Below, piece by piece: positions 1 to 64,000 of a stretch of 64,000 bases of DNA. Under the pieces are notes generated by a model. It had not been told where the DNA came from, searched no databases, and was given only the letters and a program-made list of their open reading frames with translations. Source of the DNA: Eubacteriales bacterium (GTDB taxonomy: Bacteria; Bacillota; Clostridia; Oscillospirales; CAG-272); contig JAZRIJ010000078.1 in the NCBI GenBank assembly GCA_045645205.1, positions 949 to 64,948 of the forward strand. The letters are read 5' to 3'. How positions within the stretch are numbered: position 1 is the first letter of the stretch; each line of letters opens with the position of its first letter. Position numbers and translations under genes: made by a program.

Positions 1-1165
1 CACGGAGCATAGCCAAGCCGACAGATACCGATACACCGATGGACATACACCAATTCATAGAGCATACCGATATTGCTCCGTCGGTTACGCTTTCAACCTG
101 ATGGTTCAATATCTGTATCGCAGGCTCTGCCTTTACTATATAATAACCTATAAACATACCTATCGGCACAAGAAGCCATTTGTATTCAAACAGCGCAAGC
201 TGTTCTCCGAGATATGCGCCTACAGGGGCAAAGCCTAAATTTACTCCGCACAAAAACAGTACCAGACCTACATAAGTGTAGCCTATACCGATAAGGATCT
301 TCAATATCTGCTTTCCGTGATAACGGCGGCATAAAAGCTGGAATATCACAAACACCGCAACTATGGGAAGAAGTGATATAAACACCTCTTCGGCAAACTT
401 CGGAAGTCCTTTGAAAAACACATTTGCAACATCCCGTGTTGTGCTTACGGTCTCAATATCGGTCAACGCGTATTCGGCATAATCGGGCTTAAAAAAACAG
501 CCCAGTATCATTACTGCCAAGATCGGTCCTATACTCGATAAAGCAACAAGACCGAAACTGTCGCTTTCAGCGTTCTTGTCGCTTCGCACCGATGCAAGAC
601 CGACACCCATTGCCATTATAAAAGGAACTGTCATAGGTCCTGTCGTTACACCGCCCGAGTCAAAGGCTACAGCCACAAAATTTTTCGGAACAAAAAATGA
701 AAGAATGAGCAATACCGTATAAAACACCAAAAGCATTGCTGAAAGACTTATCTGGTCCCTTATTCTCGCAATTGCAAGCGCTAAAAATATTCCCACGCCG
801 ATTGCTACTGCAATAATAAGAAAAGTATTCGGAACTCCGGGAACCTGTTCTGCCAATACCTGCAGATCGGGTTCCGATATGGTTATGATAAAGCCCATTA
901 TAAAGCCGACCAAAAGTACTATCAGTACCCTCTTCGACTTTGATATCTGAACACCGATGCCCTCTCCCAACGGAGTCATTGCCATTTCCGCGCCGAGCTG
1001 AAAAAGTCCCATTCCTAAAATAAGCATTACAGCTCCTGTCAAAAACAGTACTATATGCCCTAATTCCATAGGCACGAGAAATACGCTTATAAGCAATACT
1101 ATAGCGGTTATCGGAAGAACGGCGGTAAGAGATTCTCTTGTTTTTTCTTTAAGCTTTGGATTCAT
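1..1165 (-). CDS. DUF1538-family multi-pass membrane protein (3' end beyond window edge)
   Basis: The frame from ATG at 1165 runs off the window, which explains its absence from the ORF track. Hand translation gives MNPKLKEKTRESLTAVLPITAIVLLISVFLVPMELGH... and is hydrophobic and Gly-rich throughout. No competing ORF is listed on either strand. Confidence 0.6.
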   Translation of the reverse strand, partial: MNPKLKEKTRESLTAVLPITAIVLLISVFLVPMELGHIVLFLTGAVMLILGMGLFQLGAEMAMTPLGEGIGVQISKSKRVLIVLLVGFIMGFIITISEPDLQVLAEQVPGVPNTFLIIAVAIGVGIFLALAIARIRDQISLSAMLLVFYTVLLILSFFVPKNFVAVAFDSGGVTTGPMTVPFIMAMGVGLASVRSDKNAESDSFGLVALSSIGPILAVMILGCFFKPDYAEYALTDIETVSTTRDVANVFFKGLPKFAEEVFISLLPIVAVFVIFQLLCRRYHGKQILKILIGIGYTYVGLVLFLCGVNLGFAPVGAYLGEQLALFEYKWLLVPIGMFIGYYIVKAEPAIQILNHQVESVTDGAISVCSMNWCMSIGVSVSVGLAMLR

Positions 1166-1206
1166 TCTTTCCCGTCTTTCGTTTATTATTTTTATAATAG
1201 TATTAT

Positions 1207-1236
1207 AAAAAAGAGGGGCGGTTAAACCCCTCTTTT
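1207..1236 (-). terminator. Intrinsic terminator after ispH-S1 gene
   Basis: Hairpin agagggg/cccctct, with an A-run on the + strand (U-run on the - strand) just downstream of the stop at 1291. Confidence 0.65.
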
Positions 1237-1290
1237 AACATCGGCCTCTTTTATCGGGGGTCGAATGCAACTTGTATGATCCATTCAGAA

Positions 1291-3357
1291 TTATTCAGCG
1301 TCTGCTTCCTTCTGCTCGTCGGGTATGTAGTCTTCGGGCATTGCTTCTTCAGCTGCCTTAGCTTCTTCGATAAGCGCCCTGACAGAAAGGCTGATCTTGT
1401 GATTTTCCATATCAATGTCTGTGATCTTTGCATCGATCTGCTGACCGAGTTCAAGAACATCAGCAGGCTTGTTGATCTTTCTGTCTGCGATCTGTGAAAT
1501 ATGGATAAGACCGTCAACACCGGGAAGAACTTCTGCAAATGCGCCAAAAGGCATCATGTTTACAATCTTAACATTTGCAACATCACCTACTGCATACTTT
1601 TCAACAAAAGCATTCCAAGGATTGTTTTCTTCTGTCTTGTAGCCGAGAGAAATTCTCTTTGCTTCTGCATCAAAATCCTTAACATATACTGTAAGAGTTT
1701 CGCCGACAGATACGATCTCGGAGGGGTGCTTGAAGTGTGTCCAAGCAAGCTCTGTGCTGTGGATCATACCGTCAACGCCGCCAAGGTCAACGAATACGCC
1801 GTAGTTTGTGATAGACTTAACAACGCCTTCGTATTTCTTATCCTTTTCGATAGCTGCCCAGAATGCTTCTTCAGCAGCCTTCTTTTCTTCTCTTACAACA
1901 ACACGGATAGAAGCAACTGCTCTTCTTCTCTGCTCGTTGATGTCGATTATCTTTACTCTGCGCTCTGCGCCCTTAAGTACAGAAAGGTCTGCATCCTTTG
2001 AAAGTCCTGTGTGTGATGCGGGAACGAAAAGCTTCTGTCCCTCGGCATAAACAAGTACGCCGCCTCTTACGATATCGGTTACCTTACCCTCAAGGATCTT
2101 ACCCTCGTTGTAGCATTCAACGATATTCTTCCAGTTTGTGATAGCGTCAACTCTCTTCTTGGAAAGTGATGCAACACCGTCGATATCGCTTACTCTTGTA
2201 ACCATGACCTCAATTTCGTCGCCTACCTTAAACTCATCTTCAAGTTTAACTGCAGGATTCTCGGAAACCTCGCTGTAAGGAACGATGCCGGTAACCTTTG
2301 CGCCAAGGTCAACCTGAACCTCGTTAGAGTTTACCGCAAGTACGATACCCTTTACGATTTCACCTGTATTTAAAGTTTTGAAAGATTCCTCAAGCATTGC
2401 AGCAAAGCTGTTTTCATCGGTTGTTTCAAAAGACTCCTGAGTCAAGTCCTTTTCGATGTTCTGTGTAATTTCGCTCATTTTGTTTTTTACCTCCTCTATG
2501 ATACCGCCGGGTGTCGATGCACCGGCAGATATGCCAACTTTAGATATTTTTCCCAAAAGCTCTGTCCGAAGCTCCGAGGCGTTCTCAATCAAAACTGTGT
2601 TTGGCTGATACTTCTTCGCCGTTTCGTAAAGCTTGTTGGTATTGGAGCTGTTTCTGCCCCCTATGATAACCATAAAATCGACTTTTTGCGCCAACAAAGC
2701 GGTCTCTGTCTGTCGATTTTCGGTAACACTACATATTGTATCAAAAATATATGAATTTGTATATACTTTTTCAAGAATTTTTTGAGTTTTTTTCCATTCT
2801 GTTAGTTTTTGTGTTGTCTGGGACACTACGACGACGTTTTTTTGTGCATTTTTATGAATTTTCAGCTTCTCATCAAGCTCTTCGGCATCGGAAAACACCT
2901 CAACCTCCCCCAAAGCAAAGCTTACTATACCCTTTACCTCGGGATGATTAGGGTCGCCGAATACATAAAGCAGCGTATCCTCCTTTGCGTTGTCCTTTAC
3001 AATCTTATGTATTTTCTTAACGTAAGGACAAGCGCAGTCAAGCATATCGAAGTATTCGTTTTCTTTCGCAAACCTCTCTAACTTGTCATATATATGCTTG
3101 GTCACACCGTGCGCTCTGACCACAACCGTACACGGATTCTGTTCGCTGCATTCGTTAAACACACGGTCGATATCCGCTTCCTCTATTACCTCGACACCCT
3201 TTTTTGAAAGATCTTCTGAAATAGTGGGATTGTGTATCAAATGCCCCAAGGTATATATTTTCCCTGCGCTTTTCTTTTTTATAAGCTCGTATACGGAATT
3301 GACTGCCCTGTCAACTCCAAAGCAAAAGCCTGCGTTTTTGGCAATCTCTATTTTCAT
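1291..3357 (-). CDS. ispH: Bifunctional 4-hydroxy-3-methylbut-2-enyl diphosphate reductase (IspH/LytB) fused to ribosomal protein S1 repeats
   Basis: The N-terminal ~280 aa is LytB-like (MKIEIAKNAGFCFGVDRAV...). The C-terminal part carries four S1 RNA-binding repeats (G.V..V...G.FVDLGG type). This fusion is common in Clostridia. Confidence 0.9.
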   Translation of the reverse strand: MKIEIAKNAGFCFGVDRAVNSVYELIKKKSAGKIYTLGHLIHNPTISEDLSKKGVEVIEEADIDRVFNECSEQNPCTVVVRAHGVTKHIYDKLERFAKENEYFDMLDCACPYVKKIHKIVKDNAKEDTLLYVFGDPNHPEVKGIVSFALGEVEVFSDAEELDEKLKIHKNAQKNVVVVSQTTQKLTEWKKTQKILEKVYTNSYIFDTICSVTENRQTETALLAQKVDFMVIIGGRNSSNTNKLYETAKKYQPNTVLIENASELRTELLGKISKVGISAGASTPGGIIEEVKNKMSEITQNIEKDLTQESFETTDENSFAAMLEESFKTLNTGEIVKGIVLAVNSNEVQVDLGAKVTGIVPYSEVSENPAVKLEDEFKVGDEIEVMVTRVSDIDGVASLSKKRVDAITNWKNIVECYNEGKILEGKVTDIVRGGVLVYAEGQKLFVPASHTGLSKDADLSVLKGAERRVKIIDINEQRRRAVASIRVVVREEKKAAEEAFWAAIEKDKKYEGVVKSITNYGVFVDLGGVDGMIHSTELAWTHFKHPSEIVSVGETLTVYVKDFDAEAKRISLGYKTEENNPWNAFVEKYAVGDVANVKIVNMMPFGAFAEVLPGVDGLIHISQIADRKINKPADVLELGQQIDAKITDIDMENHKISLSVRALIEEAKAAEEAMPEDYIPDEQKEADAE

Positions 3358-3378
3358 TATATTATCCCTTTTTATTTT

Positions 3379-3969
3379 TTAAAGCAACTCGAGGATTTTC
3401 TTAAAAATGTATTCCGAGGCATTCTCGTACTCGGACCTTGTACCGTTTTCAATGCCCAGCTCTTTGTTCGGTATCACATCGCCTATGTTTATATACACCT
3501 TTCGGAACGGTATAATACGGTAATTCTTTGACTTTACGGAAACGGGTAAAACATCTGCCCCCGAACGATAAGCTATCATACCTACACCTGACTTGAACTC
3601 CGTTGCATCAGGTTCTGTTCCTATATATCTTTTCCCTTGCGGAAATACGCCTACCGCATCTCCGTTTTTCAAATGAGATATAGCCGTTTTTATCGCCGCG
3701 GGGTCTGCCGCGCCTCTATGCACGGGAAATGCGCCCAAAGTCTTTATAAGCAGATTTAACATCGGAATTTTGAACAGTGAAGCTTTCGCCATAAAACGCA
3801 CCTGTCTGTCCATTACCGCGCCCAGTATTATCGGGTCCCAGTTCGATATATGGTTGGGGCAAACAATAAGCGCCCCCTCGGGTATCTTCTCAATACCGTT
3901 TACCTCAACTCTGAAAAGTACTATGAAAAAATTTTTAAGTATTTTTCTTATAAAAGAGTAAAACTTCAT
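3379..3969 (-). CDS. plsC: 1-acyl-sn-glycerol-3-phosphate acyltransferase
   Basis: 196 aa with an N-terminal TM segment and the HxxxxD acyltransferase motif (NHISNWD). Confidence 0.8.
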   Translation of the reverse strand: MKFYSFIRKILKNFFIVLFRVEVNGIEKIPEGALIVCPNHISNWDPIILGAVMDRQVRFMAKASLFKIPMLNLLIKTLGAFPVHRGAADPAAIKTAISHLKNGDAVGVFPQGKRYIGTEPDATEFKSGVGMIAYRSGADVLPVSVKSKNYRIIPFRKVYINIGDVIPNKELGIENGTRSEYENASEYIFKKILELL

Positions 3970-3994
3970 TTTTTCAAACTCTCTCTTATTTATT

Positions 3995-4660
3995 TTATTT
4001 AATACGGCTGTTTATTATGTCTGTAATAGCCGAAATAGTTTCTTCTATATTAAGAAAAGAGCTGTCGAGCATTATTGCATCATGAGCGGGGACTGCGGGA
4101 GCAACCGCCCTCGTTCTGTCGTCCTCGTCTCTTTTCAGCATATCGGAAAGCACTTCATCATATGTCGTCTCTATCCCCTTTTCGATAAGCTCCTTGTAAC
4201 GTCTTTTCGCCCTAACCTCATCACTTGCAAAAAGAAATATCTTTACCTCAGCATCAGGAAATATTACTGTTCCTATATCTCTTCCGTCCATAATAACATT
4301 GTTCGTCAAAGCAGTATTCCTCTGTATATCAAGCAAAAACGCTCTTACCTTCGGAATTGCCGACACCTTTGATGCGTACATAGATATTTGGGGGAGTCTT
4401 ATATCGGCATTTACATTCTCACCGTTCAGCAAAACCACCTGACCATCTTCCGACTGGGTAAGCTTCAGATCAATATATTTCAGATTTTCAACAACAGACT
4501 CAGAATTTGTAACATCAATACCGTTTCTGAACATATACAGACCGATAGCACGGTAAAGTGCGCCTGTGTCAACATATAAAATATTCAGTTTTTTTGCAAC
4601 TGCGCGCGCCATTACACTTTTGCCCGAGCCTGACGGCCCATCTAATGCTATTTTATACAT
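3995..4660 (-). CDS. cmk: Cytidylate kinase
   Basis: P-loop GPSGSGKS at the N-terminus, 221 aa. It sits upstream of the S1 gene, as in many Firmicutes. Confidence 0.9.
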   Translation of the reverse strand: MYKIALDGPSGSGKSVMARAVAKKLNILYVDTGALYRAIGLYMFRNGIDVTNSESVVENLKYIDLKLTQSEDGQVVLLNGENVNADIRLPQISMYASKVSAIPKVRAFLLDIQRNTALTNNVIMDGRDIGTVIFPDAEVKIFLFASDEVRAKRRYKELIEKGIETTYDEVLSDMLKRDEDDRTRAVAPAVPAHDAIMLDSSFLNIEETISAITDIINSRIK

Positions 4661-4703
4661 AAGCCTTTGTTTTTTCTCCCTGTATTATAAATTTTTTATA
4701 CTT

Positions 4704-5948
4704 TTATTCACTTGCAACAGCCGCCGCGGCAACATTTGCCGTCGAAAATGCTATTTGCAGGTTAAAGCCTCCCGTGTATGCATCAACGTCGATTACCTCT
4801 CCTGCAAAATACAGATTTTCTATCTTCTTTGACATCATAGTTTTCGGGTCTATTTCCTTTACGTCAACGCCGCCTGAGGTTATGATAGCTTCCGCTATAG
4901 GTCTAAAGGCGCTTACTGTACATTCAAGGCATTTTAAGGTCTTCAGTATGGTCTGCCTTTCCGTCTTGGTTATACAGTTAACCTTACGGTCTTGCGGAAT
5001 ACCCGTTAACTCAACAAATATCGGTATAAGCTTTTGAGGGAGCAAATCCGACAGAGAATTTACAAAATTCTTGTTCTTGTTCTTCTCAAAATCGGAAAGA
5101 AGTCTGTTGTCAAGAGTTTTTTCATCAAGCGCGGGTTTTAGGTCTATCCTGATTACGTACCTGTCCCTTTCCATAGGCTTCATATGGCATGACGCGCTGA
5201 GTACCGTAGGACCTGACAGTCCGAAATGGGTAAACAACAGCTCTCCAAAATCGGAATATATTTCTTTTTGTTTTTTCTTATCAAAAACCGTCACGCTGAT
5301 GTTTTTCAACGAAAGTCCCATAAGAGCCTTCACCCATTTTTCTTTTGTCTCAAGAGGAACAAGCGAAGGTTTCGGCGGGATAATATTTATCCCCACGCTT
5401 TCGGCAAACTTATAACCATCTCCGTCAGAGCCTGTCTGCGAATATGACACTCCGCCCGTACACACAACGACTCTGTCATAGTTTTCTGTTTTTCCGCGCA
5501 CCCTAACTCCTGTTACTTTTCCGTTCTCGCATACCAATCCGTCAACCTTTTCATATAATATTTTGACACCGTTATTTTTACAGTAATCACGCAAGGCATC
5601 AACTATATCAAAAGCTCTGTCGGATACAGGAAAAACTCTGTTTCCCCTCTCGGTCTTCAAGGGTACTCCCATTACCTCGAAGAAATTCATCGTGTCCTCC
5701 GAGGTAAATGCAGAATATGCTCCGTAAAGAAACTTCGGATTCGTGGGAATGTTTTCTAAAAAAGTATTTCTGTCGCAGTTGTTTGTAACGTTGCATCTGC
5801 CCTTGCCCGTTATGGCAAGCTTTCGGCCCACTGCGTTCTTCTTTTCGTAAAGGGTAACCTCACAGCCGAGAGATGCCGCCTTGCCCGAGCACATCATACC
5901 TGCCGGTCCGCCCCCTATTACACAAACCTTTATTCTGTCTCGGCTCAT
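4704..5948 (-). CDS. NAD(P)/FAD-dependent oxidoreductase, HI0933/BaiN-like flavoprotein
   Basis: N-terminal dinucleotide-binding fold VIGGGPAGMM. 414 aa with the layout typical of this family. Confidence 0.8.
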   Translation of the reverse strand: MSRDRIKVCVIGGGPAGMMCSGKAASLGCEVTLYEKKNAVGRKLAITGKGRCNVTNNCDRNTFLENIPTNPKFLYGAYSAFTSEDTMNFFEVMGVPLKTERGNRVFPVSDRAFDIVDALRDYCKNNGVKILYEKVDGLVCENGKVTGVRVRGKTENYDRVVVCTGGVSYSQTGSDGDGYKFAESVGINIIPPKPSLVPLETKEKWVKALMGLSLKNISVTVFDKKKQKEIYSDFGELLFTHFGLSGPTVLSASCHMKPMERDRYVIRIDLKPALDEKTLDNRLLSDFEKNKNKNFVNSLSDLLPQKLIPIFVELTGIPQDRKVNCITKTERQTILKTLKCLECTVSAFRPIAEAIITSGGVDVKEIDPKTMMSKKIENLYFAGEVIDVDAYTGGFNLQIAFSTANVAAAAVASE

Positions 5949-7210
5949 TTTCTGCCGATGTCGTTTCTGTAATGCATTTTTTCAAAGCTTATATTCTTCA
6001 AAGCGGAATATGACCTTTCAATAGCCGCTTCAAGCGTTTTACCCGTTGCTGTAACCCCCAGCACTCTTCCGCCTGCTGTATATATCTTGCCGTTTTCAGC
6101 CTTTGTTCCCGCATGGTAAACAAACAGGTCGTCAGACTTGAATACCTCGCTGTCAAGACCGCTTATTTCCTTACCCGATTCATACTTTGAGGGGTAGCCG
6201 CCCGATGCAAGTACGATACAAACAGCCGCATCCTCCGACCACTCTATGCTTATCTTATCAAGCTTTTCGTCTATAACAGCATTGATTATATCAATAAAAT
6301 CTGTTTTCAGTCTCGGCAAAACCGCCTGTGTTTCGGGGTCGCCGAAACGCGCGTTGTATTCAATAACGCGTGGTCCCTTGGGAGTAAGCATAAGTCCAAA
6401 GTAAATTACTCCCTTAAAGGTTCTGCCCTCGCTGTTCATAGCGTCCATTGTAGGCTTAAATATAGTCCTATAACACTCGTCAGCAACAGCATCAGTATAA
6501 TTTTTGCTGGGAGAAAATGCTCCCATGCCACCGGTGTTGAGACCCATATCGTTGTCTAACGCTCTCTTGTGATCCTGCGCCGAAACCATAGGAACAATAG
6601 TCTTACCGTCTGTAAATGCAAGTACCGATACCTCGGGACCTGTCAAAAACTCTTCAATTACAACTCTGCTGCCCGACTCTCCGAACACCTTGTCGCACAT
6701 AATGCTCTTTATCGCATCCTCCGCCTCGGCATAGTTCTGCGCAATAATAACCCCCTTACCGAGTGCAAGTCCGTCAGCCTTGATAACAGCGGGATATTCA
6801 TTCTGCGCCTTTATATAATCAAGCGCCGTTGAAGCATCGTCAAATACCTCATAATTTGCTGTAGGTATATTATACTTCTTCATCAGCTCTTTTGAAAAGA
6901 CTTTACTGCCTTCAATTATAGCCGCGCACTGACGCGGACCGAAAGCACGTATCCCCTTTGCTTCAAGTGCGTCAACAGCCCCCAGCATAAGCGGATCATC
7001 AGGCGCTACAAAAACAAGATCTATTTTATTTTCTACTGCTGTATTTACAATGCCCTCAATATCGGTCGCCTTTACGGGAATACAGGTTGCAATAGATGCA
7101 ATACCTCCGTTTCCGGGCGCGCAATATATTTCGGGGGCATATTTGCTTTCATGTAATTTTTTTACTATGGCGTGCTCTCTTCCGCCGCCGCCAACAACAA
7201 GTATCTTCAT
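5945..7210 (-). CDS. purD: Phosphoribosylamine--glycine ligase
   Basis: The MKILVVGGGGREHA start and the 421-aa ATP-grasp organisation are diagnostic of PurD. Confidence 0.95.
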   Translation of the reverse strand: MKILVVGGGGREHAIVKKLHESKYAPEIYCAPGNGGIASIATCIPVKATDIEGIVNTAVENKIDLVFVAPDDPLMLGAVDALEAKGIRAFGPRQCAAIIEGSKVFSKELMKKYNIPTANYEVFDDASTALDYIKAQNEYPAVIKADGLALGKGVIIAQNYAEAEDAIKSIMCDKVFGESGSRVVIEEFLTGPEVSVLAFTDGKTIVPMVSAQDHKRALDNDMGLNTGGMGAFSPSKNYTDAVADECYRTIFKPTMDAMNSEGRTFKGVIYFGLMLTPKGPRVIEYNARFGDPETQAVLPRLKTDFIDIINAVIDEKLDKISIEWSEDAAVCIVLASGGYPSKYESGKEISGLDSEVFKSDDLFVYHAGTKAENGKIYTAGGRVLGVTATGKTLEAAIERSYSALKNISFEKMHYRNDIGRK

Positions 7211-7255
7211 ACTCTTCCTCCGATTGTCTTTTAATTTAAATTATAATTAGTTTTT

Positions 7256-7284
7256 ATTTTACATCATTATCTTTTAAAAGTCAA
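7256..7284 (-). promoter_or_regulatory. Candidate sigma-A promoter for purD
   Basis: On the minus strand: TTGACT, 17-nt spacer, TAAAAT, about 45 nt upstream of the purD ATG. Confidence 0.35.
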
Positions 7285-7299
7285 TAAAACTAAGGTAAT

Positions 7300-7332
7300 A
7301 AAAAAAGATATTGCATTTTTGTTTACAATATC
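7300..7332 (-). terminator. Intrinsic terminator (most simply the mntP terminator)
   Basis: Minus-strand hairpin gatattg/caatatc followed by a run of 7 U. It lies between the mntP stop and the purD start. Confidence 0.55.
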
Positions 7333-7469
7333 CATTCCTCTGTAACGGACAGGCTTGCCCAAAATTATATCTGTAAGAATAATATTATCGAAAATTAATG
7401 TAGCTTTTATTCATTATGTTATTCTTGCAGATATGAATTTGTGCAAACCTCATATCTGTGTTAGTACAC

Positions 7470-8036
7470 TCAAAGTACGCCAAGTCCTTCGAGAAGGAAT
7501 TTGAACGCCATTACTATAAGTATCACTCCGCCTGCGGCTTCGGCTTTGGATTTATACTTAGTACCAAATACGTTACCTATCTTCACTCCGATAAACGAGA
7601 ACAGGAATGTTGTTATACCTATTATTGCAACTGTAGAGAATATTTCAACATTCTGCATAGAGAAGGCTACCCCTGCTGCCATAGCATCAATACTTGTCGC
7701 CACAGCAAGAACACCCAAGGTCTTGAAATCAAGAGCTGAATCAAGACATTCATCACATTCCTTTGAAAACGCTTCCTTCAGCATATTTGCGCCTATTACG
7801 GCAAGTAAAATAAACGCTACCCAATGGTCTACCGCCTCTATGTACTGACGGAACATGCTGCCGAGGAAAAATCCTATAAGCGGCATTAATGCCTGAAATA
7901 TACCAAAATAAAGTCCTACCTTTACTGCGTGTCTTACCTTGAAACCTTTGCCGAGCGAAAGTCCCTTGCATATCGCAACGGCAAATGCGTCCATCGACAA
8001 GCCTATTGCCGTCCCCAAAATCGCTATAATGTCCAT
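7470..8036 (-). CDS. mntP: Manganese efflux pump MntP
   Basis: 188 aa with six hydrophobic segments and duplicated SMDAFAV / SIDAMAAGV motifs typical of MntP/YebN. Confidence 0.85.
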   Translation of the reverse strand: MDIIAILGTAIGLSMDAFAVAICKGLSLGKGFKVRHAVKVGLYFGIFQALMPLIGFFLGSMFRQYIEAVDHWVAFILLAVIGANMLKEAFSKECDECLDSALDFKTLGVLAVATSIDAMAAGVAFSMQNVEIFSTVAIIGITTFLFSFIGVKIGNVFGTKYKSKAEAAGGVILIVMAFKFLLEGLGVL

Positions 8037-8047
8037 AGTTTCTCCCT

Positions 8048-8686
8048 TTATTTTAATATCAATTTTACTATTTTTTCAAAAGATGAACAGACCTGTTTAC
8101 CTGTGTTCTTTAATGTTTCGTAATCCGTATGACCTTTTGAGTACAATATGCACTCAACGCCGAGCGCATTCGCCGTCTCAAAGTCATGCAGAGTATCGCC
8201 TACCATAACACACTCCGAGGCAACGATATTTTCATTAAGCATAAGCTTCTTCGCCCTATCAATCTTGCTCCCTGCCTCGTAATCTGTGGCTGCTTCTATC
8301 TTGTCAAACCTATCATATACTCCAAGCTTCTTTGCGTGTCTTGACAGATCGTCAATGTGAGCTGCAGACAGAATATACTGCTTTATTCCCGCTTGGCAGC
8401 ATTTTTCGATTGCTTGTTCCGCGCCGTCGGCAAGGGTTATCTTGTCCTCATGCTTTATGTAAAATTCACCGAAAAGCGGCTTTATTATCTCCATTGTTAC
8501 AACGTTCAGGTCAAATATTTTTTCGTAAAATTTATATATCGGGGTGTCGATATACGAATAGTACGTATCAAGGTCGAGCGGCGGCTTACCGTACATTTCG
8601 AGCATATCGTTTACAGCAAACAACGATGCGTCGAGGTCATCAAGCAACGTACCGTTCCAATCCCATAGTATATATTTATATTTCAT
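8048..8686 (-). CDS. HAD-superfamily hydrolase (phosphatase)
   Basis: N-terminal HAD motif I variant (ILWDWNGTLLDD) and C-terminal motif IV (VGDTLHD). 212 aa. Confidence 0.75.
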   Translation of the reverse strand: MKYKYILWDWNGTLLDDLDASLFAVNDMLEMYGKPPLDLDTYYSYIDTPIYKFYEKIFDLNVVTMEIIKPLFGEFYIKHEDKITLADGAEQAIEKCCQAGIKQYILSAAHIDDLSRHAKKLGVYDRFDKIEAATDYEAGSKIDRAKKLMLNENIVASECVMVGDTLHDFETANALGVECILYSKGHTDYETLKNTGKQVCSSFEKIVKLILK

Positions 8687-8689
8687 TTC

Positions 8690-9898
8690 TCACCTGTATG
8701 TTTTAATAATGCTTATTATCGTTTCCACGCACTTGTCCATTTCTTCAACGACCGCGTATTCAAATCTGCCATGATGGTTACTTGAGCCTGTACCGAGGTT
8801 GGGGCACGGCAATCCCATCTGCGACAACCTTGCGCCGTCTGTTCCGCCGCGTATAGGACTTATATCAACAACTCCGCCAGCCATTTCAATTGCCTTCGCC
8901 GCATTTTCTATAAGGTGCATATGCGGCTTTATTCTTTCTGCCATGTTTTCATAGCTGTCGCACAGCTCTAAATTTACCGTATTCTTACCGTACTTTGTAT
9001 TCAGAAATTCGGCAGTCTTTTCAAACATAGCTCTTTTTATTTTTATTCCGGTAGTGTCATGGTCTCGCAGTATATAACGCATTTCTGCCTTTTCCACATC
9101 GGACTTTATCTCCATAAGATGATAAAATCCCTCGTACCCCTCGGTATACTCGGGGCGTTCATTCTTGGGCAGCATTGAGTCAAACTCCAAAGCAATGCTG
9201 TTTGCATTTTTCATTCCGCCGTATTTCGCCTCACCCGGATGTACAGACTTTCCGTTTACCGTTACCTTTGCATTGATCGCATTGAAATTCTCATATTCTA
9301 TCTGTCCGTGATTTGCTCCGTCTACGGTATACGCAAAGTCAGCGCCGAAGCCTTCTATATCAAAAAGGTCGGCTCCCCTGCCTATTTCTTCATCGGGGGT
9401 AAAGGCTATTGACACATCTCCGTGCAGTATTGTATTATCTGTCATAAGGCGTTCAACTGCCGTCATTATTTCAGCAATACCTGCCTTGTCATCTGCGCCG
9501 AGAATGGTCGTTCCGTCGGTTACAACAAGCGAACATCCCTCATATTCCGCAAGGCATGGCATAACTATTCCCTTTTCTTCGTTCAGCACTATGTCTCTGC
9601 CGTCATAATTTTCCACCACACGCGGCTTGACATTCCTGTATTCAACGTCGCTTATGGTGTCCATATGGGCAATAAAGCCTATCTTCTTGCCATTTACAGC
9701 CTCGCTGTTTGCAGGAATTTTCGCATAGACATAACCATGCTCATCGACTCTTGCGCTGTCTACACCTAAAGCCTTCAGCTCCGAAACAAGATATTCGGCA
9801 AATGCTCTCTGTTCTTCGGTCGAGGGGCATTTTTCGTTGTTCTCGTCAGAGCCTGTTGGAAATGTTGTATATTTTATAAGTCTTTCATATGCTCTCAT
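8690..9898 (-). CDS. pepT: Peptidase T (tripeptide aminopeptidase, M20B)
   Basis: 402 aa with M20 metal-ligand context (HMDT..., GADDKAGIA, EEIG) and the typical PepT N-terminus. Confidence 0.9.
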   Translation of the reverse strand: MRAYERLIKYTTFPTGSDENNEKCPSTEEQRAFAEYLVSELKALGVDSARVDEHGYVYAKIPANSEAVNGKKIGFIAHMDTISDVEYRNVKPRVVENYDGRDIVLNEEKGIVMPCLAEYEGCSLVVTDGTTILGADDKAGIAEIMTAVERLMTDNTILHGDVSIAFTPDEEIGRGADLFDIEGFGADFAYTVDGANHGQIEYENFNAINAKVTVNGKSVHPGEAKYGGMKNANSIALEFDSMLPKNERPEYTEGYEGFYHLMEIKSDVEKAEMRYILRDHDTTGIKIKRAMFEKTAEFLNTKYGKNTVNLELCDSYENMAERIKPHMHLIENAAKAIEMAGGVVDISPIRGGTDGARLSQMGLPCPNLGTGSSNHHGRFEYAVVEEMDKCVETIISIIKTYR

Positions 9899-10132
9899 GT
9901 TTTTTCACCTTTTTCAAAAAAAGTTTCTAATTATTATACCCCAAATTAATGTCTTATGTCAATGTTTTTACCGTGAAGCTCAATATTTTTTACAATATTT
10001 CAAAAAAATAGCAAATTTTCCTTGAATTATGTTTTTATATGTGTTATACTGTTTATATGTTTGGATAGAATTAATTTACATTCTTACCTAAAATTTTTAC
10101 TCATATTTACTTTTGAAAGGATTTTACTAAAA

Positions 10133-11233
10133 ATGGCAGATTTGAAATTTAAGTATGAAGACCTGAAAAGATTTTGTATTGATATTTTTGAGAAATTCGG
10201 TTTTGACAAAAAGAACAGTGAAATAATCACCGATGTTCTTCTTCTCTCCGACCTCTACGGTATCGACTCTCACGGCACACAGCGCCTTCTCCGTTACTAT
10301 AAGCACCTCCAGACAGGTCTTATCAAGGCAGACGCTCAGGCTGAAACAGTTTTTGAGACCCCCATTTCCGCAGTTATCGACGCTAAGGAAGGCATGGGTC
10401 AGATCGTCAGCTACAACGCTATGAACATGGCTATCGAAAAGGCTGAAAAGAGTGGCATCGGTATGGTTACCGTTAAAAACTCTAACCACTACGGCATTGC
10501 AGGCTACTATGCAAAGATGGCTTGCGATAAGGGTCTTATCGGTATTTCCGTTACAAACACCGAAGCTATAATGGTTCCTACATTTGCGCGTAAGGCTATG
10601 CTCGGAAGCAACCCTATCGCTGTCGCTATGCCTGCTGATCCCTACCCCTTCTTCTTTGACGCTTCTACCTCGGTAGTTACAAGAGGTAAGCTTGAGCTCT
10701 ACAAGAAGCTCGACAAGGAAATGCCTGACTGCTGGGGTCTCGATGCTGACGGCAAGGTAAACACAAACGCTCCTCATGTTCTTGACTGCATTGCGGCTCA
10801 CAAGGGCGGTGGTATTCTCCCCCTCGGCGGCGCATACGAAAAGACAGGCAGCCACAAGGGTTACGGCTACGGTATGCTCTGCGAGATATTCAGCTCAATT
10901 CTTTCACAGGGTCTTACATCAGATAAGACATACTGCGACGGAAAAGCTCTTATCTGCCACGGATTTATTGCTATAAACCCCAACCTCTTCGGCGACCCCG
11001 AAGCTATCAAGAATCATATGTCCGAGTTCCTTCAGGATCTCCGTAACGCTCCTAAGGCTGAAGGCTGCGACAGAATCTATACACACGGCGAAAAAGAAAT
11101 TATCGCTATGGAAGACAGACTTGCAAACGGTATTGCTATCAACATCAACACCGTTAAAGAAATGAAGGGTTGCGCTGAAGGCTTCGGCATGAAGTTCTCC
11201 GACTACTTCGGTGAAACCGGAGCTGAACTTTAA
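10133..11233 (+). CDS. Ldh_2 (malate/L-lactate/sulfolactate dehydrogenase type 2) family oxidoreductase
   Basis: Contains the NSNHYGIAGYY motif. I move the start from the track's 10022 to ATG 10133 (MADLKFKYEDL), which has a GAAAGG RBS 12 nt upstream. Confidence 0.8.
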   Translation: MADLKFKYEDLKRFCIDIFEKFGFDKKNSEIITDVLLLSDLYGIDSHGTQRLLRYYKHLQTGLIKADAQAETVFETPISAVIDAKEGMGQIVSYNAMNMAIEKAEKSGIGMVTVKNSNHYGIAGYYAKMACDKGLIGISVTNTEAIMVPTFARKAMLGSNPIAVAMPADPYPFFFDASTSVVTRGKLELYKKLDKEMPDCWGLDADGKVNTNAPHVLDCIAAHKGGGILPLGGAYEKTGSHKGYGYGMLCEIFSSILSQGLTSDKTYCDGKALICHGFIAINPNLFGDPEAIKNHMSEFLQDLRNAPKAEGCDRIYTHGEKEIIAMEDRLANGIAININTVKEMKGCAEGFGMKFSDYFGETGAEL

Positions 11234-11240
11234 TCTATTC

Positions 11241-11267
11241 TTTTTTCTGCGCTCCGCGCAGAAAAAA
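11241..11267 (+). terminator. Bidirectional intrinsic terminator
   Basis: ttttttCTGCGCtccGCGCAGaaaaaa, immediately after the stop at 11233. Confidence 0.75.
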
Positions 11268-11277
11268 CAAAACGAAC

Positions 11278-11344
11278 GCTTGTGCTGAAGGCTTTGGGTA
11301 TCGACTTCGCTGAATACTTCGGCGACATCGGCGCTGGACTTTAA
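11278..11344 (+). pseudogene. Relic 3' end of a second Ldh_2 allele
   Basis: About 67 nt align with the last ~65 nt of the preceding gene (CAEGFG.IDFAEYFGDIGAGL* versus CAEGFGMKFSDYFGETGAEL*). The relic has one extra G that breaks the frame. Confidence 0.7.
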
Positions 11345-11390
11345 GATATAATTAATTATTTAAAAAAATATATAAAGGTGGTATTTAACT

Positions 11391-11630
11391 ATGGAAACCT
11401 TGAAGAAAATTTTTCCGTTCTCTTTTACGGCAAAGAAAGACCTCGTTGCTTTGATCATCAACATTCTTATTTACATTGCTCTTGATGTTGTGATCGGTTT
11501 TGTTATCGGACTTTTGGCAAACATTCCGTTGATTGGTATTATCTTCGGTCTTGTAGGCGGTCTCGTCGGTTTGTACTTCTTCGTAGGCGCTATACTCTCA
11601 GTTCTTGACTACCTTAAAGTCTTGAAGTAA
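11391..11630 (+). CDS. Small two-TM membrane protein, unknown function
   Basis: 79 aa with an AAGGTGG RBS upstream and two long hydrophobic stretches. Confidence 0.6.
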   Translation: METLKKIFPFSFTAKKDLVALIINILIYIALDVVIGFVIGLLANIPLIGIIFGLVGGLVGLYFFVGAILSVLDYLKVLK

Positions 11631-11704
11631 TTCGACATAATAACAATCTTTCGAATGTTTCGGTTTCACCCGAAACATTCTTTTTTTGTTTGTGCACAGT
11701 GGCT

Positions 11705-11925
11705 ATGAGATCCTTCGACTTCGGCGTAAACCGCCTCCGCTCAGGATGACGAGCATAGGTTGGTCATTTTGAGCGAGCAACGCAAACTAATGTTTTCCGC
11801 CAAACTTTACGGCGAGTCGAAAAATCCCATTAAGTTTCTGCAAGCTTTATGAGATCCTTCGACTACGGCGTTACCGCCTCCGCTCAGGATGACGATAATG
11901 ATTATGTTTCTTTGCTCAGGATGAC
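11705..11925 (+). repeat. Intergenic repeat family A, composite copy (A1-A2-A1)
   Basis: The A1 unit (atgagatccttcgac-N-ccgctcaggatgac) occurs twice. The two copies flank an A2 unit (..ggtcattttgagcgagc..ggcgagtcgaaaaatcccattaagttt..). Confidence 0.9.
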
Positions 11926-11987
11926 AAGAACACTATAAGGCACAAAAAGCCCTTGACTTTTTCAGTCAAAGGCTTTTTATTATTGAA

Positions 11988-14900
11988 TTATTTTGCTGTG
12001 AATGTATAGTTCTGAATTAAATGACATCCGGAGCTAATCGTTCCATCATTTTTAATTAAACCGGATACAACTACATGCAAATCTACTGTATATGTTTCTC
12101 CAGGTACAAAGCTAAAGCCTTCAAAATCAAATCCAGAAAGATCATATTCTCCAGTATGATAAGAATGTGTATTAGCTGTACCCTGCACCGTTAACGATAT
12201 ATTGTCTGTGTGCTTGAATAACTCATTTTCGCCCTGCTTTACAGCTGCTGTAACAGAAATAATTTGTCTGTTCGACTTCACAATACCGGAAAGTTTACCA
12301 TTCGGAAGAGTGTTGTCTAAATTAAGACCGGTTACATATGTAAATTCTGTATCTGAGTTACCTGTAGCAAGCTCGGGGATAGTAATAGGTAAATAACCAT
12401 ACTCTAAAAGATATTCAAATGTAGATGATTTTTCTTGTATCGAGGATTGAGTATTTTTAAAAATATACCGGTTAGAAGCTCCTGCCGCCTGATCTATACA
12501 ATTTACAGAGCTATTTTGTATCAACCAATTAAACTGGCTATCAGTAAAATTATCAATCTGCTCGTTAGTATAATCATTAATCGCCCCATCAACACTTAAC
12601 ACAAGACGCGCATGACGTCCACCATTACTATTAATGTATATAATCGCATCGCCTTTCTGAAGTTCCTTATAGGCTTTTACTATCTCTCTTTTTCCTATAT
12701 TAGTAATCGCATTAACAGTATTATAGCTTGGTATATCATTAAAATCATAATAATTACCAACCGGTATAACTCCGCAGTAATCCGATGAAAGCACATCGTA
12801 AGTGGTATTCATCTTTTGAATCTCTTCCCTATTATTAAGTACTGTATTCCATGACAAAATAACAGACGTTATACAGTCGTTTCCGGGGAAAGTTCTAAAG
12901 TTCTGGCGACCTGCCTCTTTTTGTTCTGCGGTAAGAAGTTTATCAAGGTTACTTTCATTAGTCATTAGATTAACATAACTGCTCTCTAACGGAATATATG
13001 CCCCGTCAAGTTCACTCATAGATTTAAACGTTTCTACTTGAGACATTGTATAATTTATGTATGGCAATCCTTTGTATGTCACTCCGGCACGGAATATTGC
13101 TTTCATCTGTGTAGTACCATTACTTGAACTATCATTATAGATTATAAAAGTTTCCGTAGGTGTCCATTCAATATTTGCCATATTCCGCATATAAGCTACA
13201 ACTTTGTTACGCAATTCATTTACTCTGGTTTGACTTGCATACTGCACGTTTTCACTATATTGGTAACTAACATCAACAAGATTACTCTGAAGGAACTGCT
13301 TTATCCCCGCCGATTCATTTTCATTATTTATTGCTTTTTTGGCTATTTGGTAAGGATTTCTTTCGATTATTTCCGAATATCTGTAGTATTCTTCGCCATT
13401 GTAAATAATCTTTACATACGCTCTTGCCTTGTAGTTTGTGCAGTAGTTATTTTCTCTGATCACTCCTCCACCCAAACCGAGCACTGTAAACTCTGTCTTC
13501 ATTCGGTCTGTTGTAGTTTGATACAAATCTTTGTATCCATTGGTTTCAGTTTTAACAGGCTGACCATCATACATACCAGCGGATTGCTTGTGATTGAAAT
13601 ATTCATCGCTTATAAGCATATCAGAGGCAATCGAAATTATACCACATTCAACCGTTTCTATGTAGCTTGAATACTTATTTGTATAGTTTGCCTTAAAACG
13701 TATCTGCTGGTCGCCTTCTGTTGTTTTTATCTGCGCGCCCTCTATCTCTACATCAGGCGCTTTGATTACATTAATTTGTTCTTTATGGTATGATTGATCA
13801 CCATAGTAATATTCAACAGTAACACCTTCTGCTTCTGTTGTTGTATTGCACTTTGCGTTGAATGCCCTAACATTATCTATGTTGCATCTGACAGTATAAG
13901 TTCCCGCTATAGCGGTATTAGTCTGTTCATTCTTATAAGTTACATTAAGAACTGCTCCGTCACTTGATACAGTTGTGTCGCCAACAAATGCAACTTTGTT
14001 CGAGGGAACGGAGAGGAGTGTAATAGTATTAACCCATTTTGCAGGGTACATTATATTTTTATTACTGGATAAACTTCCGACACTTGTTATAATATTGTTG
14101 AGTTGGCTATTCTGTACATTTGATGCCTCTGACAAGTCAACATTTGTTTTGGATGCTACGTTGTTTACTCCATTGGAATCATATTGGAATCTATCAGCTA
14201 TAGGAGAAGTTTGGCTAAATGTTCCACCGTAAATTTTTATATTAACTTCAGCATCTTCATTTATAAAACCGCCTGCACCGGCACCATATATTTTTGTGTT
14301 GATTGTTCCGTCTTTAATAATTATATCAACATTTCCATCCATATTCGCGCCTGCACCCACATTTCGAGAACCGCCCGAGATACCATTTTTAAAAGTTCCG
14401 CCCTCAATTGTTATCTTTGAATCACCTGTGTGAGTATATGAGCCGCTGTTTATTCCCCAGCTTGAACCCACCACATTAAAGTATGTACCGCTTTTTATTG
14501 TGATATTAGTATCCCCTGTCATTGCCTTGTAACGAGTACCACCTGCAATGGAAATAAAAGATGTTGAATTGGGATTATCGGTATCTATACCATCACCAAA
14601 CACAGTTTTGTTTCCATTACAGCATATAACTCTGTCACCACTGTTCGTATAAAGCTTTATATTTTCAAATACAGTGGGAGCATTTAAAATTAATACTGCC
14701 TTTCCTGAAAGAGTTAAATTAGCAACCTCAGTATAATCTTCATTGTCATATTTACTTGTTATACAAAGAGTTTTATCCGATTTCGGAAAAACAAACTCAG
14801 CGTAACCATTACTAGGATTACTTGTGAAACCTGTGCATTGAACATTACCAATTTCTAAAGAACCGCATATTACAATAGTACCGCCCACCTTAGATAACTT

Positions 14901-15155
14901 TTCAGCAGCACGGTATAGCGCTGTGTTTTTATAAAAATTCGTTCCATCATAACCGGCATCAGTTTGAGCAAGATTGCCCATAGCATTGGCTGATGATGAG
15001 CCGTCGCCTGTCCCGCTCACCGTATCTTTGATATATATTACATCATTTAACACAACGATTTCTTCTTGCGCTGATGAATGAAGTGTCAGCACGGATAATG
15101 ATATAACCACTGTCAATACCAATGCCATGCTAAAAAGTGCTAAAAAACGTTTCAT
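11988..15155 (-). CDS. Large secreted protein with beta-helix-like repeats and a possible NlpC/P60-like C-terminal region
   Basis: Has a signal peptide (MKRFLALFSMALVLTVVISL). The N-terminal third has repeated G-rich turns (ITIKSGTYFNVVG, KITIEGGTFKNGISGG, VDIIIKDGTINTKIYGAGAGG). A GNDC...H-type motif occurs later. The function call is weak. Confidence 0.55.
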   Translation of the reverse strand: MKRFLALFSMALVLTVVISLSVLTLHSSAQEEIVVLNDVIYIKDTVSGTGDGSSSANAMGNLAQTDAGYDGTNFYKNTALYRAAEKLSKVGGTIVICGSLEIGNVQCTGFTSNPSNGYAEFVFPKSDKTLCITSKYDNEDYTEVANLTLSGKAVLILNAPTVFENIKLYTNSGDRVICCNGNKTVFGDGIDTDNPNSTSFISIAGGTRYKAMTGDTNITIKSGTYFNVVGSSWGINSGSYTHTGDSKITIEGGTFKNGISGGSRNVGAGANMDGNVDIIIKDGTINTKIYGAGAGGFINEDAEVNIKIYGGTFSQTSPIADRFQYDSNGVNNVASKTNVDLSEASNVQNSQLNNIITSVGSLSSNKNIMYPAKWVNTITLLSVPSNKVAFVGDTTVSSDGAVLNVTYKNEQTNTAIAGTYTVRCNIDNVRAFNAKCNTTTEAEGVTVEYYYGDQSYHKEQINVIKAPDVEIEGAQIKTTEGDQQIRFKANYTNKYSSYIETVECGIISIASDMLISDEYFNHKQSAGMYDGQPVKTETNGYKDLYQTTTDRMKTEFTVLGLGGGVIRENNYCTNYKARAYVKIIYNGEEYYRYSEIIERNPYQIAKKAINNENESAGIKQFLQSNLVDVSYQYSENVQYASQTRVNELRNKVVAYMRNMANIEWTPTETFIIYNDSSSNGTTQMKAIFRAGVTYKGLPYINYTMSQVETFKSMSELDGAYIPLESSYVNLMTNESNLDKLLTAEQKEAGRQNFRTFPGNDCITSVILSWNTVLNNREEIQKMNTTYDVLSSDYCGVIPVGNYYDFNDIPSYNTVNAITNIGKREIVKAYKELQKGDAIIYINSNGGRHARLVLSVDGAINDYTNEQIDNFTDSQFNWLIQNSSVNCIDQAAGASNRYIFKNTQSSIQEKSSTFEYLLEYGYLPITIPELATGNSDTEFTYVTGLNLDNTLPNGKLSGIVKSNRQIISVTAAVKQGENELFKHTDNISLTVQGTANTHSYHTGEYDLSGFDFEGFSFVPGETYTVDLHVVVSGLIKNDGTISSGCHLIQNYTFTAK

Positions 15156-15332
15156 TGTTAATACTCCTTATTGTTAAAAATAATCAATTATATTATATAG
15201 TACATTTTGCTAACAGTCAATGGACAAAACAACTTTTTATGGACAAAACGACGAAGCAGGCGCGAGTTATTAAATTATTATTTAACGTTTCTTAAACTTT
15301 TTGATACCTTTTATTTGTCGAGACTTTGTTTT

Positions 15333-15497
15333 GCCCTCTCCGCTCAGGATGACGAGCACACCTCCGTCATTTTGAGCGAGCTTCGCAAACTGACGTTTTT
15401 CGCCAAGTTTTAAGGCGAGTCGAAAAATCCCATTAAGTTTCTGCAGGCTTTATGAGATCCTTCGACTTCGGCGCAAACCGCCTCCGCTCAGGATGAC
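15333..15497 (+). repeat. Intergenic repeat family A copy (A1 tail-A2-A1)
   Basis: Same sequence modules as at 11705-11925, in the same orientation. Confidence 0.9.
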
Positions 15498-15581
15498 AAT
15501 AGTGGTGAAGTGGAACATTCCAAAGGCTATGTAATTACAAATGGCTCCCTTTACACAAGAGAGCCTATTGGTTGCTTTGTA

Positions 15582-16526
15582 TTATATAATCTGCGCTACA
15601 CCGACTATAAGCGGTAGTGTTATTACCGAAATGGCTGTGGTCATTCCGACACAGGTTGCTGCATATCCCGGCTCTATATCATACAACTCCGCAAACATAT
15701 TTGTTATGCTTGCTGTGGGGAGCCCTGCCATTATCAGCGTAAACATACATATCTCCGCATTCAGACCTACCACATATTTGGCAAGCAGATATATAACAAG
15801 CGGGAACACTATAAGCTTTATTAGACATACATAATATATCTTCAAGTCGCCGAAAAGCCTTTTAACAGGATGTGTTGCCAAAACGCCGCCAAGAACAAGC
15901 AGAGATATGGGAGTACAGAGACCGCCGATGTAGCCCAATGCTGTGGTTATTCCTGCAGGCATATATTCATACATATTTGCAAAATAAAGCAACACACCGA
16001 GAGTACACGGAACCGTTCCGTAGTTCAAAAACACTTTTTTGGGGTTGAGCTTTATATCATCTCTGCCGCGTCCTAAAACTATCATTCCGTAGGTCCATGC
16101 AAATATGTGGAATATTATTGAATAGAACGACGCCCACGCGACTGCCTCCGAGCCGAACATCTGCTCAACTATCGGCAGACCGAAAAACATTACGTTTGCA
16201 AAAAGGATACTGTGCTCCGACAGCTTTCTTGAGTTTTCTTCTTTCATAAAACGCATGGACAGCCAGCCTGTTACAGCCGCCAATGTATGTACTCCCAGGC
16301 TTATAAGCAATATCTTGCCGAGAAGCTTTGTGTTGTCCAGTGTCATCTGCATCTTTATCATGGATGATACGATAAGCACCGGCTGTGTTACGTGAAGCAC
16401 AAGCTTCGACAGGCTCTTCGAGAACTGCGCGTCTATCACATTTTTCTTGCGCAGATAGTAGCCTACCATCATTACAAGAAACATACTTACTGCTATATTT
16501 AATACTATACTGCTGTCAAATTCCAT
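15582..16526 (-). CDS. AEC (auxin efflux carrier) family permease
   Basis: 314 aa with about 10 TM segments and the typical two-half architecture. Confidence 0.75.
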   Translation of the reverse strand: MEFDSSIVLNIAVSMFLVMMVGYYLRKKNVIDAQFSKSLSKLVLHVTQPVLIVSSMIKMQMTLDNTKLLGKILLISLGVHTLAAVTGWLSMRFMKEENSRKLSEHSILFANVMFFGLPIVEQMFGSEAVAWASFYSIIFHIFAWTYGMIVLGRGRDDIKLNPKKVFLNYGTVPCTLGVLLYFANMYEYMPAGITTALGYIGGLCTPISLLVLGGVLATHPVKRLFGDLKIYYVCLIKLIVFPLVIYLLAKYVVGLNAEICMFTLIMAGLPTASITNMFAELYDIEPGYAATCVGMTTAISVITLPLIVGVAQII

Positions 16527-16528
16527 TG

Positions 16529-17110
16529 TTATTTTTCAACCTCGTCAAGTCTCTTCTTTATTTTTTGCATATCTATCAGCATATCTTCTTTTCTTCTCGG
16601 ATCTCTTAAAAGCGCCGCAGGATGATATACCGCGCATATCGTAAATCCGTTTTTCTCAAAAAATATGCCGTGTTCTTTGGTTATCATAAAATCTTCTTTT
16701 ATGAGCCTTTTTGCCGATATTCTGCCCAGACATACTATTATCTTCGGTCTGATAAGCCTTACCTGTTCGCGAAGATAAGCAATACATTTGTCCTGCTCGT
16801 CTTCCCTCGGGTCACGGTTTTTTGGGGGACGGCATTTCAGCATATTCGCTATAAACACTCTTTCCCTATCGATGTCTACGGCATAAAGAAACTTGTCGAG
16901 AAGCTTACCTGCCGCGCCCACAAAGGGTACGCCGCTCAGATCCTCTTTTTCGCCCGGCGCTTCTCCTATAAACATTATGTCCGCTTTTCTGTTGCCCGAG
17001 CCGAATACTACATTTGTTCTCGTTTCGCATAACGGGCATTTCATACAGCTCTTACATTTCTGTTCAAGTTCTTCCCATTGTTTTTCAATTTCTGTTTCTG
17101 TAATTGACAT
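16529..17110 (-). CDS. Uracil-DNA glycosylase, family 4 (Fe-S type)
   Basis: Cys cluster CKSCMKCPLC followed by the GEAPGEKED..G.PFVG.AG motif. Confidence 0.9.
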   Translation of the reverse strand: MSITETEIEKQWEELEQKCKSCMKCPLCETRTNVVFGSGNRKADIMFIGEAPGEKEDLSGVPFVGAAGKLLDKFLYAVDIDRERVFIANMLKCRPPKNRDPREDEQDKCIAYLREQVRLIRPKIIVCLGRISAKRLIKEDFMITKEHGIFFEKNGFTICAVYHPAALLRDPRRKEDMLIDMQKIKKRLDEVEK

Positions 17111-17146
17111 TTCTCCCTGTCCTTTTTTGTTTTTCCCTGTTTTTTA

Positions 17147-17770
17147 TTAAATCGTTCCTATAAGCCTGACAGCATCCTTTCCCACTATCCTGTCAGCGTG
17201 CTCTTCTATGTATATCAAAGCCTCTTTGCCGCCTATTCTCCTGCCATACTCTGCCGCAAGGTCGCTTTTTGTTACATTCTTCCGCTTGTTATACTGACTG
17301 TTCTGAGGCATTTCCTCCTGTAGAACAAGATAATATCTCGCGCCACCGTTTGCCATTCTTTGCGAATAGAGTATACTTTCGTTTTCGTAACCGCTTTTAT
17401 GTAATATGTTACATGCCGAAACGGTATCGTCTATACCGTCAAATGAATAAACACAGTATTCTTTTTTCTTCCTCACAGATGTGTTTTTTTCTTTTGCGCC
17501 CATCCTTTTTTCGTTTCTGCATTCATCGCCGTTTCGCGTTACGTATACCTCACATCCGCCGTTTTTTGACGGATATACCTGTATAAACAACTTGCTTGAG
17601 TTGCTGTCAAACCCCGTCTTTTTCCTCGCCTCATCAAGTATTGCGGAAAAAATTTTCCGAATGTCTTTTTTCTCGTATGTCAATAATTCATCCGATATGT
17701 CATAATTTTCCATATCTGATGCAGTCAACATGATCTTCAGCTTTGAGTCGCTTATCAATATCAGTTCCAT
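17147..17770 (-). CDS. mecA: MecA-like adaptor protein
   Basis: The N-terminus MELILISDSKLKIMLTASDMENYDI resembles the MecA MEIERIN..VK....DLE pattern. The C-terminal YYL...E...EHA..I motif fits, as does the length of 207 aa. Confidence 0.55.
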   Translation of the reverse strand: MELILISDSKLKIMLTASDMENYDISDELLTYEKKDIRKIFSAILDEARKKTGFDSNSSKLFIQVYPSKNGGCEVYVTRNGDECRNEKRMGAKEKNTSVRKKKEYCVYSFDGIDDTVSACNILHKSGYENESILYSQRMANGGARYYLVLQEEMPQNSQYNKRKNVTKSDLAAEYGRRIGGKEALIYIEEHADRIVGKDAVRLIGTI

Positions 17771-17879
17771 TCCTGTGTCCGCCTTTTCGTAATTTGCTTA
17801 TTACTATCATTATACGCTAAGGCTCAAAAAATGTAACCGTAAAGTTTTTGGATTTCCGGGGATTTTTTGGTTTTTTTAT

Positions 17880-18845
17880 TTAAAATTCGTTCTTAAGCGA
17901 ACGTGTAAACAAATTTTGAAGAACGGAATCAGTGTTTTTTCCGTTGTACAAAACATCATACACCGCCGAGCAAATCGGCAGGTCAACATTATACTTTTCG
18001 GCAAGCTTCAATATCGCCTTTACAGTATAATACCCCTCTGCAAGACTGGTATACTGCTCCCCCTTTGCATACATCTCGCCGTACATTCTGTTGTGGCTGA
18101 ACTTTGAAAACAATGTCGCCTCATAGTCGCCCAAATGACAAAGTCCGTATGCCGACAGCTCGTTACCTCCTAAAGCCGCTATAAGACGCGCTATCTCCCT
18201 TGTTCCTCTCGCCATAAGAGGCCCTTTTAAAGAAGACAGCCCCTTTCCGTCAAGCATACCGGCGGCAATACCTATTACGTTTTTTGCGGCGGCGCCTATC
18301 TCGTTTCCTATCAGGTCCTTGCCATAGTAAAAACGAATAAGCTCACTTGAAAACTGTGATATTAAGTAATTCTTGTATTCATCGTTGTCGCTGTCGATAA
18401 CCATGCAGTTTGGTATACCCTTTGTAAATTCCTCCACGTGTCCCGGACCTATCCATACCGCAATCTTTGTTTCGGGAGAGGTCGCCTCGCGCACCACCTC
18501 GGAAAGTCTCATTCCCGTGGAGATCTCTATACCTTTCATGCAGAGTATGTACTCCTTTTCGGAGGCGCCGAAGTCTTGCAGCTCCTGCATAAGTCCTCTA
18601 ACCGCCTGCGAGGGAATAGAAATAACTGTCGTTTTATTCTTTGCGGCTTCTTCTATGCTGTCTGTTATATTTATTCTTTCGCCAAAGTCAACAACACCGT
18701 TTGTACGGGTTTCCATTATTTTTCTAATCTGCGGCAGGTCGTTGCCGTAAAGCGTTACATTATGTCCTACTCTGTCGAGATACCACGCTATGCACGAGCC
18801 CCATCTTCCGCAACCTATTACCGTTATATCCATATTTTCCTCCAA
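17880..18845 (-). CDS. gpsA: NAD(P)H-dependent glycerol-3-phosphate dehydrogenase
   Basis: N-terminal Rossmann fold VIGCGRWGSCIA. The 321-aa length and downstream motifs are typical of GpsA. Confidence 0.85.
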   Translation of the reverse strand: MEENMDITVIGCGRWGSCIAWYLDRVGHNVTLYGNDLPQIRKIMETRTNGVVDFGERINITDSIEEAAKNKTTVISIPSQAVRGLMQELQDFGASEKEYILCMKGIEISTGMRLSEVVREATSPETKIAVWIGPGHVEEFTKGIPNCMVIDSDNDEYKNYLISQFSSELIRFYYGKDLIGNEIGAAAKNVIGIAAGMLDGKGLSSLKGPLMARGTREIARLIAALGGNELSAYGLCHLGDYEATLFSKFSHNRMYGEMYAKGEQYTSLAEGYYTVKAILKLAEKYNVDLPICSAVYDVLYNGKNTDSVLQNLFTRSLKNEF

Positions 18846-19017
18846 AAATCAGAAAAAATGTTTTATATTCCATAAGCTGTATTCTATCATATTTTCTTTT
18901 TAGTGTCAATATGTGTTTATATTTAGATTATTCTTATAATATTTTGTAGAACGGGGGCGGTGTAATATTAAAGCCTCCCCGTTAATGCTGTCCACTTGCA
19001 AAGAGGTTTGGGCTTCC

Positions 19018-19093
19018 CTCTTGCCCTCTCCTGTCGGGGTAGCGAAGCGGCAAGGTGGAAACGGCGGGAGCAAGCCCCCGCCCTACAGTCAAC
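19018..19093 (+). repeat. Intergenic repeat family B copy
   Basis: cttgccctctcctgtcgg...acggcgggagcaagcccccgccctacagtcaac. It recurs at 25973-26102. Confidence 0.85.
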
Positions 19094-19166
19094 ATTAAAG
19101 CGTGTAAATAAAAAAACAGCATTTATTACCTGTAGATTTAAGACAGTATAAATGCTGTTTTTGTTT

Positions 19167-19224
19167 TTGCAGACTTTTATGAGATCCTTCGACTACGGCG
19201 CAAAACGCCTCCGCTCAGGATGAC
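19167..19224 (+). repeat. Intergenic repeat family A copy (A2 tail + A1)
   Basis: ttgcagacttttatgagatccttcgactacggcg..ccgctcaggatgac. Confidence 0.9.
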
Positions 19225-19281
19225 AATCCTTTATTACCTTTTGTTTTTTTATACAAATTTTTTTAGAATGGAGAAAAAGTT

Positions 19282-21207
19282 ATGAAAAAAAACCAGAACA
19301 AGAAAAACAAAAAACTGCCCGACCTTAAGGCAGTAAACACAATTTATTATACTAAAAAACCCGAGGCTCTGCTTCCTACTGATTTCGTTCCCGATAAAGT
19401 CAACCAAAAAACACTTGACAGAGCTTACTCCCTGTTAAAGACCTATAAGGCAGGAAAAACAAACCTCGAAAAGCGTATTACCGAAAACGACCTTTGGTGG
19501 AAAATGCGCCACTGGGAACAGATACGCGACAGACAGAGAAAGTATAACCCTGCATCCGCTTGGCTGTTCAATGCTATTGCAAACAAGCACGCAGACGTTA
19601 TGGACAACTGCCCCGAGGGTATTGTTTTGCCCCGTGAAAAAAGCGACTCCGAGGCGGCAAAACAGCTTACCGATATTTTGCCTGTTATACTAGAGCAGAA
19701 CAATTTTGAGGAAACATATTCTGACGTTTGGTATGACAAGCTTAAGGGCGGTACAGGGGTTTACGGTGTATTCTGGAACCCCTCTTTAAACAACGGTACC
19801 GGAGATATTTCAATAAACCGATGCGATGTATTAAATCTCTTCTGGGAGCCGGGTGTTTCGGATATTCAAAAATCCCCCAATTTGTTTTATGTTGAACTGT
19901 TCAACAATGATGAGCTTGAAGCTAAATACCCCTCTTTGCACGGCAAACTGGGAGCATCTGCTTTTGATGTTACGCGTTATTGCTATGACGATGCGGTGGA
20001 TACAAGCAATAAGACCCCCGTTATCGACTGGTATTACAAAGTCAACACCAACGGAAAAACAACCCTGCATCTGTGTAAATTCTGCGCTGATGAAATACTC
20101 TACGCCTCAGAAAATGATGTTGCGCTTTACAAGAAGGGATATTACGACCATGGACTTTATCCATTTGTTTTTGATAAACTATTTACAGAACAGGGTACAC
20201 CCTGCGGCTTCGGTTACATAGACATTATGAAGGATACTCAGACTCAAATTGACCTAATGAGCGCCTCGGTGTGCGAAAATATACGTATGGCTTCAACGGT
20301 CCGTTATTTTGCAAGAGGAGACGGCTCGGTTAACGAAAAAGAGTTTGCCGACTGGTCAAACCCCATTGTTCACTATACAGGCTCGGGTAACCCGAATGAC
20401 AGTATGATTCCCATTAACATTCCCGAAGTCTCTTCACTCTCTGTATCTTTTATCAACAACAAAATAAACGAGCTGAAAGAAACATCGGGTAACTCCGATT
20501 TTACGAGGGGCAACACAGCGTCCGGCGTTACGGCGGCATCGGCTATCGCGGCATTACAGGAGTCGGGAAGTAAACTCTCACGTGATATGATAAAAGGCTC
20601 ATACCGTATTTTTATCACCATAAACAATATTATTATCGAGCTTATCAGGCAGTTCTATGACCTGCCCCGTTGCTTCCGCATAACAGGAACAAACGGTGAA
20701 TATGAGTTTGTTTCCTACAGCAACGAAAAACTTCTCCCTGCCGCTATGGGCAATTCCTTCGGTGTTGATCTTGGTTCGCGTCTGCCCATGTTTGATATTA
20801 AAGTAAAAGTCCAGAAGCAGTCGGCATTTACAAAGCTCTCGCAAAACGAGCTTGCAAAAGAGTTCTACCGCCTCGGCTTTTTTGAGCCGTCCAGAGCTGA
20901 ACAGACATTGGCTTGTCTCGATATGATGGAATTTGAGGGCAAACAGCTTGTAGCTGAAAAGATTAATGAGAAAAACGCTCTTGCAAACAACTATTCGGAA
21001 ATGCACTCAAAGCTTCTTGAGCTGGCTTCAATAGTAGAAAAAGACCATCCCGAACTGAGAGGTCTTTACGACGGCTATGCCGCAAAATATGCCTTAAATA
21101 CAAGTAATGTTACCCCTTTATCTTCGGGCAATTACCAAACAAAAAAGGCTGTCTCACGTATGGATGCCGCAAGACAAAGAGCCGCGTCCACCGCATCTCC
21201 GAGGTGA
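19282..21207 (+). CDS. Putative phage portal protein
   Basis: 641 aa with no P-loop, so it is not a terminase. Size and position fit a portal preceding scaffold and capsid. The call is by context only. Confidence 0.45.
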   Translation: MKKNQNKKNKKLPDLKAVNTIYYTKKPEALLPTDFVPDKVNQKTLDRAYSLLKTYKAGKTNLEKRITENDLWWKMRHWEQIRDRQRKYNPASAWLFNAIANKHADVMDNCPEGIVLPREKSDSEAAKQLTDILPVILEQNNFEETYSDVWYDKLKGGTGVYGVFWNPSLNNGTGDISINRCDVLNLFWEPGVSDIQKSPNLFYVELFNNDELEAKYPSLHGKLGASAFDVTRYCYDDAVDTSNKTPVIDWYYKVNTNGKTTLHLCKFCADEILYASENDVALYKKGYYDHGLYPFVFDKLFTEQGTPCGFGYIDIMKDTQTQIDLMSASVCENIRMASTVRYFARGDGSVNEKEFADWSNPIVHYTGSGNPNDSMIPINIPEVSSLSVSFINNKINELKETSGNSDFTRGNTASGVTAASAIAALQESGSKLSRDMIKGSYRIFITINNIIIELIRQFYDLPRCFRITGTNGEYEFVSYSNEKLLPAAMGNSFGVDLGSRLPMFDIKVKVQKQSAFTKLSQNELAKEFYRLGFFEPSRAEQTLACLDMMEFEGKQLVAEKINEKNALANNYSEMHSKLLELASIVEKDHPELRGLYDGYAAKYALNTSNVTPLSSGNYQTKKAVSRMDAARQRAASTASPR

Positions 21208-21557
21208 TATTCTTGGCAGAACGCAGAATGTTTTCCAAAACCATCATCGACAGCGATGAATTTCTTGATATGCCTCTGTCGGCTCAGGCATTGTATTTTC
21301 ACATTTCTGTCCGAGCCGATGATGACGGATTCGTTAACAACATAAGAAAGATCCAACGTATTATCGGCGCTGCAGACGATGACTTCAGAATACTCTGTTC
21401 AAGGGGATTTATTATCCCCTTTGATACAGGGATAGTGGTCATAACACATTGGCGTATACACAACTATATACGCTCCGACAGATATAAATCCACTGTCTAT
21501 TTATATGAGCGTAATATGCTTTATCTCACAGAAAACAACTCCTATGAGCTTCGCTAA
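21204..21557 (+). CDS. Phage replisome organizer N-terminal domain protein (short or truncated)
   Basis: MFSKTIIDSDEFLDMPLSAQALYFHISVRADDDGFVNN...ITHWRIHNYIRSDRYK matches the pattern I recall for Phage_rep_org_N / DnaD-like replication proteins. At 117 aa it has only the N-terminal domain. Confidence 0.55.
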   Translation: MIFLAERRMFSKTIIDSDEFLDMPLSAQALYFHISVRADDDGFVNNIRKIQRIIGAADDDFRILCSRGFIIPFDTGIVVITHWRIHNYIRSDRYKSTVYLYERNMLYLTENNSYELR

Positions 21558-21582
21558 AAATATAGTAACTTTGGTATACCTC

Positions 21583-21736
21583 ATGACACACCAACGGTAT
21601 ACCCAGTATAGTATAGATTAAATAAGTACAGTATAGGTCAGTATAATATAGTATAGTATATATGAAGTCGAGGATATTCCGTCAACCAAACCGCTCGATT
21701 TTCAACACACTTTTCAACACACTTTTCAACACTTCA
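21583..21736 (+). repeat. Iteron-like repeat cluster (possible phage ori)
   Basis: ggtatacc occurs twice and cagtata/agtata many times. The 12-nt unit ttttcaacacac is repeated about 2.8 times in tandem (21699-21736). Confidence 0.6.
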
Positions 21737-21776
21737 TTTTTTTACAAATACTCTATTCGGTCTACAGCTTTTCCTC

Positions 21777-22283
21777 CTATATGTATTGGTATAACTTTTT
21801 TATGCTTTTTTTGTCAAGCTGTGTATAGTCCGGTATCTCGTATCGGTTGTCGTTTCTGTCTCTTATAAGAATTCTGTTTCCGTATATCTTCTTAATATCG
21901 TAATGTCGGTTCTTTATGGCAAATTTTACACTGCCCTTGTCGGTCTCAACATTAAGGTTCAGTACCCCGAATTTATCAATTACCTCATTTATAGCTGTTA
22001 TCTTTGGCATAAAATAATATTCATTAAGCGCTTGTTCTATCACTTTTTTTGAGTCGGGCATCAAAGTATCAATATTTCTTATTATTGCCCTTTCATGACC
22101 GGTTTCATCAATCAATGATATATACCTGTTCTCTCCCGTCATGGGAAACAATCGTTTGGGCGTTAAATTTTTTACGGTTTCTCCGCCGTATATCTCCATA
22201 TCCACCGAGCAAAAACCCGCATCCGTAAAACGTACGGTATCACCTTCAACATAGTTTCTTGCCATTATATTCACCTCACTCAA
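21777..22283 (-). CDS. DUF1854-like protein
   Basis: 168 aa with RLFPMTG...ISL.DE.G.E and IRDRNDNRYEIPD motifs recalled from DUF1854. It overlaps the upstream ABC gene by 8 nt. Confidence 0.55.
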   Translation of the reverse strand: MSEVNIMARNYVEGDTVRFTDAGFCSVDMEIYGGETVKNLTPKRLFPMTGENRYISLIDETGHERAIIRNIDTLMPDSKKVIEQALNEYYFMPKITAINEVIDKFGVLNLNVETDKGSVKFAIKNRHYDIKKIYGNRILIRDRNDNRYEIPDYTQLDKKSIKKLYQYI

Positions 22284-24516
22284 AACGCTCTTCCTGCTTT
22301 GACGCTCTTATCTTATCCGACATTGACTGTATCTCGACAAGCTTGTAATATTTGCCCTTTTGCTTCATAAGCTCCTCGGGAGTTCCGCACTCTATTATCT
22401 CGCCGTTGTCAAGAACGACAATCTTGTTTGCCATACTCAAAGTCGAAAGTCTGTGCGCTATCATTATCGTAGTTCTTCCGCCGATAAGCTGTTCTATAGC
22501 TGACTGAATATGATGCTCAGTCTCCGAGTCTACTGAGGCTGTCGCCTCGTCAAACACCAGCACAGAGGGGTTTTTCAAAACTGCTCTTGCAATAGAAAGC
22601 CTCTGCTTTTCGCCTCCCGAAAGTCCTACGCCCCTTTCACCGAGAACAGAATCATATCCGTCAGGCTGTCTTACGATAAAGTCGTGTGCGTGCGCTATTT
22701 CTGCGGCATTTATTACCTGCTCAACTTGAGCATCAGCCGCACCGAAAGCAATATTGTTAAATATAGTATCGTGGAACATCATAGGTTCCTGCTGTACATA
22801 GCCTATCTGTGAACGGAACCACTCCATATCTATATCCTGTATGTTCTGTCCGTCGAGCAATATCTCGCCGTCATACGCATCATAGTAACGTAAAAACAAG
22901 TTTACGAGGGTGGATTTACCGCTTCCCGTCGTTCCGACTATACCGACAACATCACCCTCCTCTATGGTCAGATTTATATTCTTCAATATTTTCTTTGCCT
23001 TGTCAAATGAGAAGTTTACATTTTTAAATTCTATCTTTCCCTTTGTGGCAGTTGACGGTATATTGCCCTTTCCGAAATCCCTTTCGGGTTCGGCATCAAT
23101 TATATCAAACAATCTCTCCGCCGCTGCAACAGCGCTTTGATATGTATCACTTAAATTTGCAAAAAAGTTTACGGGGACATAGAACATTGACGTATATGAG
23201 ATAAATGACATAAGCAGACCGAGGGATATACCTGTTCCGGATATGACCTGTAACCCGCCTATTCCCCATATAAGCAGTGAGCCGCAGGTTACAAAAAATG
23301 ATATTATCTGCGGAAATGTTACGATTATCTTAGCTCCGCTCTTGTCCACCTCAAACCATTCGTTAGTATGAGCCTTGAAATTTTCAACGGCACGCTTTTC
23401 GCTTGTAAATGATTTTATAACACGCACACCCGGTATTGTATCTGACAAAAGTCCGGAAACCGCTGAACGTCTCCGCCAGATGCGTCTGTAATACGGCAAT
23501 ATCTTCCGAGAAAACTTTCTTGCCATAAATGCAACAAACGGTACGGGTATAAGCGAAAGCATGGTCAGCTTCCAGTCCATTGTAAGCATTATTATTACTA
23601 TACCCACAAGAGTAAACAACTGTACGATAACCTCTTGAGTTACTCGCAACATAAATGCCTGAAGAGTGTTTGTATCGCTGTTTATTCTGTTTATAACCGA
23701 ACCGGTCGAGGTCTTATCATAAAAAGACATGGGCAAATATTGAGCCTTTTCGTAAACCTCGTTACGCAGGGATAACAATATCTTGTGTCCGCTTATACGA
23801 AGCATATAATTTTTTACAGCCGCAAGCAGATAATGCGTCAAATGCGCCGCCAGAAGAAGCAGTACCACAGTTAACAGCTTTTTGTGGTTCTGATTTTTTA
23901 TAACGTCGTCAACAAGCATCTTTGTCAGATATGGCGGAAGCAGGTTTACTGCCGTTACTATCGCCGACAAAAGCAGTGAAAATGCCAAAATATACTTTTG
24001 AGGGGCTAAATGCTTGGAAAACTTTTGTATAAGCTTATGCTTGGAATTACAGTTCAAGCACTCGGCATCGGGAGACTTCAGCGCTCTGCCGCACTTGGAG
24101 CAAGAGGTGTGCTGTTTTTGATACACTGACTCCAGTATCTCATACTGTTCTTTCCTGTCCTGTCCTTTTTTTACGTTGTTGATATATTCCGAAGCCGAAT
24201 CGCAAAGAGAGAGTACATCATTTGAAAAACGGAATATCAGCCTGTCTGTTTCGCCATCATTTTTTATACGCAAAGCAGAGTTTCCGTACATTCTCTTTAT
24301 GTATAGCTTTTCAAAAGAGTCAATTATATACTCTTCCGTTTTACCCGACTCATATACAATTATTCGGGTATCGGTCGCCGCAAGATAACATTCGTCATAT
24401 TCGGCGGTCCTCTTCATTGTGCTCGATATGATAAAGATCAAGCCTTCATTTCCCGCCGCAGTGTCAAGCGCATTTCTTGCCTGTTCGTTAATACTGCCTA
24501 AAGTCAGTTCCTTCAT
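22276..24516 (-). CDS. ABC exporter (fused permease/ATPase) with N-terminal ~170-aa extension
   Basis: Has six TM segments, Walker A GTTGSGKST, signature LSGGEKQR and Walker B VLVFDEATS. The N-terminal extension contains a zinc-ribbon-like CSKCGR...CLNC. Confidence 0.85.
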   Translation of the reverse strand: MKELTLGSINEQARNALDTAAGNEGLIFIISSTMKRTAEYDECYLAATDTRIIVYESGKTEEYIIDSFEKLYIKRMYGNSALRIKNDGETDRLIFRFSNDVLSLCDSASEYINNVKKGQDRKEQYEILESVYQKQHTSCSKCGRALKSPDAECLNCNSKHKLIQKFSKHLAPQKYILAFSLLLSAIVTAVNLLPPYLTKMLVDDVIKNQNHKKLLTVVLLLLAAHLTHYLLAAVKNYMLRISGHKILLSLRNEVYEKAQYLPMSFYDKTSTGSVINRINSDTNTLQAFMLRVTQEVIVQLFTLVGIVIIMLTMDWKLTMLSLIPVPFVAFMARKFSRKILPYYRRIWRRRSAVSGLLSDTIPGVRVIKSFTSEKRAVENFKAHTNEWFEVDKSGAKIIVTFPQIISFFVTCGSLLIWGIGGLQVISGTGISLGLLMSFISYTSMFYVPVNFFANLSDTYQSAVAAAERLFDIIDAEPERDFGKGNIPSTATKGKIEFKNVNFSFDKAKKILKNINLTIEEGDVVGIVGTTGSGKSTLVNLFLRYYDAYDGEILLDGQNIQDIDMEWFRSQIGYVQQEPMMFHDTIFNNIAFGAADAQVEQVINAAEIAHAHDFIVRQPDGYDSVLGERGVGLSGGEKQRLSIARAVLKNPSVLVFDEATASVDSETEHHIQSAIEQLIGGRTTIMIAHRLSTLSMANKIVVLDNGEIIECGTPEELMKQKGKYYKLVEIQSMSDKIRASKQEERFE

Positions 24517-24819
24517 ACTTTTTTCCTCCCTCTTTTCACAGAGCTAAATCGGTATGATTTTTATAACAAAAAAACAGCCGACACCGTTTTATGAACGACG
24601 CCGACCTACGAAACACCGTTTTTTTACAACGATCCCTCAAAATCATCTCTTTTTTTCACTTTCTAATAAACCCAAATAAGTGTTTGTCATTCTTTCAAAC
24701 CTCTTACTCTTCGTCTATTGTTCACAACGTACTTGCACACATTTTATAACACGCTCCTGCATTTGTCAATAATTTCAGGAAAATTTTTGTATTTTTTTGT
24801 TGTAAAAACATAAGACTCC

Positions 24820-24992
24820 ATGAGATCCTTCGACTCCGAGGGCGTTGCCCTCTCCGCTCAGGATGACGATAGGGGGAATGTTCCTTTGCTCAGGATGACG
24901 AGCATAGGTTGGTCATTTTGAGCGAGCAACGCATACTAACGTCTTTTAATCAAACTTTAAGGCGAGTCGAAAAATCCCATTAAGTTTTTGCA
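24820..24992 (+). repeat. Intergenic repeat family A copy (A1-A1'-A2)
   Basis: Direct repeat of 25759-25932. It abuts the stop of the 172-aa gene. Confidence 0.9.
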
Positions 24993-24995
24993 TTA

Positions 24996-25514
24996 TTAAT
25001 CAAAAAATATTCTTTTGTAAAACCTTTTTTTCTTTGCCCTGCGATATACTTCAAACTTATCATCATTCATATCAAAAGCTAATTTTATTGTCAATAAATC
25101 GGGGTGTTCTTCGTCCTTTCCAAAAAATACACAGTGCGTATTGTACATAATAAAAAATAAATCTCTGCCGTCTTCATGTGTAAGAGTGAGACTGGAAAAT
25201 CTGAGTGTAACATACAAAATATTATCCACATACATTATTTCGGTATCAACCTTATTTCTTTCCCCAAATCTTAAACCGGCAAATGCAACTACCTCACCAT
25301 TAGGATTTAAAGCGGTTATATCATCAAGAATTTCTATCTTGCTCGTCTTAAGCTTATTAATATAATCATATTCGTCAAGCATTTCAGGGGTAAATGACAA
25401 ATTGTCTTTAAAATACTTATCATATAGTTTCGGTCTTTCTGCAAAGGATACATCATCATATTTTTCAAAGTAAACACCGCAGCGTTCTTTGGTCTTAAAT
25501 TTATTGTTTTCCAT
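24996..25514 (-). CDS. Hypothetical protein (orphan)
   Basis: 172 aa with a GGAGGGAAAG RBS upstream. I recognise no motif. Confidence 0.6.
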   Translation of the reverse strand: MENNKFKTKERCGVYFEKYDDVSFAERPKLYDKYFKDNLSFTPEMLDEYDYINKLKTSKIEILDDITALNPNGEVVAFAGLRFGERNKVDTEIMYVDNILYVTLRFSSLTLTHEDGRDLFFIMYNTHCVFFGKDEEHPDLLTIKLAFDMNDDKFEVYRRAKKKRFYKRIFFD

Positions 25515-25706
25515 ATTCTTTCCCTCCTGAATAACAAAAAAGTGCGCCCCAAGAGGAACGCACCGAAAAAGTGTTTTCCTCTATAGCTGCTACGCAATCT
25601 CATTTCACAACTCAGGAATGAGCAAAGAGAGAAAACACCTTTTTCCGAAGGTATTTTCCCCGAGTTGTGAAAAAATATGAAATTACGTAGCGAGAACATT
25701 ATACCA
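25515..25706 (-). promoter_or_regulatory. Structured 5' leader with extended -10 promoter and intrinsic terminator (candidate attenuator/riboswitch)
   Basis: On the minus strand: TGgTATAAT at 25698-25706. Long-range pairings are gctacg/cgtagc and cacaactc/gagttgtg. A hairpin gtgcg/cgcac plus U6 (25536-25564) follows, about 20 nt before the RBS. Confidence 0.45.
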
Positions 25707-25758
25707 TATACAGAAAAATTATGCAAGAGTTTTTGTAATTAAAAAAGCACAAACTTTT

Positions 25759-25932
25759 ATGAGATCCTTCGACTACGAGGGCGTTGCCCTCTTCGCTCAG
25801 GATGACGATAGGGGGAATGTTCCTACGCTCAGGATGATGAGCACACCTCAGTCATTTTGAGCGAGCCTACGCATACTAACGTCTTTTCACCAAACTTTAC
25901 GGCGAGTCGAAAAATCCCATGAAGTTTTTGCA
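25759..25932 (+). repeat. Intergenic repeat family A copy (A1-A1'-A2)
   Basis: Direct repeat of 24820-24992. Confidence 0.9.
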
Positions 25933-25972
25933 GACTTCACCTCTATGTACTTGCAAATAGTTTGCACTCACT

Positions 25973-26102
25973 CCTTGCCCTCTCCTGTCGGAACAGCAAA
26001 TCGGCGGTGCGGTGGAAACGGACTATGCCAAGCCTTCTCCAGTGGGAGAAGGTGTCGAGGCGAGGTAGAACGGCGGGAGCAAGCCCCCGCCCTACAGTCA
26101 AC
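25973..26102 (+). repeat. Intergenic repeat family B copy (with inserted hairpin module)
   Basis: Shares both ends with 19018-19093. It also contains the 36-nt agccttctccagtgggagaaggtgtcgaggcgaggt, whose exact reverse complement lies at 62798-62833. Confidence 0.85.
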
Positions 26103-26321
26103 AAATATTATTCTGTAAATAATATTATCTTATTTGGGGCGGCAAGGGCGACGACCGCCGTACAATTGAAATTTTTTGCATATAAAATGATACATTCAAA
26201 AAATTTTTTTATTTTTTTGTTTTTAACTCTACTTTGGGGAGAGAAAAATTAAAACTTGTAGTATAATGTCTACCGAGATAACACAAAAACACTCTGACAC
26301 TTCGGAAAGGAACGATGAACT

Positions 26322-27140
26322 ATGAAAAACAAAAACACAATCCTACGGCTTTCACTTCAGTTTTTTGCTTCGGATGATGTTTCTGCAGAAACTATTGTCC
26401 AAGACGGCGTCGCATCGCCGCAAGCAGAGGTTGATACGGAACAGGCTTCTGCCGATGTTTCTACAGACGGCAATCAGCTCGAGGAAGAATTCGAAAAGCT
26501 CATCAAGGGCGGAAAGTATGAAAACGCTTTCAAGAAACGCACTCAAAGCATTATTGACAAGCGGTTCAGAAACTTGAAGACCATTGAGGCTATTCAGGCA
26601 AAACAGCAGCCTGTTATCGATTTTCTCTCCGCAAAGTACGGAATCGACTCCTCGAACCCCTCGCTTCTGCTTGAAAAGATGCAGAATGAAAGCAAGACTG
26701 ACTCTGAAAGCCTAATGGATAACGCGGAAATGCGCGACACGCAGACCAGAGAACAGCTTATCTCCGAGAAAGCAGATATGCTCTCAAAACGTTGGACTGT
26801 CGAAGGCCAAGAGCTGAAAAAGATTTTTCCTACCTTTGACTTTAAGACTGAGCTGAAAAATCCGGCCTTTGCCTCTCTGCTTAAAAGCGGTATGCCTTTA
26901 AGAAAAGCTTACACCGCCGTTCACTCAGATGAGCTTATCAGAAATGCTGTATCCGGAACAGCAAAAAAGGTTGCGGAACAAACTCTCAAGAGTATTCGCG
27001 CACAGGGCAACCGCGTTGCCGAAAACGGACTTCACAACGGTGCGGGAATTGTCCGTAAGACAGATGTTTCTTCTCTTACCGGAAAAGAAATCAGGTCTAT
27101 CTTAAAGCAAGTCGAAAACGGAAGCAGAATCAGATTCTGA
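26322..27140 (+). CDS. Phage scaffolding protein
   Basis: The N-terminal ..LSLQFFA.. motif is typical of phage scaffold or head-maturation proteins. The protein is acidic and helical and lies immediately upstream of the capsid gene. Confidence 0.6.
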   Translation: MKNKNTILRLSLQFFASDDVSAETIVQDGVASPQAEVDTEQASADVSTDGNQLEEEFEKLIKGGKYENAFKKRTQSIIDKRFRNLKTIEAIQAKQQPVIDFLSAKYGIDSSNPSLLLEKMQNESKTDSESLMDNAEMRDTQTREQLISEKADMLSKRWTVEGQELKKIFPTFDFKTELKNPAFASLLKSGMPLRKAYTAVHSDELIRNAVSGTAKKVAEQTLKSIRAQGNRVAENGLHNGAGIVRKTDVSSLTGKEIRSILKQVENGSRIRF

Positions 27141-27221
27141 GTTTTCTTCCAAATTCCATGCCTTATGGGGCAACTGCTCCTGCACCAAAAATTTTTTTGA
27201 TGAAAAGGAGATAAAAACACT

Positions 27222-28556
27222 ATGGCAGATACTACAACTTTTGGCGCAAACACCGCAATTCATGCAACCGACGGCTTAGTTAACTCTACTTCCGGCGTTA
27301 CCGAAAGCTACAACGGCGGCGGTCTTTCCGCCGAGATGAAAACCTTTTATGACAAGACTCTTATTGAATTTGCAACTCCGAACCTTGTTCACACACAGTT
27401 CGGTCAGAAAAGACCTATCCCCGCTCACGGCGGTAAGACTGTTGAGTTCCGCAGAATGAAGCCTTTGGCTAAAAATCTCAACAGCATTACAGAGGGTATT
27501 ACTCCTGCAGGAACAAAAATGACCGTTGTTCCCCTCACCGCTACACTCAACCAGTACGGTGATTACATTGAGCAGACAGACCTTATCGAAATGACCGCTA
27601 TTGACAACACGGTTATTGAAGCAACAAAGCTTCTCGCTGACCAGGCGGGAAGAACGATCGACACTGTAGTTCGTGATGTTCTCCAGACAGGTACAAACGT
27701 CAACTACTGCTCCCCAAATAACAGTACAGGCTATGTTACGGCTACATCACGCGCACATCTTGACGAAACCGCAAAACTCCGTGTTATTGATGTTTTCAAA
27801 GCTGCCGCGCAGCTTAAAGCAGCAAATGCCCCCTCTATTGACGGCAAGTATGTGGCTATAATTCATCCCCACGTTGCTTTTGACCTTATGCAAGAATCGG
27901 GCGATTCTTGGATCGATATAAAAAAATATGCCGAACCCGAAAAGATACTTAACGGCGAGCTTGGTACTCTCGGCGGCGTAAGATTTGTCGAATCGTCCGA
28001 AGCTAAGATAAACTACGGAAGCGACCTTACATCCTCTTCCCGTACTCTTACACCCTCTGCATACGTAACAAACAGCGAAGCCGGTACTTCCAATGACTGC
28101 GGTTCTCCCTCTCCCTATCAGATTACTGTTAAGGAGTCTATCAAGTCCTCGCTCGTCGGCAGAACGCTTCAGTACTACGATGCTTCAACCGATAGCTGCG
28201 TCAACTTTAAGGTTACCGGTATAAACACAGCTCTGAAATACATCTTTATTGACAGAGATATTGGCATTACCTATGCGGCGGGCGACCTGCTCTACCCCGG
28301 AGAAGGCGGAGCTAAAGGTATGGCTTCATACTCCACAATCTTCCTTGGCCGTGATGCCTACGGTATTATCGACATTAACGGCTCCGGTACAATCGAGCAT
28401 ATCATTAAACAGAGAGGCTACGGCAATGACCCTCTTAACCAGAGATCTTCTGTGGGCTGGAAAGCATTTATGTGCGCCGCCATTCTCGCTGACGATTATC
28501 TTCTCCGTGTAGAATCAGGCTCTTCATTCTCAAAAGATATTGCCGAGGCAAACTGA
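27222..28556 (+). CDS. Major capsid protein (N4-gp56-like family)
   Basis: 444 aa. The pattern ...LIEFATPNLVHTQFGQKRPIPAHGGKTVEFRRM.PL... fits my recollection of this capsid family. The gene is followed by a strong hairpin. Confidence 0.7.
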   Translation: MADTTTFGANTAIHATDGLVNSTSGVTESYNGGGLSAEMKTFYDKTLIEFATPNLVHTQFGQKRPIPAHGGKTVEFRRMKPLAKNLNSITEGITPAGTKMTVVPLTATLNQYGDYIEQTDLIEMTAIDNTVIEATKLLADQAGRTIDTVVRDVLQTGTNVNYCSPNNSTGYVTATSRAHLDETAKLRVIDVFKAAAQLKAANAPSIDGKYVAIIHPHVAFDLMQESGDSWIDIKKYAEPEKILNGELGTLGGVRFVESSEAKINYGSDLTSSSRTLTPSAYVTNSEAGTSNDCGSPSPYQITVKESIKSSLVGRTLQYYDASTDSCVNFKVTGINTALKYIFIDRDIGITYAAGDLLYPGEGGAKGMASYSTIFLGRDAYGIIDINGSGTIEHIIKQRGYGNDPLNQRSSVGWKAFMCAAILADDYLLRVESGSSFSKDIAEAN

Positions 28557-28595
28557 TTTTTTAACCGTATCAACATTATTTTTTAACAACAAAAA

Positions 28596-28627
28596 GGGGG
28601 ACTTTTTTCAAGATAAGGAAAGTCCCC
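28596..28627 (+). terminator. Hairpin after capsid gene
   Basis: gggggacttt / aaagtcccc stem. The U-tract is weak. Confidence 0.45.
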
Positions 28628-28688
28628 TGTTACTTTAATAAATATACAATTGCTTTTGCTTAAAACAATTTAAAAGGAGAATAAATCT

Positions 28689-28901
28689 ATGAAAAACACA
28701 AACAACGATATGATTCCCATTTTTATTCCCAAACGTTTCAAGGAAGATGATGTGCGCACGGTCTCGGTCAACGGAAAGTATAAAAACATTCCTACGGGAA
28801 AACAGTTTTTTATCGAAAGCTGTTTTGCAGAGGTCGTTAACAACGCTCTCCTTGCAGACGAGCTTGCGGAAAAATTTAAGGCGGAAGTTTGCGGCGAATA
28901 G
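28689..28901 (+). CDS. Hypothetical phage protein
   Basis: 70 aa with an AAGGAGA RBS, within the structural module. Confidence 0.55.
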   Translation: MKNTNNDMIPIFIPKRFKEDDVRTVSVNGKYKNIPTGKQFFIESCFAEVVNNALLADELAEKFKAEVCGE

Positions 28902-28926
28902 ATTTTAGACAGAAAAGAGGATTGTT

Positions 28927-29301
28927 ATGACTCTGAAACAAGCTATTGAAAAATTTAATGCCGAACGCCGAAATAACCTCTCTGTACAAATGAAAACAGA
29001 CTGGTTATCCCATCTTGATTCGGTTATCTTTGAAGAAATAATCTCAACCCACGATAACCCAAAGGGTATAACCTTTTCGCCTTATTCATCTAACACTCCC
29101 GAAAAAACGGTACTGCTTGTTCCCGACCCGTATTCTGATATATATCTGCGATATCTGAGCATGAAAGCCGACCTTTATTATTCGGATATTACCAGATACA
29201 ACAACGACCTTATTCTGTATTCGGCTGCATATACCGATTTTGAAAACTACTATAACAGAACATATATGCCGCTGAAAAAAACGGAGTTCTTCAATGCGTG
29301 A
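28927..29301 (+). CDS. Hypothetical phage protein (possible head-tail adaptor by position)
   Basis: 124 aa with a GAGGATTG RBS. The role is suggested by position only. Confidence 0.5.
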   Translation: MTLKQAIEKFNAERRNNLSVQMKTDWLSHLDSVIFEEIISTHDNPKGITFSPYSSNTPEKTVLLVPDPYSDIYLRYLSMKADLYYSDITRYNNDLILYSAAYTDFENYYNRTYMPLKKTEFFNA

Positions 29302-29334
29302 AGCAGCAAAAAATATATTAATGGGGGTACAACA

Positions 29335-31131
29335 ATGATTTTTCCAAAATTAAATTCTCCGAGGTTTACGGAAAGTACGATCTCAGCCTTCGGCGGAATT
29401 GACAAAACTCCCGTATGCCCCGAAAACTTCTTTTTCGATACACAAAACACGTCATCTGCCCTTTTTCCACTGCTTTCAACAAGAGAAAAACGGCTCAGAC
29501 TGGCAGTCCTTGAACAAGCTCCATCTGCCCTCCATACAGTTAACGGTATTACATACGTTACAGGCAAATCCCTCTACTATAACGGAGTTCTGCAATATGA
29601 CGGACTGACGGCATACGACAAAAAACAGATAGTTTCAATGGGAAGCAAGATAATTATTTTTCCAGACGGATATTACATAAACACTCTTGAAGTCGATGAA
29701 AACGGCGTATGCGCCGACAAGGGAGAGCTGACAAACAGCGTTACGCTTGTTGACACCATTGTTCTTTTGAAGCCTTGCATTGCAGACAAGCCCTTTCCCG
29801 TCTACTCTCAAAATGCTCCGATTTCCCCCGAAGACAATACGCTCTGGCTGGATACCTCGACCGAGCCGCATCAGCTAAAAGAATATTCTGCCGACACATC
29901 TTCGTGGAATATAATAACAGCCACACATTACTCTATTGAAATAAACAAGATAAACGAGAATTTTAATGTGGGAGACATTGTACAAATATCGGGACTGCGC
30001 GAGGATCTTGACGGTGTAACAACAGTAGATGCATTGCAAGCCAACAGTATTATAGTACAAGGCAATTTGACGGACATGACCGTTCAGTTTATCAAACAAG
30101 ATACGCCTTTTACCGTAAAACAGCTTTTGCCTAAAATGGACTTTGTCTGCGAACACCAAAACAGGCTGTTCGGCTGCCGTTACGGACTGAACAATCAAGG
30201 ACAGTTTGTAAACGAAATTTATTCTTCAAAGTTAGGCGACCCTGCAAAATGGTATGACTACAAGGGACTGTCCACTGACAGCTATGCCGCCTCCTGCGGA
30301 AGCGAGGGCAAATGGACAGGTATTATCTCCCATATGGGATATGTTGTTTTTTTCAAAGAAAACAGAATACACAGACTGTTTGGAACCAAACCTGCAAATT
30401 TTACGCTTTACGAGGATGCTTATATAGGCGTAAAAGAAGGTAGTGAAAGCTCCCTTTGCCTTCACAACGGTACATTGTACTATCACGCTGAAAACGGTAT
30501 ATATTCATACTCAGGCAGTACGCCCGTTCTTATCTCAAAAAGCTTAGGCACAGAAAAATTCCTGAATGCAGCCTCTGCCTTTGGCAACAACCGTTTATTT
30601 ATCTGTATGACGGACAGCAACGGAGAACGTCAGCTTTATTCCTATGATACTCAAAAGTCACTATGGCACAGAGAGGACTGCTCGGACTTTGTCTGTCTTT
30701 CGGAAATTGACGGAAACGTCTTGGGGATAAAGAATACAGGCGGTTCTCACACGCTTGAGCTGCTTCTCTCTTCGGATATACCCGAGATATGCCAAAAGCT
30801 ATACTCAGCTACAACCGAAAAAGAGAATGCTTTTGAATGGTTTGCAGAAAGCGGTAATATCGGTCTGTCCTTTGACGACTGCAAATACCTGAACAAGCTT
30901 AAAGTGCGTTTTGAAGCTGACGCGGGCAGCTCGGTACAGCTTTATTTTCAGCTTGACTCAAGCAATATCTGGGAGGAATGCGGCTCTCTCACAAGCTCGG
31001 CTCTCGGCTCATACGCGCTTTATTTCCTGCCGCCGAGGTGCGACCACCTGAGACTGCGTATCGAAGGCAGAGGAGCTTGCAGAATATACTCTCTTACCAA
31101 AACCTTTGAAATTGTCGGCGAGGTGATGTAA
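29335..31131 (+). CDS. Hypothetical phage structural protein (598 aa)
   Basis: A long ORF in the structural block, coupled to the next gene by a TAATG overlap. Confidence 0.6.
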   Translation: MIFPKLNSPRFTESTISAFGGIDKTPVCPENFFFDTQNTSSALFPLLSTREKRLRLAVLEQAPSALHTVNGITYVTGKSLYYNGVLQYDGLTAYDKKQIVSMGSKIIIFPDGYYINTLEVDENGVCADKGELTNSVTLVDTIVLLKPCIADKPFPVYSQNAPISPEDNTLWLDTSTEPHQLKEYSADTSSWNIITATHYSIEINKINENFNVGDIVQISGLREDLDGVTTVDALQANSIIVQGNLTDMTVQFIKQDTPFTVKQLLPKMDFVCEHQNRLFGCRYGLNNQGQFVNEIYSSKLGDPAKWYDYKGLSTDSYAASCGSEGKWTGIISHMGYVVFFKENRIHRLFGTKPANFTLYEDAYIGVKEGSESSLCLHNGTLYYHAENGIYSYSGSTPVLISKSLGTEKFLNAASAFGNNRLFICMTDSNGERQLYSYDTQKSLWHREDCSDFVCLSEIDGNVLGIKNTGGSHTLELLLSSDIPEICQKLYSATTEKENAFEWFAESGNIGLSFDDCKYLNKLKVRFEADAGSSVQLYFQLDSSNIWEECGSLTSSALGSYALYFLPPRCDHLRLRIEGRGACRIYSLTKTFEIVGEVM

Positions 31132-32054
31132 TGCTTTTCAATATTTCTCTTCCCTCTCTGTCCGATATTTCCGACAAGCAGAACGCCGAAAAGATAAGAG
31201 GCTATCTTGCAACCCTGCACGACCAGCTGAGATACATGATGCTCAACATCGACACCGAAAACCTGTCGGACAGCCTGTCAAATACCATTACCACAGCGTC
31301 CGATAACGCGGAGTTTTCAAAAAACAATGTCATATCCTTAGGAGACAAAATGACGACCGTTTCCCAAACGGCAGACAAGATAAACTGGCTCATTTCCGAC
31401 GGCAACAGCGCAACCGATTTTTCACTCACAAGCTATGCCGCAAGCCTTATAGCCGATTCCGTAAACATAAAGGGCTATGTAAAATTCACCGACCTTGAAG
31501 ACAGCGGAACGACCGTTATCAACGGAAACAACATTATTTCGGGCACAGTTTCAGCCGATAAGCTTTCCGTCTCCGACCTTTCTGCCCTCTCCGCTTCTAT
31601 CGGCGGTTGGTCTCTTACAGAAACGGGAATATCAAGCAGTGATTCCGGAGGCGGCTCAATTTATCTTAATTCGGCTTCATCATCCGACTATTACTGGCTG
31701 AAAGCCAATAATCCTGCAGGATATACTACCTTTTATATAGCGAAAAACGGTTCATGTTATTTTAACGGAAGCTATATTTCCGACGGCAGTATCACCGCAA
31801 GTAAGATAACCTGCGACAGCGAAAAGCGGCTCGACCTGACAAACAACTATAACGGCATAAAGCTGGGCAGTCCTTTGATAATCACAAACGGTACTGTCAA
31901 CTGCCGTATGTTTGTAAATAATTCAGGAATTCTTACTTTTGATTCGGGCGTCGGAGACTCTATGTTCTCCTTTGCGCTCAACAGATCTAACTCGACCTAT
32001 TCACTTTCTGTCTTGAACGGTTCGGGGCAGGTCGTCGGAACTATACCGCTATAA
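31131..32054 (+). CDS. Phage tail fibre/spike-like protein
   Basis: The segments TVINGNNIISGTVSADKLSVSDL and ITASKI are typical of Gram-positive phage tail fibre N-terminal regions. The protein is Ser/Gly/Asn-rich. Confidence 0.5.
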   Translation: MLFNISLPSLSDISDKQNAEKIRGYLATLHDQLRYMMLNIDTENLSDSLSNTITTASDNAEFSKNNVISLGDKMTTVSQTADKINWLISDGNSATDFSLTSYAASLIADSVNIKGYVKFTDLEDSGTTVINGNNIISGTVSADKLSVSDLSALSASIGGWSLTETGISSSDSGGGSIYLNSASSSDYYWLKANNPAGYTTFYIAKNGSCYFNGSYISDGSITASKITCDSEKRLDLTNNYNGIKLGSPLIITNGTVNCRMFVNNSGILTFDSGVGDSMFSFALNRSNSTYSLSVLNGSGQVVGTIPL

Positions 32055-32073
32055 ACTATTAACGGAGGAATTT

Positions 32074-32439
32074 ATGAAAGTAAAATATATCGACTTATTA
32101 AGGTGTGTAACACCAATGAAAAAACTGTGCGAAAAAGAAGACATACGCTTCAAGACCGCCCTTGCCATAAGCAAGAACGTCTCGGCTATCGACTCTGCCA
32201 TTGAAAAATATCTGGAAATGAAGTCCTCGTTGAACGAAAAATATCTGATTACCGAAAACGATACCCAAATCATCAAAAACGGCTCTGAGGAAAGCTATCT
32301 GAAAGAACTGACGGAGTTAAATTCCGCCGAAACAGATGTGCAGGTCGAAAAACTTGACCCCGACGACCTTGCAGGAATTACATTTCCGCCGAAATACATT
32401 GAAAGCATTATGTTTATGCTTGACATAAAAAAGGAGTGA
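32074..32439 (+). CDS. Hypothetical phage protein
   Basis: 121 aa with a GGAGGAAT RBS. Confidence 0.55.
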   Translation: MKVKYIDLLRCVTPMKKLCEKEDIRFKTALAISKNVSAIDSAIEKYLEMKSSLNEKYLITENDTQIIKNGSEESYLKELTELNSAETDVQVEKLDPDDLAGITFPPKYIESIMFMLDIKKE

Positions 32440-32446
32440 TAAAAAT

Positions 32447-33427
32447 ATGGCTTCGTCTCTTACAAAGAAAAAATACGAGGAAAGTCAAAAGGTCAAAGAT
32501 GCATACGAAAACTACAACACCTACAAAGAAACCGAAAAACCGGATGATTATTCCTTTTCTGATGATGATATACTTTCCGGAATTGAATACGAATTATTTA
32601 ATCCCGAAGAATTTACCTACAACGTTCAAGCCGATCCACTCTATTCTCAGTACAAAAAAACATATACCGCGCAGGGGAAACAGGCTATGGAGGATTCGGT
32701 GGGCAATGCATCTGCCTTGACGGGCGGTTACGGGAACTCATACGCCCAGACCGCCGGAATAAACGCCTATAACAGCTATCTCGGCAAGCTTAATGATGTC
32801 GTTCCCGAGCTTTATGCCGCCGCTTACTCGCGTTATGAAGATGAGCTTGACAGATTGGAAAGCAAACTGGGTTATCTTACGGCAAAAGACAAGGAAGAAT
32901 ATTCGAGATACCTTGACAGATACAGCTTCTATAATGACGAGGTAAACTCTTTGCGCGACCTTTATTTGCAGGAATACAAAAATGATATAAATATTCAGGA
33001 CAGCGAATGGGAGTCGGCTTACAAGATTGCTATGGCAGAACAGGAAAGAGAGCTTGCCAATGCCGAATTGGGATATAAATACTATGCCGCACAGCAAAAT
33101 CAGGCTCAGTTCGAGGCAGAAATGGCTTACAAGCAGGCGCAGGCTGACTTAGATAAAAGGGTCAACGCCTATAAGCTCCGTTTGGAACGCGAAAAACTGC
33201 AAAATGAGGATGCTCAGTTCTGGGCTGAATTTAACGAGAAGAACCGCGAAACTCTGCGCGAAGATGAGCTTTACGTTCTACTTGGAAACGGAGGCGAATA
33301 TGAGACTGTTTCGGCATTGGACTACAACTACGAAGATGATGAGATGGTCAGATATAAGGCACTCTCTATGGGTATTGATAAAGACTTTATTGAAGCCTAC
33401 TTTGAGGCTAAATATAAACGATCTTAA
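32447..33427 (+). CDS. Hypothetical phage protein, coiled-coil, Tyr/Glu/Gln-rich
   Basis: 326 aa in the structural block. Confidence 0.55.
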   Translation: MASSLTKKKYEESQKVKDAYENYNTYKETEKPDDYSFSDDDILSGIEYELFNPEEFTYNVQADPLYSQYKKTYTAQGKQAMEDSVGNASALTGGYGNSYAQTAGINAYNSYLGKLNDVVPELYAAAYSRYEDELDRLESKLGYLTAKDKEEYSRYLDRYSFYNDEVNSLRDLYLQEYKNDINIQDSEWESAYKIAMAEQERELANAELGYKYYAAQQNQAQFEAEMAYKQAQADLDKRVNAYKLRLEREKLQNEDAQFWAEFNEKNRETLREDELYVLLGNGGEYETVSALDYNYEDDEMVRYKALSMGIDKDFIEAYFEAKYKRS

Positions 33428-33477
33428 GCTTTCACCCCTGTCCCATACACCGAATAAAATATAAAGGAGATGCTTTT

Positions 33478-33591
33478 ATGCCCACAAAAAATACTGAACA
33501 ATTGTTAAATCATAAAAAGCTTGCAAAAAAAGCTGTGTCAGCCGCAAAAGACAAAAACATTATTCTCCTGTGCGGAGGAATGTTATCATGA
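33478..33591 (+). CDS. Small phage ORF (37 aa), not in ORF track
   Basis: AAAGGAGA RBS 7 nt upstream. Translation is MPTKNTEQLLNHKKLAKKAVSAAKDKNIILLCGGMLS. An ATGA overlap couples it to the next gene. Confidence 0.4.
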   Translation: MPTKNTEQLLNHKKLAKKAVSAAKDKNIILLCGGMLS

Positions 33592-33830
33592 CGGTCGAAG
33601 TAATTACTTCCTTAGCAGGTGTTGTCGGAAGCTTTCTCGGAACTGTTGCAGGTATTATGATAAATACCAAGCTTATGAACTACAGAATTGAACAACTGGA
33701 AAAAAAGGTGGACAAACACAACAAGGTCATTGACCGCGTATACAGTCTTGAAAAACATAACGCAGTCATTGACGAGGATCTGAAGGTCGTAAATCACCGC
33801 ATTTCCGACCTTGAAATTTATCACAAATAA
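33588..33830 (+). CDS. XhlA-like lysis-associated membrane protein
   Basis: N-terminal TM followed by a coiled coil (RIEQLEKKVDKHNKVIDRVYSLEKHN...). I place the start at ATG 33588, which has a GGAGGA RBS. Confidence 0.55.
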   Translation: MTVEVITSLAGVVGSFLGTVAGIMINTKLMNYRIEQLEKKVDKHNKVIDRVYSLEKHNAVIDEDLKVVNHRISDLEIYHK

Positions 33831-33846
33831 GAAAGAGGTGCTGATT

Positions 33847-34092
33847 TTGAAAATAAACTGGAAGAAAAAGCTTACAAGCAGAAAATTCTGGATGGCGGTT
33901 ATAGGTTTTGTTACCCCATTGCTTATATCGTTTGGCGTATCCGAAAGTGTGGCTGCCGAAATCGCAGGCATAATTATGTCGGGCGCTACCTGCATAGCTT
34001 ATATACTGGGTGAAGGTATCGTTGATGCGGAGCATACGTCAGGCTCAGTTAATGCTCCCGACAACTCCGCAAACCAACCGACCGAAAAATAA
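33847..34092 (+). CDS. Phage holin (phi-LC3-like)
   Basis: TTG start after an AAAGAGG RBS. MKINWKKKLTSRKFWMAVIGFV... plus two TM segments is a typical holin N-terminus. Confidence 0.6.
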   Translation: MKINWKKKLTSRKFWMAVIGFVTPLLISFGVSESVAAEIAGIIMSGATCIAYILGEGIVDAEHTSGSVNAPDNSANQPTEK

Positions 34093-34107
34093 GGGGTGAG
34101 AAGCTTT

Positions 34108-35142
34108 ATGAAACGGTTTGGAATTGATGTTTCCAAATGGCAGGGGGATTTTGATTTTAATGCCGCAAAAAAAGAAGGCGTTTCCTTTGCCATACTAAAA
34201 GGTGGCGGCGGAGATGACGGTCTTTATAAAGACGGCAAATTTGAACAAAATTACTCTGCCGCAAAGAAGTTGAATATCCCCGTCGGTGCATATTGGTTCA
34301 GCAGGGCACTTTCGGTTAACGACACAATTTTTGAAGCTGAATACTTTTTTAACAATATTCTGAAAGGAAAACAGTTTGAACTACCTATATTTATAGATAT
34401 CGAACACAGCGATATGTTGAGTCTGGGTAAAAAAACCTTAACCGAAATCATAAAAAAATGGTGTTCTTATCTTGAAGAAAAGAAATGCTTTGTTGGAATT
34501 TATTCAACCGTTTACGCATTCTCTGCATATATGAACGACAATGAACTTTCCGACTATACCCATTGGGTCGCGCAATGGGCTGAAGATTGTACCTATCAAA
34601 ACAAAAAAATTCTCGGACTTTGGCAGTTCGGCGGCGAAACAAATCTTATCCGAAAAAATACTGTTGCCGGAATTGTTTGCGACCAGAATTATATGTATTT
34701 CGATTATCCCAAGCTTATCAAAGAAAAAGGGTTCAACGGGTTTGATACACAAACAATTAATAACATTCCTGTCAGTGCCGTCAAAAAAACAGTATCAGAC
34801 CTTGCAAAAGAAGTTATCGCGGGAAAATGGGGAGTCGGAAACGAGCGCAGAGAAAGAATTACAAACGCAGGCTACAGCTATGATGCAGTACAGTCATTAG
34901 TAGATGCTATACTGACTCCCTCTCCGTCGGCTGACTTAAAGACCGTAAGGGGCGGTGACCTCGTAAAAATAGCTTCGAATGCCACAATCTACGGAACAGA
35001 TAAAAGGTTTGCAGACTTTGTTTACTCAAGTCTGCTGTATGTTCGGGAAATAAAAAAGAACCGAGCAGTTATTTCAACTCTGCCCGAAGGGCCTGTTACG
35101 GGAGCTGTTGACGTAAAATATCTGACAAAGCACAGAACATAA
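34108..35142 (+). CDS. Endolysin: GH25 muramidase with C-terminal wall-binding region
   Basis: FGIDVSKWQGDFDFNAAKKEGVSFAILKGG is the GH25 signature. I place the start at ATG 34108, which follows an AAGGGG RBS. Confidence 0.85.
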   Translation: MKRFGIDVSKWQGDFDFNAAKKEGVSFAILKGGGGDDGLYKDGKFEQNYSAAKKLNIPVGAYWFSRALSVNDTIFEAEYFFNNILKGKQFELPIFIDIEHSDMLSLGKKTLTEIIKKWCSYLEEKKCFVGIYSTVYAFSAYMNDNELSDYTHWVAQWAEDCTYQNKKILGLWQFGGETNLIRKNTVAGIVCDQNYMYFDYPKLIKEKGFNGFDTQTINNIPVSAVKKTVSDLAKEVIAGKWGVGNERRERITNAGYSYDAVQSLVDAILTPSPSADLKTVRGGDLVKIASNATIYGTDKRFADFVYSSLLYVREIKKNRAVISTLPEGPVTGAVDVKYLTKHRT

Positions 35143-35220
35143 AGCTGAGTGAGATAGTTTTTTTTACGTACAGTCGAGGACGCCTGTCCCTACCTGATAT
35201 TAAATATTTAAACGTGCGAT

Positions 35221-35305
35221 GCTCGTCATACGGAGCGTAAACCCAGCACCGCTATCGTCATCCTGAGCGGAGGCGGTATATGCCGCCGCAGCCGAAGGAT
35301 CTCAT
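35221..35305 (-). repeat. Intergenic repeat family A copy (inverted orientation)
   Basis: tcgtcatcctgagcggaggcgg...gccgaaggatctcat. Confidence 0.85.
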
Positions 35306-35420
35306 AAATTTATGCAAATACTTCTCACATACCTCGCATCCTCTCATGTCATAGATAACAAAGACTATGCAAAAAGAACGGGTTTTATTTCACCCGTTCT
35401 TTTTGCGTTATGTTATTAAA

Positions 35421-37313
35421 TTACACATTTTTGCTAATTATAAATGTAGGAACGATTTCCTTTACAAGAGAACGCATATCGACCGAATCATCGCACATAC
35501 AATGCTTCATCTGATGCAAAACGCCGAAGAAGTGTTCTTCGTCAAACTCAATAGGCTTTCCTATGTGAATGAGCTTGTTTTCGGTAGCCTTAAGCCCCTC
35601 CTCGCTCATCAAAAGCTCTTCATAAAGCTTTTCACCGGGGCGAAGCCCTGTAAATTTTATGTCAATATCTTTGTAGGGCTCAAATCCCGAAAGCCTTATC
35701 AGGTTTTCGGCAAGATCAAGTATCTTTACCGGCTGTCCCATATCAAGAACAAATATCTCTCCGCCCTTTGCGGATGCGCCTGCCTGTAATACAAGGGACA
35801 CTGCTTCCGGAATAGTCATAAAATATCTGATTATATCGGGGTGGGTTACCGTAACAGGCCCGCCGTTTTGTATCTGCTTTTTAAACAGCGGAATTACAGA
35901 GCCGTTACTGCCGAGAACATTTCCGAATCTTACCGCTACAAACTCGGTATCGGACACTCTGTTATATGACTGAACTATCATCTCGCAAATTCTTTTGCTT
36001 GCGCCCATAATATTTGTGGGATTTACTGCCTTGTCAGTCGATATAAGAACAAATCTCTTTACTTTGAACTTGTCAGCCATCTGAACGGTATTCAAGGTTC
36101 CGAATACATTGTTCTTTATAGCCTCGTTGGGACTGTCTTCCATAAGCGGCACGTGCTTATGCGCCGCGGCATGATATACCACCTCGGGTCTGTACTTTTC
36201 AAACACCATATCCATTCTCTTGTTGTCTCTGACAGAACCGATAAGTGTTACAAGGTCGAGCATAGGATATTTGCGCTTAAGCTCAAGCTGTATATCATAC
36301 GCATTGTTCTCGTATATGTCAAATATGATAAGCTTCTTGGGGTTGTATGCCGCTATCTGACGGCAAAGCTCACTGCCTATAGAGCCGCCTCCGCCTGTAA
36401 CCATTACAACACGGTTACTTACATAATTCATTACACAGTCGAGGTCTATTCTAATGGGGTCTCTGCCCAGCAAATCCTCTATCTCAACGTCTCTTATCTG
36501 CTTTACAAAATCCTTGTCATCACCAAGACCACCCTCAACCATCTGATATATTGATGGCATAGTTTTTACCGCGCAGTTAGTCTTTGCGCAAATGCTTAAT
36601 ATTTCAGTCTTGTCTGCCGACGGGCACGAGGGAATGGCAAATATGATCTTTTTTATCTTATATTTTTTTACGTTCTCTTCTATAGTATATCTGTTTCCTA
36701 CGACCGGCGCGCGGTCAAACAGCATACCGTGTTTAGCGGGATCATCATCAATTATGCACCTGACGTTATACTCATCACCGTGCTTTGCGTTCATTTCGGT
36801 TATAAACCAATAACAGGCATCTCCCGCGCCTATTACCATAGTATTTGTCTCTTCTTCTGAGTCATCGATACTGAACAAGACTATTTTCCTTTTGCGCTCG
36901 ATGGTATATATTACCGTGCGGAAAGCAACAATAAGCGCTATGGATATTACTCCTGCAATAAGATGTATCTTTAAGTAATCAACCGCGCCAAGCTCTGATG
37001 ACAAAGCCAATCCCACTGAAATATGTATAACATACGATACCATCTGAGAAAAAACTAAGGCTATTATCAGCTTCATCATTTCCTGCAAGGTTGAATAATA
37101 CCATATAATTTTATAAATATTTAAAATATAAAGAGCCACTACATAAATGACTGCCTGAATAGCTATGCCCAAAACAGCTACGACTGAAAGCTTATCTTCA
37201 GAAAAAATATTAGAGCAGAAAATTAACTCTGCTACAATCAATGCCGCAACAGCCAAAAACATATCTATAATACGAAGCACATAAGGCTTCCATTCCTTTA
37301 TACGCAAAACCAT
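35421..37313 (-). CDS. Polysaccharide biosynthesis protein, CapD/WbpM/PglF-like NDP-sugar 4,6-dehydratase/epimerase
   Basis: Four N-terminal TM segments followed by two Rossmann-type regions (VTGGGGSIGSEL). 630 aa. Confidence 0.85.
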   Translation of the reverse strand: MVLRIKEWKPYVLRIIDMFLAVAALIVAELIFCSNIFSEDKLSVVAVLGIAIQAVIYVVALYILNIYKIIWYYSTLQEMMKLIIALVFSQMVSYVIHISVGLALSSELGAVDYLKIHLIAGVISIALIVAFRTVIYTIERKRKIVLFSIDDSEEETNTMVIGAGDACYWFITEMNAKHGDEYNVRCIIDDDPAKHGMLFDRAPVVGNRYTIEENVKKYKIKKIIFAIPSCPSADKTEILSICAKTNCAVKTMPSIYQMVEGGLGDDKDFVKQIRDVEIEDLLGRDPIRIDLDCVMNYVSNRVVMVTGGGGSIGSELCRQIAAYNPKKLIIFDIYENNAYDIQLELKRKYPMLDLVTLIGSVRDNKRMDMVFEKYRPEVVYHAAAHKHVPLMEDSPNEAIKNNVFGTLNTVQMADKFKVKRFVLISTDKAVNPTNIMGASKRICEMIVQSYNRVSDTEFVAVRFGNVLGSNGSVIPLFKKQIQNGGPVTVTHPDIIRYFMTIPEAVSLVLQAGASAKGGEIFVLDMGQPVKILDLAENLIRLSGFEPYKDIDIKFTGLRPGEKLYEELLMSEEGLKATENKLIHIGKPIEFDEEHFFGVLHQMKHCMCDDSVDMRSLVKEIVPTFIISKNV

Positions 37314-37469
37314 TTCTCCTTTAAATATTACTATACTTAGTATATATTATACAACTATTGCTTTACTTTGTAAAGGGCTTTCTTGTAAAAAACATTTACA
37401 ATTTGTACATTTCTATGAAATATTTCTAAATATATCCTGTTACTTATCCCCCATAAGCCTTACTTTTGT

Positions 37470-37600
37470 GCAAAAAACATTACTTTTTGCAGGCTCGTTC
37501 AAAATGACCAAACTATGCTCGTCATCCTAAGCAAAGGAATATAATTACTATCGTCATCCTGAGCGTAGGCGGTAACACCGCCGTAGTCGAAGGATCTCAT
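37470..37600 (-). repeat. Intergenic repeat family A copy (inverted)
   Basis: A2-A1 modules in reverse complement. Confidence 0.85.
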
Positions 37601-37659
37601 ATACTCTGTTTAACAAAAAAAAGAACGGGACTTTTTCACCCGTTCTATTAATAATTGTC

Positions 37660-38988
37660 TTATTTTACAAACTCTTCATAAATTGCCTTCATTGCGTTTT
37701 CGAGATCGCCCTCATCAACACCGACAATTATGTTTAATTCGCTCGAACCTTGGTCAATCATTCTGAGATTGATACCTGCTTTAGCGATTGCACCGAATAC
37801 TCTCGCCGCAGTGCCGCTTTCACCAACCATACCGCGTCCTACTACAGCCAAAAGCGCAAGGTTATCTTCTATGTAGATGCAGTCGGGCTCAACCTCGCGG
37901 CAAAGCTCGTTTATAAGCTCTTCGCGGTGTCCCTCAAGCTGACTTGTGCTGAGAACAACGCTCATGGTATCAATACCCGAGGGAAGATGCTCAAACACCA
38001 TTCCGTGTCTCTCAAACACCTCAAGTACCTTTCTGCCAAAGCCTACGGCAGAATTCATCATATCCAATTCAAGAGTGATAACAGAGAAATTCTTTTTACC
38101 TGCTATACCCGTAATTACACGCTCGCTGTCAACAACGTCGGTCTTGGGAACGATAAGCGTTCCGGGAGCATCGGGCTCGTTTGTATTCTTGATCTGAACG
38201 GGAATACCAACTGTTCTTACTGGGAATATAGCATCCTCGTGAAGAACCGTAGCGCCCATATAAGAAAGCTCGCGAAGCTCTCTGTATGTTATAACCTCGA
38301 TAGGCTTAGGGTCGTCAATAATTCTGGGGTCAGCCATAAGGAAACCTGAAACGTCTGTCCAGTTTTCATAGATATCTGCATCACACGCTCTTGCAACTAT
38401 CGAACCTGTTATATCAGAGCCGCCTCTTGAAAATGTCTTGATCTTTCCGTCAGGCATAGAACCGTAGAAGCCGGGAATTACAGCTTTTTCGTGAGTCTTG
38501 AGAAGACCTTTCAGAACTGCGTTTGTCTTGTCTTCGTCAAATTTGCCGTCTTCCTTGAAGAAGATAACATCAGCGGCATCTATAAACTCAAAGCCGAGAT
38601 ATGCTGCAAGTATCTTGCCGTTCAGAAATTCGCCGCGGCTTGCCGCATAGTCGCTGCCGGACTTATTTTTTATATTGGTCTTTACGGTCTCGAAATCTTC
38701 CTCAAGAGAAAAATCCTTAAGTCCGAGACCTTGTATTATCTCATTGTATCTCTTCTTAATTCCGTCAAAATAAACATCTATCGACTCATCTCTCTCTGCA
38801 AGTGAATTACACTTGTAAAGCATATCCGTTACCTTAACATCATCCTTGTAACGCTTTCCCGGAGCTGACGGAACAACATATCGTCTGTTTTTATCGGAAA
38901 GTATTATATCAGCAACCTTTTTAAACTGATTTGCATCACTCAAAGAGCTGCCGCCGAACTTTACTGTTTTTATGTGATCTCTGTTCAC
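37660..38988 (-). CDS. Aspartate kinase
   Basis: KFGGSSL motif at the N-terminus and ACT domains at the C-terminus. I move the start to GTG 38988 (AAGGAGAG RBS 6 nt upstream). Confidence 0.9.
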   Translation of the reverse strand: MNRDHIKTVKFGGSSLSDANQFKKVADIILSDKNRRYVVPSAPGKRYKDDVKVTDMLYKCNSLAERDESIDVYFDGIKKRYNEIIQGLGLKDFSLEEDFETVKTNIKNKSGSDYAASRGEFLNGKILAAYLGFEFIDAADVIFFKEDGKFDEDKTNAVLKGLLKTHEKAVIPGFYGSMPDGKIKTFSRGGSDITGSIVARACDADIYENWTDVSGFLMADPRIIDDPKPIEVITYRELRELSYMGATVLHEDAIFPVRTVGIPVQIKNTNEPDAPGTLIVPKTDVVDSERVITGIAGKKNFSVITLELDMMNSAVGFGRKVLEVFERHGMVFEHLPSGIDTMSVVLSTSQLEGHREELINELCREVEPDCIYIEDNLALLAVVGRGMVGESGTAARVFGAIAKAGINLRMIDQGSSELNIIVGVDEGDLENAMKAIYEEFVK

Positions 38989-39022
38989 AATTTTCTCTCC
39001 TTTTACACTAAATATACAATAC

Positions 39023-39051
39023 ATTATATGTCAATATATCCAATTTGTCAA
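39023..39051 (-). promoter_or_regulatory. Consensus sigma-A promoter for aspartate kinase
   Basis: On the minus strand: TTGACA, 17-nt spacer, TATAAT. Confidence 0.6.
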
Positions 39052-39284
39052 CACAAAATCCATCAAATTAACCAACATTTTAAATAATTTTTATAATAAC
39101 AATAAATTTCAGCTAACTGTTTCAGACACTTTTTAAAATAACAAACACGCCCAAGTTAAAATTCATAAAATAAATCAAAAAATCATATATATACAAAACA
39201 AAAAAAGAAAATTGGTGTGAAGCAATTTGAAAAAAATAATATTCTATTTAATAGGTATAATAATACTTATGACGGTGGTTAAAT

Positions 39285-39860
39285 ATGGTTAAAAAAACTC
39301 GCATCAGAATTGGACTGCCTACTTTTGCATTTTTTGCGGTTATTTTTCTTATGGATTTCAGTCTGACGTCAATACTTCCCTTTTTGGCAGCCTTACTGCA
39401 TGAATTAGGACATATTACCGCTATGAAAATGTGCGGTCAAAATATTTCCGAAATAAAAATATTGCCTTTCGGTATAGACATAAAAAGAGTTCCGTCTCTA
39501 AGCTCATACAAAACCGATATATTTGTTAATTCTGCTGGTATTCTGACAAATATTTTGCTTATATTACTCTGCTCCGCTCTGCCCGAAAGTGATACCGTCT
39601 CATTTTTTATCGCAAGTAATATTCTGCTTATATTTGTCAATATCCTCCCGATCAAAAACCTTGACGGCGGGCAGTCCCTCGAAAAATTGCTTGCACTTAA
39701 GCTTGACCTTGAAACAGCGGAAAATATTGTTGCTATCTGCTCCCTTATATGCATTATATTGCTTGGCAGTGTTGCGGTATGGCTGCTGTTTTATACCTCG
39801 TATAACTTTACTCTGCTGCTTATGTGCATGTACCTCTTCTGCGGAATATTCCTTAAATAA
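39285..39860 (+). CDS. M50-family (site-2 protease-like) membrane metallopeptidase
   Basis: HELGH zinc motif inside a TM helix (LLHELGHITAM), a later NxxPxxxLDG motif (NILPIKNLDGG), and multiple TM segments. Confidence 0.75.
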   Translation: MVKKTRIRIGLPTFAFFAVIFLMDFSLTSILPFLAALLHELGHITAMKMCGQNISEIKILPFGIDIKRVPSLSSYKTDIFVNSAGILTNILLILLCSALPESDTVSFFIASNILLIFVNILPIKNLDGGQSLEKLLALKLDLETAENIVAICSLICIILLGSVAVWLLFYTSYNFTLLLMCMYLFCGIFLK

Positions 39861-39874
39861 ACTAACCTTAACAT

Positions 39875-40103
39875 GTCATCCTGAGCGTAGGCACATCATC
39901 TCTATTGTCATCCTGAGCGGAGAGGGCAACGCCCTCGCAGTCGAAGGACCTCATAAATGTCTGCAAAAATCTAATGGGATTTTTCGACTCGCCTTAAAAT
40001 TTTGCAGAAAACATTAGTTTGCGCAGGCTCGCTCAAAATGACCAACCTATGCTCGTCATCCTGAGCGAAAGCGGTTTATGCCGCCGCAGTCGAAGGATCT
40101 CAT
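39875..40103 (-). repeat. Intergenic repeat family A, composite copy (inverted; A1-A2-A1 plus an extra A1 core)
   Basis: Reverse complement of the architecture at 11705-11925. Confidence 0.9.
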
Positions 40104-40409
40104 AACCACTATGCACAAATAATAACATAGCGCAAACTTCGTCTTGCCTCCATCTGACGAGGGAGGTGGCATTTTGCAGTAGCGAAATGACGGAGGGAGA
40201 GAAAAGCAAACACTTTGCACAAACAAAAAAATTTTTTATGTGAATTTTCATAATTAAACATATCCACGCGCCTTGTTCCGTCGCCTTTAATCCGAAAAGC
40301 AAAAAACGCTGTCTGCAAACACCCAAAAGGCAAAAAACCATTCTGAACCTCAGGCATAGAATAATATCAGGGTAAAGAACAATCCGCTTTCCCCGAAAGG
40401 AGGTTCCGT

Positions 40410-40541
40410 ATGAATTGCTTGTGCAACCTTTTTGACTGTGAAAACATCTGGGTTATCATCGCTATCTGCCTTGTGCTCTTCTTCCTTTGCAACTGTGGAG
40501 GCGGTTGCGGTTGCGGCTGTGGCTGTGGCTGCGGTAACTAA
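40410..40541 (+). CDS. 43-aa Cys/Gly-rich small membrane peptide (below ORF-track cutoff)
   Basis: AAAGGAGG RBS 6 nt upstream. Translation is MNCLCNLFDCENIWVIIAICLVLFFLCNCGGGCGCGCGCGCGN. A very strong terminator follows. Confidence 0.65.
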   Translation: MNCLCNLFDCENIWVIIAICLVLFFLCNCGGGCGCGCGCGCGN

Positions 40542-40550
40542 TATATAAAA

Positions 40551-40590
40551 AAACAAGTTTTCCTGCAAATGCGGGAAAACTTGTTTTTTT
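40551..40590 (+). terminator. Intrinsic terminator
   Basis: 13-bp stem aaacaagttttcc / ggaaaacttgttt followed by a T-run. Confidence 0.85.
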
Positions 40591-40625
40591 ACGACAATTA
40601 TTCATTATTAATCAACGAAGGAAAT

Positions 40626-40690
40626 GGATTCGAACCGGTGCGCTCGCCCCAGTCGCATAGTCGTCTCGTCTGCTCGGTTAAACCTCTCAT
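40626..40690 (-). other. tRNA-like fragment (truncated within T-arm)
   Basis: The minus strand reads ..gagaggtttaaccgagcagacgagacgac...gcaccGGTTCGAATCC and then loses complementarity. There is no acceptor 3' strand. Confidence 0.3.
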
Positions 40691-40696
40691 TTTTTA

Positions 40697-40849
40697 GTGA
40701 AATCGTTCGCTTTCGCTCACGGTGAAATAATTTACTGCGTAAATTGTGAAATTTGATGCTAACGCATCAAGTGAAATGAAATAAATCCACTCACGCCCGC
40801 AGGCATTTCACATTGCGAAGCAATATTTCACGCACGAAGTGCATTTCAC
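40697..40849 (+). repeat. Heptamer/hairpin ladder: 4x GTGAAAT then 3x ATTTCAC, interleaved with mini-hairpins
   Basis: GTGAAAT at 40697, 40722, 40746 and 40771. ATTTCAC at 40805, 40825 and 40843. Several spacers are palindromes: aatttac/gtaaatt, ttgatgc/gcatcaa, attgc/gcaat, gcac/gtgc, aaatcc/ggattt. Confidence 0.85.
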
Positions 40850-40876
40850 AAATCCCGCCAAGGATTTATTTCGTTG

Positions 40877-40908
40877 AAAAAACGACAGGTCAAACCTGTC
40901 GTTTTTTC
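40877..40908 (+). terminator. Bidirectional intrinsic terminator
   Basis: aaaaaACGACAGGtcaaaCCTGTCGTtttttt. Confidence 0.75.
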
Positions 40909-41044
40909 TGGTGCGGGTGTTCATAACGGACTTGATTAAAAAGTATTGAATATCCGGCAGAAACACACATATTTTTTACTCACACATTTGTGTATTTCAA
41001 GGTTTCTTCGTAAAATAAAATTACAGAAACGAGGAAACAAGATT

Positions 41045-41344
41045 ATGTCAAAATTTATTGAAGAATTCTATTACGGTAACATTGATCCCCAAGCACGAAG
41101 CACTAAGCAGAACAAAACAGTTCAAAAGCAGATGGAAGTCCTAATGCTCAACGAGGAATTTCTAACTGAAGCACTCACGGGTGAAAACAAAAAGAAATTT
41201 CTTGATTTTGTCAATGCTTGGAGTATCGTCAACGGAGAATCGAATCTCGACAGTTTTATTATGGGATTTCGATTGGGAGCTAACTTTGCATACGATACTT
41301 TTGTATCAACTGAAGCACCGTTTAAGGATTTACTGAAGGAGTGA
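41045..41344 (+). CDS. Hypothetical small protein of mobile element
   Basis: Start moved to ATG 41045 (MSKFIEEFYYGNIDPQ...). This N-terminus recurs in Clostridial transposon-borne small genes, as far as I recall. Confidence 0.55.
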   Translation: MSKFIEEFYYGNIDPQARSTKQNKTVQKQMEVLMLNEEFLTEALTGENKKKFLDFVNAWSIVNGESNLDSFIMGFRLGANFAYDTFVSTEAPFKDLLKE

Positions 41345-41349
41345 AAGAT

Positions 41350-41532
41350 ATGTCAAAGAAGTATTACATAGCTCTTGATGATTATGAAAGAGGAACGATT
41401 ATCAACTGCCTTAATGAAAAGCGAAACAAACTTATTGCAAACGGCAAATATACCGATGCAGTTGATGAAGTGTTACTCAAAATCCTTAATGCAAAACAAA
41501 AGAAATTCAAAGCGGTTTACAAGGAGACTTAA
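41350..41532 (+). CDS. Hypothetical small protein of mobile element
   Basis: AAGGAG RBS and ATG at 41350 (MSKKYYIALDDYERGTIINCLNEKRN...). Confidence 0.5.
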   Translation: MSKKYYIALDDYERGTIINCLNEKRNKLIANGKYTDAVDEVLLKILNAKQKKFKAVYKET

Positions 41533-41534
41533 TT

Positions 41535-41912
41535 ATGGAAAAGCGTATTTACAACGAACAGACGGGTATCGGTTACACTCTGCAAGGTGATTATTACTTG
41601 CCTGATCTGAAACTCCCCGAACAAGAAGATAAGCCTATCGGCTTGTAGGGACAACGACATCTTAGATACATAAAGCAGCATAGGAAAATCCTTTACATTA
41701 ATCTGCTGACAAGCGGTAAATTGAATGACCACCTTACTGACATTGACAAACAGGCTGAGGATATGTTTTTTCGGCTCGTAAAACAGATGGCAGAATGCGA
41801 GGGTGTGACCGAACAACTCAAAGCCGACAATCAAATGGAGTGGGTTGTTCGGATGAATAACATCCGCAGCAGAGCCACAGAAATCGTAAATAATGATATA
41901 ATTTACAACTAA
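41535..41912 (+). pseudogene. tnpV-like gene interrupted by in-frame TAG
   Basis: Translation is MEKRIYNEQTGIGYTLQGDYYLPDLKLPEQEDKPIGL*GQRHLRYIKQHRKILYINLLTSGKLNDHL...QLKADNQMEWVVRMNNIRSRATEIVNNDIIYN. The TAG is at 41646-41648. The ORF track shows only the distal 63 aa. Confidence 0.7.
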
Positions 41913-42014
41913 CCGAAGCATGGCGGCAGGGAGAAATCTCTGCCGCCACTAAACTTTTTATAGAGCAATAAAAAAGTTTACAATCTTTTTTGAAAATGGT
42001 ATTGCTATTATTCG

Positions 42015-42062
42015 AGTTTTAGAATATAATATTATACAAGTTTTAGAATATAATATTATACA
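42015..42062 (+). promoter_or_regulatory. Tandem 24-bp repeat upstream of R-M operon (candidate operator/promoter)
   Basis: agttttagaatataatattataca occurs twice, perfectly. Each copy holds the palindrome tataatattata and a TATAAT. It lies 32 nt before the HTH-methylase start. Confidence 0.55.
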
Positions 42063-42093
42063 AGTACGAACTCAATGTATTCAGGAGGTTGTT

Positions 42094-43164
42094 ATGGAAT
42101 TTATGTCTGCAAGAGAAGCCGCTGATAAGTGGGGCATATCTCAAAGAAGAGTAGCAGTTTTGTGTTCAGAGCAAAGAATTGCTGAAGCGACTATGGTGGG
42201 TAATATGTGGATTATACCTACTTCGGCAGAAAAACCGATAGATGCAAGAAGTACACGATACAACAAAAGTGAAGAAAAAGCTGTCAAACCGTTCTTGAAA
42301 TGGGCAGGTGGTAAAGGTCAGCTCCTTAAAGAAATTGAACGCTATTATCCTTTTGCAGATGGTCATATTACAAAATATGCTGAGCCATTTGTAGGAGGCG
42401 GTGCTGTTTTATTTGACATACTTAGCAAATACGATTTAGAAGAAGTTTATATTAGCGATATTAATGCTGAACTTATTAATACGTATCGCATTATTCGTGA
42501 TGATATTAATGCACTGATAGAAATGCTTTACGCTATGCAGAATGATTTTATTCCGTTAGATACGGAAGAACGCAAAGCATATTATATGGAAAAGCGTGAG
42601 AATTTTAACGACTTAAAAGTCAATGGAAACGAGAATATCAATATTGAAAAAGCGGCATTGATGATTTTTCTTAATAAAACCTGTTTTAATGGTCTGTTCC
42701 GTGTAAATAAAAAAGGTTTGTTTAATGTTCCTATGGGAGCATATAAGAATCCTATGATTTGTGATGAAAACAACCTCAGAGCAGTATCCGAGAAATTGCA
42801 GAGAGTTACTATTGTATGTGGAGATTACAGAGAGTCGGCTGACTTTATTGACGAAAATACATTTGTTTATTTTGATCCTCCATACAGACCTATTACCGAT
42901 ACAGCAAGTTTTACTGCATATACCGAGAACTTGTTTAATGACGAGGAACAAATTGAACTTGCACGATTTGTTGATGATATGCATAGAAAAGGTGCAAAAG
43001 TCGTTATTAGTAATTCCGATCCAAAGAACTCAAATACAGAAGATGATTTCTTTGATAACATTTATTCAGCTCATAAAATCAAACGAGTTGAAGCAACACG
43101 AATGATTAACTGCCAAGCGCAAGCAAGAGGAAAAATTAAAGAGTTGCTTATTAGCAATTTTTAA
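42094..43164 (+). CDS. Dam-family (D12 class) N6-adenine DNA methyltransferase with N-terminal HTH domain
   Basis: Has the KWAGGKGQLL and FVYFDPPY motifs. The first ~50 aa form an HTH (AREAADKWGISQRRVAVLCSEQRI). Confidence 0.9.
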   Translation: MEFMSAREAADKWGISQRRVAVLCSEQRIAEATMVGNMWIIPTSAEKPIDARSTRYNKSEEKAVKPFLKWAGGKGQLLKEIERYYPFADGHITKYAEPFVGGGAVLFDILSKYDLEEVYISDINAELINTYRIIRDDINALIEMLYAMQNDFIPLDTEERKAYYMEKRENFNDLKVNGNENINIEKAALMIFLNKTCFNGLFRVNKKGLFNVPMGAYKNPMICDENNLRAVSEKLQRVTIVCGDYRESADFIDENTFVYFDPPYRPITDTASFTAYTENLFNDEEQIELARFVDDMHRKGAKVVISNSDPKNSNTEDDFFDNIYSAHKIKRVEATRMINCQAQARGKIKELLISNF

Positions 43165-43175
43165 GGAGAATTGAT

Positions 43176-43712
43176 ATGGATATTAGAGAAGGTACTCAGC
43201 TTATAGAAAATGGCACGAAAAAGGCAATTATAGAATTTGTGTTCACCGATTATATTATTTATGTTTTTCAAGGAAATTTATCTCAGTTTGATATTGTAAT
43301 TAAATACAAAAAAGACGGAAAACGCATTAGAACGCCGAAGCATATCCATTGGGTAGTAGATATTTTGATGAAAATGCAAGGGAATGAAGAACTTGCAAAG
43401 AAGTATCTTTTAGCTATACAAAACTGTTGGAATACTTGTGTTCCTCTTTCAAACAACGACTTTGAAACATTGAAGGGTTTAATTGAAAATGGCGAAAAAG
43501 ATATTGAAATAGAACAGTATTTTGATCTGAATGCCTTTGGTGAATACGATGTTGAATTTCTGTATGTTTTAATGGAATTGTTAGCAGTGCAAGAAAAGAC
43601 TAATAGAGCAGATGCCTATATGTTTGGTAAAATCATAGAGGAATTGCTTGAAGCTGACAGAGATATTTTCAAAATTATCTCTACGGCCGGATTTGGTGGA
43701 AGAAGGGGTTAA
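43176..43712 (+). CDS. Hypothetical protein embedded in R-M operon
   Basis: 178 aa with an AAGGAGA RBS. Gaps to its neighbours are 11 nt and 1 nt. I recognise no motif. Confidence 0.6.
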   Translation: MDIREGTQLIENGTKKAIIEFVFTDYIIYVFQGNLSQFDIVIKYKKDGKRIRTPKHIHWVVDILMKMQGNEELAKKYLLAIQNCWNTCVPLSNNDFETLKGLIENGEKDIEIEQYFDLNAFGEYDVEFLYVLMELLAVQEKTNRADAYMFGKIIEELLEADRDIFKIISTAGFGGRRG

Positions 43713-43713
43713 T

Positions 43714-44595
43714 ATGTCAAATAGAGATTTTAATGCGTGGTTATCAAGCTTTCGTGATAGTATCGCAGATTATGGTTATTACATAGATTTTGAAAAGGTT
43801 CACAGAAACGTCGATAATATCAAGGTCGAACTTAATATCTTAAATTCTCTCATCGGCTCTAAAAATATTGAGGCTGATTTTGAGAATTTGCTGAGAAAAT
43901 ATCCTGAAGTATTGAAGTGTATCCCTCTACTCTTAGCAGTTAGAGCAAATGAAATATACTGTCAGGATGAAAATGGTGGGCATTTATTCCAATTTGATTT
44001 TGGAAAGTATCCGCCGAACAGTCACGCTCATTACGAAAGATACAAATATTTTATGCGGGAAACCGGATTGTTTGATTTGTTAGAAAATCATATCGTGAAT
44101 AATTTGGTTGACTATGTAACGGGCGTTGAAACAGGTCTTGATTCCAACGGCCGCAAGAATCGTGGCGGTCACCTTATGGAAGATTTGGTCGAGAGCTTTA
44201 TTCAAAAAGCAGGTTTCTTAAAAGGTGTTAATTACTTCAAGGAAATGTATATACACCAAATTACAGACAAATGGAACATAGATTTATCCGCTATTTCCAA
44301 CCAAGGCAAGATGGAAAAACGCTTTGATTTTGTCGTTAATACACCAAATATGATCTACGGTATTGAAACTAACTTCTATGGAAGCGGCGGTAGTAAGTTG
44401 AACGAAACTGCACGAAGTTATAAAACTCTTGCGTGGGAAACTGAAGAAATCGACGGTTTTACATTCGTTTGGTTTACCGATGGAAAAGGATGGACAAGTG
44501 CACGAAACAACCTCGAAGAAACTTTTGATGTTATGCAGCACATCTACAACATTAAGGATTTGGAAGATGGTGTAATTAGCGAGGTTTTTAAATAA
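43714..44595 (+). CDS. Type II restriction endonuclease, DpnII/MboI family (predicted GATC)
   Basis: The blocks NLVDYVTGVETGLDSNGRKNRGG, ETNFYGSGGSKLNETARSY and FVWFTDGKGW match conserved blocks of R.DpnII/R.MboI. I place the start at ATG 43714 after a GAAGGGG RBS. Confidence 0.85.
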   Translation: MSNRDFNAWLSSFRDSIADYGYYIDFEKVHRNVDNIKVELNILNSLIGSKNIEADFENLLRKYPEVLKCIPLLLAVRANEIYCQDENGGHLFQFDFGKYPPNSHAHYERYKYFMRETGLFDLLENHIVNNLVDYVTGVETGLDSNGRKNRGGHLMEDLVESFIQKAGFLKGVNYFKEMYIHQITDKWNIDLSAISNQGKMEKRFDFVVNTPNMIYGIETNFYGSGGSKLNETARSYKTLAWETEEIDGFTFVWFTDGKGWTSARNNLEETFDVMQHIYNIKDLEDGVISEVFK

Positions 44596-45341
44596 TGGCA
44601 AAGAAAATAACAAAATGGGAGCCGGAAGATTTTGAGTTAGAAATGACTACACATTGGTCTTTTCCAAAACGTGGTGATTGGGCGACACACGATGCGAAAT
44701 GGCGTGGTAATTGGTCGCCATATATCCCTCGAAACATTCTGCTCCGCTATTCAAAAGAGAACGATTTGGTTCTCGATCAGTTTGCGGGTGGTGGTACTAC
44801 CCTTGTAGAAGCGAAATTACTAAACAGAAACATTATCGGTGTAGATGTTAATGATGTTGCTCTTGCTCGTTGTAAAGAAAAAACTGCATTTGAACACGAA
44901 GGTGCAAACGGTAAAGTGTATCTTCATAAGGGTGATGCACGAAATCTTGATTTCGTGCCAGATAATAGCATTGATTTGATCTGTACCCACCCACCTTATG
45001 CTGATATTATTCAATACAGCGAATATATTCCTGAAGATTTATCTTTGTTAAAGGTAAAAGATTTTCTTGAGGAAATGAAAAAGGTTGCTTCAGAGAGCTA
45101 CCGTGTTTTAAAAAAGGACAAGTTCTGTGCAGTTCTTATGGGTGATACACGCCAAAAAGGTCATATGATACCGATGTCATTTAATGTAATGCATATATTT
45201 GAAGAAGCAGGTTTTAAGTTGAAAGAACTGATTATCAAAGAACAACATAATTGTAAGGCAACAGGATATTGGAAAACCAATAGTGTAAAATATAATTTTT
45301 TGCTTATAGCACACGAGTATTTGTTCGTGTTTAGAAAATAG
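44595..45341 (+). CDS. Second DNA methyltransferase (N6A/N4C amino-MTase family)
   Basis: AdoMet motif VLDQFAGGGTT and catalytic THPPY. Its position equals the second MTase of MboI/DpnII-type cassettes. Its start overlaps the upstream stop (TAATG). Confidence 0.75.
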   Translation: MAKKITKWEPEDFELEMTTHWSFPKRGDWATHDAKWRGNWSPYIPRNILLRYSKENDLVLDQFAGGGTTLVEAKLLNRNIIGVDVNDVALARCKEKTAFEHEGANGKVYLHKGDARNLDFVPDNSIDLICTHPPYADIIQYSEYIPEDLSLLKVKDFLEEMKKVASESYRVLKKDKFCAVLMGDTRQKGHMIPMSFNVMHIFEEAGFKLKELIIKEQHNCKATGYWKTNSVKYNFLLIAHEYLFVFRK

Positions 45342-45351
45342 GAGGGTTAAA

Positions 45352-46797
45352 ATGAGAGAGTACGAATATAAGGTTATATCAATCAACGAACTATATGTAA
45401 ATCCTGAAAACTATAGATATATAAACGATGCGGATGATGAAATAGATGCAATAATTTGTATGTTCAATGTTGTTACTGGCGCACCAACAAAAGAAATGTT
45501 AAACTTATCAAAGGATATTGTTGAAGATGGTTTAAACCCTTTTGAAATGCCTATCGTTTGCTTTGATGATGATTTAAAAAAATATGTTGTGTACGAAGGC
45601 AATAGGCGTGTCACCTGTATAAAATTGATGACACAATACAAGAATAACGACAGAATATTGGAAAAAGTGTCGTTTGTAAGCGAAATATATAAACTTGAAT
45701 GCAGCATCAATGAAATCCAATGTGTTGTTTATAATAAAGCTGATGATGCAAAACACTTTTTATATAAAATTCATCAAGATGTTAATGGTGGTATTGGGCG
45801 TAAACAATGGGATTACCAAGCAAAAATGAAAGCGGAGGCTGCTATAGGAAATAAAAGTAGAGCGTACTCTATAGTAGAGTTTTTGAAAGAAAATCCCAAG
45901 ACAGATACATCATTGGTAAAAGCGATGGATACAAATCGCTGGATATCAAAATTAGAAAGAGTAGTAGGCTTTGCCAAATTTAAAGAAGTATACAACATAA
46001 CGTTTGATTCTAGCAATTCCATAGTATATAAAGATACAGAAGAGCAAGTATTACTAATGCTATCAAAACTAGTATCTGATTTAATATGCAATTCTGCTAC
46101 CGACAATTTTAGATTCAAAAAAGATTTTGATAATTATGTAGGCAACCTTGCAGATGAATTTAAAACACAAGTTAAGGAAACACCTACCAATCAAGAACAA
46201 TCTGTCACATATGTATCTAAAAATAAGGAAAACGACAGAAAGGTATCTACACAAGATATTCAATCAGAAAATGATACCAATAACAGCAACAATGAATCTG
46301 TAGTTGATGAACTTCCGGCAACCGGCGAGCCTCGTCGCTTAACGAGAAAAACCTTAATTGAAAAAGCTGCTTTGCAACTTGGCAAAAAATATGCAGATGC
46401 TGACTATGAATGTTTGAATGAAAAAGGTAAGCAAATATTACTTGAATTAGAATCTCTAAACATTAAAGAATTTCCGTTTGCATCGGCTGCGTTATGCAGA
46501 GCTTTATTGGAATGTGTTTTGAAACTATGGATTGATGCTGAAGGCGGGGTTTCTTTCAATTCTAATACTTTGCCCAGTACATATAATGGATGTCTAAATG
46601 TTCTTAGAACAAAGAATATTATAGATAATAAAGAACATAGCGTATTGAAAGCACAAGTAAATAAAGAGGACTATATCACTTTGTTAAATACTTGGATTCA
46701 TTCAGATACAAGTGCTTGCGTTTCTGAAACCAATCTCGTTAGCGGATGGAAAAACACAAGACTGTTAATTGAGAAATATATAGATACCCATAAATAG
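45352..46797 (+). CDS. ParB/Srx N-terminal-domain protein with long unknown C-terminal region
   Basis: The N-terminus ...ISINELYVNPENYRY... and the VYEGNRRVTCIKL box (GxRR) indicate a ParB-like fold. The middle is a low-complexity Asn/Ser/Thr linker. The C-terminal ~150 aa is helical. Confidence 0.65.
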   Translation: MREYEYKVISINELYVNPENYRYINDADDEIDAIICMFNVVTGAPTKEMLNLSKDIVEDGLNPFEMPIVCFDDDLKKYVVYEGNRRVTCIKLMTQYKNNDRILEKVSFVSEIYKLECSINEIQCVVYNKADDAKHFLYKIHQDVNGGIGRKQWDYQAKMKAEAAIGNKSRAYSIVEFLKENPKTDTSLVKAMDTNRWISKLERVVGFAKFKEVYNITFDSSNSIVYKDTEEQVLLMLSKLVSDLICNSATDNFRFKKDFDNYVGNLADEFKTQVKETPTNQEQSVTYVSKNKENDRKVSTQDIQSENDTNNSNNESVVDELPATGEPRRLTRKTLIEKAALQLGKKYADADYECLNEKGKQILLELESLNIKEFPFASAALCRALLECVLKLWIDAEGGVSFNSNTLPSTYNGCLNVLRTKNIIDNKEHSVLKAQVNKEDYITLLNTWIHSDTSACVSETNLVSGWKNTRLLIEKYIDTHK

Positions 46798-46819
46798 TGA
46801 AATGAGATGGAATGTATAA

Positions 46820-48232
46820 ATGGATATTCTTTTAGTTGAAGCTGATTATAAAAATAAATATCCTCCTTTAGGGTTGATGAAAATTAGTGCTTATCACAAG
46901 AGCGTAGGAGATAATGTTATTTTCGTAAAAGGAAAAAATAAGGAACTTAAATCAAAAAAGTGGGATAGAATTTATATTACTACTTTATTTACATTTTATT
47001 GGAAAAAAACTATAGAAACGATCAAATATTATTACAAATCTGTTGAGCAACCCGGTAATATTTATGTTGGTGGTATTTTGGCTACATTATTAGAGCAAGA
47101 ACTTAGAAGTGAGCCTGAAATTAAAGGAATTACTATTATGTCTGGGTTATTAGATAAGTCTAATATGTTAGGCCACGAGCTTGTTCCTATAGATCGTATA
47201 ACACCAGATTATTCTATAATTAGCAAGGATAACAACCCTTATCTTGAATATGAATATGAAGTACAAAATGCCTATATTACATCAACAACAAAAGGCTGTA
47301 TAAGAAAATGTGCTTTTTGTGCTGTAAGTGTTTTAGAACCAAAATATTGTGAATATCTTGATATTAAAGGTCAAATTAAAGAAATTAATACTTTATATGG
47401 AGAAAAGCGTGATTTGATGCTAATGGATAATAATATACTGGCATCAAGCAGATTGACTGAAATAGTAGATGATTTAGTTTCTTTGGGTTTTGAAAGAAAC
47501 AATAAATCATACAGAAAAGTTCAAGGTAAACGAGTTGTTCATCAAAATAGAAGAGTTGATTTTAATCAAGGTATTGATGCAAGATTGTTAACAGAAGATA
47601 AGATGGCACAATTGGCAAGATTGGAGATTCATCCATTAAGAATCGCATTTGATCATGCTGATGAAGAAAATGTTAAGATATATGTAAGAGCACAAAAACT
47701 TGCTGCAAAATATAAAATAAAGACTCTTTCAAATTACATACTTTTTAATTTTAATGACACACCTAAAGAATTGTATGATAGACTTAAAATTAACATTGAA
47801 TTAAATGAAGAATTTAATTTGCAAGGTTTAGAAACGAGCATTTGGTCTTTTCCTATGAAATATATGCCTATCTCTGGGGAACATTGCAAAGATAGAAAAT
47901 ATGTGGGAAAACATTGGAATTCAAAAATGTTAAGAGGAGTTCAGTGTATATTAAATGCAACTCATGCTGTTGTAGGTCCCAAAAAGGATTATTTTGAACT
48001 TGCTTTCGGACGCAATTATGATGAATTTATAGAGTTGATTTATATGCCCGAGTTATATATAACAAAAAGAAAACAGAACTCTGCTCAAATTAATAAATGG
48101 AAAACCAATTTTAAAAAATTGTCGCAAACAGAAAGAGAAGAGTTTATATCTTTAATAAAAAACAATTCATTTCCTAAATTAGATATTAAAAATCCTATTA
48201 TACGAGACTTGTATGAATGCTATTATAAATAA
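46820..48232 (+). CDS. B12-binding-domain-type radical SAM protein
   Basis: The N-terminus YPPLGLMKISAYHKSVGDNVIFV is typical of the B12-binding-like domain of class B/related rSAMs. The CxxxCxxC cluster motif is GCIRKCAFCAV. Confidence 0.75.
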   Translation: MDILLVEADYKNKYPPLGLMKISAYHKSVGDNVIFVKGKNKELKSKKWDRIYITTLFTFYWKKTIETIKYYYKSVEQPGNIYVGGILATLLEQELRSEPEIKGITIMSGLLDKSNMLGHELVPIDRITPDYSIISKDNNPYLEYEYEVQNAYITSTTKGCIRKCAFCAVSVLEPKYCEYLDIKGQIKEINTLYGEKRDLMLMDNNILASSRLTEIVDDLVSLGFERNNKSYRKVQGKRVVHQNRRVDFNQGIDARLLTEDKMAQLARLEIHPLRIAFDHADEENVKIYVRAQKLAAKYKIKTLSNYILFNFNDTPKELYDRLKINIELNEEFNLQGLETSIWSFPMKYMPISGEHCKDRKYVGKHWNSKMLRGVQCILNATHAVVGPKKDYFELAFGRNYDEFIELIYMPELYITKRKQNSAQINKWKTNFKKLSQTEREEFISLIKNNSFPKLDIKNPIIRDLYECYYK

Positions 48233-48367
48233 GCTTAATCACGGGTGATCTATTCCCGAAAAAACAGGTTTAATAGGGAAGATTTATACTATTATATCAT
48301 CTGTTAATTTTTACGTTCTAATAAAGGATATTGTTAACTCGAAAATTGTTTTTATTTATAAAAACCA

Positions 48368-48397
48368 CTTGACAAACGAATGTTCTATCGTGTATAC
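48368..48397 (+). promoter_or_regulatory. Candidate sigma-A promoter driving non-coding transcript
   Basis: TTGACA, 18-nt spacer, TATACT. Confidence 0.5.
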
Positions 48398-48402
48398 TGA
48401 AA

Positions 48403-48665
48403 TACCCTCATAGAGGGAATACAACTGAATATGATGTCCTCGTAGAGGTATAGTTAGGTACAAGTCCGCTATACCGCCGGCGATCTCTTTTGAGAAAGCC
48501 GTGACTCGCCACCGTGAATTTTTTGTACTGTTTAAGGTGGAGTTGAGCCGACACAAACAGTATGGTCTTTTGAATTAATTCAAAGCCGTTATGTATGAGC
48601 ATCTGATTTGAAGCGAGAGCTAAACGCTCCCGTCGATGATTAGTGTTGATACATAACGGCTTTTT
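48403..48665 (+). ncRNA. Candidate structured ncRNA (~260 nt), class unknown
   Basis: No credible ORF. Successive hairpins: ccctc/gaggg, cctc/gagg, ggtatag/ctatacc, ggcga/tcgcc, ccacc/ggtgg, tttgaatt/aattcaaa. It closes with the 14-bp stem aagccgttatgtat/atacataacggctt plus a T-run. Confidence 0.4.
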
Positions 48666-49007
48666 GTCTTTTCTCGGACTACTTAGCCGAAATATGAATG
48701 TGACATATAACCTCAGTTGCACTTTGAAAATTGAATACCCGTTACCGAATGTAGATACTACGCTAAGACCTCATAAAGAGCGAGCGAAAACGATGTGTAG
48801 CAAGATGCTATGGGTTAGGAATTAACGGACATTCGGGAGAACGGCAAAGCGCCTAATAGGAGTAATTAACCTCGAACAGGCTCGGAGTAATTGCATCATC
48901 TTAGCGAGCAGACTGTTTGTACTCCTATCGGCGCAAAACAGTACTCGTTAGGGATATCCCTAAAACCCAATTCTACGAAATCAAACAAAGAAAGGAGATC
49001 AAAATCT

Positions 49008-49903
49008 ATGACACAGTATGAAATCCCAAACGAAAGCAAAAAGAAAAAATCCGCCCGTATCCCCATAGATAAGCTACACGATTTTGACGGTCATCCGTAC
49101 AAGGTCACAGACAATGAGGATATGGACAAGCTTGTAGAAAGTATTAAGTCGCAAGGCATTATCTCGCCCTTAATAGTAAGGCAGAAAGATAACACAACCG
49201 ATGAATACGAAGTAATAGCGGGACACCGAAGATTGCACGCAAGTAAAAGGGTGGGACTGATGGTTGTACCCGCCTTAATTTATCCCTATACCAAACCCGA
49301 AGCGGCGATTGCCGTTGTGGACAGCAACCTACACAGAGAACGGATATTGCCGAGCGAAAAAGCCTTTGCTTACAAAATGAAAATGGAGGCTTTGAAAGAG
49401 CAAGGCAAACGAACCGATTTAACCTCGTCGCAAGTTGCGACAAAGTCGGATACCGCTACTGAGATCGGCAAGGCAGCAAACGAAAGCCGTGACCAAGTGT
49501 TTCGGTATATCCGTTTAACCAATCTTATCCCCGAACTGTTACAGCTTGTGGATGAAGAACGAATCGCACTTACTCCTGCTGTGGAACTGTCCTATCTTGT
49601 CGAGCAGGAGCAGTACGATTTAATGAGTACATTGATAGTGAGGACTGCACTCCGTCACTCTCACAGGCAGTACGGCTAAAGAAATTATCCCAAGCAGGTC
49701 AGCTTAATGCGGATAAGATCTTCGCCGTTATGAGCGAAGAAAAGGTAAATCAAAAGGAACGCATCAGTTTTCCTTTTGAAGATGTCCGCCGTTTCTTCCC
49801 TAAAAGTTATACCCAAAAAGATGTATATAATGCAATCCTAAAGCTCATTGGCGAAGATTATAAACGCCGTGAGCGAGCAAGAAAAAATCGTGATGAAAGG
49901 TAA
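49008..49903 (+). pseudogene. parB-like (Spo0J-type N-terminal domain) gene with frameshift near 49629
   Basis: AAAGGAGA RBS and the IAGHRRLHAS ParB box. After ..QYDLMS the frame shifts by one nt. The continuation IDSEDCTPSLSQAVRLKKLSQAGQLNADKIF...RARKNRDER* is readable in the next frame. The length of 896 nt is not a multiple of 3. Confidence 0.7.
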
Positions 49904-49912
49904 TGAAGTATT

Positions 49913-50140
49913 ATGAAATTTATATGTGGTCTTGCACAACAAGAAAATGAGTATGTGATAAACGGAGTCAAGTATATCGTCGGTTCGTCATTTATGACTT
50001 CTAAAGTTAAAAATCATCCGACAATTACCGACCGTTTCAAAAGAATTGTAACAAGTGATTTCGTACCTTTGACGGATGAATCACCACCGAGTAAAATGGC
50101 AGTAGAATATGTGTGTTCGACTGCCGGGAAGGAGGACTAA
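49913..50140 (+). CDS. TnpW-like small transposon protein
   Basis: 75 aa with the ..INGVKYIVGSSF...DRFKRIVTSDF.. pattern I associate with TnpW-type genes. These lie next to large serine recombinases. Confidence 0.45.
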   Translation: MKFICGLAQQENEYVINGVKYIVGSSFMTSKVKNHPTITDRFKRIVTSDFVPLTDESPPSKMAVEYVCSTAGKED

Positions 50141-51835
50141 ATGCAGTCGAAGAAAAAAGACAACGTCGGCATAACTGCTTTATACTGCCGACTATCACGT
50201 GATGACGGAACGGATAACGATAGCAACTCTATCGTGAATCAAAAGAAGCTGTTGCAGAAATACGCAAAGGAACACGGCTTTTCTAACACCCGCAGTTATG
50301 TGGATGACGGCTATACGGGAACAAACTTTAACCGCCCCGGCTTTCAAAAATTGCTTGAGGATATTGAGATGGGATACGTAAGTGTGATTATCGTAAAGGA
50401 TATGTCCCGACTCGGCAGAGATTATCTGCAAGTAGGATATTACACCGACACCTACTTTCCCGATAGAAATATTCGCTTCATAGCAGTAAATGACTGTGTA
50501 GACAGTGCAGACGGTGAAAACGAACTTGCACCTTTTCGTAACGTTATGAATGAAATGTACGCAAGAGATATTAGCCGTAAGGTCAGAAGCTCCCACAGAC
50601 TTCGTGGTAACGCAGGAGAGCCGTTATCTCAGCCGCCGTATGGGTATCTGAAATCGCCCGAAAACAAAAAGAAATGGGTTATAGATCCCGAAGCCGCACA
50701 AGTGGTGCAAGATATATTCCGTATGTGCTTGGAGGGCAAAGGCAACGAAACCATTGCCCGAATCCTTCAAGAACGAAAGGTGTTAATCCCGATGGCATAT
50801 TGGAGAGAAAAAGGTCTTGGCAGAGGCGGAAAGAAAGCACAACCCAATCCTTATAAATGGTGCAAATCCACCATAGCCAAGATACTTGCTCAACAGAAAT
50901 ACTGCGGTGATGTAATCAACTTTAAGACCTATTCAAAGTCGTTCAAGAACAAAGCCCGTATCCCTAATCCTGAAGAAAATTGGGCGGTGTTCAAGAATGT
51001 GCACGATCCAATAATTGACCGTGAAACCTTTGAATCGGTGCAGAAGCTCACCAAGAAAACCAAACGTCGAGCACCGAAAGCAGACAATGCCGAAAAGAAT
51101 ATGTTTTGCGATTTGCTTTACTGTGCTGATTGCGGTAGCAAGTTATGGTCGCACGTAAACACCATAAACAAGGATATTCAATATTTCAGTTGCTCCAATT
51201 ACAAGGTGGATACAAGAGGAACTTGCGAAACACGGCACTATATCCGTGCTGATGCCATAGAGCAAGTGGTAATGCTTGAACTAAAGCGAATGGCAAAGTT
51301 CTTACAGAGCGACGAGGAAGCCTTTGCAGACCTACTTGCTCAAAAGACACAAAAGGATATTATCAATGAGCAAAAAGCCTTGCAGGGCGAACTGCAACGG
51401 TGTACGGCACGAAACCAAAAGGTTGCTGAGCTTTACGAAAAGCTTTACGAGGACAATGTTTCGGGCAAGGTAACGGATGAGTGGTTTATGCAGTTATCCC
51501 ACAAATACGAAGTAGAGCGTATGGAGCTGAAAACCAAGATTGCATCCCTAAACGAAAGGATAAACAATCTTGGTACAATGCAACAGAACAAAGACAGATT
51601 TATCAACGCTATCCGAAGATTTATGGAAATGCAAAAACTGACTGCACCACTTCTTCGTGAACTCATAGACGAGATAACGGTTTATGAAACCGAAGGTGTT
51701 GGTAAGAATCGCAGTCAGAGGATTATGATCCATTACAAATTCATTGGGTATATTGAGATACCCGAATGCGGAAGTAATTACAAGGCAGATACACGAAAAG
51801 GTGTAGCTGTCGAGTATATTACCAAATCCGCATAA
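50141..51835 (+). CDS. Large serine recombinase (TnpX/TndX-like)
   Basis: N-terminal resolvase domain with catalytic-Ser context ALYCRLSRDD, then a recombinase domain, a zinc ribbon (CDLLYCADCGSKL...C) and a coiled coil. 564 aa. Confidence 0.9.
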   Translation: MQSKKKDNVGITALYCRLSRDDGTDNDSNSIVNQKKLLQKYAKEHGFSNTRSYVDDGYTGTNFNRPGFQKLLEDIEMGYVSVIIVKDMSRLGRDYLQVGYYTDTYFPDRNIRFIAVNDCVDSADGENELAPFRNVMNEMYARDISRKVRSSHRLRGNAGEPLSQPPYGYLKSPENKKKWVIDPEAAQVVQDIFRMCLEGKGNETIARILQERKVLIPMAYWREKGLGRGGKKAQPNPYKWCKSTIAKILAQQKYCGDVINFKTYSKSFKNKARIPNPEENWAVFKNVHDPIIDRETFESVQKLTKKTKRRAPKADNAEKNMFCDLLYCADCGSKLWSHVNTINKDIQYFSCSNYKVDTRGTCETRHYIRADAIEQVVMLELKRMAKFLQSDEEAFADLLAQKTQKDIINEQKALQGELQRCTARNQKVAELYEKLYEDNVSGKVTDEWFMQLSHKYEVERMELKTKIASLNERINNLGTMQQNKDRFINAIRRFMEMQKLTAPLLRELIDEITVYETEGVGKNRSQRIMIHYKFIGYIEIPECGSNYKADTRKGVAVEYITKSA

Positions 51836-51891
51836 AACAAAAGAGCAGGCTTTAAAACCTGCTCCATACATAACGAAGAAACTCGAAATTA

Positions 51892-51934
51892 CAAAAAATC
51901 GAGTGTCCATAACTCAAATCCGTTATGAACACTC
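51892..51934 (-). terminator. Intrinsic terminator downstream of tRNA-Pro
   Basis: Minus-strand hairpin gagtgttcataac/gttatggacactc followed by a U-run. One arm is also the right copy of the island inverted repeat. Confidence 0.6.
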
Positions 51935-51938
51935 GATA

Positions 51939-52015
51939 TGGTCGGAGTGACTGGATTCGAACCAGCGGCCTCATGGACCCGAACCATGCGCACTACCAAA
52001 CTGTGCCACACCCCG
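51939..52015 (-). tRNA. tRNA-Pro (anticodon CGG)
   Basis: The minus strand reads cggggtgtggcacagtttggtagtgcgcatggttCGGgtccatgaggccgctggttcgaatccagtcactccgacca. The cloverleaf folds by hand (acceptor 7 bp, T-loop TTCGAAT) and CCA is encoded. Confidence 0.9.
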
Positions 52016-52683
52016 TCAATATTTATCACACCATAATATTTTATCAAAATTATGCCCTTTTGTCAATAGCTTTATCAAAAATGAAAGTCTATTGCTCCAA
52101 AAAACAAATAACCCTTGACCGCTTCATCATCTTCGTATTGCAGTCAAGGGTTATTTATGTTCACTCTTGATATCTAACATCCGTGATTAACCTCTCTTTC
52201 TTAAACTATCAGCCTGCTTCAAATTTTCCCGAACTTCTCTTCAACGATCTTTCTTCATCTTTTAATCTCTTAAGCGAGATACTCTTTCGTTCTGTTTCGG
52301 CTACTCTCTTTGAAGCCTATTATCTTCTTTTGTTTCTTTCAAGAACATTCTGTTAAAAACATCTACAATTATTGGTTAGGAGACACCATACTATCAGTAT
52401 AATTTTTATTTTATGTTCTTTAAATCTTTCAGCTTAATGTTATTTAAATTTTTCCAACCACACTCTCTATATTATTGGCTGTATTCCTTTTAACCCCTTA
52501 GCCTTCCGCCTTTTCAAAAAGCTTCGGTTTTTGCTTACCTGTACATTGGACTCACCCTTTCTTCGCTTATATAATAACATAATTTTCACCCTTTTGCAAT
52601 TCGCAAATTATACAAACTTCACCAAAACTTTTTGTGCAATCAGGAGAAAGTTGTGCATTATATACATAATTTATTGATTTTTA

Positions 52684-52712
52684 TTGACATCAATATGGTA
52701 TTATGATATAAT
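52684..52712 (+). promoter_or_regulatory. Consensus sigma-A promoter
   Basis: TTGACA, 17-nt spacer, TATAAT. It lies ~290 nt upstream of the next CDS. Confidence 0.55.
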
Positions 52713-52783
52713 AGATTTGTTGTTAGAATTTTTATATTTCTAATTTCCTATTACATTTCTTTTTTAATTTCTTTTCGATTTAA

Positions 52784-52832
52784 AGATAAAGTCCGTACCG
52801 CCTTGATCAAGCGAACAGTGCGGGCTTTATCT
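52784..52832 (+). repeat. Conserved long hairpin, copy 1
   Basis: 15-bp stem agataaagtccgtac/gtgcgggctttatct with loop cgccttgatcaagcgaaca. A paralogous copy lies at 55188-55229. Confidence 0.7.
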
Positions 52833-52999
52833 TTGCCAATCGGTTAACTTTTACAACAGCAAGGGACAAATACACCTGTATTTTTGTCCTTTTTGTTTAT
52901 TGTGCAAACAAGCACGGTATGCTATACTAAAAATACAATATATAATATTTTTATATTGTGTCCAAAAGTATAAACAGAATTTAGGGGAGGTTATAAGTT

Positions 53000-53980
53000 A
53001 TGTTGAAAGTAGGACTTATCGGATGCGGTTTTATGGGCAAGATGCACGCAAACTGCTATAAGAACCTTGAAGGAGTTGAGCTGACAGCCGTTGCAGACCT
53101 TAGACCCAAAAAAGCTGAAAAAATTGCGGCAGATACAAACGCTGTTATTTACGGTGACGGCAAGGAGCTTATAAGTAATGCCGAGGTTGATGTTATTGAC
53201 ATATGTCTTCCCACTCATCTTCACGCAGAGTATGCTATGGCGGCAATGCGCAAGGTCAAATACATATTTATTGAAAAGCCTGTAGCACTTACAGTCGAGG
53301 AGGGAGAAGCGCTTCTTAAAAAAGCAAAAGAAAACGGATGTAATGTACAAATAGGTCAGGTTCTTCGCTTCTGGGACGAATACGTTACTCTCCGCGAGAT
53401 AATAAATTCGGGAAAGTACGGTAAAGTCATTAACGCAAACTTCCGCAGAATAAGTCCCTATCCCCACTGGAGTTGGGAGAATTGGCTGCACAACACTGAA
53501 CTATCGGGAGGCGCTGCACTGGACCTGCACATACACGATATAGACTATGCTCTTTGGGTATTCGGTACACCCCAAAAATTCTATTCCGTAAAAAATATTA
53601 TCGGCAAAAAAAATTCCTACGTAAATACACTGATGCAATATGACAACTTTGTTGTAACAGTAGAAGGAACATGGGATCTTCCTCGCACAAGACCGTTTGA
53701 AACCGCATTCAGAGTTGTCTTTGAAAACGCAACTGTCGAAAACGGAGCTAACGGTTTTATGCTCTATACTGATGAAAAAGCAGAAAAAATAGTTATCGAA
53801 AAGAAACAGTTTGCAGAAACAGTGTCGGGCGGTAATATCTCAGAGCTTGGCGGATATTACAATGAGCTTCATTATTTCTGCGACAGAGCAAAAAACAATC
53901 TTCCTATTGAACAGGCAACAGCTGACGAAGGTGTAGCTTCCTTGAAATTTATTCAAAAGGAGTTGAGCTTCAATGCTTAA
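53000..53980 (+). CDS. Gfo/Idh/MocA family oxidoreductase
   Basis: N-terminal Rossmann fold MLKVGLIGCGFMGKMH, the EKP motif (FIEKPVA), 326 aa. Confidence 0.85.
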   Translation: MLKVGLIGCGFMGKMHANCYKNLEGVELTAVADLRPKKAEKIAADTNAVIYGDGKELISNAEVDVIDICLPTHLHAEYAMAAMRKVKYIFIEKPVALTVEEGEALLKKAKENGCNVQIGQVLRFWDEYVTLREIINSGKYGKVINANFRRISPYPHWSWENWLHNTELSGGAALDLHIHDIDYALWVFGTPQKFYSVKNIIGKKNSYVNTLMQYDNFVVTVEGTWDLPRTRPFETAFRVVFENATVENGANGFMLYTDEKAEKIVIEKKQFAETVSGGNISELGGYYNELHYFCDRAKNNLPIEQATADEGVASLKFIQKELSFNA

Positions 53981-54989
53981 GGTAGGCATTGTCGGCTGCG
54001 GCAACATCTTTACCATGCACGCGACCTCGGCAGACCATCTTGATAACGCACAGCTCGTCGGTGTATGTGATATAAAAAAAGACAGAGCCGACAAAGCGGC
54101 CCAAAAATACGGTGTAAAAGCCTATTACGACTACAAAGATATGATTGACAATGCGGGACTTGACATAATTCATATATGTGTTCCCCACTATATGCATCCC
54201 GTTATTTCAAAATATGCTATAGAACACGGTGTAAACGTTCTCTGCGAAAAGCCTATGAGTATTGAATACTGCGACGGAGAAGAAAATGTAAAACTTGCCG
54301 AAAAGACCGGGATTAAGTACGGCATAATATTTCAGTGCCGTTACAACGACACCTCTAAACTCATTAAGGAAAACATAGAAAACGGTAAACTCGGCAAAGT
54401 TATTTCAGCTCGTGTTGTTCTCACCTGGCGCAAACCCGACTCCTACTATGCCCTTTCCGACTGGAAAGGCACTTGGGATAAAGAAGGCGGCGGCGTTATC
54501 ATTGACCAAGCAATTCATTCGCTTGACCTTGCAAATTGGTTTATAAACGACGAGCCTGTCGAAGTTCAGGCAAGTATTGCAAACAGAGGGCACTCCGTTA
54601 TGGAAGTTGACGATACGGGCGAGGGTCTAATTAAATACAAAAACGGCGCTACCCTATCCTTTTGGGCAATGAACAATTATGGCTGTGATGAACCTATTGA
54701 AATACGTATTCTCTGCGAAAACGGAAAAGCCGTTATGAGCTATGATGAAGCAAAAATAATGTTCAATGACGGAACGGTTTTATCAGCCGAACAACAGTCC
54801 GACGGCATATACTACGAAGGTGGTAAGGAATACTGGGGTTTCAGACATATACGCCAGATCTCCGATTTCTATGACGCTGTGGAAAACAACCGTCAGCCTG
54901 AGATAAGCGGAAAAGAAGCATTGAAGATACAAAAGCTTATTTGCGCTGTCTACAAAAGCGGAAAGACAGGCAAAAAAATTAGCTTCTAA
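53973..54989 (+). CDS. Gfo/Idh/MocA family oxidoreductase
   Basis: MLKVGIVGCGNI... and CEKPMS. It overlaps the upstream gene by 8 nt. Confidence 0.85.
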   Translation: MLKVGIVGCGNIFTMHATSADHLDNAQLVGVCDIKKDRADKAAQKYGVKAYYDYKDMIDNAGLDIIHICVPHYMHPVISKYAIEHGVNVLCEKPMSIEYCDGEENVKLAEKTGIKYGIIFQCRYNDTSKLIKENIENGKLGKVISARVVLTWRKPDSYYALSDWKGTWDKEGGGVIIDQAIHSLDLANWFINDEPVEVQASIANRGHSVMEVDDTGEGLIKYKNGATLSFWAMNNYGCDEPIEIRILCENGKAVMSYDEAKIMFNDGTVLSAEQQSDGIYYEGGKEYWGFRHIRQISDFYDAVENNRQPEISGKEALKIQKLICAVYKSGKTGKKISF

Positions 54990-55091
54990 ACAGACTTACT
55001 CTGCTCCTAAAAGCCATACAAACACCATCAAGCCACCTCACATAAACAGCAGATTTTGGTGCAACACTCCCGTATTCCTGCTGTTTTTTTA

Positions 55092-55120
55092 TTTACACGA
55101 ACATACAGCTGTGATATAAT
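55092..55120 (+). promoter_or_regulatory. Candidate sigma-A promoter
   Basis: TTTACA, 17-nt spacer, TATAAT with an upstream TG. Confidence 0.45.
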
Positions 55121-55187
55121 ATCTATAGCAATATAAATAATGACATATTTCAGTTATTTTTTATATCTCAACTTCTTTCTAATAAAA

Positions 55188-55229
55188 AAAGCCCGGTACT
55201 GCCTTGCTCAAACGTAAAGTACGGGCTTT
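55188..55229 (+). repeat. Conserved long hairpin, copy 2
   Basis: aaagcccggtact/agtacgggcttt with loop gccttgctcaaacgtaa. The same ctttatct tail follows as in copy 1. Confidence 0.7.
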
Positions 55230-55439
55230 ATCTATTAGTATAAAATTACTTTTTCTAACTATCGGTCAGCATCGGCTGTACCCTTTTTATTTTTACAACA
55301 ATTTTTAATGTTAACTTTCGGTTTGTGTTGTATTATAATGTATTTGGAACTTAGTATAAGTTGCAAAATATATTAAACTGAGTCCCGCAGTGGAGTTATG
55401 TATTTTTGGGGTGCGCAACTTGGATTGCGAATTTTTGCC

Positions 55440-56213
55440 TTATTTTATATTCTTTTTATAGATTAGACCTAAACCTTTCAGCAACAAATCGCTATCATTT
55501 ACAGTCTTTCTTTTTGTAAAACTGCAAATTAATTCAGCTATTCCGCCTGTTGTAACAATACTTGCAGGTTCTATGCCTAGCTCTTCGGAAAACTTGTCTA
55601 TTATTCCATCAATCGCCCCCGCGTAGCCATATATAATGCCCGAACGCATACATTCGACAGTTGATGACGCTATGGCTTTTTTGGGGGGTAAAAGCTCTAT
55701 CCTCGGCAAGAGAGACGCTTCTTCGGAAAGCGCACTGAGTGATAAATTTATTCCGGGCATAAAGCTTCCGCCGATAAACCTGCCGTTTTCGTCAACAACA
55801 GTCAAGGTTACCGCCGTTCCCATATCTACTATAACACAAGGCAAGGAATATTCTTCTTTTGCTCCAACGGCTGTTGCGACAAGGTCGGATGCAACACTTC
55901 CCGGATCGTCGGTAAGTATGTGTATTCCGCTTTTTACACCTGCGCCTACTATAACAGCATCAAGTCCCGTCAGACGCTTGACAGCACTCTTTATTATGTG
56001 AGTCATAGGCGGAACGACCGAAGAGATTATCGCTCCCTCGATATCTGCAGTATCAAAACAGCCGAGGGACAATATCTGCTTTATTTCGGACGCATATTCA
56101 AAAGCCGTGCGGTTTCTGTCTGTCTTTATATCCATAACAGGCTTTAGAATACGCTTGCCGTCAACAAGTCCGAAAACAATATGCGTATTACCTACATTTA
56201 TTGCCAAAATCAT
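55440..56213 (-). CDS. coaX: Type III pantothenate kinase
   Basis: MILAINVGNTHIVFGL start, 257 aa, ASKHA fold motifs. Confidence 0.9.
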   Translation of the reverse strand: MILAINVGNTHIVFGLVDGKRILKPVMDIKTDRNRTAFEYASEIKQILSLGCFDTADIEGAIISSVVPPMTHIIKSAVKRLTGLDAVIVGAGVKSGIHILTDDPGSVASDLVATAVGAKEEYSLPCVIVDMGTAVTLTVVDENGRFIGGSFMPGINLSLSALSEEASLLPRIELLPPKKAIASSTVECMRSGIIYGYAGAIDGIIDKFSEELGIEPASIVTTGGIAELICSFTKRKTVNDSDLLLKGLGLIYKKNIK

Positions 56214-56225
56214 TGTGTTTCTCTC

Positions 56226-56831
56226 TTATGCTCTTTTTTTGACTGCGTGGATAACCCTTACTATCGCAGGTGTAAGAACAAGATTTATTACAAGCTCTGC
56301 GATGAAATTGATACCAACAACACCAAGTATTACATAAAGCAATGCTGAATTATAACCTTCTGCCAAAGCCCAGCCTGTTACAAGCTCTTTATAGAAAAGA
56401 AGCATACCAATCGAAAGTATACCAGTATTGCAGACAGGAGCTGCAACGGCGGCTGTTATAATGCCGATATACAAGTTCTTTTTGTTCAACACCTTGCATA
56501 TAACGCCTGCAACAAAGCCTGCCGCCGTGCTTTTCAGCACACACAAAAACAGCGTTAAAAACGGCAGTTCCTGAAACATAAGAAATCCGCCCGCGTCAGC
56601 GCCGGTTACTACAGCAACGCATACTACAACCCCGAAAACTGCGCCAAGGATAGCTCCTTGAAGAGGGCCGTATAAAACTGCGCCCAAAATAATCGGTACC
56701 AGTGAAAGCGTTATTGTAAACGGTCCGATGTGAATTCCGCTTGCAAATGTTTGCAAGACCACGATTATTGCCGCTAAGATAGCCGTAACGACAACAGTTT
56801 GAATTTTTGTCTTGTTTTTTTCCAATGACAT
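56226..56831 (-). CDS. ECF transporter S component (possibly pantothenate-specific given coaX linkage)
   Basis: 201 aa with six TM segments and the typical S-component N-terminus. The substrate is inferred only from the neighbouring gene. Confidence 0.65.
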   Translation of the reverse strand: MSLEKNKTKIQTVVVTAILAAIIVVLQTFASGIHIGPFTITLSLVPIILGAVLYGPLQGAILGAVFGVVVCVAVVTGADAGGFLMFQELPFLTLFLCVLKSTAAGFVAGVICKVLNKKNLYIGIITAAVAAPVCNTGILSIGMLLFYKELVTGWALAEGYNSALLYVILGVVGINFIAELVINLVLTPAIVRVIHAVKKRA

Positions 56832-56885
56832 AATTAAATTACCTCCTGCTACTGTCCCGATTTAATCGGGTATAGTGCATTTTTT

Positions 56886-56914
56886 ATTATAACTCCCATA
56901 ATCTCCCTTGTCAA
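56886..56914 (-). promoter_or_regulatory. Consensus sigma-A promoter for ECF-S/coaX operon
   Basis: On the minus strand: TTGACA, 17-nt spacer, TATAAT. Confidence 0.6.
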
Positions 56915-57135
56915 GCAATTAAATATAAAAAACACCGAGGAATATGACATAAACACCAACATTAATTTTTTTACTCTCACCTAAAAAACACAAAAAGGTG
57001 TTGAATAAAGTCTATATATTTTACTGACATTATAATTAAAATGGATAAGATATTTTATTGTTTCTATTGACAAAACAAATAGTATGTGATAGAATGCAAT
57101 AGAAGTAAACAGCAAAGCAATAGAAAGGATAAAAT

Positions 57136-58419
57136 ATGCCATATCTTGAATCTGAAAAGTTAGAATTAAAGGTACAATATACAACAGAAATCAAAAAGGA
57201 AATCGTAGCTTTTTTGAATAGTAACGGCGGCACTTTAATAATTGGTGTTGACGATAACGGAAGGGTCGTCGGCGTTGAAAACGCAAAGGATATTATAGAA
57301 CGTATTTCGCTTATGATACACGAGGCTATAAAACCCGATGCTTCTTTGATTTGCAGTGCAGGTGAATACGAGGAAGAAGGCAAAACCATTGTCAAGGTCG
57401 CAATCGGCAGAGGTGTCAAAAAACCTTATTATATTTATGAAAAGGGTTTAAAACCAAGCGGCGTATACCTTCGTATTAACAATACTTCACAGCAAGCCTC
57501 CGAGTATGCTATAAAACAAATGATTATTGCAAGTGAGGATAAAGCATTTGAGTCTTTGCCGAGTATAGAGCAAGATTTGACTTTCAATTATCTTGAAAAT
57601 GTTTTCAAACGTGCAAAAATTGAACTAAAGCACAAGACGCTCGGATTTATAGATGCAAACGGTTGCTATACCAATCTCGCTTTACTTCTATCGGATCAAT
57701 GCCCCTTCTCCATAAAAGCGGCAGTTTTTGACAGCGACGATAAAAGCAGATTTTTAGACCGAAAGGAATTTGAGGGCTCGTTACTTCGTCAGGCTGACGA
57801 GGTTTACGAATATCTCAATTTGAATAACAAGACACACGGAGAATACAAGGGTTTGCTTCGAGAGGACAAAACCGAGTATAATCAGCTTGTTTTGCGCGAA
57901 GGACTTTTGAACGCCATTATTCATAGAGATTATTCGCTAAACGGCAGTATTCTTATCAGCATATATAAAAACCGCATTGAATATGTTTCTATCGGTGGTT
58001 TGGTGTCAGGTATGACTTATGAAGATATGATGCTCGGTGTTTCCCGTTCAAGAAACGAAAGACTTGCCAACGTGTTTTTTAAGCTTAAGTACGTTGAAGC
58101 ATACGGCACAGGCATAGAGAAAATACAAGGGGATTATGAGTATACAGGCCTTGAACCTCGATTTGAGGTATCGGACAACGGCTTTCTTCTTGTCCTGCCG
58201 AACAAATCTTATATAGAGGAAGCAAAAAAGGTTCTCACCGATAAAGAGCTTGTACATGATTTTATCGCTAAATGCGGAAGAGTAACACGCGCAGAGGTGC
58301 AAGAAGAATTAGGCTTTAAGCTTACAAAGACAAGAAATATTATTCTTCAGCTTGAACAAGAACGCAAAATCAAACGCCACGGCAACGGAAAAGGAATTTT
58401 TTACACTATCGTAAAGTAA
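57136..58419 (+). CDS. AlbA_2 (Schlafen-like) domain / divergent AAA-4 putative DNA-binding regulator
   Basis: LESEKLELK....EIKKEIVAFLNSNGGTLIIGVDDNG is the AlbA_2 signature. The C-terminus has HATPase-like and winged-helix regions. Confidence 0.75.
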   Translation: MPYLESEKLELKVQYTTEIKKEIVAFLNSNGGTLIIGVDDNGRVVGVENAKDIIERISLMIHEAIKPDASLICSAGEYEEEGKTIVKVAIGRGVKKPYYIYEKGLKPSGVYLRINNTSQQASEYAIKQMIIASEDKAFESLPSIEQDLTFNYLENVFKRAKIELKHKTLGFIDANGCYTNLALLLSDQCPFSIKAAVFDSDDKSRFLDRKEFEGSLLRQADEVYEYLNLNNKTHGEYKGLLREDKTEYNQLVLREGLLNAIIHRDYSLNGSILISIYKNRIEYVSIGGLVSGMTYEDMMLGVSRSRNERLANVFFKLKYVEAYGTGIEKIQGDYEYTGLEPRFEVSDNGFLLVLPNKSYIEEAKKVLTDKELVHDFIAKCGRVTRAEVQEELGFKLTKTRNIILQLEQERKIKRHGNGKGIFYTIVK

Positions 58420-58562
58420 AATAAACACAAAATGCCCCGCGCAAGCGGGGCAAAAATTATGAAATGTTCATTTTTTCAAGGCAAAAAGTATCTATTAGGA
58501 ATTTCCGAAAATTTGGTTAATAAGTAACTAACCATACATTAGATGCCTCGTTTATCATACTA

Positions 58563-59990
58563 TCAATAACGTTTAAGTCCAAGTATAATCGCAACTACCG
58601 TTAAAGCAACTATCAAAACGGCAATTCCGACAAATATCCACTTGAATGTTTGGTTTGAAAACAGTCCGTTATTTTGTTTATTGTTTTCATTTTTATTCTC
58701 ATTCTGCTTTGAGGTTTCGGGAGTTGTTTCAACGCCCGTTGATTCATCGGGAACAGTGGTTTCCGGCTCGCCCATTTCCGCAAAACTGTATCTCTGGAAA
58801 GTATTTTCTACGGGGTCATACATATAGAGCGTCTTTTCACCCATAGCGCCGACCGCATATACAAGACAGTGGTTTGGCGTCTCATCTCTCATTGGAATAA
58901 GAGCATCTCTCTCGACTCCGCTGACGGTAAATTTGCCTATCTCATAATCCATAGGCGGAATTGCCATATTAATATCAAGCAAAAGCAAAGAGCTTGTCGG
59001 CTGTCCAAGATACTCAAAAGGCTTTGCCGTCATATTTTCAACATCAACATAGTACAACCCCTCGGCAACTGAATCGTTACCAAGCAGATATACCGCCGGC
59101 AATGCTCTTTCATCATAAATAATAGCATTTACCGTAATATTATTTATAACTATTTGAGTCAGCTCAAATCCCTTAGGAATGCTTTCGGTGCTTATAGTCA
59201 TCGAGATTTCGGCAGTAATTCCCTCTCCGACTTTTAGAAATATATCAGAGGAGAGAGGATTTTTCCCTCTTGTTACTTTTATTGTATACGTCTGCTTCGC
59301 GCCGTTCTCGGCTGTTACGGTAACCGAGACCGTGTTTTCGCCCACAGCCAACGACTCGTTTCCTCCAACATAAACCGAAGCTCCGTTATGATTCTTCAAT
59401 GCCGTAACAGCAAGGGAGGTAACCGAAAAATCAACTTCTGCGATATACTGAGTAACAGACGGCGAAAATGCGGGGTTAAGCGTTCCGTTGCTTATTGCAA
59501 GGCTTTTTAGGGTTGCATCTGATGACGCTTGGGGAACAGGTATAATATTAATTGTCGAATCTCCTATTGCATAGGGAGCAATATCATCCGCTCCCCCGCT
59601 TGTAAAGTTATAGCCTGACGGAATAAGCTTTGTCGTTCCTGTCTTTTTGGTTTTAAATGTAAGAGTACAGCTCATTTTTGATGCTGAACCACTGCTCATA
59701 TAGTCAACAATTCGTATAACCCCCGTGTTGTGCACGTGGCTGAAGTTGCCCGAAGAACTTGAAGCCGATACAAACTGCAGGTATGTCGTATCATACGATA
59801 CATTCATTTCATATCCACCGATGTCATCACCTTTGACATCAACCACCACGCTCACGTTACTTCCTACCGTAACCGTCGGGTCTGTAAACCAAAGGGAAGC
59901 CGATGCCGCATTTGCATTTACCAAAAAGCACATAGCTGTCAGACACATTACAAAAGACAGTATAAATATATTAAGTAATCTTTTCTTCAT
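58563..59990 (-). CDS. Membrane-anchored surface protein with cohesin-like and cadherin-like beta-sandwich domains
   Basis: Signal peptide, then a cohesin-like N-terminal domain (VTVGSNVSVVVDVKGDDIGGYEMNVSYDTTYLQFV). This is followed by the ATLKSLAISNGTLNPAFSPSVTQYIAEV module and a C-terminal TM. Confidence 0.65.
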   Translation of the reverse strand: MKKRLLNIFILSFVMCLTAMCFLVNANAASASLWFTDPTVTVGSNVSVVVDVKGDDIGGYEMNVSYDTTYLQFVSASSSSGNFSHVHNTGVIRIVDYMSSGSASKMSCTLTFKTKKTGTTKLIPSGYNFTSGGADDIAPYAIGDSTINIIPVPQASSDATLKSLAISNGTLNPAFSPSVTQYIAEVDFSVTSLAVTALKNHNGASVYVGGNESLAVGENTVSVTVTAENGAKQTYTIKVTRGKNPLSSDIFLKVGEGITAEISMTISTESIPKGFELTQIVINNITVNAIIYDERALPAVYLLGNDSVAEGLYYVDVENMTAKPFEYLGQPTSSLLLLDINMAIPPMDYEIGKFTVSGVERDALIPMRDETPNHCLVYAVGAMGEKTLYMYDPVENTFQRYSFAEMGEPETTVPDESTGVETTPETSKQNENKNENNKQNNGLFSNQTFKWIFVGIAVLIVALTVVAIILGLKRY

Positions 59991-60010
59991 ATATCATTCT
60001 CCTTTTTTAA

Positions 60011-62254
60011 TCACGATATCAAAGCCGTTCCGAGTATATGGTTTCTGACCTTCAAAAGATCGCTTATATTTACAGCACCTCCGGCATCAATATCACCGCT
60101 GTATGTCTGCGGTTGGGACAAAGTATCTGAGCCTAATATCTTGTTTCTCAGCTTCAAAAGATCGCTTATGGTTATTCTTCCGTCGCAGTTGACATCTCCC
60201 TTGACAGAAGCCTTATATTCTCCGTATTTCACACCCAATGTACTGTTTACAATTATCGTATCCTCGGTCGCCATAACATCTTCGTCGCCTTTTTCAGCGC
60301 CTGCAGAATTCAAAACAATAACATTACCTGCCGAAACAAATGATGTTTTGAAGCTTCCAACGGTAGTACCGGGCGCAATTCCGTAAATAATATAATTATT
60401 TGGCATATATTTGTCTGTAAAAGTAAGCTCTCCGAAATTTTCAGAGCCTTCTTTTGCTACCGTAAGCTTGTAAACTCTGACCGTTCCGTTACCTGCCGTA
60501 ACCTTTATTTCATACACATTAGTACCCGAATTTACTGTCAATTCGCCCGCACCTGCTATAACAGCCGTTGAATCCATCGGTACAGCCTCAACCGCAATCG
60601 AATTGACCGTTGGCGGAACAACAAGCATATATTCAAGTGTTTCTGTATCAAAATCGGGAGTCAGCTCATATCCCTTTACAGAAAGTGACGCCAGCTTCAT
60701 ATTGGGTGAACCGTCAAGTGTAGGTTTGGCGCATGACTGCTCGGGCATATTGTCAAATATCGGTATATAAAATGATAACGGAGTTTCGCGAAGCTCTTGG
60801 GTATATCCCTTTGCAAGCTTTGCCGCCTCAGTCGAAGAACCGTATACCGACGTCATATACTGGTGTGTAAACGGGTTATTGCCCTGAACGTTAAAACGCT
60901 TTAAATAAAGTGTATTTTGACCTGCACTTACATATCCGTAAGAATAGAAATATGCGCCGCCCTCAATTGCCTTGAGTCTTGTATTCCAAGGTCTGAGATA
61001 TGTTGTACTTCCGTTGTTACCTCCCTTGGCATACCAAAGTCCTCTTTGAACAGGAGTCATACCATTCGCTGAATAAGCGCCTATATTAAAATAGTTAAAA
61101 TATCCGGTATAACCCGAAACATTTCCCGAAATAATACTCGAACCCTGACTGCCCACTTCAATTATTATCATTGATGATAAAACATAGGGGTTTACACTGT
61201 ATTTTTTACCCGCTTCAAAAATCGCGTTTGCGTAATTCAAATTTTTTCCGTCAGTATCTATAACATCATTTTCCATAAAAGTTCCGGCAATTATCCTCTT
61301 TACGCCGTCAATGTTCTGTACATTGGGGTCATAACTTTGGTCAAGGAACTGAAAAACGGTATTTTCACCGAGGAAGTTTCTGGGATCCATATAATATCTT
61401 ATTATTTCACGTGAAGCTCTTACCCATCTATCTCCGTCAAAAACCTTCCATTGATTTAATTCCCATATGTATGCATCGCCCTCTACAGATTTCCATGAGG
61501 ACGGAAAGGTATTTTCAACCAGACTCTTGTTAAGCTGCTGTGATACAGCATATTCAAAATCATATCCTGTATGATGAGCCTTAAACACCCAATTCGGATA
61601 TAACTCGTGAAGCTCACGGAGATATGATTTATATGATTCGGGAAACTTCTGCTCATCTAAATATTCTTCAAAATTAATTTCAGGAGGCTTTTCAGGTTTA
61701 TCGTCCGGAGCGGTCGTCTCACCGGGAATACTTGTCTCGCCTGCGGTTGTTTCCTCGGGAATACCGGTTTGGTCACCTGTTGCTCCGTCTCCCGTAGTCT
61801 CATCCGGAGTTTCCGAATCTTGTCCGGTAGTTTCTTCGGGAGATGTTGTCTCCTGTCCGTTGGTTTCTTCAGGACCTGTAGTTAAATCCCCTACCGGCTC
61901 ATTTGTTGTTGTATCTTCGGGAATAATTTCTATAAATTGTGAATATGCGTACCCTGTAATGCTTCCGAATTTTATTTTATACCACAGCGTGTTTCCCGAC
62001 TGTACCTCTTGCCCATTTTTCTCTCCAAGAACGATAACCTCATCACCGCCCGAAAGATACCCAACTATACCGCTTGATATAGTCGCATCTTCTCTGACAC
62101 GCAAATTATTCGGGTCAACATCAGGAGTAACTCTACCATTTCTTGTAATTTCAGCGCCAAAAATGGTCAAACATATTGCAACAAGAATTACTGCAACAAG
62201 AAAGAACGTAAAAAACGTCTTTTTTATTTCCTTTCCTCTATATTCCAATATCAT
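60011..62254 (-). CDS. Dockerin-bearing protein with SH3b, GH73-like glucosaminidase and cadherin-like domains
   Basis: N-terminal TM, an SH3b-like segment and a Thr/Glu/Pro linker. Then YANAIFEAGKKYSVNPYVLSSMIIIEVGSQG (GH73-like). The C-terminus has duplicated dockerin repeats GDVNCDGRITISDLLKLRNKILG / GDIDAGGAVNISDLLKVRNHILG. Confidence 0.7.
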   Translation of the reverse strand: MILEYRGKEIKKTFFTFFLVAVILVAICLTIFGAEITRNGRVTPDVDPNNLRVREDATISSGIVGYLSGGDEVIVLGEKNGQEVQSGNTLWYKIKFGSITGYAYSQFIEIIPEDTTTNEPVGDLTTGPEETNGQETTSPEETTGQDSETPDETTGDGATGDQTGIPEETTAGETSIPGETTAPDDKPEKPPEINFEEYLDEQKFPESYKSYLRELHELYPNWVFKAHHTGYDFEYAVSQQLNKSLVENTFPSSWKSVEGDAYIWELNQWKVFDGDRWVRASREIIRYYMDPRNFLGENTVFQFLDQSYDPNVQNIDGVKRIIAGTFMENDVIDTDGKNLNYANAIFEAGKKYSVNPYVLSSMIIIEVGSQGSSIISGNVSGYTGYFNYFNIGAYSANGMTPVQRGLWYAKGGNNGSTTYLRPWNTRLKAIEGGAYFYSYGYVSAGQNTLYLKRFNVQGNNPFTHQYMTSVYGSSTEAAKLAKGYTQELRETPLSFYIPIFDNMPEQSCAKPTLDGSPNMKLASLSVKGYELTPDFDTETLEYMLVVPPTVNSIAVEAVPMDSTAVIAGAGELTVNSGTNVYEIKVTAGNGTVRVYKLTVAKEGSENFGELTFTDKYMPNNYIIYGIAPGTTVGSFKTSFVSAGNVIVLNSAGAEKGDEDVMATEDTIIVNSTLGVKYGEYKASVKGDVNCDGRITISDLLKLRNKILGSDTLSQPQTYSGDIDAGGAVNISDLLKVRNHILGTALIS

Positions 62255-62468
62255 ATGTAACTCCTAGCAAATGTTCAATTCAGTGCCAAATCTGTTGACA
62301 CATATAAATATTATACAAAAAAACTCGATATTTGTCAACAAAATTAAAACAATATACATAACCAAATATTTCCTATAATAATTAATCGAATTAATGTTAA
62401 TACTCTTAACGTAAAACAAAAGCCGAAACAAAAAAATTAATTCGGTCTATTTACAAGGAGATAATACA

Positions 62469-62591
62469 ATGGATAACAGAAACCAGAATCAGAACCAGAA
62501 TCAGTCTAACAAGACAAACAAGACAAACAAGTCTGAAAGCTCTAACAACAATAACAACGAAAGTCAGTCCTCCAACAATCAGAATCGCTAA
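62469..62591 (+). CDS. 40-aa Asn/Gln/Ser-rich hydrophilic peptide (below ORF-track cutoff)
   Basis: AAGGAGA RBS. Translation is MDNRNQNQNQNQSNKTNKTNKSESSNNNNNESQSSNNQNR. A strong terminator follows. Confidence 0.45.
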   Translation: MDNRNQNQNQNQSNKTNKTNKSESSNNNNNESQSSNNQNR

Positions 62592-62606
62592 AGCTTTTAA
62601 ACAAAA

Positions 62607-62643
62607 AATACATCCCCCGTTTTTTTCGGGGGATGTATTTTTT
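62607..62643 (+). terminator. Intrinsic terminator
   Basis: aatacatcccccg / cgggggatgtatt followed by a T-run. Confidence 0.8.
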
Positions 62644-62655
62644 GTAAAACGAAAA

Positions 62656-62833
62656 GCAATCCCGCCGCAGCGAAGCCTTCTCCTGCGGGAGAAGGGGGAC
62701 CGCTTGCGGTGGATGAGGAGTCAAATAAATAATTAGATTAGTCTTTAGAACACCTCATCCGTCTCGGCGACAAAGTATGAGATGAGTGATAAATAGCACC
62801 TCGCCTCGACACCTTCTCCCACTGGAGAAGGCT
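62656..62833 (-). repeat. Intergenic repeat family B-related hairpin modules
   Basis: gccttctcctgcgggagaaggg, ggatgaggag/cacctcatcc, and a 36-nt exact reverse complement of 26031-26066. Confidence 0.8.
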
Positions 62834-63076
62834 TAAGATAAGCATTTGCCACATGTGTGGCGGTGGGGCGAGATTGCAAGTGTCAAATGTTTCAGTGGGC
62901 TTTCAGCCCTGCCAGTAATATGGCGTTATACGCCTGTGCAAACCATCGGCTTACCGGTGGTTATGATTGTCATACAAAATCTATTTAATAAATAGCAATC
63001 AGCTATTGCAAACATTATTTATTTCTGATAAAATACATAAATAAGAATATCCATTTTTAAACAAAAGGAGAAAAAA

Positions 63077-63661
63077 ATGAAAAAAATATTAATATTATCA
63101 CTTGTACTTGTCTTGGCACTCAGTATGTCTGCTTGTTCGGATAAGGAGTCGGGACTTGCCGAGGAATCATACACAATCGAGATAGAAATTGAAAATTATG
63201 GTGTAATCACCGCTGTACTTGATGCTAAGACAGCGCCCATCACCGTCGAAAACTTCATCAATCTTATAAATAAAGATTTTTACAACGGTATATCCTTTCA
63301 CCGCATTATAAACGGATTTATGATGCAGGGCGGAGATCCCGACGGAGACGGAACCAACAACGAAGGTACACCCACCATCAAGGGAGAGTTTGCATATAAC
63401 GGAGTAGAAAACAACATCAGCCATACAAGAGGTACTCTTTCTATGGCGAGATCAAGCAGCTATAACAGCGCCGCTTCACAGTTCTTTATTATGCATCAGG
63501 ATGACACAAGACTTGACGGTCAATATGCGGCATTCGGCAAGGTTACCGACGGCATGGACATTGTTGACGAGATATGCACTAAAACTCCGGTAACAGATAA
63601 TAATGGCTCTGTTGCCAAAGCAAACAGACCCATAATCAAAGAAATCCGAATAGTTGAATAA
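63077..63661 (+). CDS. Cyclophilin-type peptidyl-prolyl isomerase, lipoprotein
   Basis: Lipobox LSMSAC followed by FHRIINGFMMQGGDP and the ..FFI.. cyclophilin motifs. Confidence 0.9.
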   Translation: MKKILILSLVLVLALSMSACSDKESGLAEESYTIEIEIENYGVITAVLDAKTAPITVENFINLINKDFYNGISFHRIINGFMMQGGDPDGDGTNNEGTPTIKGEFAYNGVENNISHTRGTLSMARSSSYNSAASQFFIMHQDDTRLDGQYAAFGKVTDGMDIVDEICTKTPVTDNNGSVAKANRPIIKEIRIVE

Positions 63662-63685
63662 AACATATAAAAAGAGGCGAGTTTT

Positions 63686-64000
63686 ATGCTTGACAATAAC
63701 AAACTTAATCAGAAATACGGCAACTACACAGGCAGTCAAATACTTTCTTTCTGCGACCACACAATATTAAAACAAGACTCCGTCCTGGAAGACATTAAAC
63801 GTATATGCGACGAGGGGATTGCAGGAAAAACAGCGTCCGTTTGTATTCCCCCGTCATTCGTAAAGCAAGCATATGAATATACTCAAAACAGACTTCCCAT
63901 TTGCACGGTTATCGGCTTTCCAAACGGCTATACGACAAAAGAAGCAAAAGTTTTTGAAGCAAAAAACGCAATTCAAAACGGCGCTTCTGAAATAGATATG
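63686..64000 (+). CDS. deoC: Deoxyribose-phosphate aldolase (5' part; continues past window)
   Basis: AGAGG RBS. Hand translation is MLDNNKLNQ...FCDHTILKQDS...ASVCIPPSFV...ICTVIGFPNGY.T.EAKVFEAKNAIQNGASEIDM, typical of DeoC. Confidence 0.8.
   Translation, partial: MLDNNKLNQKYGNYTGSQILSFCDHTILKQDSVLEDIKRICDEGIAGKTASVCIPPSFVKQAYEYTQNRLPICTVIGFPNGYTTKEAKVFEAKNAIQNGASEIDM

Follow-up and report, generated by a model that had tools for sequence, protein, structure and literature searches.

The usual view of Type II restriction-modification systems is that they consist of two enzymes, to which a C protein may be added. The DpnII systems have one endonuclease and two methylases (PMC4738411, PMC3812788). 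In the M.SsoII and M.Ecl18kI systems the methylase represses transcription via its own N-terminal DNA-binding domain, accumulating first and then limiting expression (PMC3978073, PMC2760811). C-protein systems such as PvuII, where a small gene is found directly upstream of the endonuclease gene, answer the need for delayed restriction in a new host (PMC2175313). PD-Lambda-5, a two-gene defence system of E. coli, has been described as a compacted RM+Abi system (PMC9519451).

The window, which is the whole 64,000 nucleotide stretch of Eubacteriales DNA that was analysed, carries a cassette whose predicted proteins identify it as a Type II restriction-modification operon of DpnII/MboI (GATC) type, with four genes. 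On the + strand, in order, are genes for an HTH-Dam methylase (methylase 1; 42094–43164, 356 aa), a 178 aa protein of a new unannotated family, here called X (43176–43712), a DpnII-family Type II restriction endonuclease (43714–44595, 293 aa) and a second methylase of the N6_N4 type (methylase 2; 44595–45341, 248 aa). The open reading frames, HTH region, repeat and inserted gene reported in the preliminary description of this locus are all real features of the sequence. The DpnII-family assignment of the endonuclease made there survives a profile search, the protein matching PF04556 (1.8e-113) over profile positions 1–277 of 278, as well as PADLOC REase_II (5.8e-103). Two methylases are likewise present in the cassette, the first matching PF02086 and TIGR00571 and the second PF01555 (1e-24) and PADLOC MTase_II PDLC03376 (7.9e-154). 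Going solely by family membership, GATC would be the site that is recognised, methylated and cleaved. This tetranucleotide is rarer than expected in the window (observed/expected 0.56), with several other palindromes being depleted more.

The D12 methylase, the DpnII-family endonuclease and the N6_N4 second methylase are common to this cassette, to DpnII of S. pneumoniae (dpnM-dpnA-dpnB) and to MboI (M-R-M). Whereas DpnII and MboI are three-gene cassettes (M-M-R or M-R-M), the window has four genes through the insertion of X, and homologous cassettes in dozens of lineages have conserved the same inserted gene and arrangement. The dpnM-dpnA-...-dpnB order of DpnII is exactly kept in the variants found in Bacilli. 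The solved DpnM chain is without the Xis-like domain, of about 60 residues, that methylase 1 of the window carries, and the solved proteins named DpnA are only distantly related to methylase 2 (2.5e-4). DpnA itself is active on single-stranded DNA.

A ribosome-binding site for the first gene, AGGAGG, is visible at 42083–42088 on the + strand. Methylase 1 and X are 11 nt apart, with an AAGGAG ribosome-binding site inside this gap, and the junction of X with the endonuclease gene reads TAA-t-ATG, leaving 1 nt between the stop and start codons. Both gaps flanking the 178 aa gene are therefore as originally reported. The endonuclease stop and the methylase 2 start overlap in TAATG. A scan for terminator-like sites on the + strand gave none inside the four genes of the cassette; the only one in the scanned stretch, with a 5-pair stem, is at 46487–46499, inside a downstream PD-Lambda-5_A-like gene.

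The operon is part of the cargo of an integrated Tn4451-like mobilisable element, which adjoins tRNA-Pro and also carries TnpV and a large serine recombinase. Variable defence cargo, possibly co-transcribed with the cassette, follows on the + strand at 45352–48232 and encodes the PD-Lambda-5_A-like protein (45352–46797) and a radical-SAM protein (46820–48232), with matches to PADLOC PDLC03998 (2.4e-62) and phrog_9298 (6.8e-48). PD-Lambda-5_A matches the gene just 3' of methylase 2, at the first of these values, and PD-Lambda-5_B weakly matches the Dam methylase (5.2e-15). The PD-Lambda-5_A-like gene is, however, a neighbour located outside the four-gene core, and in relatives the slot 3' of the cassette holds other genes.

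Methylase 1 is a fusion of an Xis-like winged helix (approximately residues 1–55) to a Dam-class (D12, alpha) N6-adenine methylase (residues 62–356). The D12 Dam domain itself is matched over residues 70–338 (PF02086, 8.4e-63; TIGR00571, 1e-86, scoring 290.9 bits against a cut-off of 114.85), and the closest solved structure is that of DpnM (2dpm, 6.4e-51), aligned over residues 62–356. The N-terminal extension of approximately 60 residues matches HTH_17 (1.5e-4) at 22.4 bits, which is below the Pfam gathering threshold of 27, and methylase 1 also has a PHROG excisionase match (1e-5). An AF2 model of the HTH region (66 residues) has a pLDDT of about 90 over residues 1–50 and its best fold match is lambda Xis on DNA (1rh6; TM 0.75, rmsd 1.8 Å), with weak Foldseek E-values (0.06). 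The region is strongly conserved across 30 loci. The N-terminal HTH domain that had been attributed to the first methylase is thus real and resembles lambda Xis in its modelled fold. In Bacilli variants, Dam is fused instead to an unrelated XRE HTH_3 domain, which indicates that HTH-Dam fusions have arisen twice independently.

A promoter is predicted on the + strand at 42002–42030, made up of a -35 box, TTGCTA (42002–42007), a 17 bp spacer and a -10 box, TATAAT (42025–42030), and scoring 10/12 in a consensus scan. Transcription of the whole operon would start from this one promoter. An 18 bp operator-like palindrome, TATTCGA-GTTT-TAGAATA (42009–42026), occupies part of the promoter spacer and extends into the -10 box; it is proposed as the site of the HTH domain. 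The pattern that is conserved is TATTCGA-N4-TAGAATA, the positions of the promoter spacer being highly conserved. There is one exact match to the palindrome in the 64 kb window, where 0.45 matches at one mismatch or fewer are expected by chance. Upstream of the HTH-Dam genes of 46 distinct lineages the promoter block is conserved and the DNA on either side of it is randomised, even where Dam identity is down to 56–60%. The palindrome motif is found upstream of 46 of the 47 Dam genes with the Xis-like HTH and of none of the 24 Dam genes without that HTH, a contrast that is partly phylogenetic, since all Xis-like HTH-Dam loci share ancestry.

It is probable that the operon shuts itself off through the DNA-binding domain borne by its methylase. 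Two Xis-type winged-helix domains would bind the 18 bp palindrome between the -35 and -10 boxes, and methylase that has accumulated would repress the operon, as happens with M.SsoII and M.Ecl18kI. The likeness to these two systems consists of a DNA-binding region of approximately 60–70 residues at the N-terminus of the methylase and a candidate palindromic operator in the promoter region. M.SsoII and M.Ecl18kI, however, are C5-cytosine methylases with an operator between separate R and M genes, whereas the window cassette is a one-direction operon headed by an N6-adenine Dam-class enzyme, with the putative site inside a single promoter. The DNA-binding fold of the window protein, an Xis-like winged helix, is a further difference. 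The cassette resembles the SsoII/Ecl18kI-like systems in its logic and is not a member of that family.

The promoter region also contains a 2 × 24 bp tandem duplication on the + strand (42016–42063), with GTTTTAGAATATAATATTATACAA present at 42016–42039 and again at 42040–42063. Both copies are perfect, which is far beyond chance, and each includes the palindrome TATAATATTATA (42025–36 and 42049–60), as previously described. The repeat is indeed upstream of the operon, although the distance from the end of the second copy to the ATG at 42094 is 30 nt and not 32. What it doubles is the -10 box together with the right half-site of the operator, and this generates, 24 bp from the first operator-like site, a second one, TATACAAGTTTTAGAATA (42033–42050), which has one mismatch to the pattern and is weaker. 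The targets of Xis and BldC-type domains are often direct repeats, bound head-to-tail, rather than palindromes, which counts against the palindrome as the HTH site. Such domains can bind direct repeats cooperatively, and complexes of this kind are among the fold matches of the HTH model. Together with the second site, this would suit a reading in which the repeat has evolved as an array of operators for the HTH domain and replaces a C protein. That is very unlikely, given that a single copy is present in six independent contigs with a 100% identical X protein and in all 46 other HTH-Dam lineages, and that the truly conserved element is the single palindrome within the promoter spacer. The single copy in relatives refutes the repeat as a conserved operator feature. 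It follows from the single copy in relatives with an identical X that the repeat is private to this genome or assembly and recent. It would represent a recent slippage duplication, of which the second, weaker site is a by-product. The palindrome singled out in the preliminary description is the -10 box plus flank and is not conserved across lineages. A built-in controller, which was also put forward there, is plausible in view of the co-occurrence of the promoter palindrome with the HTH (46/47 against 0/24); the 24 bp repeats as its operator are not.

X has 612 homologues, its family comprises 266 clusters at 50% identity, and it occurs in at least 331 species; among the matches listed, every one that has a source name is called 'hypothetical protein'. 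The hosts belong to many phyla and include Clostridia, Bacilli, Mollicutes, Saccharibacteria and Bacteroides. Motifs of the family are D-I-V-I-K-Y, RTPKHIHWxxDxLxK, GEY and QEKTN. The X protein of the window has no family match in Pfam, NCBIfam, PADLOC or PHROGs, there is no consistent Pfam match among 69 family members, and the best E in a profile search of the PDB is 3.4. Structure prediction gave a confident AF2 model (pLDDT 96.3, pTM 0.91) of a beta-sheet and a six-helix bundle, for which Foldseek found no fold neighbour in the PDB (best E 0.66, query TM at most 0.21) or in BFVD (best E 0.08). Mean pairwise distances are 0.26 for X, 0.26 for the endonuclease and 0.29 for Dam. The family is new, and X is a genuine protein that is well folded and conserved to the same degree as the two enzymes.

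Seven residues (G33, D39, Y44, H56, D62, K66 and E140) are near-invariant across the 69 diverse members, and R52, P54, K55, H58, W59, Q139 and N143 are additionally invariant in a closer set. The set D39, Y44, H56, D62, K66 and E140 is more suggestive of an active site than of a binding surface. The net charge of X is not conserved, with pI ranging from 5.0 to 10.8, and this speaks against a protein that binds or mimics DNA purely by electrostatics. This charge variation and the near-invariant polar and further invariant residues would be in keeping with X as a new-fold enzyme that complements GATC methylation and restriction; it might be a metal-dependent hydrolase or nuclease, with DNA or a nucleotide or SAM-related metabolite as its substrate. 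X resembles no known catalytic fold or motif, however, and D62 and K66, which are spaced i, i+4 on one helix, could be a plain structural salt bridge. Such an enzymatic role is considered improbable.

X sits in Dam modules that have a DpnII-type nuclease, a MutH-type nuclease or none. The gene orders include Dam-X-R-M2, Dam-M2'-X-R, Dam-X-MutH-like-M2 and MutH-like-X-M2, as well as the endonuclease-free orders Dam-X-M2 and Dam-X, in which X is intact. Modules without an endonuclease are found in three Saccharibacteria species and in at least eight Dam-X pairs, and one pair of X sequences from them has a dN of 0.079 with saturated dS. Rare fusions join X to Dam and to an N6_N4 methylase, although these are singletons that could be gene-calling or frameshift artefacts. 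Distance correlations with X, at 0.87 for Dam and 0.83 for the endonuclease, do not separate the two as partner; tight coupling of X to the endonuclease would also suit an inhibitor directed at that enzyme.

In restriction-modification systems a C gene often immediately precedes that of the endonuclease, and X, like the small gene of PvuII-type systems, is placed in this way. A role for X in controlling endonuclease expression, as a transcription factor of the C-protein kind, is, however, effectively refuted by fold and operon layout, and the chances of such a role are minimal. X has no HTH, no XRE-family match, no similarity to C proteins and no C-box, its modelled beta-sheet and six-helix bundle match no regulator, and neither an intergenic space nor a promoter separates its gene from that of the endonuclease. 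The methylase already supplies the DNA-binding role, and, unlike a C protein, X persists in modules that are endonuclease-free.

X is followed by a DpnII-family endonuclease gene in 54 loci, which cover two methylase arrangements, and the gap between the genes is -8 to +7 nt in every one of them, with a median of 1. Since the X stop codon is directly before the endonuclease start, it is likely that the endonuclease is made by coupled translation. X and the endonuclease have also travelled together onto a different Dam lineage (L052), where the X protein is 69% and the endonuclease 61% identical to those of the window and Dam only 36%. Both observations fit X as an antitoxin-like inhibitor or a chaperone of the DpnII-type endonuclease, made just before the enzyme and holding it inactive until the genome is methylated. 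This is nonetheless rather unlikely. X is intact and under purifying selection without any endonuclease in the Saccharibacteria and Dam-X cases described above, it also occurs in variable order beside MutH-family nucleases that are non-homologous, and its rare fusions are to methylases and TIR, with none to nucleases.

The TIR fusion (P0258; TIR_2, 1.6e-17) is on a contig without a nearby Dam, and in one further case (L069) the gene for a PIN_12 protein immediately precedes X, and no Dam was detected. Given these two cases and the variable defence genes surrounding the cassette, X could be the sensor domain of an independent conflict function of an abortive-infection-like kind, present in the operon for expression only and wired elsewhere to TIR or PIN effectors. 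The 178 aa form of X has no effector domain, however, and the TIR and PIN cases are single while the Dam-linked cases number in the hundreds. The positional and translational coupling within the operon is also too regular for a hitch-hiker, and there is little likelihood of such a separate function.

The overall picture is likely to be correct: the operon is of the DpnII/MboI type, the HTH probably autoregulates it, the duplication is private, and X genuinely belongs to Dam/GATC modules as a conserved accessory. The inserted gene is in this respect a true component of the cassette, although the specificity, regulatory and anti-restriction-control roles first suggested for it are putative. The leading proposal for its role, a tentative one, is that X is a protein-level governor of the module. 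Dam keeps its X where a MutH-type enzyme has taken the place of the nuclease or the nuclease is lost, so such a governor would make use of something common to modification and restriction. That would be either Dam itself or the methylation of GATC DNA, and not the nuclease. More doubtful is the fuller proposal that X represents a new class of restriction-modification governor, a small domain of new fold that would read the state of the Dam/GATC module (GATC methylation or the methylase), gate the nuclease post-translationally and be re-used as a TIR/PIN abortive-infection sensor.

The conserved promoter and candidate operator, together with the two independent HTH-Dam fusions, provide a clean and testable case of adenine-methylase autoregulation. 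X is an unannotated fourth protein of GATC modules, retained when the nuclease is swapped or lost. Its function could reveal a new control of the toxicity of mobile restriction-modification systems or a new form of methylation sensing. If X is a governor, it would constitute a protein-level layer of control for Type II systems, beside C proteins, methylase-HTH fusions and antisense RNAs. A function for X would also serve a gene family that is widespread in the gut microbiome.

The cassette is a four-gene operon on the + strand that begins with methylase 1 (42094-43164, 356 aa), the D12 Dam domain of which (residues 70-338) matched PF02086 at 8.4e-63 and TIGR00571 at 1e-86 in profile searches. 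It is followed by X (43176-43712, 178 aa), a DpnII-family endonuclease (43714-44595, 293 aa) that matches PF04556 over its full length at 1.8e-113, and methylase 2 (44595-45341, 248 aa), an N6_N4 type enzyme matching PF01555 at 1e-24 and PADLOC MTase_II at 7.9e-154. These matches bear out the DpnII-type endonuclease and two methylases of the preliminary description, and re-reading of the ORFs, junctions, domains and 24-bp tandem copies located every sequence feature that it listed. The junction between methylase 1 and X is 11 nt and contains an AAGGAG ribosome-binding site, that between X and the endonuclease is TAA-t-ATG, and the endonuclease and methylase 2 overlap as TAATG. Judged by its enzymes, the cassette is of the DpnII/MboI kind. 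Systems of this kind are defined with three genes (PMC4738411, PMC3812788), to which the cassette adds X and the HTH fusion.

An integrated Tn4451-like element carries the cassette as cargo; this island of about 11 kb (about 40900-52015) has the order DUF6809, TnpV, cassette, PD-Lambda-5_A-like, radical-SAM, ParB-like (48891-49679) and large serine recombinase with DUF4368 (50141-51835). A tRNA-Pro(cgg) on the minus strand (51939-52015) abuts the island end. In the TnpV gene (41535-41912) codon 38 is an in-frame stop, and this copy is probably a pseudogene; the close relative L089 has tryptophan there and an intact TnpV. The PD-Lambda-5_A-like gene (45352-46797; PADLOC 2.4e-62) starts 10 nt past methylase 2 and is followed by the radical-SAM gene (46820-48232, 470 aa; phrog_9298 6.8e-48). 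A scan for terminator-like sites on the + strand picked up none in the four cassette genes and just one in the whole stretch covered, a short 5-pair stem at 46487-46499 that falls within the PD-Lambda-5_A-like gene. These two downstream genes may share the cassette transcript and may possibly share its methylation mark. The slot after methylase 2 differs in relatives, for example containing a 292-aa protein and an AAA_5 ATPase. Observed to Markov-expected ratios of short palindromes in the window are 0.11 for CTAG, 0.13 for GGCC, 0.35 for CATG, 0.37 for CCGG and 0.56 for GATC. GATC avoidance is therefore not a distinctive sign here, other short palindromes being scarcer; the scarcity of several of them suggests past exposure to several restriction systems.

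The nearest solved structure to methylase 1 is DpnM (2dpm, 6.4e-51), the alignment being confined to residues 62-356, which leaves approximately 60 extra N-terminal residues where an HTH had been described. Against Pfam this region gave sub-threshold matches only (HTH_17 at 22.4 bits, cut-off 27), and against PHROGs it matched 'excisionase' at 1e-5. Its conservation is strong across 30 lineages. The AF2 model, made with 38 homologues, has a pLDDT of ~90 over residues 1-50 and consists of a strand, two helices and a beta-hairpin wing. Its top structural matches are DNA-bound lambda and HK022 Xis, BldC and Pukovnik Xis (for 1rh6_B, target TM 0.75 and rmsd 1.8 A over 50 columns), and on these matches the N-terminal domain is predicted to be an Xis/MerR-type winged helix, in keeping with the HTH first described.

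Besides the Dam fusions, stand-alone copies of the Xis-like HTH are also found. In Campylobacter lari (L105:5001-6153) an 86-aa copy lies immediately upstream of a 294-aa Dam; further on, this locus has an HTH_3 gene, two more D12 methylases and an AlwI-family endonuclease, and X is absent. In cassette variants of Bacilli the N-terminus of Dam bears, instead of the Xis-like domain, an unrelated XRE HTH_3 (4.7e-16), as in the X-containing loci L052 (4148-5197), L059 (4156-5199), L053 and L054. This is a convergent HTH-Dam fusion, so that Dam has acquired an HTH independently on at least two occasions.

When the upstream regions were aligned with those of relatives, one promoter was found, TTGCTA-17 bp-TATAAT at 42002-42030. 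The promoter and its spacer form a conserved block, TTGCTATTATTC-N8-GAATATAAT, with near-maximal information over 46 distinct lineages, flanked on both sides by DNA that is randomised, and with Dam identity down to 56-60%. The spacer contains a palindrome, TATTC(G/T)A-N4-TAGAATA, which pairs perfectly (7 + 7) in Saccharibacteria and at 6 of 7 positions in the window (42009-42026), whose 64 kb contain no other exact match. The motif is present upstream of Dam in 46 of 47 distinct genes with the Xis-like HTH and in 0 of 24 without it, a contrast that partly reflects the common ancestry of the Xis-like-HTH loci.

The perfect 2 x 24-bp direct repeat reported earlier is present at 42016-42063 as two tandem copies of GTTTTAGAATATAATATTATACAA. 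Six independent metagenome contigs with an X 100% identical to that of the window have a single copy of the unit, as do all other lineages compared, so the tandem repeat is a private duplication. The duplicated unit comprises the -10 box and surrounding sequence. An AG dinucleotide is common to the duplication junctions, which suggests that it arose by replication slippage, and a second palindrome-like site with one mismatch (42033-42050) is its by-product. Of the proposal that the HTH and the repeats are a built-in controller, the part that remains plausible is the HTH, which the conserved palindrome tracks; the repeat is single-copy elsewhere. By analogy with M.SsoII and M.Ecl18kI (PMC3978073, PMC2760811), we infer that methylase 1 would bind the spacer palindrome (candidate target TATTCGAGTTTTAGAATA) and block RNA polymerase. 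Autoregulated in this way, the cassette would work like the SsoII/Ecl18kI class, yet it is no member, since unlike that class it has a Dam-class adenine methylase, a one-direction operon and a predicted Xis-like DNA-binding fold.

X belongs to no described family. The window protein had no match in Pfam, NCBIfam, PADLOC or PHROGs and none in a profile search of PDB, and single Pfam scans of 69 members, admitting E up to 1, returned no family consistently. The AF2 model (pLDDT 96.3, pTM 0.91) has a four-stranded N-terminal sheet followed by six helices; Foldseek found no match for it in PDB (best E 0.66, query TM <= 0.21), nor any with query TM > 0.30 in PDB and BFVD. This is the gene first described as having no recognisable motif. 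DpnD of the DpnI cassette was considered and rejected as a relative, X having no Pfam match to any family, DpnD/PcfM included. Readings of the X motifs as HEPN (an Rx5H-like string in RTPKHIH), PD-(D/E)xK or PLD-HKD were drawn from the sequence and are supported by no profile or fold result.

A word-indexed search returned 612 X homologues, the best 120 of which are all >= 87% identical and named 'hypothetical protein' wherever a source name is given; an exhaustive search gave 266 clusters at 50% identity. Relatives containing RTPKHIHW are encoded in the genomes of 331 species, including Clostridia, Bacilli, Mollicutes, Negativicutes, Saccharibacteria, Bacteroides, Kiritimatiellia, Cloacimonadota, Gastranaerophilales and one Gammaproteobacterium. 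Searches of GenBank phages, PLSDB plasmids and IMG/VR returned no X, and a phage anti-restriction origin was for this reason dropped. Mean pairwise distances are similar for X (0.26), the endonuclease (0.26) and Dam (0.29), indicating that X is constrained as much as the enzymes. Residues G33, D39, Y44, H56, D62, K66 and E140 are near-invariant; this conserved D/H/D/K/E set favours the rival reading of X as a new enzyme. The pI ranges from 5.0 to 10.8 across the family, and this variation in net charge led to the rejection of a DNA-mimic reading.

X is present in homologous cassettes, where the majority order is HTH-Dam, X, endonuclease, methylase 2, usually as the cargo of small integrative mobilisable elements with integrase, NikA, Mob_Pre and TnpV. 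Some relatives have decayed enzyme genes and an intact X: L007 (6521-7417) and L009 (6539-7142) have a split or internally deleted endonuclease, and in L001 and L003-L005 (7417-8163) the gene call for methylase 2 is a truncated product of 191 aa. In Bacilli and Mollicutes the order is Dam, methylase 2', X, endonuclease, which is that of the classical dpnM-dpnA-dpnB with X inserted. Where a DpnII-type nuclease is present its translation appears tied to that of X; the distance from the X stop to the nuclease start lies between -8 and +7 nt, with a median of 1, in 54/54 loci. It is this nuclease that X would target in a rival reading, as an antitoxin-like inhibitor. By mirror-tree distance correlations, Dam and the endonuclease were not distinguishable as partners of X.

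In L064, L074 and L100-103 X adjoins, rather than a DpnII-family enzyme, a MutH-family nuclease (PF02976, above cut-off; L064:6535-7191, L074:5228-5926, L100:3623-4294). In L100-103 the genes after the MutH-like one encode a DUF7004 protein and a long, 336-aa form of X. A diverged X duplicate in the N-terminal extension of these long forms would hint at a dimer, but is unsupported (hhalign probability 0.7%). Three Saccharibacteria species have HTH-Dam, X and methylase 2 without an endonuclease, and Dam-X occurs alone in at least eight lineages. An intact X is kept in each of these arrangements; between L035 and L036 its dN is 0.079, with dS saturated. Rare fusions join X to Dam (P0243, a singleton, and L034) or to an N6_N4 methylase (L083).

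The constant partner of X is the Dam/GATC modification module and not one nuclease family. For this reason the reading tentatively favoured, as one possibility, is that X is a protein-level governor acting via the methylase or the methylation state of GATC DNA. Its fold and the operon layout leave practically no room for a C-protein role. A rival reading, of X as an independent sensor domain, draws on a PIN_12 gene preceding X in L069 and on a single 388-aa X+TIR fusion (P0258, L098:4408-5574) with no Dam nearby on its 7.3-kb contig. This fusion hints that X can serve as the sensor domain for an NADase-type effector.

Follow-up and report, generated by a model that had tools for sequence, protein, structure and literature searches.

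A conserved structured RNA, probably an operon leader, and a candidate oriT in a small integrative mobilizable element from gut Clostridia

A conserved promoter and a structured RNA of about 450 nt were found at positions 48369-48853 of the window, the 64,000-nucleotide stretch of a Eubacteriales bacterium genome analyzed here (GenBank assembly GCA_045645205.1, contig JAZRIJ010000078.1). The RNA is made up of two domains, Part A and Part B, and is followed by an oriT-like DNA site, Part C. Its existence is well supported. On balance, we read it as the 5' leader at the head of the core operon in a small integrative mobilizable element from gut Clostridia, where it would probably serve as an operon attenuator or as a protein-binding regulator, a mode of action that we infer. 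It is best seen as a leader of the downstream operon rather than as a free-standing gene. The two-domain RNA is uncatalogued and undescribed, and matches no Rfam 15 family.

To our knowledge, the control of excision and transfer timing in such elements is little understood. The leader has more than 55 covarying pairs as well as a pseudoknot, a K-turn and a terminator, and offers a testable control point ahead of the relaxase, parB and recombinase genes. Gut Firmicutes commonly carry integrative mobilizable elements of this serine-recombinase type, and tetracycline resistance genes occur in related elements (PMC12904643).

Extent and coding potential of the conserved region

Similarity to related loci started at base 128 of the 775-nt query, window position 48360, and the sequence further upstream varied by locus. 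The 775-bp interval 48233-49007, delimited in a first-pass annotation as a single region, was thus conserved from 48360 on, and its first 127 nt, not common to the relatives, belong to a cargo junction. The overall layout is as follows.

48233-48359, strand not assigned: cargo junction, running from where the rSAM gene ends to where conserved sequence begins, outside the conserved element
48369-48398, + strand: sigma-70-type promoter TTGACA-18-TATACT, matching the consensus at 11 of 12 positions
48399-48670, + strand: Part A, structured RNA domain with an intrinsic terminator at its 3' end (covariance model, covariation)
48671-48714, + strand: linker with two small local hairpins (fold), lineage-specific and unalignable between clades
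48715-48853, + strand: Part B, closed three-way-junction RNA domain (model R2, E = 5e-6)
48854-48985, strand not assigned: Part C, inverted repeats and conserved flanks, candidate oriT-like DNA site
48991-49010, + strand: ribosome-binding site AAAGGAG and ATG (49008) of the parB-like gene (sequence)
49008-51835, + strand: downstream operon of parB-like gene, 75-aa ORF and large serine recombinase gene (Pfam)

No credible ORF was present, as the first-pass annotation had judged. On the minus strand the longest reached 104 and 65 aa, on the plus strand 60 aa, and protein-level matches to the ORFs of the region were confined to near-identical loci, with none in diverged relatives, which rules out a conserved small protein here. 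The same annotation had seen a likeness to named classes of large ncRNA, and this was not borne out, as neither these nor any other Rfam 15 family matched the region. At the gathering threshold, a scan of the whole window returned only Gut-1 (40800-40876) and a tRNA. At E values up to 10, the stretch 48100-49150 gave only chance-level matches, headed by mir-586 with 26 bits against a threshold of 89, and four diverged homologous loci searched at E up to 0.5 gave no match in the region. BLASTN of the 775 nt against plasmid and phage collections gave no matches, as did pattern scans of viral contigs, and a promoter-pattern scan of metagenome contigs yielded five chance matches, none related to the element.

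The homologous sequences came from about five lineages that are themselves mutually related. MAFFT alignment with RNAalifold across clades gave a poor consensus because the helices were out of register, and was dropped; covariance models R1 (Part A) and R2 (Part B) were built for alignment and search, and can also be used for annotating such elements in gut metagenomes. Both parts covaried above slid and shuffled controls when homologues were compared. The early proposal, a large structured ncRNA that lies in a mobile element and has a promoter and terminator of its own, was upheld: compensatory changes are joined by a K-turn, a pseudoknot and a wobble bias that assigns both RNA folds to the + strand.

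Part A, a promoter-to-terminator domain

The promoter, which had been placed one base away at 48368-48397, was the top + strand match within the 12 kb from 40.5 to 52.5 kb and the only strong + strand promoter of the island. Its TTGACA box and a TATAAT-like box were kept in all 20 homologous loci, with a score of 12/12 in locus L013, and its spacer holds a conserved, partly palindromic AAC..TGTTC stretch that is possibly an operator. No strong promoter was detected on the minus strand between 48.2 and 49.0 kb, and no other good one between the Part A terminator and parB; the recombinase gene has its own, weaker promoter-like site at 50069-50097. Transcription would begin near the predicted start at 48405, and the predicted transcript is about 265 nt long, Part A spanning some 270 nt. 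Besides four hairpins, Part A contains an H-type pseudoknot and, as terminator, a long hairpin followed by a U-run.

48405-48417, + strand: P1 hairpin CCCTC-ATA-GAGGG (covaries)
48421-48430, + strand: conserved single-stranded motif ACAACTGAAT, near-invariant in alignments A6 and A10 and left unpaired by the supported structure
48447-48453 with 48469-48475, + strand: P3 hairpin (minimum-free-energy fold)
48478-48481 with 48498-48501, inner 48484-48487 with 48492-48495, + strand: P4 hairpin (minimum-free-energy fold)
48505-48513 with 48536-48547, + strand: P5 hairpin (helices 4-6 of the covariation analysis)
48525-48532 with 48556-48563, + strand: H-type pseudoknot between the P5 loop and a 3' strand (covariation)
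48567-48585, + strand: invariant palindrome CTTTTGAA-TTAA-TTCAAAG, its 3' half overlapping the base of the terminator stem
48582-48668, + strand: long imperfect terminator hairpin (stem 48582-48606 with 48640-48663), apical hairpin and U-run

Several lines of evidence support this fold. Window positions 48400-48680 folded at -95.6 kcal/mol (z = -5.5 against shuffles), and model R1, built from a diverged clade alone, matched Part A over its full length in the window (E = 4e-12). Across 20 distinct sequences, 94.2% of cells could pair, against 38-48% in slid controls, the former value being inflated by the fitting of the alignments to the covariance model. Double changes, on both sides of the pair, were observed at 38 of 60 pairs, and the covariation score of 0.468 (0.226 in shuffles) was reached by none of 500 shuffles. 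G.U pairs outnumbered A.C pairs by 121 to 29, and the + strand had the better minimum free energy in 18 of the 20 sequences.

Among relatives, P1 took the forms CCCUC/GAGGG, UCUC/GAGA, UGACAGU/ACUGUCA and CCUCU/AGAGG, and the hairpins at the P3 and P4 positions covaried (helices 2 and 3). The pseudoknot helix was absent from the model and the alignment was not fitted to it; even so, 91.7% of its cells could pair, against 30-58% in slid controls, with compensatory double changes at four of eight pairs and a shifted GUUUCG/CGAAAC version in L097. A competing pairing from the minimum-free-energy fold, of a 5' ACAACUG with CAGU, was rejected, given that CAGU changed together with the P5-loop strand in L097 and L092 and ACAACUG stayed fixed. 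The ACAACTGAAT motif was likewise constant in those two loci, where its possible partner, the CAGU stretch, changes. A degenerate second copy of this motif lies at 48727-48736, immediately 5' of Part B.

The chain of hairpins closed by a stem and T-run, described from the sequence at first reading, was recovered with 15 perfect initial stem pairs, TTTTTGTCTTTT directly after the stem, and a length of about 265 nt. In the terminator stem (helix 7), 98% of the cells of the model-fitted alignment could pair, with double changes at 13 of 23 pairs, and the U-run was present in 20 of 20 sequences. At the sequence level, this is the arrangement of an intrinsic terminator, a stable stem-loop followed by a U-run on the transcribed strand. 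A simple terminator scanner missed the hairpin of the window because of its loop-size limit, and in L013 it picked up just a short local hairpin inside the 3' arm, ahead of the same U-run.

Expression of parB, and of nikA and the relaxase gene in relatives, must pass this terminator, as no other good promoter precedes parB. The terminator would accordingly be placed to act as an attenuator gating the downstream operon. Read-through would probably be set by some signal, either a protein or the invariant palindrome at the stem base, and read-through transcripts would go on to fold Part B. The palindrome is possibly an antiterminator or a protein site. It was pairable in 87.7% of cells and showed no covariation because its sequence is invariant, and such invariance speaks neither for nor against a switch. 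No conserved, covarying antiterminator linking to the terminator was found in the alignments; one candidate, between the 5' arms of P3 and of the terminator, was rejected by eye because P3 covaries and the terminator arm does not.

As a complete promoter-to-terminator unit, Part A might simply be a stand-alone small RNA of about 265 nt, ended by its terminator and acting in trans on targets elsewhere in the element or host, with Part B a separate 5' UTR element. The two parts do occur independently, Part B being present without Part A in L080, L073, L070, L053 and L075, and the single-stranded motif ACAACUGAAU and the P4 loop are candidate target-pairing sites. However, no target was identified, Part A always has the same orientation immediately upstream of the operon, and the downstream genes would be left with no good promoter if read-through did not occur. 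Moreover, L080 uses the same promoter and P1 and then passes directly into Part B, with no terminator module, an arrangement which implies that the promoter serves the operon and that Part A is an added module. We therefore rate the trans-acting RNA as rather unlikely. Nothing was found in support of an antitoxin-like RNA for the adjacent operon, another early suggestion.

Given its place at the start of a transfer-related operon, the structured RNA could also be an element of processive antitermination in the manner of put, EAR or conAn2, modifying RNA polymerase so that it passes operon terminators, and conAn provides a precedent in Gram-positive conjugative elements (PMC8191782). Yet the conAn RNA follows the conAn1 gene, unlike the arrangement here, the RNA itself bears a strong terminator, and the operon is short, with no + strand terminator-like sites in the 3 kb downstream (49.0-52.0 kb). 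This explanation appears highly improbable.

Part B, a three-way junction with a K-turn

The distal 340 nt as a whole folded only weakly better than shuffles (z = -2.05), and still hold the covariation-supported domain 48715-48853. The long-range complementarity and the duplicated GGAGTAATT noted in the first-pass annotation are present, both of them only in the lineage of the window. Part B comprises the following elements.

48739-48742 with 48841-48844, and 48745-48751 with 48830-48836, + strand: outer stems
48761-48786, + strand: K-turn, with near-invariant signature columns in 22 sequences
48793-48815, + strand: hairpin

Across 22 distinct sequences, 94.0% of the cells could pair, against 30-47% in slid controls, with the same inflation from model fitting. 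Double changes occurred at 17 of 26 pairs, and none of 500 shuffles reached the covariation score. The G.U to A.C ratio was 43:9, and the + strand had the better minimum free energy in 14 of 22 sequences.

The K-turn is predicted from a C-stem CGC/GCG, a 3-nt bulge TAA and tandem G.A/A.G pairs (GA at 48767-48768 and GA at 48782-48783), its non-canonical stem carrying a variable hairpin. One strand of the signature was C in 22/22, G in 20/22 and A in 22/22 sequences, and the other G in 21/22, A in 22/22 and G in 22/22, so that the sequence columns have the composition of a canonical K-turn. The C-stem covaried (helix 3), and a K-loop version was present in three loci. Highly conserved junction strands (GGAUAUGA, CAACGCC and GGGGCAGGAAC) lie amid the covarying stems. 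With its K-turn and these strands, Part B would be a platform to which a protein or ligand binds, thereby tuning the downstream message. No obvious expression platform adjoins it in the window, where the ribosome-binding site lies about 140 nt further on; in other lineages, Part B stands 45-190 nt ahead of the first gene.

Two further candidates within Part B were discarded. A pairing of the second ACAACUGAAU copy with the closing strand of Part B was rejected because the copy is unchanged in L080, where the helix changes. A hammerhead-like GAUGA...GAAA did not fit the ribozyme core by eye, and no Rfam family, ribozymes included, was matched.

The covarying stems around conserved junction strands, together with a K-turn of the kind present in several riboswitch classes, raise the question of whether Part B is a riboswitch aptamer or self-cleaving ribozyme coupling a metabolite or signal to transfer and excision; the pseudoknotted core of Part A, directly followed by the terminator, could be read in the same way. 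But no known family in Rfam 15 was matched, no covarying alternative pairing connects core and terminator, Part B lacks an adjacent expression platform, and a context of mobilization and recombination genes points to no ligand. We consider such a function quite unlikely. A bolder proposal, to which we also assign a low probability, although a slightly higher one, is that Parts A and B constitute a new class of sensory ribo-regulator found specifically in mobile elements, in which the K-turn junction binds a ligand or a protein encoded by element or host, or self-cleaves, and the pseudoknot-terminator domain turns this into an on/off decision for excision and transfer. If true, it would place an RNA-level checkpoint on horizontal gene transfer in gut Clostridia.

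Part C, the downstream operon and known systems

The last segment before the operon behaved differently from the leader RNA. Its elements are listed here.

48856-48864 with 48920-48928: repeat 1, arms ATAGGAGTA and TACTCCTAT
48912-48918 with 48936-48942: second inverted repeat
48948-48963: third inverted repeat, TTAGGGATATCCCTAA
48901-48911: conserved string TTAGCGAGCAG
48859-48867 and 48885-48893: duplicated GGAGTAATT

The complementarity of ATAGGAGTA and TACTCCTAT and the GGAGTAATT duplication were present only in the lineage of the window, other lineages having different inverted repeats there. Three inverted repeats were kept in position across 31 distinct Part C sequences. No other block was kept as widely as Part C, for which nhmmer gave 47 hits, in every case just upstream of nikA-like and relaxase genes or of parB. 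Its pairs were almost all Watson-Crick (783 pairs), the wobbles favored the minus strand (61 versus 32), and the minus strand folded better in 25 of 31 sequences.

Origins of transfer of the RP4/R64 (MOBP) type consist of an inverted repeat beside a nick core 5'-YATCCTGY-3' (PMC3772185). Part C has the location of such an oriT, being followed directly in relatives by NikA-like (PF21983) and Relaxase (PF03432) genes, and only partial matches to the nick core, on either strand: a loose one on the minus strand, TTCCCTGCTTG, adjoins repeat 1, and on the plus strand ACATCCTA was seen in L097 and AACCCTGC in L096, the window having no more than AAACCCAA. The two candidate nick regions are the minus strand beside repeat 1 (window ~48901-48915) and the plus strand past the repeat at 48948-48963. 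Part C is probably the oriT of the nikA/relaxase module, and as an oriT it would let the relaxase-less copy of the window be mobilized in trans. The distinction between the RNA and this probable oriT matters for predicting which relaxase-less islands remain mobilizable.

An oriT-type DNA site had been offered at first as an alternative to RNA, and it held for the last ~130 nt but not for the remainder. Extended to the whole region, this idea would have it act as DNA, either as an oriT with accessory-protein sites or as a single-strand origin or promoter folding in the transferred strand. The position of the region is indeed exactly that expected for the oriT of a nikA/relaxase module, Part C behaves as DNA inverted repeats, and hairpins of oriT and single-strand origins can covary too. 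Nonetheless, the idea fits Part C alone. A conserved double-strand promoter precedes Parts A and B, which contain a U-run terminator, a pseudoknot and an RNA motif, the K-turn, and whose 4-5:1 excess of G.U over A.C on the + strand is opposite to the lean of Part C. As an account of the whole region it is very unlikely.

Returning to the leader RNA, the operon that it would control contains the following genes.

49008 onwards, + strand: parB-like gene, frameshifted into 223 aa plus a 57-aa piece at 49730-49903 (ParB_N domain, E = 1.7e-18)
50141-51835, + strand: large serine recombinase with DUF4368 (Pfam: Resolvase, Recombinase, Zn-ribbon, DUF4368)

Homologous ParB proteins have 295-302 aa, and an intact gene is present in L001; exact look-up of the window ParB gave no record, as expected for a frameshifted protein. 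In intact relatives, the region directly precedes the nikA-like and relaxase genes, followed by parB-like, tnpW-like and large serine recombinase genes. The window copy has neither nikA nor relaxase and, its parB being frameshifted, looks partly decayed. A tRNA gene lies just past its recombinase gene. By gene content (the recombinase domains and a preceding TnpW-like gene, of which L097 gave a weak match), the element appears to be of the Tn4451-like serine-recombinase mobilizable type. The leader block always stood at the head of a co-directional gene array, and one of its carriers is the cultured Acutalibacter sp. 1XD8-33 (locus L012, contig NZ_RAZF01000023.1). However, Part A was present in only 10 of 80 ParB-anchored loci, and the close relative L005 (ParB 92% identical) has neither Part A nor Part B and apparently no Part C, indicating that the RNA is not obligatory for the gene set.

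We compared the leader and its surroundings with known systems. Like ROOL, GOLLD, HEARO and raiA, it is a sizeable ornate RNA in Firmicutes mobile DNA near a tRNA gene, but it lacks a match to Rfam, is shorter, has two modules and keeps to one position within a single family of elements. T-box stem I, SAM-I and c-di-GMP-II riboswitches are K-turn-containing cis-regulatory leaders. Part B resembles them in its junction with covarying stems, conserved nucleotides, K-turn arm and 5' leader position, and differs in having no Rfam match, no T-box or known ligand-core sequence and no adjacent expression platform.

Part C is similar to MOBP origins in that its repeats are variable in sequence and fixed in position, with conserved flanks, upstream of nikA-like and MobA/VirD2-type relaxase genes; it differs in its loosely matched nick core and in that the window copy has no relaxase. 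In IME_Rho_tet and related integrative mobilizable elements of gut Firmicutes, cargo, a mobC-type accessory factor, relaxase and serine recombinase are co-oriented (PMC12904643), and the present element is likewise small, with all genes in one orientation. The terms RNA, non-coding and oriT are absent from the main text of that paper.

According to the part of PMC13401043 that treats the pCF10 prgQ leader, a counter-transcript induces termination in an attenuator region before the conjugation genes. Relative to that account, our leader shares a promoter-proximal terminator before a transfer operon, which here would have a gating role, but no convergent promoter or antisense transcript is evident, and sequence and structure are unrelated. 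The conjugation operon of pLS20 has a zipper-type transcriptional attenuator, cATT, in a 456-nt leader; it consists of a long imperfect stem-loop preceded by a weak stem-loop, plus an intrinsic terminator, a separate downstream hairpin whose sequence pairs with the upstream stem-loop and extends the long stem (PMC13401043). Both systems have a long structured leader between the main promoter and the first transfer-operon gene of a Gram-positive mobile element, and the long imperfect hairpin here (helices 7-9) is also preceded by a weak, palindromic hairpin (48567-48585). Unlike cATT, the U-run follows the long hairpin itself, and no second terminator-like site, complementary third segment or covarying extension was found. 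There is no sequence similarity, and the RNA described here has in addition a pseudoknotted domain at its 5' end and a second domain with a K-turn. Leader attenuation of the pLS20 type, described in Bacillus plasmid conjugation operons (PMC13401043), would thereby extend to another taxon, another type of element and another RNA architecture.

The noncoding interval and its gene neighbourhood

We show that the interval between a radical-SAM gene and a parB-like gene carries a promoter, a structured RNA with a predicted terminator and a second structured domain, and that it lies at the head of an operon. The features concerned are:

46820-48232, radical-SAM gene, upstream neighbour of the interval
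48233-49007, noncoding interval, from the radical-SAM stop to the parB-like ATG
49008, ATG of the parB-like gene, downstream neighbour of the interval
50069-50097, + strand, second promoter-like site TTGACG-17-TAAAAT (10/12), just 5' of the serine recombinase gene
50141-51835, large serine recombinase with Resolvase, Recombinase, Zn-ribbon and DUF4368 domains
51942-52015, minus strand, tRNA gene beyond the serine recombinase

As the first-pass annotation had claimed, the interval holds no credible ORF. The longest are 104 aa (minus strand) and 60 aa (plus strand), and since their translations match near-identical loci only, with no protein-level match in diverged relatives, no conserved protein is encoded there. 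Its promoter TTGACA-18-TATACT was confirmed at 48369-48398 (11/12 positions matched) and is the best-scoring + strand match within 40.5-52.5 kb; the proposed closing stem and T-run were likewise found. Of the distal features noticed, the complementary 9-mers at 48856-48864 and 48920-48928 and the repeated GGAGTAATT are both present, but confined to the window's lineage, and the suggested likeness to large ncRNA classes found no counterpart in Rfam 15, where neither the interval nor four diverged homologues matched a family. Positions 48400-48680 fold at -95.6 kcal/mol (z = -5.5) against -82.2 kcal/mol (z = -4.5) for the reverse strand, and the distal 340 nt reach only z = -2.05. The promoter spacer (window 48375-48392; diverged relatives L007 1629-1645 and L086 182-199) contains a conserved, partly palindromic stretch, AACGAATGTT in the window with variants AACATATGTT and GAACATTCGTTC, which looks like, and could be, a repressor operator overlapping the promoter.

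Downstream of the interval follow the parB-like gene, a 75-aa ORF and the serine recombinase, which may have a promoter of its own, weaker than the main one. Upstream cargo comprises a D12 methylase, a DpnII endonuclease, a further methylase, a protein of 481 aa (45352-46797, +) without Pfam match, and the radical-SAM protein; together with the DpnII system and its radical-SAM neighbour, the 481-aa protein may belong to a defence cargo. The window's parB-like gene (49008-49903) is frameshifted, since it stops after 223 aa and its conserved C-terminal 57 aa reappear at 49730-49903 in a different frame; homologues have 295-302 aa, and the gene is intact in the near-identical locus L001. The window's element looks partly decayed. 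About 7.5 kb upstream of the interval, a full-length Gut-1 RNA (RF01706; 40800-40876, minus strand; 76 bits, threshold 50) adjoins a DUF6809 gene (40946-41344).

Related loci and mobilization

Eighty ParB-anchored loci were taken from species-representative genomes, and 15 further loci from eight exact-protein look-ups (seven productive). Similarity to the window begins at 48360, shortly 5' of the promoter, the first 127 nt being a cargo junction. L001-L004 are 94-97% identical across 48360-49007, and L006 and L089, where two small genes are inserted after ~48750, about 84% identical; a diverged clade (L007, L008, L009, L012, L013, L098, L092-94, L097, L086, L095-96) is homologous along the whole length at about 60%. 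Such loci occur in uncultured Clostridia, Oscillospiraceae, Acutalibacteraceae and Lachnospiraceae of the human, mouse, rabbit and ruminant gut, one carrier being an isolate, Acutalibacter sp. 1XD8-33.

Intact relatives show the order noncoding block, NikA-like protein (PF21983), MobA/VirD2-type relaxase (PF03432), ParB, a small protein weakly matching TnpW, and serine recombinase. Neither nikA nor the relaxase gene occurs in the window or in L001-L004 (compare L007 2205-3959), where the oriT-like block joins parB directly (48985-49008). As these genes are missing, such copies could be mobilized only in trans.

In L005 (CALFTO010000114.1, 1-1662), whose ParB is 92% identical to the window's, covariance models found neither RNA domain within 1.6 kb upstream, and with no match to the oriT-like block listed in the profile search, this close relative appears to lack that block too. 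L073 (CAVHCH010000154.1), with the second RNA domain and the same ParB family, is labelled Bacteroidaceae, every other carrier being Clostridia, which suggests mis-binning or cross-phylum transfer. A 185-aa gene called across both domains in L089 (1901-2458, minus strand) is probably spurious, as stops interrupt it in the window and L006.

Two structured RNA domains

The promoter-proximal domain, Part A, was modelled exclusively from eight diverged-clade sequences with the structure checked by hand (model R1), and the three-way-junction domain, Part B (48715-48853), from 13 sequences (R2). R1 matches the window over its full length (48399-48670; 55 bits, E = 4e-12) and R2 at 36.9 bits (E = 5e-6), both E-values being rough owing to short calibration. 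R1 also matches 19 other distinct sequences, exclusively on the + strand, and none of the remaining ~70 loci; R2 matches 22 distinct sequences overall, including loci without Part A (L080, L073, L070, L053 and L075).

The ncRNA candidate of the first-pass annotation is borne out by covariation among homologues, some 20 sequences from about five lineages that are not independent, in alignments fitted to the models. In Part A, 94.2% of sequence-by-pair cells pair (38-48% with slid partners), both sides change in 38/60 pairs, and covariation is 0.468 (0.226 shuffled), a value reached by 0/500 shuffles. The corresponding values for Part B are 94.0% (30-47% slid), 17/26 pairs, and 0.352 against 0.178 (0/500). 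The best-supported Part A helix is the terminator hairpin (98% of cells pair, 13/23 pairs compensatory), followed by a U-run in 20/20 sequences. An H-type pseudoknot joins the P5 loop (48525-48532) to 48556-48563; this helix is absent from R1, so the alignment was not fitted to it, and 91.7% of cells pair (30-58% slid) with double changes in 4/8 pairs. In L097 it takes a shifted form, GUUUCG/CGAAAC. Modules are mosaic, with a 5' domain resembling clade 2 and a terminator hairpin resembling clade 1 in L086, L095 and L096. Some lineages carry an A/T-rich insert of 150-280 nt between the two domains (L086 465-720, L096 439-715, L092 1413-1555), with direct repeats ..GAGAAATTTTC.. / ..CTACTCATTGAGGG...

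Part B folds into two stacked closing stems, a K-turn-containing arm and a second hairpin, with highly conserved junction strands. The K-turn signature (C=G closure, 3-nt bulge, tandem G.A/A.G) is nearly invariant, a K-loop replacing the distal stem at three loci. In L080, Part B follows directly on the same promoter and P1 hairpin; in other lineages it lies 45-190 nt 5' of the first gene, which encodes one of two uncharacterized small proteins or a 294-344-aa P-loop protein.

Supported helices favour G.U over A.C (121:29 in Part A, 43:9 in Part B), and the + strand folds better in 18/20 and 14/22 sequences, respectively. Together with the conserved promoter, U-run, pseudoknot and K-turn, this bias points to + strand RNA rather than DNA structure.

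The oriT-like block and comparison with known systems

Part C, the oriT-like block at about 48854-48985, is the most widespread (47 nhmmer matches). Its three inverted repeats are fixed in position and variable in sequence, with conserved flanks (..RGCAAGCAGG 5' of repeat 1; CTTTAGGG-loop-CCCTAA.A.CC at repeat 3), and its 3' boundary is the ribosome-binding site of the following gene (nikA; parB in the window). Nearly all pairing within it is Watson-Crick (783 pairs); among the wobble pairs the minus strand is favoured (61 vs 32), and that strand folds better in 25/31 sequences. In MOBP-type origins of transfer an inverted repeat adjoins the nick core YATCCTGY (PMC3772185). Position and anatomy fit Part C as a candidate of this kind, although only a loose match to the core occurs, on either strand. 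The pseudoknot helix ACUGUUU/AAACAGU (48525-48563) recurs as a Part C inverted repeat (48912-48942), and in the diverged clade (L013, L007) the 9-mer GACAGUUUC is common to the pseudoknot 3' strand and repeat 1. As L097 shows no such sharing, this may be coincidence or duplication.

Since no other good promoter was found before nikA, the relaxase gene and parB, we infer that the terminator would attenuate transcription into them. Part B might serve to bind a protein or a ligand, and an invariant palindrome (48567-48585), which overlaps the terminator base and shows no covariation, could be an antiterminator or a protein site. Processive antitermination seems unlikely, as the operon downstream carries no + strand terminators. 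Functionally, the closest precedent is the zipper-type attenuator of the pLS20 leader (PMC13401043); one of its defining features, a separate terminator complementary to the upstream stem-loop, is lacking here. As Rfam 15 holds no match and the main text of PMC12904643, which describes similar elements, does not contain the terms RNA, non-coding or oriT, we regard the architecture as new among structured leaders that regulate transfer operons, themselves a known kind.
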